A stretch of 13,511 bases of DNA. Origin: Candidatus Binatia bacterium. Its GTDB lineage: Bacteria; Desulfobacterota; Binatia; Bin18. This document shows, piece by piece, positions 1 to 13,511 of this stretch (position 1 is the first letter of the stretch; the number at the start of each line of letters is the position of its first letter). The position numbers and the translations under genes are program-made. The stretch covers positions 1 through 13,511 of the forward strand of contig CAXXHG010000025.1 of assembly GCA_963666315.2 (NCBI GenBank), read 5' to 3'. The notes under the pieces are model-generated. The model did not search any database and had not been told where the DNA came from. It worked only from the letters and a program-made list of their open reading frames with translations.

Positions 1-848
1 AATTCCTTAATCCGCACCATATAGCGATCAAAACAATCTCCCAGGGTTCCAACTTCTCCGGTCCCAACCGGCACCTCAAAGTCTAATTCGGGATAAACAG
101 AATACGGTTCATCCCGGCGGACATCATACTGAAATCCGCAGCCGCGCAGGTTGGGGCCAACTAGATTGTAGTTGATGGCCTCTTCTTTACTGATCACGGC
201 GACATTGGCTAGGCGTTGAACGTAGATCTTATTATAGGAAATGAGGTCATTATACTCATCGATCAGGGATCCAAACTGATCGAGGAAGGCCGTCACCTTC
301 TCTGTATACCCGGGCGGCAGATCCCAGGCCACTCCGCCAATACGCATATAATTAAAGGTCAAACGCGCGCCACACAGGTCTTCAAGCAAGTCGTTGACTT
401 TTTCTCGCTCGCGCAGCGCATGCGTAAACGGGGTCATACCACCGATATCCATGGCCATCGTGCCAACCGAGAGCAAGTGGCTGGCAATGCGGCCTAACTC
501 GCAGGCAATGACTCGACAGAACTCTCCTCGTCTAGGGACTTCGATCCCCGCAGCGCGCTCACAGACTATAGCCCAGCCCTGGTTACACTGCATGGCCGAA
601 ACATAATCGACCCGGTCCGTATAGGGCATGAAACCGTGATAGCCGACCTTTTCAGATATTTTCTCTATCGAACGGTGGAGATAGCCGACATCGGGGATGG
701 CTGTGCGCATGATTTCACCATCAGCCTTTACGATAAAACGCAGCACACCGTGAGTACTCGGATGTTGAGGCCCCATATTCAGGGTCATCTCTTCCGTTGC
801 TATGCCATCATCGCGTTGGACTTCAAATTCATACCCCGCCAGGCTCAT
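1..848 (-). CDS. nuoD: NADH-quinone oxidoreductase subunit D (5' part; runs off the left edge)
   Basis: Not in the ORF track because its stop lies outside the window. Manual translation from ATG at 848 (SD GGAGGAG just upstream) gives [38 protein letters not shown]...[10 protein letters not shown]...YTDRVDYV...ELGRIASHL...[14 protein letters not shown]...GDCFDRY, open to base 1. [17 protein letters not shown] and DRxDY are NuoD hallmarks. Confidence 0.97.
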
Positions 849-923
849 ACACTCCTCCAGCTTTGGACTTGAAAAAATATCGCTCTAAAAAAGAGTATGC
901 AGAGATAGAACACAAGCGTCCGT

Positions 924-1418
924 CTATTTCAGCAGGCTCTCTCTGCGCGTGCTGATGCCATGGTATTCTTCAGGCTCAACAAAATCTTTGCGGAGGGGAT
1001 ATCCAATCCAATCTTCCGGCATCAGCAGACGCCGCAAGTCCGAGTGTCCGCTGAACACCACGCCGAGTAAATCGTAGATTTCGCGCTCCAGCCAATTGGC
1101 AGCCTTCCACACCCTTTCAATAGAGGGCATGGTCGAGTCTTCACGCGGCACATCTATCTTGACCACAATCATGTGGCGGTGTGTATACGAATAGAGATGC
1201 AGGACAACTTGGATCTTGTCTTCTTTGAAGTAATCAACCCCAGACATATTGGACAAGCAATCGAAGGCGAGATCCGCGTCGTCGTGAAGAAACTGGCACA
1301 CTTCGACGAGAGAGGCGGGTTTAATGACAATGAAAGGGTCAAGAGCTTCTGCTTCGAAAGACTCAATAGCATCACCGCACTGGTCTTGTAATTTTCTATA
1401 TACCTCTGCAGGACTCAT
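924..1418 (-). CDS. nuoC: NADH-quinone oxidoreductase subunit C
   Basis: ANWLEREIYDLLGVVFSGHSDLRRLLMPEDWIGYPLRKDF is the 30-kDa subunit signature; the gene lies between nuoB and nuoD. Start is uncertain: ATG 1418 chosen, GTG 1427 possible. Confidence 0.95.
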   Translation of the reverse strand: MSPAEVYRKLQDQCGDAIESFEAEALDPFIVIKPASLVEVCQFLHDDADLAFDCLSNMSGVDYFKEDKIQVVLHLYSYTHRHMIVVKIDVPREDSTMPSIERVWKAANWLEREIYDLLGVVFSGHSDLRRLLMPEDWIGYPLRKDFVEPEEYHGISTRRESLLK

Positions 1419-1474
1419 AACGTACACACAGTTTCTGCGTTCGTCCTTTTATTTCGTTTGTCCTGGGCTCTCTT

Positions 1475-1975
1475 CTACGCTGCGGCTTGAGCGGCAGAGC
1501 CCTTCACCAGCCAGCGTTCCTGCATCATTTTTTCCTGCAGCTTGAGCAGGCCCTCGGTCAAGGCTTCGGGACGGGGCGGACAGCCAGGCACATACACATC
1601 AACCGGGATGACCTTATCAACACCATCACACACCGAGTAGGCTAACTGGAACAGCCCGCCACAGTTTGCGCAGCTGCCCATAGAGATGACATATTTCGGG
1701 TCGGGCATTTGGTCGTACAGAACCTTCGTACGAAGCGCCATTTTCAACGTAAGCGTCCCGGCAATAATCATCATGTCGGACTGTCTGGGCGTGGCCCGTG
1801 GGGCCGCCCCAAATCGTTCGATATCAGCCCGAGGACCGCCCGTCTGTATTAATTCAATCCCGCAGCATGCCAAACCGAACAGCATATACCAAACAGATGA
1901 TTTCCGTGTCCAATTCAAGACCTCATCCAGCTTAGTCGTCAGAACCATCTCAGGAACGCTATTAATCAGCGACAT
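1475..1975 (-). CDS. nuoB: NADH-quinone oxidoreductase subunit B (in-operon copy)
   Basis: FGLACC, PRQSD, GSCA and [13 protein letters not shown] supply all four N2 cluster cysteines. SD GGAGGAGG. Canonical position between nuoA and nuoC. Confidence 0.97.
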
Positions 1976-1984
1976 GCCTCCTCC

Positions 1985-2407
1985 TTACGCTGCCTTCTGT
2001 AATTCCGACTCCTCAGTTGCCGCCGGCTGCAGCTGTTTGATCCACTCCAGGTCTCGTTTGACCCACACATACACCAGGCCGACAATCAGAATGCCGAGGA
2101 ATAGCAAGATTTCAGTTAACGCAAACAACCCCTGTCCATTCAGCAGCCATGCTCGGAACGCCACTGCAACCGGAAAAATAAAAGCGACTTCGACTTCAAA
2201 GATAACAAAAATAAGCGCGACCAGATAAAAACGAATATTAAAGTTGATCCAGGCACCACCCGTAGGCGGCTCTCCACATTCGTACGTGGTCAGTTTCTTC
2301 GCTTCCGGATTATGCGGGCGCAGCAGCTTGCCGATCGCGAGCTGAACGGCACAGAAACCAATCGCCAGGATCGAAAACACAAGCACGTTCGCAAGATTAA
2401 ACGCCAC
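1985..2407 (-). CDS. nuoA: NADH-quinone oxidoreductase subunit A
   Basis: Three hydrophobic segments, KLTTYECGEPP loop, RFYLVALIFVIFEVE and C-terminal WVKRDLEW. GTG start with AGGAG upstream. Confidence 0.96.
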   Translation of the reverse strand: MAFNLANVLVFSILAIGFCAVQLAIGKLLRPHNPEAKKLTTYECGEPPTGGAWINFNIRFYLVALIFVIFEVEVAFIFPVAVAFRAWLLNGQGLFALTEILLFLGILIVGLVYVWVKRDLEWIKQLQPAATEESELQKAA

Positions 2408-2485
2408 TGTAAAAGCTCCTTCTGCCGGATCAGGCTCCTCAACATCTCCGCTATCACAGCGGGAGACTTTTCACCCCTCTCACCT

Positions 2486-3019
2486 TCAAAGCAACGGCTC
2501 AACAGGCTGATAACGAGCAGCCTCTCTATATCTCCCCTGCTCCTGATGGGCAAGCTCCTCCCGCAAACCGACCTTGGGTGCTATTTGCCCAATAGAGACA
2601 CCGGCTAAATAACTCCCCAGCAGACGCTGCGCCTCCCCCCAGACTGAAATCTGGTTGCAGATCGGGTGATAACAACACGCGTGGCCGTCTTCATCCAGGC
2701 ACTCCATCAGTAAAAGCCGTCCTTCTAGGCACTCATAGACTGTTCGCACACTTATTTCCGATGCGGGTTTCTTGAGCCTAAACCCACCCCGGGCACCCAT
2801 AGACGACTCGACCAAACCACCACCGGCCAGCTGCTTCATAATCTTAGAGAGGAAATGCGCGGGAATATCCTGTTGCGTCTGAATTTCCCGCCGCGGCACG
2901 ACTCGGTCTTGCGGCTGCGCGGCCAGATAGGTGAGCGCCCGAACCGCGTAATCCACCCGCCGGCCGATGTTCATCAGGGAACTCCGCTCGGTCGAGCGCT
3001 GCGGTGTTGCTGTATCCAT
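2486..3019 (-). CDS. Rrf2-family Fe-S-binding transcriptional regulator (IscR/NsrR-like)
   Basis: DYAVRAL helix, HTH (IPAHFLSKIMKQL), wing GLVESSMGARGGFRL and Cys cluster ECLDEDGHACCYHPIC. Start placed at ATG 3019 (GAGG upstream); the Rrf2 domain proper begins at ATG 2974 (MNIGRRVDY). Confidence 0.93.
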   Translation of the reverse strand: MDTATPQRSTERSSLMNIGRRVDYAVRALTYLAAQPQDRVVPRREIQTQQDIPAHFLSKIMKQLAGGGLVESSMGARGGFRLKKPASEISVRTVYECLEGRLLLMECLDEDGHACCYHPICNQISVWGEAQRLLGSYLAGVSIGQIAPKVGLREELAHQEQGRYREAARYQPVEPLL

Positions 3020-3121
3020 AGTTCGCCTCACTTCTGACTTCCCTGCGTTACCCATTCCCCATCATAGTCTGAGCAAACACACAGGCCAAGGCCAGAAGTC
3101 CAGGGAAACTCGCGGTCTTGG

Positions 3122-3652
3122 CTAAATCTGAGCCCCACGAAATTTCTGCTTTTGGCCTTGGATTTTACGCTGTAATGCCATAAGCGCATCGAGCACATTT
3201 TCCGGACGAGGCGGGCAGCCGGGTACATAGACATCCACAGGGACAAGACGATCAATACCGGCAACCGTGGTATAATTGTCATAAAACCCGCCGGTTGCGG
3301 CACACGCCCCAAAAGCCATGACCCACTTTGGCTCGGTCATTTGCTCGTACACCCGCTGCAGTATAGGCGCCTGTCGGCAGGTCACCGTTCCAATCACCAT
3401 GAGGAGATCGGCCTGTCTTGGACTAAACCGTGGCAGCAATGCGCCGAAGCGATCAATATCGTACGGCGTCATGGACAATGACATATATTCCATTGCACAA
3501 CACGCCGTCGCGAATGGATAGGGGAAGATGGAGTATTTTCTGGCCCAGCCCAAGGCCTTGTCTAATTGGGTCAGAACGGCAGCGTCCCCAAGGAGAGCCT
3601 CCTCACCACCCTGCAGTCGCGTCGACGTTATCGACGTGGGATGATTATCCAT
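3122..3652 (-). CDS. nuoB: Second, stand-alone NuoB paralogue
   Basis: [48 protein letters not shown]. The track ORF (to 3748) overlaps iscU; the likely start is ATG 3652 after GAGAAGGT (ATG 3664 is an alternative). Confidence 0.93.
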   Translation of the reverse strand: MDNHPTSITSTRLQGGEEALLGDAAVLTQLDKALGWARKYSIFPYPFATACCAMEYMSLSMTPYDIDRFGALLPRFSPRQADLLMVIGTVTCRQAPILQRVYEQMTEPKWVMAFGACAATGGFYDNYTTVAGIDRLVPVDVYVPGCPPRPENVLDALMALQRKIQGQKQKFRGAQI

Positions 3653-3671
3653 ACCTTCTCTCATTGTTACG

Positions 3672-4085
3672 TTACGCGGCTTTGTCGGATTTGGGGACGT
3701 CCACACGACCTTTCTCCCGCCAGTCCGCCACCGCCGCCTTGATCGCATCCTCTGCTAACACCGAACAGTGTATCTTCACCGGCGGCAGCGACAGCTCTGT
3801 CACGATGTGCGTGTTCCGGATCTCATACGCCTCCGCGACCGTCTTCCCCTTCACTAACTCCGTCACATAACTCGACGACGCAATCGCCGACCCGCACCCA
3901 AACGTCTTAAACTTCGCATCCTCGATCACTTCCGTAACCGGATTGATCTTCAGCTGCAGCTTCATCACGTCCCCGCACTCCGGCGCCCCCACCACGCCCG
4001 TCCCTACGTTCTCCTCGTCTTTCCCAAAACTCCCCACGTTCTTCGGCCGCTCAAAATGCTCTATGACTTTCGCTGTGTATGCCAT
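3672..4085 (-). CDS. iscU: Fe-S cluster scaffold protein IscU
   Basis: MAY..V..HF..P.NVG, GAPECGDVMKLQ, FKTFGCGSAIAS and LPPVKIHCS: three Cys, Asp, His and the HscA-binding LPPVK motif. ATG 4085 with AAGGA upstream. Confidence 0.97.
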   Translation of the reverse strand: MAYTAKVIEHFERPKNVGSFGKDEENVGTGVVGAPECGDVMKLQLKINPVTEVIEDAKFKTFGCGSAIASSSYVTELVKGKTVAEAYEIRNTHIVTELSLPPVKIHCSVLAEDAIKAAVADWREKGRVDVPKSDKAA

Positions 4086-4147
4086 GTGAGTTTCCTTTCT
4101 GTCACCAAGAATGGTCGAACAAAAACACTTTTCGGACAACTATTTTG

Positions 4148-4177
4148 ATAATAGAGTTATAGAGTCTAACTTGTCAA
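4148..4177 (-). promoter_or_regulatory. Sigma70-type promoter for iscU-nuoB2-rrf2-nuo: TTGACA-N18-TATTAT
   Basis: Perfect -35 (4172-4177) and 5/6 -10 (4148-4153) on the minus strand in an AT-rich gap, about 60 nt upstream of iscU. Confidence 0.75.
4152..4168. promoter_or_regulatory. Putative Rrf2/IscR-type operator (TAGAG-N7-GTCTA) in the iscU promoter spacer
   Basis: Near-palindrome TAGAGttatagaGTCTA. The same motif sits at the same position in the Mrp promoter (8347-8363). Confidence 0.7.
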
Positions 4178-4238
4178 CCGCGCTTCTTTTATTGGACTAC
4201 CATAGGAATTTATCTCTTAGTATCTCTTGCTTGGTCAG

Positions 4239-5015
4239 CTACCACTTCTCATATTTAACCGCTTTCCGCTCGTAGCCAGCCCCACGCAAGAGGTCCCGCA
4301 GGAGAAGAATCGGCCGCCCTATACCACAAATATAGAACTGCCGGTCGCGGCGTGTGTCATTCTGGACATAGTGCTGTTCGATATAGGGCAGCAGCGATTT
4401 TTCTACCCCGTAGCCATCAGGCCGACGAGGATGGTGCGGTTCGAGAATCGGCCTAAAAGAGAAGCGTGGATCCTGACGTTCCCAGGCTTGCCATTCAGCC
4501 CGATATAACAAGTCGCTTTCTTCTCGCGCAGCATACAGCAGCCGTGCAGTACTCTTCTCGCTGCGAGAAAGCAGGCGCTGAATCATCGAGCGAAAGGGAA
4601 TAACCCCAACTCGGTCTGCAATAAAGACGTACTCGGCGTTAAGCGGTTGATCGAGCACAAAAGTGCCCCATGGTCCGGTAAATCGGAGAACATCCGCCTC
4701 CTTCCGACTGAAAAGGTAGGCTGAGCCAGGACCATCCGCTACGCGGTTGAGACAAATTTCCAGATGCTCAGAGTCCTCAGGTAATGAAGCAATGGTATAG
4801 GCCCTGGTAATAGTCTGCTCGCCTGCTGGCAAAGAAAAGGAGAGAAATTGGCCGGGTTTAAAACTAAATTTCCGGCTGCCCTGGCTGCCAACGATATGCA
4901 GGAAAAATGAGCGGGTATCCGGGGTGCGCTCAACAATGCGCGCAATAGTTGCCTCAAAAGCCTGAGGGGAAGAGCCACATGGGGAGGACGGGGAGGATGC
5001 GCCGGCCGTTTGCAT
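4239..5015 (-). CDS. Ferredoxin-NAD(P) reductase-like FAD-binding oxidoreductase
   Basis: FKPGQF, RAYTIAS (RxYS/T FAD motif), GPGSAYL, GPWG, FYICG and C-terminal YEKW. The NAD(P)-binding loop is degenerate (IADRVGVIPF). Confidence 0.88.
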   Translation of the reverse strand: MQTAGASSPSSPCGSSPQAFEATIARIVERTPDTRSFFLHIVGSQGSRKFSFKPGQFLSFSLPAGEQTITRAYTIASLPEDSEHLEICLNRVADGPGSAYLFSRKEADVLRFTGPWGTFVLDQPLNAEYVFIADRVGVIPFRSMIQRLLSRSEKSTARLLYAAREESDLLYRAEWQAWERQDPRFSFRPILEPHHPRRPDGYGVEKSLLPYIEQHYVQNDTRRDRQFYICGIGRPILLLRDLLRGAGYERKAVKYEKW

Positions 5016-5029
5016 TGCCGCGTTCTCAA

Positions 5030-5383
5030 CTACACCTGCTGATTAATGGTGTGGCGAGGAATGAGAATCGTGACATCGCCGTCCGCCATCACGGCCTGAC
5101 AGCCTAGCCGAGATGTTGGTCGCAAACCGGGAGCCCGGTCGAGCATATCGTCCTCTTCTTCTTCATTCTCGGACAGCTGCTGCATCCCTTCAGTCACGAT
5201 TACGTGACACGTCGTGCAGGCACAATTGCCCCCGCAGGCATGCTCAAGAGCAAGCCCGTGGCCTAAAAGGATGTCGAGGATGGAGCCAGGCTCTCCATCA
5301 TGGTGAAACGGCGCTTTCGCCAGGTCACACTCAATTGTCTGTTCAGGATCTCCATTCTCAAACAGGACGCGTAATCGTGCCAT
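5030..5383 (-). CDS. fdx: ISC-type (adrenodoxin-like) [2Fe-2S] ferredoxin
   Basis: LEHACGGNCACTTCHV, EEEDDMLD, SRLGCQ and IPRHTIN match the ISC Fdx pattern C-X5-C-X2-C...C. Confidence 0.93.
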   Translation of the reverse strand: MARLRVLFENGDPEQTIECDLAKAPFHHDGEPGSILDILLGHGLALEHACGGNCACTTCHVIVTEGMQQLSENEEEEDDMLDRAPGLRPTSRLGCQAVMADGDVTILIPRHTINQQV

Positions 5384-5384
5384 T

Positions 5385-5424
5385 ATTCAACTTCGTTCAA
5401 CTTCATTCAATTTCGTTCAGCTTC
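5385..5424. repeat. Tandem repeat, 4 x 10 bp (RTTCAACTTC)
   Basis: attcaacttc gttcaacttc attcaatttc gttcagcttc, abutting the fdx start codon. Confidence 0.9.
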
Positions 5425-5430
5425 GAATCA

Positions 5431-5472
5431 GTGACGTGTCACCAGTGCCGTGTCACCAGCGACGTGTCACCA
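5431..5472. repeat. Tandem repeat, 3 x 14 bp (GTGACGTGTCACCA)
   Basis: gtgacgtgtcacca gtgccgtgtcacca gcgacgtgtcacca. The consensus contains the palindrome GTGAC-GT-GTCAC. Confidence 0.9.
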
Positions 5473-5524
5473 GGGCGGCAACCCGCCTTTCTCTCCTGCT
5501 CTGCTTGGAGGGTCTCGGGTTGCG

Positions 5525-6598
5525 TTACTGTAAGGTCGTGGTTTGCCCGTCTCGCGTCTCGACCTGCTCAAGCTGGTTGAGAACCTGTTGGGCGATCCCC
5601 AGAAAAGTCTGGCTCTGCGGATGACCCGGCTGGGCGATCACAAGCGGGGTGCCGGCATCTCCTCCGGCCATAATATCGCGCGTAAGCGGGATCTCTCCGA
5701 GTAGCGGCAGGTTAAACTGCTCAGCCATTTTGGCTCCTCCACCATGGTTGAAAATATGGGCCCGATGGCCGCAGGAACGGCACACCAGATAACTCATATT
5801 TTCAACGACCCCCAAGACAGGCACCTCGACTTCCTCGAACATCTTTATGCCTCGCTGAACGTCGAGCAGGGCGACATCCTGCGGCGTGGTGACTATCACC
5901 CCACCGGCTAACGGAGCCTTTTGCACCACGGTGAGCTGCGCATCACCCGTACCGGGTGGCAAATCCACAATAAGGATGTCTAGCTCTCCCCACTCGACCT
6001 TGGAGATGAATTCGGTCAGCAGCTTATCTATCATCGGGCCGCGCCAAATCACGGCGTGACCATCAGGAACGAGAAAGCCCATCGACATGACCCGCATGTC
6101 GTATTTCGTCACCGGGATCAGCCGTTTGTCTTCTGTACTCCTGGGCTTATCGGTAATACCCAACATGAGGGGAATGCTTGGGCCATACACATCGGCATCC
6201 ATGATCCCAATCCGTTGACCTATGTGCGCCAACGCAGCGGCAAGATTCACGGAAACCGTGGATTTACCGACACCGCCTTTCCCACTGGCAACAGCGATGA
6301 CATGCGTAACGCCTGGAATCTCGGGCTTGGACTTTGGCATTGCAGCCGGTGCAGCAGGCTGTTGGATGGCAACCTCCACCGGGACTTGGACCAACGGACT
6401 AAGCGTTTCAATAACATTCCGCCGAATATTCTCGATCACCTCCGTATTACCGGTCGAAGGGGCGAGTTCCACTACCACAGCGGCGCCACCCACGGCAATA
6501 TCTTTAACCACGCCAAAAGCGACAATATCCCGGTTAAAGCCTGGATATTTTATCTGCTTGAGGGCTTCTAATAACTCCTGCGCTGTTGGCGTTGGCAT
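5525..6598 (-). CDS. mrp: Mrp/ApbC/NBP35-family Fe-S carrier ATPase with N-terminal DUF59-like domain (copy 1)
   Basis: VASGKGGVGKST deviant Walker A, DADVYGPSIP, WRGPM, DLPPGTGD, VTTPQ and ENMSYLVCRSC (CxxC). N-terminal LKQIKYPGFNRDIV domain. Confidence 0.95.
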   Translation of the reverse strand: MPTPTAQELLEALKQIKYPGFNRDIVAFGVVKDIAVGGAAVVVELAPSTGNTEVIENIRRNVIETLSPLVQVPVEVAIQQPAAPAAMPKSKPEIPGVTHVIAVASGKGGVGKSTVSVNLAAALAHIGQRIGIMDADVYGPSIPLMLGITDKPRSTEDKRLIPVTKYDMRVMSMGFLVPDGHAVIWRGPMIDKLLTEFISKVEWGELDILIVDLPPGTGDAQLTVVQKAPLAGGVIVTTPQDVALLDVQRGIKMFEEVEVPVLGVVENMSYLVCRSCGHRAHIFNHGGGAKMAEQFNLPLLGEIPLTRDIMAGGDAGTPLVIAQPGHPQSQTFLGIAQQVLNQLEQVETRDGQTTTLQ

Positions 6599-6608
6599 AA
6601 ATGAACCT

Positions 6609-6959
6609 TTACTGCGCTTCGTCTGGGCTATTACGGCTTGCTAAGCTGTCGCTCAACTCCCGCAGGTATTCAAACGTGTATATCCCGGTTTCATGCCCGT
6701 CATTCCAGGTCGGATTGACGGCATAATTCCCCACCAGATTGACGCTCACCAGCTGTGGGTCTTCCACCTGGGTAAAACGGCGCTCCCCGCCGTGCCCTTG
6801 GCACACGGCGCACGGACACCAGCCGCGCAGATACGCAAATGGATAATCGCTCATGACATCATCGTCCCAGAGCACGCGAAGCATGTTTTCTTCCGGAATC
6901 GGAGTGAGAAGGATGGGCGTTGGCATACGGGCTATCCTTATCTGACCCTTATCATTCAT
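6609..6959 (-). CDS. DUF971 / GBBH-like N-terminal domain protein
   Basis: W.D...S.Y....LRGWCPCAVC...VGNYAV...WNDGHETGIYTFEYLREL is the DUF971 pattern. ATG 6959 overlaps the upstream mrp stop (ATGA); ATG 6926 (AAGGA upstream) is an alternative start. Confidence 0.92.
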   Translation of the reverse strand: MNDKGQIRIARMPTPILLTPIPEENMLRVLWDDDVMSDYPFAYLRGWCPCAVCQGHGGERRFTQVEDPQLVSVNLVGNYAVNPTWNDGHETGIYTFEYLRELSDSLASRNSPDEAQ

Positions 6960-8026
6960 ACCGAGTGCACGGAGTGTTGCAGCTGCATTTCCTCTGCTTC
7001 CACCACCTGTCTCGCAATACTACAAAATTCCTGGGCAACCGGGTGCTCAGGGTCAGCAACAATAATCGGCTTGCCCGCATCACCCCCAATCCGGACCTCT
7101 TCTACAAGGGGGATTTCGCCCAGGACTTTGAGTCCCGTCTTCTGCGCGCCGCCATGGCCGAATACGTCTTCTTTCTCCTGGCACACCGGACACTGGTAGA
7201 AACTCATATTCTCAATCACGCCAAGAATCGGCACCTTGACTTGATTAAACATGGCGATGCCCCGTTGGACATCAAGCAACGCCACATCCTGTGGAGTGGT
7301 CACAATGACGCCACCGTGCAGCGGAACCTCCTGGGTGAGCGTTAGTGCAATATCGCCGGTCCCTGGCGGGAGATCCACCACCAAATAGTCCAACTCGCCC
7401 CAGATGACGTCGCGCAGGAACTGACGAACAATACCCATGACAATCGGGCCACGCCAAATTGCCGGAGATTCATCGTCGAGAAAAAATCCCATGGAAATGA
7501 GGCTCACCCCATACTTTTCGACCGGATAAATCTTCTTGTCTTGGCCAGCACGCGGCGTTGCCTCAGCGCCCATCATGAGTGGGACACTCGGCCCGTAGAT
7601 ATCTGCATCCAAAAGACCGACCGTATTCCCCAACGAACCCAGCGCCAACGCCAGGTTCACCGCAACGGTCGATTTCCCGACCCCGCCCTTTCCGCTGGCC
7701 ACGGCAAGAATCCGCTGGACGCCCGGAATATCGGCTCGCTCTCGAACGGCTGGGTTGCCAGCTTTACCGGATGGGCCTTGCCCCACCTGAGGAGCGACTG
7801 CGTGTATATGGACGTGCTCGATCCCTGGCAGCCGGGTAAGCTCTTGCGTGATGCGTCCACGCAGATGTCGCAGGACCTCTTCTTTCATGCTGCTCGCCCG
7901 GATCTGAATGACAACGCTGTCCGCTTGGACCTCGACCTTGCCAACCAGCCCGAGTGTCACAATATCCCGCGGGGAGCCGGGATAGGAAATCTGCTTGAGT
8001 CGTTGGATAATGTCTTGTTCGCTCAC
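6956..8026 (-). CDS. mrp: Mrp/ApbC/NBP35-family Fe-S carrier ATPase with N-terminal DUF59-like domain (copy 2)
   Basis: VASGKGGVGKST, DADIYGPSVP, WRGP, DLPPGTGD, VTTPQ and ENMSFYQCPVC. Start moved from 8050 to GTG 8026, which has GAGGAG 9 nt upstream. Confidence 0.95.
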   Translation of the reverse strand: MSEQDIIQRLKQISYPGSPRDIVTLGLVGKVEVQADSVVIQIRASSMKEEVLRHLRGRITQELTRLPGIEHVHIHAVAPQVGQGPSGKAGNPAVRERADIPGVQRILAVASGKGGVGKSTVAVNLALALGSLGNTVGLLDADIYGPSVPLMMGAEATPRAGQDKKIYPVEKYGVSLISMGFFLDDESPAIWRGPIVMGIVRQFLRDVIWGELDYLVVDLPPGTGDIALTLTQEVPLHGGVIVTTPQDVALLDVQRGIAMFNQVKVPILGVIENMSFYQCPVCQEKEDVFGHGGAQKTGLKVLGEIPLVEEVRIGGDAGKPIIVADPEHPVAQEFCSIARQVVEAEEMQLQHSVHSV

Positions 8027-8280
8027 CGAAGGATACTCCTCAACCTGCACGTCAGGACTCGGTCGCCGTTCTGTCGCCCTCTATATAGACTACTCGGTGG
8101 GAGCTGCTTTAGGCTGCAGCAGGAAGCCACAGCAGACAAGCAGACGCATGTCTTGGTAGAAAAGAATTGTGAGTGTTTCTTCTGTTGATACAAGCCGTGG
8201 CGCCGCACCGTCGAAATCTTCTGTGCAAATTTTTTGTGAATATTTTTGGCCCAACCTGCAAACTCGCCCGATATTCCCAC

Positions 8281-8297
8281 TGGACGGTTTTGGTCAC
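8281..8297. promoter_or_regulatory. Possible third operator copy (TGGAC-N7-GTCAC) in the mrp leader
   Basis: tggacggttttggtcac has the same GAC-N7-GTC core, about 45-60 bp downstream of the predicted -10. Confidence 0.45.
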
Positions 8298-8342
8298 TAG
8301 GCTCTCATGGTCCTCGTGTTTTGTGGGAAGCTTGACCTTTTT

Positions 8343-8372
8343 AAAATAGACCTATAGCGTCCACATTGTCAA
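8343..8372 (-). promoter_or_regulatory. Sigma70-type promoter TTGACA-N18-TATTTT for the mrp-DUF971-mrp-fdx-FNR unit, with operator TAGAC-N7-GTCCA (8347-8363) in the spacer
   Basis: Perfect -35 at 8367-8372 (minus strand). 8338-8374 matches the iscU promoter 4143-4179 at 29/37 positions without gaps. Confidence 0.7.
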
Positions 8373-8426
8373 CCCCAAAAGGTCATGGGGTTACCCTGCC
8401 CACTCTATCCGAAAGAGATCTGTATT

Positions 8427-10199
8427 TTAAAAGGGCCACGCATAGGGGATACAGACCATGGAGACAACAAAAAGAATGATCTTGAGCGGGAGTCCGATCT
8501 TGATGAAATCAAGAAAACGATACCCTCCGGCTCCGTACACCATCAGGTTGGTATGGTAGCCAAGTGGGGAAGCGAAGCTGGAGGATGCAGCAACTGTCAC
8601 GGCAATGGCAAACGGTCTCGCATCCACCCCAAATTGGCGCGCAGCCTCGCAGGCAATAGGAAAAACAAGCACCACAGCTGCCGCGTTTGATATCACTTCC
8701 GAGAAGACCGACGTCGCCAGATAGACGGCGGCAAGCACGCCAATAGGGCCCAAGCCGGCACCCACATCCACCAATATTGAGGCCAGAACTTCTGCAGCCC
8801 CAGTTTTATCCACGGCTTTCCCAATACCAAATGCAGCAGCGATTAAGAGCAGGACCGACATGTCCACAACGCCACGCGTTTCCCCGATCGACAAGCAGCC
8901 CAACATGACAACAGTAGATGCAGCTAAAAGCGCTGCCGTCACCATAGGCAGGATACCCGCGGTGACAGTCACCACAAGCACGATCAAGACAAGCAGAGCG
9001 GGAACCGCTTTGTCATAGCGGGGCGGCGCACTATCGTGCACCTCAGACACTAAGTAAAAATCGGGAGAATTACGATACGCACGCGCGAATTCAGATGACG
9101 CCTCCAAGAGGAGGGTATCTCCTACGTGCAGAATAATATCGCCGATCTTTCCGCTGATCCGCTGTCCTCCGCGATGGACGGCGACAACCGCAGCACCATA
9201 ACGCGTTCGGAAGTTGGCATCCCGGATCGTACTCCCCATTAAGGGAGAATCCTCAGAAATAACGGCCTCGCTCAAATTCGCTCGTTCAAGAAAGTGCTCC
9301 CGACCATCCCGGTGCTCCCCAGAAGGAATCAGTCCTCGGATTTTCTGCAGATCAACAATGGTTGACACAACACCCGTAAACACCATCCGGTCGCCAACTT
9401 GAATGCGCTCTTGAGGTCCGACCGGAGCCACCATTTTTTCTACGCGCTCAATACTGATCAAAAACAGGCCGGGCAGATGGCGCAAGCCGGCCTGCTCCAC
9501 CCGCTGTCCAACTAGGGGACATTCTGTTGTGACCTCCAGCTCAACAAGATACTCTCGAGGGCTCTCCTCGATCTGCTCAATCAATCCTTTTCGATCAGGC
9601 AGTAGGTGCCAGCCAACAAACGTAATAAAGGTGAGGCCGACCAGAGCGCACGGGAGCCCGACTGCACTGAGTTCGAAAAAAGACAATCCCGGCATCCCAG
9701 CGTCTATCATCAAACTATTGCCGACTAAATTCGCCGAGGTCCCAATGAGCGTACAGGTACCGCCTAATATGGTCGCAAAGGAAAGCGGAATTAAAAAACG
9801 CGAAGGGGAGACGCCATGCCGTCGAGTCCAACCAACCACGACCGGAATGAACATGGCGACAATCGGTGTACTATTAAGAAATGCCGACGCTCCAGCAACA
9901 GGAATCATCATTCTCACCAGCGAGCGGCGCGCACTTTTAATTTGGCCAAAGATGCGTGTGGCTACAAATTCAAGAGCGCCGGTATGTTGGAGTGCGCCTG
10001 CAACTACAAACAGCGCCCCAATAGATACGATGCCGGAATTGGAAAAACCCACCAGGGCCTCTTCTGGAGTTAAGACACCGGCAGCAAGTAAAAGCGCCAC
10101 CAGACCCAGAAAAATCAAATCGGGAGCCAAGACTTCACGGATCAATGCCGCTATACCAAGCCCAGTGATCCCAAGAGTAAACCACGCTTCCCAACTCAT
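8427..10199 (-). CDS. SLC13/CitMHS-family permease with central TrkA-C domains (YfbS/SLT-like anion transporter)
   Basis: N-terminal TM block with SAFLNSTPIV and GGTCTLIGTSANL, soluble TrkA-C repeats (CPLVGQRVEQAGLR; SPLMGSTIRDANFRTRYGAAVVAVHRGG), C-terminal SNAA and SPLGYHTNLMVYGAGGYRFLDFIKIG. Start ATG 10199 preferred over GTG 10229. The substrate cannot be read from the sequence. Confidence 0.92.
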   Translation of the reverse strand: MSWEAWFTLGITGLGIAALIREVLAPDLIFLGLVALLLAAGVLTPEEALVGFSNSGIVSIGALFVVAGALQHTGALEFVATRIFGQIKSARRSLVRMMIPVAGASAFLNSTPIVAMFIPVVVGWTRRHGVSPSRFLIPLSFATILGGTCTLIGTSANLVGNSLMIDAGMPGLSFFELSAVGLPCALVGLTFITFVGWHLLPDRKGLIEQIEESPREYLVELEVTTECPLVGQRVEQAGLRHLPGLFLISIERVEKMVAPVGPQERIQVGDRMVFTGVVSTIVDLQKIRGLIPSGEHRDGREHFLERANLSEAVISEDSPLMGSTIRDANFRTRYGAAVVAVHRGGQRISGKIGDIILHVGDTLLLEASSEFARAYRNSPDFYLVSEVHDSAPPRYDKAVPALLVLIVLVVTVTAGILPMVTAALLAASTVVMLGCLSIGETRGVVDMSVLLLIAAAFGIGKAVDKTGAAEVLASILVDVGAGLGPIGVLAAVYLATSVFSEVISNAAAVVLVFPIACEAARQFGVDARPFAIAVTVAASSSFASPLGYHTNLMVYGAGGYRFLDFIKIGLPLKIILFVVSMVCIPYAWPF

Positions 10200-10291
10200 A
10201 CTGCTCGTATCCTTCTTCTCATCTGGCACATCCTCTAGCCGCTCTTCAAGGCAGGTCCGTATAAATGGCGCACGATAGCGCGTCGATCCCT

Positions 10292-10321
10292 ATAATACTA
10301 GGAACTCTCGACCTGCCTCAA
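10292..10321 (-). promoter_or_regulatory. Possible promoter for the SLC13 gene: TTGAGG-N18-TATTAT
   Basis: Moderate consensus match about 90 nt upstream of the start; no other support. Confidence 0.3.
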
Positions 10322-10664
10322 TACGATCGTCAAGAAGACCGTATTGAGTGCCTTGAGGGGGGGTATACTCGACATAAAGAGAGGGAGAATAAAAGAGAGT
10401 CGCGCTCTCTAGACTGTCAACGGAGCAAAGTCTTCGCACACGGCACATGTCACGCTGTTCGGACACAGCATGGCATAGGCCGTCAATAGGCACAGCGAAA
10501 GTGTCTCTATTCGGCGCAGTTGCATGACTTTCGTCTGCTCTCTTAAGGCTAGAATATAGTGTATGCAATTTTTATAAAAAAGAAAAGATTTTTAGCATGT
10601 CCAGCTGCCTTGCCGTCCTCATATTTTCAGGTCACAATGGCACAGGGCGGAAGAGGAGAGAGAC

Positions 10665-11252
10665 ATGCGGCGGAATTGGCGCGCACGACTGACACCGTTT
10701 CAGCAACGGATCTATGATCGCAGCACCACGATCGCAACCATTGAATTTGATCCAACACCGCAACTCTACGCTGCAGTGAAGACATTGTCTGGTGCCCTCG
10801 CTGTAGCAGAGCAGTCACGCGTAGCGACCCTGTCACAAACAATCGTCAATCACATCTGCTGGCGGCTGGGGGTGCACACGGTACAGGTCCGGGTACATGG
10901 GATACGTCCCTCAAACCGCCGTGGAGAGCTGCACGGACTCTATACGCAATACAGCGGCGGCAGCAAAAACGACTCGATTCAAGTATGGATGCGAACGGCG
11001 AAACGGCAGCAGACGGTCGCTTTTCGGACATTCTTGCGTACCCTCCTGCACGAAGTCTGCCATCATTTGGACTACACCTATTTCCATTTTCGAGAATCCT
11101 ACCACACGGAAGGCTTCTTCCAGCGCGAGTCGAGTCTTTTCAGAGCTTTGGTCGCCCCACCATCGCAGTCGCCACAGCCCCCGGCTCAATCTCTCTCCTC
11201 TCTGGTGAAGGAAATCCTTACCCCACAGGCAGTGCATCACCAAGACCAATAG
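10665..11252 (+). CDS. Hypothetical zincin-like (HEXXH) metalloprotein, SprT/Wss1-like motif arrangement
   Basis: SD GGAG before ATG. LHGLY...IQVW...TLLHEVCHHLDY followed by YHTEGFF (candidate third His). No signal peptide; Pro/Gln-rich tail. Confidence 0.75.
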   Translation: MRRNWRARLTPFQQRIYDRSTTIATIEFDPTPQLYAAVKTLSGALAVAEQSRVATLSQTIVNHICWRLGVHTVQVRVHGIRPSNRRGELHGLYTQYSGGSKNDSIQVWMRTAKRQQTVAFRTFLRTLLHEVCHHLDYTYFHFRESYHTEGFFQRESSLFRALVAPPSQSPQPPAQSLSSLVKEILTPQAVHHQDQ

Positions 11253-11274
11253 GACCAATAGGACTAATAAGACC
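11244..11274. repeat. Tandem repeat, about 3.4 x 9 bp (GACCAATAG)
   Basis: gaccaatag gaccaatag gactaataa gacc. The first unit supplies the TAG stop of the 10665 ORF. Confidence 0.85.
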
Positions 11275-11356
11275 GGCGCGCGGCATAGACGAGTAACGCC
11301 GCTGCAGCACAGGAACAAAAGGGACAACCCCATACGCCAATACGGCCGGCAGCCCT

Positions 11357-12069
11357 CTAGTTATGCCCCCGTGACATGCGTTGCTCGACTTCTCGGAGTC
11401 GGCGTTTGGCGTGCGGATTCCCCGGTTCATAGCGCAACACGTGGCACAGTTCCGCCGCAGTACGATACTTTTGACCCATCTGAGAGTACGTCCCGGCAAG
11501 TTCAAAATGCGCGCACGGACTCTCAGGACACTGCCGGAGTCCGCATAGCGTAGGCCTACACGATCCGCCTCCAACTCTTGGTCTTGTTTAAAGTGGTTCA
11601 GAAAGAGCTGGCCGAGCATCCCAGCTGCCAATCCTCCCCCAGGAAAAACGGCACTGGCCAAGCTACTCCCGATACTCAAGAGCGCATTATTCGTCGTCCC
11701 GCATGATGCATGTCCTTGCGCAATATGGTCCAGTTCGTGACCGAGAATTAGAGCTAATTCATCATCCGAACGTAAAAACTGTATCATTCCAAAGGAGACC
11801 ATAACTTTTCCATAGGTCGCCCCAGCGTTAATTGAAGCTTCTTCAGCGGCCAGGATAAATTGGACAAGGGGCGGTTGTGGGACAGACTCAAGCAAGCGGC
11901 GCGCAACCCGCTCGATCTGATCGACTTGCTGCTGGGAGCGGGCGTAGTCCTGCGGTGCGATGCGCCTCGACTCATGGGCAGTTTGGGCGGTGACCCGAGC
12001 GGCAACAATTCCATGAGTGGCGAAGAGACCACACAGAGCGATAGCACTCGCTACAATCCAGTGTCGCAT
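11357..12069 (-). pseudogene. M48-family metallopeptidase plus TPR (BepA/YfgC-like), internally deleted and frameshifted
   Basis: ATG 12069, signal-like N-terminus, INAGA, DDELALILGHELDH and QDQELEADRVGLRYA, after which similarity ends near 11544. A different frame (11542-11357) encodes a TPR-like tail GLRQCPESPCAHFELAGTYSQMG...VLRYEPGNPHAKRRLREVEQRMSRGHN*. Confidence 0.75.
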
Positions 12070-12089
12070 CCTGTCTTCCTTTTCCTTTG

Positions 12090-12098
12090 TGCTATAGT
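12090..12098 (+). promoter_or_regulatory. Possible extended -10 promoter (TGcTATAGT) for asnS
   Basis: Lies in the 71-bp divergent gap, about 40 nt upstream of asnS; no good -35. Confidence 0.35.
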
Positions 12099-12140
12099 GC
12101 ATCTCTCACACGCACACCACAACCCAAGAAAGGGATACGT

Positions 12141-13436
12141 ATGCCTGAGTGGGTTTATGTCCGAAATATTGCACAATGCGAAGGGCAAGAAGTTGAACTT
12201 CGCGGCTGGCTGTATAGCAAGCGCTCCAGCGGGAAATTGCATTTTCTTCAAGTCCGGGACGGCACAGGTACGATCCAATGTGTGCTGTTCAAAGGCGAAG
12301 TCTCTGACGAGATTTTTGCCTTAGGGCATACTCTGACCCAAGAATCTTCCGTCATTGTGAAGGGCACTGTGCGAGCCGATACTCGTTCTGCCATTGGATT
12401 TGAACTCGGCGTCACACATCTAGAGATCGCTCAGCAGGCCCACGACTATCCCATTACGCCCAAGGAGCATGGAGTTGCCTTTCTGTTGGATCATCGTCAT
12501 CTCTGGCTGCGCTCTGCGCGGCAGCATGCCCTGCTGCGCATCCGCAGTGAAGTCATCAAAGCCAGTCGGGACTACTTCGATGATCATGGTTTTACCCTCC
12601 TGGATGCCCCGATCTTTACGCCTGCCGCGTGTGAAGGCACGAGCACGCTTTTTCCGGTCGAGTATTTCGATGAGACAGTCTATCTCACCCAAAGTGGCCA
12701 GCTCTATATGGAAGCCGGCGCAATGGCGTTTGGCAAGGTCTACTGCTGTGGCCCAACCTTTCGCGCCGAGAAATCCAAAACGCGCCGTCATCTGACTGAG
12801 TTCTGGATGATTGAGCCCGAAGTTGCCTACTGCGACTTGAATGACGACATGGATCTGGCCGAAGACTTTCTTGAATCCGTCATTCAGCGTGTCCTGGCAC
12901 ACCGTCAGGTCGAGCTGAAAGCGCTTGAGCGCGACACCACAAAGCTGGCTCAGGTCAAGAAGCCGTTCCCGCGTATTAGCTACGGCGAGGCCATTGAACG
13001 ACTCCAAGCCAAAGGCGTCGATATTCAATGGGGAGACGACTTCGGCGGCAATGATGAGACCCTTTTGTCACAACAATTTGACCGTCCGGTCATGGTGCAT
13101 CGCTATCCCACAGAGAGCAAAGCCTTCTATATGAAGACCGATCCTAACGATGCAAAAGTCGCGCTGTGCATGGATGTCTTAGCGCCGGAAGGCTACGGCG
13201 AAATCATCGGCGGCGGACAGCGCGAAGATGACCTGTCCGTACTACAGGACAAGATCCGTGCGCAGGATCTGGCAGAAGAAACCTTCTCTTGGTACCTCGA
13301 CCTGAGACGCTACGGTTCCGTCCCCCATGCTGGTTTCGGCATGGGCATTGAGCGCATGGTCACCTGGCTGTGCGGCCTGCATCACGTGCGCGAATCGATT
13401 CCGTTTCCGAGGATGCTGGAGCGGGTGACACCATAG
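12141..13436 (+). CDS. asnS: Asparagine--tRNA ligase
   Basis: OB fold ([16 protein letters not shown]), [26 protein letters not shown], motif 2 [26 protein letters not shown] and motif 3 [18 protein letters not shown] 12141 with AAGGGA upstream. Confidence 0.97.
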
Positions 13437-13511
13437 TTTCCTCTTCTTCAGATAGGATACGACTCGCCCCAGGACCGTGGACACTTCGTCTCGTCACAAG
13501 CGTTGCACGCG

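Follow-up and report, generated by a model that had tools for sequence, protein, structure and literature searches.

A NuoB paralogue encoded within a candidate ISC-type Fe-S assembly operon beside the nuo genes of a Binatia bacterium

A cluster of genes in a 13,511-nt stretch of a Candidatus Binatia bacterium genome (the window) is best explained as an ISC-type Fe-S assembly operon comprising two transcription units with one operator common to both, a reading that we hold, taken as a whole, with slightly better than even confidence. The operon includes a nuoB paralogue, nuoB2, and adjoins a nuo operon, a hint of an integral supply line to complex I. Most likely the machinery is the cell's general ISC route, with the NuoB of complex I as a privileged, co-regulated client; a system exclusively dedicated to complex I it probably is not.

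Gene content and order

Gene families were assigned with Pfam and NCBIfam profiles, scanning the 16 open reading frames (ORFs) of at least 100 aa in the window. Twelve close-packed genes lie on the minus strand, as do all genes, promoters, and operators described below, in the order mrp2, DUF971, mrp1, fdx, FNR-like, iscU, nuoB2, rrf2, nuoA, nuoB1, nuoC, and nuoD, with successive intergenic gaps of -4, 10, 141, 14, 153, 7, 102, 78, 9, 47, and 75 nt. The initial annotation had placed these named genes on one strand with short gaps, which the ORFs and the Pfam and NCBIfam matches bear out. It had also described iscS, iscA, hscA/B, and suf as absent from the window, and indeed these families have no Pfam or NCBIfam match among the 16 scanned ORFs. 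The gaps of the cluster leave no room for a further gene, and none of them contains a predicted intrinsic terminator.

The iscU-nuoB2-rrf2 core

The second unit, transcribed from P(iscU), would consist of the gene for the IscU scaffold, nuoB2 7 nt further on, and lastly rrf2, whose product is a regulator with clustered cysteines. IscU (3672-4085) matches TIGR01999 with 202 bits against a cut-off of 192, and its residues C37, D39, C64, H106, and C107 together with the LPPVK chaperone motif are invariant in 14 sequences. The nuoB2 gene (3122-3664; Pfam, NCBIfam), which starts 7 nt past the iscU stop, encodes a NuoB paralogue that scores above the NCBIfam cut-offs and whose N2-cluster cysteines C55, C56, C121, and C150 are invariant in 80 sequences. 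NuoB2 shares 71-94% identity with its counterparts in 79 aligned loci, no residues specific to the ISC-linked clade were found, and by its sequence it is an ordinary NuoB. As the bearer of cluster N2, it would be matured next to the cluster source.

We compared the window with a sample of 80 related loci, each either annotated as part of a Binatota metagenome genome or similar to one; 14 of the loci (L001-L014) contain the Fe-S genes. Because every locus was retrieved via NuoB2, the count of nuoB2 membership is biased and operons without nuoB2 lie outside the sample; within it, iscU, nuoB2, and rrf2 keep an unbroken order in 14 of 14 Fe-S loci, with varying flanks (L003 begins inside iscU). 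The gap between iscU and nuoB2 is at most about 75 nt in all 13 loci measured, that between nuoB2 and rrf2 is 25-35 nt in L002-L007, and a stand-alone DUF59 gene occupies the latter position in all seven of the loci L008-L014. The invariant core is operator-iscU-nuoB2-(DUF59)-rrf2. Around it, the mrp-DUF971-mrp-fdx-FNR unit is found in 12 of 14 informative cases (it is missing beside the core in L009 and L011), and nuoA-N lies downstream in 8 of 14, namely the window and L001-L007. This nuoA-N linkage is missing in L008, L009, and L011-L014; the downstream region of L008, L013, and L014 holds a tRNA-like sequence, tig, clpP, clpX, and lon. In L010, an IscS-like gene is directly upstream of mrp2. 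Conservation of the linkage to nuo, named as a test in the initial annotation, is seen for nuoB2 in every Fe-S locus, but for nuoA-N in only 8 of the 14 cases.

Of the 66 loci outside this Fe-S group, 48 have nuoF after the nuoB2 orthologue, and 46 of these also have nuoG (neighbors confirmed by Pfam on four loci); in 15 with at least 1.2 kb of downstream sequence the orthologue stands alone. None of the 66 has nuoA, C, D, H, J, L, or M within 10 kb of nuoB2. In the NuoB2 tree, the ISC-linked copies form a single clade (15 rows, SH-aLRT 84) nested among the nuoF-nuoG-linked copies. One nested clade points to a single capture by the isc unit, and indicates that nuoB2, the lineage's own vertically inherited NuoB, was captured once by the iscU-rrf2 unit and kept through several rearrangements of its flanks. 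With a single capture, the persistence of nuoB2 could partly reflect inheritance instead of selection.

A single origin on the tree would also be expected if the arrangement were a genomic accident, in which nuoB2 landed by iscU in one ancestor, the nuo junction was a second accident, and the coupling amounts to shared transcription only. Binatota nuo genes are scattered in any case, as the 15 solitary nuoB2 copies and the absence of other nuo genes within 10 kb in the 66 loci illustrate, and the NuoB2 sequence did not change with its new context. Nonetheless, we regard an accident as unlikely, since the trio was kept contiguous with very short gaps while its neighbors on both sides changed at least twice, and it persisted while the FNR-like protein diverged to as little as about 50% identity. 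Moreover, in L008-L014 nuoB2 is placed between iscU and an Fe-S assembly gene, DUF59.

The adjacent nuo operon

The nuo operon begins with nuoA (1985-2407) 78 nt past rrf2, a gap with no predicted promoter and no predicted terminator. It continues with nuoB1 (1475-1975), which is the operon's own NuoB gene, nuoC (924-1427), and nuoD (3-848, truncated by the window end), all four being assigned by Pfam and NCBIfam. In L001 and L007, nuoD is directly followed by nuoH, I, J, (K), L, and M, without nuoE, F, or G, and the adjacent nuoA-N operon is an 11-subunit, NuoEFG-less one with its own NuoB. NuoL is unusually long in the operon of these two loci (725-729 aa). Among the loci compared, the junction of isc genes and nuoA-N is confined to the window's sub-clade.

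Among proteins of solved structure, NuoB1 is closest to the Paracoccus and mitochondrial PSST subunits; it shares 42% identity with NuoB2 and lies far from it on the tree. In the window and in L001-L007 the two genes are no more than 1.7 kb apart, and the presumed Fe-S-responsive promoter drives nuoB2 and not nuoB1, as would be fitting if NuoB2 were an alternative isoform taking the place of NuoB1 in the neighboring complex when Fe-S supply is disturbed. We give such a swap very little credence, given the low identity of the two proteins and their great distance on the tree. NuoB2 orthologues elsewhere accompany nuoF-nuoG, pointing to a different NADH-type enzyme, and six ISC-linked loci have no nearby nuoB1.

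Carriers and electron supply

The first unit, transcribed from P(mrp2), would code for two carriers, one of them a Mrp2-DUF971 pair that resembles a divided HCF101 and the other a further Mrp protein, and for a ferredoxin of the ISC type with a reductase of the FNR type. Mrp2 (6956-8050; FeS_assembly_P and NUBPL/ParA ATPase, 2.4e-96) is an Fe-S carrier ATPase of the Mrp/ApbC/NUBPL type with an N-terminal DUF59/FSCA domain, a GKGGVGKS Walker A motif, and a CPVC motif. Its start is likely the GTG at 8026, since in L001 the GTG further upstream falls outside the reading frame. Between P(mrp2) and mrp2 is an untranslated leader of about 310 nt (8027..8342) that matches no Rfam family and contains no conserved ORF, its 62- and 85-aa ORFs being broken in L001; in other relatives the leader is about 100-230 nt long. 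The DUF971 gene (6609-6959; PF06155, 1.1e-23) shares 4 nt with the end of mrp2 and encodes a protein with an invariant RGWCPCAxCQGH motif. Fusions with a ParA/NUBPL ATPase make up 25 of the 27 longer relatives of this protein, and judged by their domains Mrp2 and DUF971 are the HCF101 set divided between two genes.

The second carrier of the Mrp/ApbC type, Mrp1 (5525-6598; 1.5e-102), is 47% identical to Mrp2 and has a CRSC motif. Two short tandem arrays (5386..5473, assigned to neither strand; 10 nt x4 and 14 nt x3.2) fill the mrp1-fdx gap, the 14-nt array containing GTGAC..GTCAC palindromes; they are specific to the window's lineage, and the gap measures 11-111 nt in relatives. The fdx gene (5030-5383; Pfam, NCBIfam) encodes an adrenodoxin/ISC-type [2Fe-2S] ferredoxin with an invariant C-x5-C-x2-C...C pattern, and TIGR02007 fdx_isc is its best family match (1e-31), at 109 bits and thus below the 132-bit cut-off. 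It is followed by a gene for an FNR-family flavoprotein (4239-5015; FAD_binding_6 and NAD_binding_1), a presumed NAD(P)H:ferredoxin reductase.

Photosynthetic NDH-1 is fed by ferredoxin, and the fdx and FNR-like genes might likewise provide the electron input of a NuoEFG-less complex I (NAD(P)H to ferredoxin to NuoI/NuoB) and not serve cluster synthesis. They are located about 2.6 kb upstream of the nuo operon on the same strand, that operon is without nuoE, F, and G in L001 and L007, and for 11-subunit enzymes other donors are assumed (PMC11238625). However, both genes are kept in L008, L010, and L012-L014, none of which has a nuo operon downstream, the ferredoxin matches the ISC type best, and the two share a unit with the Mrp carriers under the common operator, all of which makes this alternative quite improbable.

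Promoters, operator, and regulator

Both units are preceded by a sigma-70-type promoter, P(mrp2) (TTGACA-18-TATTTT; 8343..8372) and P(iscU) (TTGACA-18-TATTAT; 4148..4177). The promoter scan by itself is within chance (11 sites versus 8.2 +/- 2.6 in shuffles), and we take these two as real because they are conserved in relatives. They had been called near-identical, which overstates the 78% identity of their 37-nt blocks; what stands is a pair of related promoters with a common operator. This operator is a 17-bp palindrome placed between -35 and -10 of each promoter, TGGACGCTATAGGTCTA in the spacer of P(mrp2) (8347-8363) and TAGACTCTATAACTCTA in P(iscU) (4152-4168). At up to 2 mismatches the window has exactly two sites, each within a promoter spacer, and the nuo operon in the window has no operator within that limit. 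The exact pattern occurs upstream of iscU in all 13 related loci having that region and, with at most 1 mismatch, upstream of mrp2 in 6 of 8, with no further site at that threshold in 1,243,659 nt of the 80 loci on both strands. To our knowledge, the palindrome is not a recognized IscR site.

The product of rrf2 (2486-3019; Pfam, NCBIfam) is a divergent Rrf2-family regulator with three invariant cysteines, a fourth that shifts position, and a distant likeness to IscR (1e-6). It is a candidate Fe-S-sensing repressor of both promoters, with the TRGACYYTANNNSTCTA sites as its proposed targets. Cluster-loaded Rrf2 would sit on the operator between -35 and -10 and shut both promoters; when clusters are scarce it would come off, and the scaffold, electron supply, carriers, and apo-NuoB2 would be made together. 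That Rrf2 binds the operator, that it represses, and that the genes are co-transcribed are inferences on our part. A counterpoint to this mechanism is that E. coli follows an iron-sparing logic, which the induction of a cluster-consuming subunit under cluster scarcity opposes.

A general or a dedicated system

The gene set fits the pathway that the initial annotation put forward, with its scaffold, electron chain, and carriers. The annotation's notion of an Fe-S system dedicated to complex I survives insofar as nuoB2 is stably wired into the operon; exclusive dedication is less likely than a general ISC system. IscU has all canonical residues including LPPVK, which fits such a system, as does the IscS-like gene upstream in L010, and we count the stand-alone DUF59 of L008-L014 among the same signs.

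A line specifically or mainly for complex I, built from IscU, the electron chain, and both Mrp carriers as a bacterial equivalent of the mitochondrial ISC-to-Ind1 route, would account for nuoB2 being set between iscU and rrf2 in all Fe-S loci and for nuoA-N directly downstream in 8 of 14 cases. The operon is without IscA and HscBA but has two [4Fe-4S]-type carriers, Fdx, and a reductase, a set suited to producing 4Fe-4S clusters, and complex I requires many of these. A precedent is MrpORP, a bacterial Mrp encoded with its client (PMC6345978). We consider dedication doubtful, because 6 of 14 cases have lost the nuoA-N linkage, L009 and L011 have no mrp-to-FNR unit beside the core, IscU is fully canonical, IscS adjoins the operon in L010, and the nuo operon is without the operator; dedication is, besides, a functional property beyond sequence tests.

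Comparison with known systems

The classical bacterial isc operon is iscR-iscS-iscU-iscA-hscB-hscA-fdx. The window shares with it a canonical IscU, an ISC-type ferredoxin, and a cysteine-cluster Rrf2 regulator in an operon presumably under its control. It differs in being without iscS, iscA, and hscBA, in adding two Mrp carriers, DUF971, a reductase, and nuoB, and in having two promoters with a shared palindrome. Its regulator is last in the unit instead of first and is distant from IscR.

HCF101 is described as an FSCA/DUF59-ParA-DUF971 fusion in plastids, some mitochondria, and some bacteria (PMC7980591). The window has the same three domains and, in DUF971, the CxCxxC motif (here CPCAVC; PMC7980591), but distributes them over two genes overlapping by 4 nt and adds a second Mrp paralogue. 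Ind1/NUBPL is reported to act in the mitochondrial route from ISC to complex I (PMC7980591, PMC6345978), and the window likewise encodes Mrp/NBP35-family carriers with a complex I Fe-S subunit, beside a complex I operon. The link of Ind1 to complex I rests on genetics and that in the window on gene order alone, and unlike Ind1 the Mrp proteins of the window have an N-terminal DUF59, as in bacterial ApbC and HCF101.

In Desulfovibrio, the gene for MrpORP belongs to the gene cluster of its client, the ORP complex; according to PMC6345978, the protein has a Di-Nase domain and transfers Fe-S clusters to partners in vitro. Similarly, the Mrp-type carrier genes of the window cluster with a candidate Fe-S client, known here from the genes alone. 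The window itself covers only nuoA-D of the adjoining operon; in L001 and L007, the continuation from nuoD to nuoH-I-J-(K)-L-M resembles the 11-subunit complex I-like enzymes without NuoEFG described in PMC11238625.

Gene content of the operon

In the window, the Fe-S genes make up an ISC operon that contains a nuoB gene, the two genes of a split HCF101-like carrier, and a probable operator of the Rrf2 protein encoded there; nuo genes adjoin it. All of these genes lie on the minus strand (ORF calls, identified with Pfam and NCBIfam). They begin with mrp2 (6956-8050), whose product combines FeS_assembly_P with a NUBPL/ParA ATPase, and continue with genes for a DUF971 protein (6609-6959), Mrp1 (mrp1, 5525-6598), a [2Fe-2S] ferredoxin with the ISC ferredoxin as its best family (5030-5383), an FNR-family flavoprotein (4239-5015), IscU (3672-4085), the NuoB paralogue NuoB2 (3122-3664), and an Rrf2 regulator (rrf2, 2486-3019), after which come nuoA, nuoB1, nuoC, and nuoD, the last represented by its first 282 codons. 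From mrp2 to nuoD, the intergenic gaps are -4, 10, 141, 14, 153, 7, 102, 78, 9, 47, and 75 nt. For mrp2 the true start is most likely GTG 8026, since the GTG that precedes it is not in frame in the related locus L001; for rrf2 it is most likely ATG 3019, since synonymous changes in relatives leave the peptide ..ERSSLMN intact.

IscU scores 202 bits against TIGR01999 (cut-off 192) and has the three Cys, the Asp, the His, and the LPPVK of a scaffold; C37, D39, C64, H106, C107, and LPPVK are invariant in 14 sequences. The ferredoxin matches TIGR02007 (fdx_isc) at 1e-31 with 109 bits, below the 132-bit cut-off, and its Cys pattern C-x5-C-x2-C...C does not vary. The FNR-like protein most resembles oxygenase reductase components, NqrF, and ferredoxin-NADP reductases, and since its gene adjoins that of the ferredoxin (14-nt gap), it would be the ferredoxin's reductase. 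The initial annotation had listed this same gene set and had noted the absence of iscS, iscA, hscA/B, and suf genes. Both points were borne out, with no IscS cysteine desulfurase, HscA/HscB chaperone, IscA carrier, or suf gene found among the 16 window ORFs scanned with Pfam and NCBIfam. Of 14 related loci, one, L010, has an IscS-like Aminotran_5 gene immediately before mrp2 and is the only one of them with a desulfurase adjoining the operon. This class V aminotransferase (L010:3-917) has an SGSACTS loop and ends 115 nt before mrp2.

No Rfam family matched anywhere in the window at gathering thresholds. The gap between mrp1 and the ferredoxin gene, 11-111 nt long in relatives, is filled in the window (5386-5473) by two short tandem arrays, 10 nt x4 and 14 nt x3.2, the latter containing GTGAC..GTCAC palindromes.

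Conservation of the operon in relatives

NuoB2 has close relatives in the thousands. When 8000 candidate relatives of NuoB2 were scored, the best 120 had 77-93% identity, and the named proteins among these were NuoB of Candidatus Binataceae. In a scan that took one genome per species, 555 relatives were confirmed; the best 80 loci (numbered from L001) were retained, and layouts were derived from a search of all window proteins against them. Since every locus was recruited with NuoB2 as bait, operons without nuoB2 fall outside the sample. Nearly all of the loci come from metagenome genomes labelled Binatia, Binatota, or the old "Deltaproteobacteria". The labels of L001, L011, L012, L014, L055, and L070 (Enterobacteriaceae, Klebsiella pneumoniae, Methylomirabilota, Limnocylindria, and Verrucomicrobiia) clash with a Binatia-like gene content, and these are probably mislabelled bins.

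Fe-S genes were found in 14 loci, L001-L014. L001-L007 share the layout of the window, with the Fe-S genes followed by nuoA-B1-C-D (the 5' side is truncated in L003 and L006). The order mrp2-DUF971-mrp1-fdx-FNR-iscU-nuoB2-rrf2 recurs in L008, L010, and L012-L014, and downstream of it in L008, L013, and L014 lie a tRNA-like sequence, tig, clpP, clpX, lon, rplM, and rpsI. L009 and L011 contain iscU-nuoB2-rrf2 only, preceded by a divergent sigma-factor gene, an MFS transporter gene, and phoH. In all seven loci L008-L014, which make up the sister group, the nuoB2-rrf2 interval holds a stand-alone gene for a 101-aa DUF59/FeS_assembly_P (SufT-like) protein (L008:6191-6496), which is absent from the window and L001-L007. 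The mrp-to-FNR unit precedes iscU in 12 of 14 cases including the window (L003 is cut), and the gap between iscU and nuoB2 is about 75 nt or less in the 13 loci measured. Conserved linkage to nuo, which the initial annotation had put forward as a test of its proposal, held for part of the set: nuoA-N follow rrf2 in 8 of 14 informative cases including the window (L010 is cut), and do not in the others. From these layout counts, the invariant core is therefore operator-iscU-nuoB2-(DUF59)-rrf2.

Several features of the surroundings were also recorded. The phoH gene of L011 (1993-4509) is split by an intein with a LAGLIDADG endonuclease domain, while its L009 orthologue is uninterrupted. Upstream of mrp2, the window has a CitMHS/TrkA_C transporter gene (8427-10229), with one of the same type in the same place in L001. 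In L012 (2850-5637) and L008 (284-1285), the genes immediately upstream of mrp2 on the same strand encode an uptake system of the iron-chelate type, made up of a periplasmic binding protein, a FecCD permease, and an ABC ATPase. Further out, a gene on the plus strand of the window (10665-11252) encodes a conserved 195-aa protein with an HExxH motif and no Pfam match, whose database look-alikes are named SprT-like, a few of them carrying WLM; it adjoins asnS in L001, L002, L004, and L005. The M48 peptidase ORF on the minus strand (11218-12102) matches its family over the first two thirds only, and its tail runs into the adjacent gene and into a 9-nt x3.4 tandem repeat (11244-11274). The family match is in two pieces in L001, and the ORF may be a frameshift or a decaying gene.

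Identity and origin of NuoB2

NuoB2 scores 274 bits against NF011392 (cut-off 271) and 202 against TIGR01957 (cut-off 143). Its best solved relative is Nqo6 of T. thermophilus (2.5e-49), and it resembles solved NuoB/Nqo6/NdhK chains across the whole core. Both NuoB2 and NuoB1, the NuoB of the adjoining nuo operon, have the Oxidored_q6 fold and the four N2 Cys (CCxxE, C, CP) of NuoB/PSST. In NuoB2 these cluster N2 ligands, C55, C56, C121, and C150, are invariant in 80 aligned sequences, an alignment from which L063 was left out for its internal stop; the L063 orthologue (10001-10507) is a pseudogene or an assembly error. The two NuoB proteins of the window are only 42% identical, and the closest solved relatives of NuoB1 are the Paracoccus and mitochondrial PSST subunits. 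The position of nuoB2 is outside the nuo operon, between iscU and rrf2.

The other 66 loci have none of the window's Fe-S genes, and nuoA, C, D, H, J, L, and M are all missing within 10 kb. The nuoB2 orthologue is followed directly by nuoF in 48 of them (e.g. L018:9968-13451; by listed range L015-L061, L067, L071, L072, and L074), and a short nuoG of about 530 aa comes after nuoF in 46 of the 48, the remaining 2 being cut; this layout was checked with Pfam on L018, L019, L053, and L067. Within 10 kb, the 48 nuoB-nuoF loci have neither nuoE nor a membrane-arm gene. A 136-aa ORF before nuoB2 in L018 was considered as nuoA and rejected, as it has no Pfam match and is lipoprotein-like. A Zn-dependent alcohol dehydrogenase gene is often found upstream of nuoB in these loci. 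The 18 loci in which nuoF is not a neighbour comprise 15 stand-alone nuoB2 genes with at least 1.2 kb of downstream sequence and 3 that are cut. Complex I genes appear scattered in Binatota, and the separation of nuoB from the membrane-arm genes matters when complex I is scored by gene co-location.

In a quick maximum-likelihood tree rooted on NuoB1, the 15 ISC-linked NuoB2 copies form one clade (SH-aLRT 84) nested among the nuoF-nuoG-linked copies, and the stand-alone copies group together in a second clade (support 100). The ISC-linked clade has short branches, and no alignment position separates it from the rest. Read most simply, nuoB2 encodes the ordinary NuoB that this lineage uses in an NADH-type enzyme with scattered genes, and would have moved once from nuoF-nuoG to iscU with its job unchanged. 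A complex prediction from the IscU and NuoB2 alignments, run without controls, scored 0.00 and bears on binding in neither direction. Of 2313 longer NuoB relatives, the best 120 included no IscU-NuoB fusion. Another Fe-S enzyme is joined to NuoB in database proteins P0129, P0133, P0137, and P0140, where lipoyl synthase (LIAS_N and radical SAM) is fused to a NuoB domain with 58-60% identity to NuoB2.

The adjoining nuo operon

The window ends inside nuoD. In L001 and L007, nuoD is followed directly by nuoH, nuoI, nuoJ, a nuoK-sized gap, a long nuoL, and nuoM. The adjoining nuo operon, as seen in these two loci, is of the 11-subunit type, in which nuoH follows nuoD and nuoE, F, and G are lacking, and it has its own NuoB. 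Its NuoL is 725-729 aa long (L001:16770-18947; L007:16663-18852), about 100 residues more than the roughly 610 aa of E. coli and Thermus NuoL.

The 66-113 nt between rrf2 and nuoA showed no sign of a promoter, operator, terminator, or conserved RNA structure; eight gap sequences yielded no consensus RNA structure, and inspection by eye no conserved promoter. Read-through into nuoA from P(iscU), the promoter of iscU, is possible.

Promoters, operator, and regulator

A promoter scan placed TTGACA-18-TATTTT at 8372..8343 before mrp2 and TTGACA-18-TATTAT at 4177..4148 before iscU. Taken alone the scan is not above chance, with 11 sites against 8.2 +/- 2.6 in shuffles, and the two sites are convincing because they are conserved in relatives. 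The initial annotation had described two near-identical promoters; two are indeed present, but the 37-nt blocks share 78% identity and are better called similar. A weak promoter-like site before rrf2 (3089..3061) was rejected, as it is not kept in relatives, whose gap there is only 25-35 nt.

All 13 related loci with sequence upstream of iscU retain the -35 box, the -10 box, and a 17-bp palindrome between them, while the flanks have drifted. The palindrome has the consensus TRGACYYTANNNSTCTA with half-sites TAGAC/GTCTA. The spacer of P(mrp2), the mrp2 promoter, holds the same palindrome as P(iscU) with 1 mismatch in the window, and the operator occurs upstream of mrp2 in 6 of the 8 loci with that region. 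The L005 copy has two mismatches, and L010 has no operator upstream of mrp2, the IscS-like gene standing in its place. No further site was found at up to 1 mismatch in the 1,243,659 nt of the 80 loci on both strands, nor at up to 2 mismatches in the rest of the window, the region before nuoA included. The space between -35 and -10 is where a repressor classically binds a palindrome, and the obvious candidate is the Rrf2 protein encoded in the operon. This protein has the winged-helix domain (PF02082, 112 bits, cut-off 30) and the clustered Cys of Fe-S-sensing Rrf2 regulators (IscR, NsrR, RirA, and RsrR type); across 14 sequences three Cys never vary, whereas the position of a fourth shifts. 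It falls below all of the equivalog cut-offs (IscR, RirA, NsrR, and CymR) and is therefore placed in the family but in no subtype.

The leader between the mrp2 promoter and mrp2 (8027-8342) is unusually long at about 310 nt, a feature shared only with L001. No Rfam family matches it, and relatives do not conserve its small ORFs; those of 85 and 62 aa were rejected as genes, being broken in L001.

Mrp carriers and DUF971

Both Mrp proteins belong by their features to Mrp/ApbC/NBP35 (NUBPL), with a ParA-type domain (PF10609, 322 and 343 bits), the deviant Walker A GKGGVGKS, and a C-terminal CxxC, and both also carry an N-terminal DUF59 domain. Their scores against ApbC NF008669 (320 and 331 bits) are slightly below the 348-bit cut-off, and the identity between Mrp1 and Mrp2 is 47%. 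The genes for Mrp2 and the DUF971 protein share 4 nt, and the RGWCPCAxCQGH motif of its product is kept in 10 of 10 aligned sequences. Among 27 longer database relatives of the DUF971 protein, 25 are fused to a ParA/NUBPL ATPase and 1 to DUF59. HCF101 is defined in the literature by exactly a DUF59-ParA-DUF971 fusion with a CxCxxC motif (PMC7980591); the same domains and motif are present here, but on two overlapping genes instead of one polypeptide. By sequence, on the strength of these fusions and of the HCF101 definition, Mrp2 and the DUF971 protein are a split HCF101-like carrier and not a fused member.

Role of the operon and comparison with known systems

The gene content, order, and tight spacing are established, as are a shared, highly specific operator, the conservation of the iscU-nuoB2-rrf2 core across 14 species, and the single origin of that junction. 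4Fe-4S clusters form reductively on IscU. We infer that electrons would pass from NAD(P)H through the FNR-like protein and the ferredoxin to IscU, that the Mrp carriers would hand clusters onward, and that NuoB2, from the same message as IscU, would be an early client, while the Rrf2 protein would sense Fe-S status and repress both promoters.

The initial annotation had proposed an Fe-S maturation system dedicated to complex I and joined to the nuo operon. This interpretation is in part supported, but the dedication is weakened by the canonical IscU with LPPVK, the IscS-like gene in L010, and the housekeeping neighbours in half of the loci, which suggest that the operon is the cell's general ISC route and not a private line for complex I. 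That a NuoB gene has been kept between scaffold and regulator through several rearrangements is nevertheless hard to dismiss as pure accident. It is unlikely, though conceivable, that IscU and NuoB2 come from one tightly coupled message so that N2 is inserted at the scaffold, and that Mrp2-DUF971 and Mrp1 serve the remaining complex I clusters. The whole would then be a client-wired ISC-Mrp pipeline controlled by a new Rrf2 regulator that senses Fe-S and has an operator of its own, an analogue of the Ind1 route of independent origin. Such a pipeline would be the first of its kind for complex I in bacteria.

Complex I carries eight or nine Fe-S clusters, and their loading in bacteria, like the true clients of Mrp/ApbC and DUF971, is poorly settled. 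A NuoB gene between scaffold and regulator is a concrete, testable pair of client and machinery, and the operon adds a new candidate pair of operator and regulator for Fe-S homeostasis, from a phylum without cultured members. A full-text literature search turned up no paper describing a nuoB gene inside an isc operon; one review matched, with NuoB in its reference list only. In the sections available, the Binatota genome paper mentions complex I in general terms only (PMC8262859), and a complex I phylogenomics paper has nothing on accessory genes (PMC4453560). According to another paper, TcuB and the ORP complex were the only bacterial Mrp clients that had been named, and MrpORP, described there, comes closest to a precedent in which a bacterial Mrp is encoded together with its client (PMC6345978).

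Follow-up and report, generated by a model that had tools for sequence, protein, structure and literature searches.

The 13,511-nucleotide stretch of Candidatus Binatia DNA analysed here (the window) carries two near-identical 37-mers that, judged by their sequence, are two sigma-70-type promoters, each with a built-in operator-like inverted repeat. One stands before an operon of iscU, a nuoB-like gene and rrf2, and the other before an operon that begins with an Mrp-type carrier. The sites, the promoter geometry, their conservation and their tie to an Rrf2 clade and to Fe-S biogenesis genes were all established computationally. It is probable that both operators are bound by a dimer of an Fe-S-cluster-binding Rrf2 protein, most likely the product of the gene at 2486-3019, which would exert negative feedback on both operons in a manner similar to that of IscR at type-1 sites; that this protein binds, that it represses and does not activate, and that it depends on a cluster are what we infer from these results. 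The logic as such is already known, an Fe-S-sensing Rrf2 repressor in the promoters of Fe-S assembly genes being textbook, and the system appears to be a fairly ordinary switch of the IscR kind operated by a new Rrf2 branch.

Twin promoters and the operons behind them

The first-pass annotation had claimed an ungapped 29/37 match between positions 4143-4179 and 8338-8374, and an all-against-all comparison of the 37-mers of the window on the same strand bore this out in full. The other pairs that agreed at 29 or more positions all lay within paralogous coding sequence, that is, NuoB versus the NuoB-like gene (near 1563-1575/3198-3210) and Mrp2 versus Mrp1 (near 5870-6262/7280-7672). A 29/37 match was not reached in dinucleotide-preserving shuffles of the window (0/14 in one run and 0/393 in another); the top match over the 393 shuffles was 28, which occurred in four of them.

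As the same annotation had proposed, each 37-mer contains a minus-strand promoter of the form TTGACA-N18-TATTWT, with an 18-nt spacer that lies within the 16-18 nt expected of sigma-70-type hexamers. In PiscU (4148..4177, minus strand), the -35 element TTGACA at 4177..4172 is followed by the -10 element TATTAT at 4153..4148 (11/12 consensus positions), and in Pmrp (8343..8372, minus strand) TTGACA at 8372..8367 is followed by TATTTT at 8348..8343 (10/12). Of the 11 sigma-70-like sites detected in the window, PiscU scored best and Pmrp next; the total of 11 is itself not above chance (8.2 ± 2.6 expected). Transcription from PiscU would start near 4141, leaving a leader of ∼56 nt to the iscU ATG at 4085, and transcription from Pmrp near 8336, leaving a leader of ∼286 nt to the Mrp1 GTG at 8050.

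An inverted repeat of ∼17-25 bp with the core RGAC-N7-GTCTA fills the spacer and overlaps the -10 element in both promoters. Operator 1 (4148..4172; PWM score 27.1) has the core TAGAC-N7-CTCTA at 4152-4168, and operator 2 (8343..8367; PWM score 26.1) has the core TGGAC-N7-GTCTA at 8347-8363. The palindrome TRGAC-N7-GTCYA, as first described, is indeed present with no mismatch in operator 2 and with one in the iscU copy, where a G-to-C change makes the right half-site imperfect, and is absent from the rest of the window. By itself, this pattern is not significant in the window, where chance predicts 0.88 matches and at least two were present in 44 of 200 shuffles. It is the 29/37 match, the promoter setting and the conservation across other genomes that give the twin sites their weight, rather than the palindrome pattern alone. 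Compared with the E. coli type-1 consensus, which has a GAC-N7-GTC core (PMC6599224), the window sites agree at 15/25 and 16/25 positions, whereas random 25-mers agree at 8.7 ± 2.3 and only 0.7% of them reach 15.

All window genes discussed here lie on the minus strand. The operator 1 operon begins with iscU (3672..4085), which encodes the Fe-S scaffold (Pfam NifU_N, 1e-48; TIGR01999 iscU, 202.8 versus a cut-off of 192.4). The second gene (3122..3664; Pfam Oxidored_q6; NF011392, 274.4 versus a cut-off of 271) encodes a NuoB-like paralogue, the start of which was picked by eye at 3664 in an open frame that extends to 3748; it shares 42% identity with the canonical NuoB (1475-1975), and the two proteins line up at the cysteines of the CC...C...C pattern. 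The third gene is rrf2 (2486..3019), and nuoA, nuoB, nuoC and the start of nuoD follow (3..2407; Pfam). The operator 2 operon (4239..8050) comprises five genes assigned with Pfam and NCBIfam: mrp1 (6956-8050), a separate gene for a DUF971 protein (6609-6959) that overlaps the end of mrp1 by 4 nt, mrp2 (5525-6598), fdx for an ISC-type 2Fe-2S ferredoxin (5030-5383; NCBIfam fdx_isc, 109 versus a cut-off of 132) and fnr for an FNR-like flavin reductase (4239-5015). The two Mrp/ApbC-like carriers score 320 and 331 bits with NCBIfam ApbC, below the cut-off of 348, and both match Pfam PF10609 (NUBPL iron-transfer P-loop NTPase) and each have an N-terminal FeS_assembly_P domain.

Conservation of the sites across loci

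Our comparison set was built from the best 80 of 162 Rrf2 protein matches and consists of 80 loci, mostly from Candidatus Binatia, with 1.25 Mb in total. Loci L001-L035 are syntenic, having a gene cluster in common, and the other 45 are non-syntenic. Because the loci were fetched with the Rrf2 protein, an Rrf2 gene stands near every site by construction, and only the position of a site relative to the genes is informative. The PWM gave 95 matches (93 in the loci and two in the window) compared with 0-1 in shuffles; it was trained and scored on the same loci with heavy penalties, and several of its columns are therefore invariant by construction. A non-circular scan, which used a 29-position consensus derived from the two window sites only and required at least 22 matching positions, detected 35 matches in 31 of the 80 loci; all 35 had the same strand as the Rrf2 gene, and the opposite strand of the 1.25 Mb gave none. 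Similarly, 81 of the 95 PWM matches abut TTGAC or TTGAT in the orientation of the genes and 0/95 in the opposite orientation.

The motif scan of orthologous upstream regions, which had been suggested as a check, showed that the palindrome is kept: all 29 loci that cover this region have a site no more than 200 nt upstream of iscU, and 22 of 24 have one at the Mrp operon head. Eighteen of the latter are within 200 nt of the first Mrp gene; that of L001 is ∼300 nt away, as in the window, and those of L021, L025 and L035 precede a cysteine-desulfurase-like gene that itself precedes Mrp1. The two loci lacking a site at the Mrp head are L008, where it is degenerate, and L022, which is cut off by the contig end. 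Within the syntenic operons, no PWM site was found before rrf2 (0/35), nuoA (0/26), fdx (0/24) or fnr (0/24). The gene order of the operator 2 operon is kept in the 23 syntenic loci that cover it (L001, L003, L004, L006-L018, L023-L025, L027-L029 and L035), and the NuoB-like gene adjoins rrf2 in 32 syntenic loci.

When 14 sequences upstream of iscU and 13 upstream of the Mrp operon were aligned, the block of promoter and palindrome was the sole conserved stretch in otherwise unalignable intergenic DNA, with the -35 element, the half-sites and the -10 element invariant in both alignments. The G-to-C change in the right half-site of operator 1 is shared by 17 of the 19 iscU-upstream sites of L001-L020 (the exceptions are GTCTA in L013 and ATCTA in L008), and GTCTA is found in nine of the 10 more distant iscU-upstream sites.

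In 31 of the 45 non-syntenic loci, the related Rrf2 gene has a site of its own in the 200 nt upstream, and the other 14 Rrf2 genes have no site in this interval. These genes lead SUF or ferredoxin operons, as seen among the 70 of 224 candidate ORFs from which the contexts were drawn: rrf2-sufC-sufD-sufS-sufU-sufT in L037, L044, L046 and L064, rrf2-sufC-sufD-sufS in L055, rrf2-nuoB-sufBCDS in L039, rrf2-sufBCDSU in L079 and rrf2-fdxA in L036, L043, L051, L052 and L076. On this evidence of position, the link between the site and the Rrf2 gene is one that holds through three genomic contexts. The genes behind the sites in every context examined encode IscU, Mrp carriers, a cysteine-desulfurase-like protein, SufBCDSU(T), an IscA-like protein, ferredoxins and NuoB copies. 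One site in L050 stands before a rubrerythrin-like gene, which would fit an oxidative-stress reading.

The regulator and its candidate circuit

The product of the gene at 2486-3019, the start of which at 3019 is supported by a conserved N-terminal extension, belongs to the Rrf2 family (Pfam PF02082, 112 bits versus a cut-off of 30; NCBIfam rrf2_super, 100.8 versus 73.3), and all of its PDB sequence matches are Rrf2 proteins. Its scores are below the cut-offs for the IscR equivalogs (TIGR02010, 59.3 versus 207.55; NF008110, 40.2 versus 275) and likewise for NsrR (49.8 versus 182), RirA (61.6 versus 193) and CymR (51.3 versus 195). The SUF regulator model TIGR02944 (suf_reg_Xantho) is the best-scoring named equivalog, with 67.7 versus a cut-off of 110.65.

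All 81 sequences, which include ISC-linked and SUF-linked copies, have in common three cysteines (spaced C-x7-C-x5-C), Asp8, the S-K-I core of the recognition helix and the wing motif G-x-x-G-G. The cluster ligands of IscR are Cys92, Cys98, Cys104 and His107 (PMC6599224); here, no His is present at the position equivalent to His107, residue 109 (162-residue numbering), the third after the last Cys, being I, K or R with Gln108 as its invariant neighbour. Asp8 aligns with Glu8 of RsrR (chain 6hsd), and in the NsrR of Streptomyces coelicolor Asp8 and three cysteines ligate the cluster (PMC9338935). The Ser-Lys pair aligns with Glu43-Gln44 of E. coli IscR (Ser with Glu43 of chain 4hf0), and Glu43 is the recognition-helix residue described as discriminating between DNA sites (PMC9338935). 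Therefore, the E. coli rule that the holo form alone binds type-1 sites is not simply transferable. Together, these features indicate that the regulator, while probably working like IscR, is not an IscR orthologue and represents a distinct Rrf2 clade.

The isc promoters of E. coli and P. aeruginosa provide the closest parallel, with a three-cysteine Rrf2 protein, a palindrome of ∼25 bp with a GAC-N7-GTC core, an operator between the -35 and -10 elements, a regulator gene within its own operon and Fe-S assembly genes as targets. Holo-IscR represses isc via type-1 sites (PMC4055776), site B of P. aeruginosa IscR lies between the -35 and -10 elements of iscR's own promoter (PMC6599224) and the FNR-type reductase gene fprB is an IscR target in P. 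aeruginosa (PMC4521836); in the window, likewise, a type-1-like operator occupies the spacer of the regulator's own, predicted autoregulated promoter. Unlike in these systems, rrf2 is the third gene of its operon and not the first, two separate operons have near-identical promoters, and the regulon includes two Mrp/ApbC-type carriers, a DUF971 protein and a NuoB paralogue. The Streptomyces regulators NsrR and RsrR similarly combine three cysteines with an acidic residue at position 8 and use palindromic operators of ∼23 bp, but the targets here are Fe-S biogenesis genes and not genes for NO detoxification. Relatives of the window regulator with 51-61% identity head suf operons and have the same operator in their own promoters, whereas the window copy is linked to the ISC-type genes iscU and fdx and not to suf.

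In the circuit that we propose, PiscU would drive iscU, the nuoB-like gene and rrf2, and Pmrp would drive mrp1, the DUF971 gene, mrp2, fdx and fnr. A cluster-loaded Rrf2 dimer would occupy the DNA between the -35 and -10 elements and so block RNA polymerase. If clusters became scarce or were damaged, the dimer would lose its cluster and leave the DNA, and both operons, together with the regulator, would be derepressed until the cluster supply is restored. As rrf2 is the third gene of the operator 1 operon, it would be autoregulated through operator 1. The idea that a single Rrf2 repressor acts at both sites had been put forward in the first-pass annotation, and the conservation of the sites, the promoter geometry and the link to the Rrf2 gene in three contexts lend it computational support.

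The main or an additional binder could be a paralogous Rrf2 protein encoded at another place in the genome, such as a SUF-linked one, which would make the two operons part of a broader Fe-S regulon with cross-talk instead of a private circuit. The identical reading head, Asp8 and cysteines of ISC-linked and SUF-linked proteins, the common core of their operators and the presence of several copies per genome (L044 has two, L057 and L066 share one assembly prefix, and L058 and L076 share another) would all be consistent with this; however, the Rrf2 gene lies in or directly after an operator-controlled operon in 35 of 35 syntenic loci, which is the usual signature of autoregulation and makes the paralogue unlikely. 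Among the lineage's paralogues with the same reading head, the local copy is the most likely binder. NsrR, RsrR and RirA are Rrf2 regulators that sense nitric oxide, redox state or iron. It is conceivable, but somewhat less probable still, that the local Rrf2 binds as proposed and responds to one of these signals, or binds cluster-free. Such a reading could draw on the alignment of Asp8 with Glu8 of RsrR, on the role of Asp8 as a cluster ligand in S. coelicolor NsrR (PMC9338935), on the missing counterpart of His107 and on the Ser in place of Glu43. Yet Fe-S assembly genes lie behind the sites in every context examined, no NO-detoxifying genes were found among the ORFs scanned, and the NsrR and RirA models remain far under their cut-offs.

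We give very little credence to the view that the block is a strong promoter only, with a spacer kept for some other reason or for an unrelated factor and a palindrome that is not an Rrf2 site. The outer parts of the 25-mer do coincide with the -35 and -10 elements, so part of its apparent symmetry is promoter consensus, and the core pattern is not significant in the window by itself. However, G, A, C and T, C, T, A of the spacer are invariant over the 14 sequences with unalignable flanks, the two arms of the palindrome agree at 11 or 12 of 12 pairs in six of 79 distinct sites, the repeat in L028 and L029 is separate from a TTGAC element and lies downstream of another promoter-like stretch, and the site follows the Rrf2 gene across the three gene contexts.

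Complex I genes and the extent of the regulon

The first-pass annotation had placed the Mrp module and an iscU/complex I unit under one Rrf2 protein. The conservation and position of the sites support the part that concerns the Mrp module and iscU, but the inclusion of complex I is putative: none of the 26 nuoA genes is preceded by a site. The 78-nt gap between rrf2 and nuoA in the window contains no PWM site, no terminator-like site and no unusual fold (z -0.47), and across the loci this gap has no conserved promoter block or terminator beyond the ribosome-binding site and start codon. The genes nuoA-nuoD may be expressed by read-through from PiscU. No nuo gene was found downstream of rrf2 in L027-L035 as far as these loci reach; L029 has tig, clpP and clpX there, and L033 and L035 have trigger factor.

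To our knowledge, Binatia are known from metagenome-assembled genomes only. The results would provide a map, open to experimental test, of how Fe-S cluster homeostasis is regulated in this group, with a conserved operator and a distinct Rrf2 clade whose invariant reading head departs from that of IscR at the position of site choice. The predicted regulon unites ISC-type and Mrp/NUBPL-type components, repeatedly with NuoB copies, and the operator could be used for regulon prediction in complete Binatia chromosomes. The clade may also be a good case for the evolution of new DNA specificity under an unchanged Rrf2 feedback logic.

DUF971 is a domain of HCF101, and the terms DUF971, Mrp and iron-sulfur occur together in literature on HCF101. 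As in Ind1/NUBPL and HCF101, the carriers in the window combine PF10609 with FeS_assembly_P, and a DUF971 gene follows the first of them; unlike in those systems, these are bacterial stand-alone genes, DUF971 is separate and the link to complex I is putative. Ind1 has been tied to Fe-S insertion into complex I (PMC7980591). A more far-reaching reading, which we regard as doubtful, is that the distinct Rrf2 clade, which would be coupled to a stand-alone NuoB paralogue in the whole lineage, controls a dedicated supply for complex I made up of IscU, two NUBPL/HCF101-like carriers with a split-off DUF971, the ferredoxin and the reductase. The 14-gene nuo operon would be joined to it by read-through in the sub-lineage of the window, and the NuoB paralogue, which keeps all four cluster N2 cysteines, would be a surrogate acceptor or a reporter of cluster delivery. 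If true, this supply line would correspond, in bacteria, to the mitochondrial Ind1 route, with a sensor of its own.

Twin sites in the window

The two minus-strand sites under study are site 1 (4143-4179), which comprises the putative iscU promoter (P_iscU) and its candidate operator, and site 2 (8338-8374), which comprises those of the Mrp operon (P_mrp). We confirmed the first-pass annotation's claim that the two 37-mers match at 29/37 positions, and its minus-strand promoters were likewise recovered at both sites, each with TTGACA, 18 nt and TATTAT or TATTTT. Other pairs in the window with at least 29/37 matches were found only within coding sequence of paralogues, NuoB with NuoB-like and Mrp1 with Mrp2, and in dinucleotide-preserving shuffles of the window the best match stayed below 29 (0/14 and 0/393; maximum 28). 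Sites 1 and 2 ranked as the top two among 11 promoter-like sites in the window, a total that is not above chance. The palindrome TRGAC-N7-GTCYA, which had been noted in both spacers, occurs in the window only at these two sites, but the pattern alone is within chance expectation, so that the significance of the observation lies in the whole 37-mer and its context. Neither the core pattern nor a score of at least 10 with a weight matrix (PWM) for the promoter-with-palindrome site revealed additional operator copies in the window. A lone decamer resembling the right half-site, on the minus strand at 8082-8091 and 32 nt ahead of the Mrp1 start codon, does not exceed chance (3 matches versus 1.1 expected; at least 3 in 21/200 shuffles). 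Inspection by eye disfavored two further readings of the sites: as a Fur box, the GATAAT of site 1 is the -10 element on the opposite strand and site 2 has no GATAAT; as an ECF-sigma promoter, a -35/-10 pair would need a spacing far longer than the 7 nt between the half-sites.

The relevant genes all lie on the minus strand and are described here in transcription order. Site 2 is followed by mrp1 (6956-8050), encoding an Mrp/ApbC-like Fe-S carrier with FeS_assembly_P and P-loop NTPase domains, a DUF971 gene (6609-6959), whose start overlaps the mrp1 stop by 4 nt (6956-6959), a second Mrp/ApbC-like carrier gene, mrp2 (5525-6598), and the genes for an ISC-type 2Fe-2S ferredoxin (fdx, 5030-5383) and an FNR-like flavin reductase (fnr, 4239-5015). 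Mrp1 and Mrp2 are 47% identical, and both keep the C-x-x-C motif. In plant HCF101, the FeS_assembly_P, P-loop NTPase and DUF971 parts are fused in one protein. DUF971 and HCF101 are treated together in the literature. Site 1 is followed by iscU (3672-4085), a NuoB-like paralogue (3122-3664), the Rrf2 regulator gene rrf2 (2486-3019), and nuoA, nuoB, nuoC and the start of nuoD (3-2407). Upstream of P_mrp lies the gene for a CitMHS/DASS-type transporter with two TrkA_C domains (8427-10229, minus strand), which ends 55 nt from the P_mrp -35 element; transporter fragments occupy the equivalent position in several syntenic loci. No operator site was found in the window at this gene, at the M48 peptidase gene (11218-12102, minus strand) or at the class II Asp/Asn/Lys-type tRNA synthetase gene (12087-13436, plus strand).

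The leader between P_mrp and Mrp1 (8050-8337, minus strand) is ∼286 nt long in the window and ∼300 nt (4647-4948) in locus L001, the window's closest relative among the loci compared, compared with ∼67-175 nt in the other loci. Rfam gave no match at gathering scores in the window, the long Mrp leader included, and a 293-nt leader segment (8045-8337, minus strand) folded no better than shuffles (z +0.84). An 85-aa frame in the leader (8023-8280) had no Pfam or NCBIfam match and is 51% identical in L001, compared with 86-99% for the neighboring proteins, and was treated as non-coding; no conserved reading frame was found in the leader.

Conservation of the sites in related loci

The search for relatives of the window Rrf2 protein returned 470 proteins at E ≤ 0.001, the best 120 of which were listed, and 29 relatives aligned with the window protein served as the query for a scan of genome contigs. 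Of the 162 confirmed matches from the scan, we retained the top 80, each with flanks of 10 kb (L001-L080). Their record titles name mostly Candidatus Binatia or "Deltaproteobacteria" MAGs; the titles of L001, L002, L021, L028 and L030 name Enterobacteriaceae or Klebsiella and look like mislabelled bins, the gene content fitting Binatia/Deltaproteobacteria. A tblastn map with the window proteins showed that L001-L035 share the whole or part of the cluster, and the order mrp1, DUF971, mrp2, fdx, fnr, iscU, nuoB-like, rrf2 is kept down to ∼64% Rrf2 identity.

Using a test that is independent of other genomes, in which at least 22 of the 29 positions common to the window sites had to match, we found 35 matches in 31/80 loci, all on the same strand as the Rrf2 gene, with none on the opposite strand of the 80 loci. 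Alignment of the region upstream of iscU from 14 diverged sequences gave a classic footprint pattern: TTGACAA, the half-sites G-A-C and T-C-T-A and one T of the -10 element are invariant, with flanks that are unalignable except for the ribosome-binding site and start codon. In 13 sequences from the head of the Mrp operon, the promoter-palindrome block is likewise conserved. When the PWM was iterated on the loci, 95 matches were obtained in 1.27 Mb compared with 0-1 in shuffled sequence, a count that is circular, the matrix having been trained on the scored data with harsh penalties that force several invariant columns; the positions of the matches, and not their number, are informative. We did not rely on the symmetric 25-bp PWM consensus, in which symmetry was imposed in training and the outer columns are promoter hexamers; unsymmetrised counts gave the core R-G-A-C, Y-T-W, A, N, R-R, G-T-C-T-A.

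Among syntenic loci covering the respective region, a site lies within 200 nt upstream of iscU in 29/29 and of mrp1 in 18/24. No site was found in that interval upstream of rrf2 (0/35 syntenic loci), mrp2 (0/25), DUF971, fdx or fnr (0/24 each) or nuoA (0/26). Of the mrp1 misses, L001 has its site ∼300 nt upstream, like the window, L021, L025 and L035 have it ∼1.3 kb upstream, before a class-V aminotransferase gene, L008 has a degenerate site, and in L022 the contig end cuts the region off. This cysteine-desulfurase-like aminotransferase gene heads the putatively operator-controlled Mrp operon in three more distant loci, L021 (5139-6362), L025 (3772-5037) and L035 (3398-4654); the window has no such gene, and its desulfurase must therefore lie elsewhere in the genome. 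Overall, the site, its geometry, its conservation and its association with Fe-S genes are computational observations.

In 81/95 PWM matches, the -35 position is occupied by TTGAC or TTGAT when read in the direction of the downstream gene; the opposite orientation gives 0/95. In L028 (∼4700-4780) and L029 (∼1250-1335), a separate promoter-like stretch containing TTGAC stands upstream of the palindrome, which lies outside the spacer; this indicates that the operator can occur outside the TTGACAA context. The right half-site of the iscU operator is imperfect, with C for G, and this C recurs in 17/19 iscU-upstream sites of L001-L020 (exceptions L013 and L008); GTCTA is present in 9/10 of the more distant iscU-upstream sites. 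Speculatively, the imperfect half-site may leave iscU less strongly repressed than the Mrp operon.

The regulator and its candidate operator

Pfam and NCBIfam profiles identify the window regulator as an Rrf2-family protein that scores well below the curated NCBIfam cut-offs of all named equivalogs: suf_reg_Xantho (67.7; cut-off 110.65), RirA (61.6; 193), IscR (59.3; 207.55), CymR (51.3; 195) and NsrR (49.8; 182). The best sequence matches among solved structures, all weak, were CymR, a Thermincola Rrf2 protein, E. coli IscR, RsrR and NsrR. Asp8 of the window Rrf2 aligns with Glu8 of RsrR (6hsd), a cluster ligand in that protein, and with an Arg in E. coli IscR (4hf0). Glu43-Gln44 of the same IscR structure is Ser-Lys in the window protein, whose cysteines are spaced C-x7-C-x5-C and which has no His at the position of IscR His107. 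In S. coelicolor NsrR, the cluster ligands are Asp8, Cys93, Cys99 and Cys105, and in E. coli IscR, Glu43 is important in DNA recognition (PMC9338935). The below-cut-off scores and the residue differences from IscR together suggest a separate Rrf2 clade that would be IscR-like in circuit logic, with a likely cluster site closer to that of NsrR or RsrR than to that of IscR. In the open-access literature searched, we found no paper on Rrf2 with Binatia, and neither this clade nor its operator was described in any title or abstract returned; the logic of the circuit is well known, and what is new is the Rrf2 clade, the operator variant and the regulon content.

As to which protein binds, the Rrf2 protein was used to fetch the loci, so that an Rrf2 gene near each site is built into the set, and evidence comes only from where the site is placed. 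The strongest, albeit indirect, support for binding by this clade comes from site placement in the 45 non-syntenic loci, where the Rrf2 genes are 51-61% identical and have differing partner genes: the promoter-with-palindrome lies within 200 nt upstream of the Rrf2 gene in 31/45. Partner genes, taken from 70/224 candidate downstream ORFs of these loci, comprise sufC-sufD-sufS-sufU-sufT (L037, L044, L046 and L064), sufC-sufD-sufS (L055, in the ORFs scanned), nuoB-sufB-sufC-sufD-sufS (L039), sufBCDSU (L079) and a 7Fe-type ferredoxin gene (L036, L043, L051, L052 and L076). L037, L039, L055 and L057 have extra sites before stand-alone nuoB copies, and in L050 one precedes a rubrerythrin-like gene. 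All 81 proteins (the window and the 80 loci) have the same three cysteines, the same Asp8, the same Ser-Lys-Ile core in the recognition helix and the same G-x-x-G-G in the wing, and such a constant predicted reading head fits the constant operator. Several copies of this clade can share one genome, and the local rrf2 product is the likeliest binder, though other binders are possible. L044 has two genes of the clade, at 7600-8046 and 14688-15742, with an RpoD-like sigma factor gene between them; one heads a suf operon with an operator, and the other, a partial match, is followed by a nuoB copy, with no operator detected.

We next consider the likeness to IscR operators. The E. coli type-1 consensus core is GAC-N7-GTC, and P. 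aeruginosa has one type-1 site between the -35 and -10 elements of the iscR promoter (PMC6599224). The window sites match the 25-position E. coli type-1 consensus at 15 and 16 positions, and the mean over all 95 sites is 14.3, compared with 8.7 ± 2.3 for random 25-mers, of which 0.7% reach 15; the resemblance is real but partial. In a feedback loop, holo-IscR acts via type-1 sites to repress the isc operon (PMC4055776). We infer a comparable scheme in the window for DNA binding, for the sign of the regulation and for its dependence on the cluster. At both promoters, an Fe-S-loaded regulator dimer would occupy the inverted repeat, which spans the 18-nt spacer and reaches into the -10 element, and its occupancy would exclude RNA polymerase. 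Loss of the cluster would release the regulator, and both operons, together with the regulator's own gene, would rise until cluster supply is restored.

The complex I genes and the NuoB paralogue

The proposal that a single Rrf2 repressor controls the Mrp module and an "iscU/complex I unit" exceeds the evidence in its latter phrase: read-through into nuo is possible, but the nuo link is limited to a sub-lineage. In the 78 nt that separate rrf2 from nuoA, the operator is absent (0/26 loci), and we found there no conserved promoter-like block, just a ribosome-binding site and start codon, no terminator-like site and no unusual fold. With no separate operator, promoter or terminator detected in the gap, co-transcription of nuo by read-through from P_iscU is possible. 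The genes nuoA-D follow rrf2 only in L001-L026, and no nuo gene was found after it in L027-L035 where the locus extends; the link is sub-lineage-specific. Trigger factor, ClpP and ClpX genes follow rrf2 in L029, and a trigger factor gene does so in L033 and L035.

The NuoB paralogue between iscU and rrf2 (3122-3664, minus strand) is full-length and 42% identical to the canonical NuoB (1475-1975), with the CC...C...C cysteines aligned. Thirty-two syntenic loci carry it, among them L027-L035, where no nuo genes follow. The pairing of a NuoB copy with this Rrf2 clade and Fe-S assembly genes is a recurring one. The stand-alone nuoB copies that have their own operator site, in L037 (5983-6444), L039 (10577-11068), L055 (7828-8319) and L057 (10734-11252), adjoin rrf2, suf genes or an iscA-like gene.
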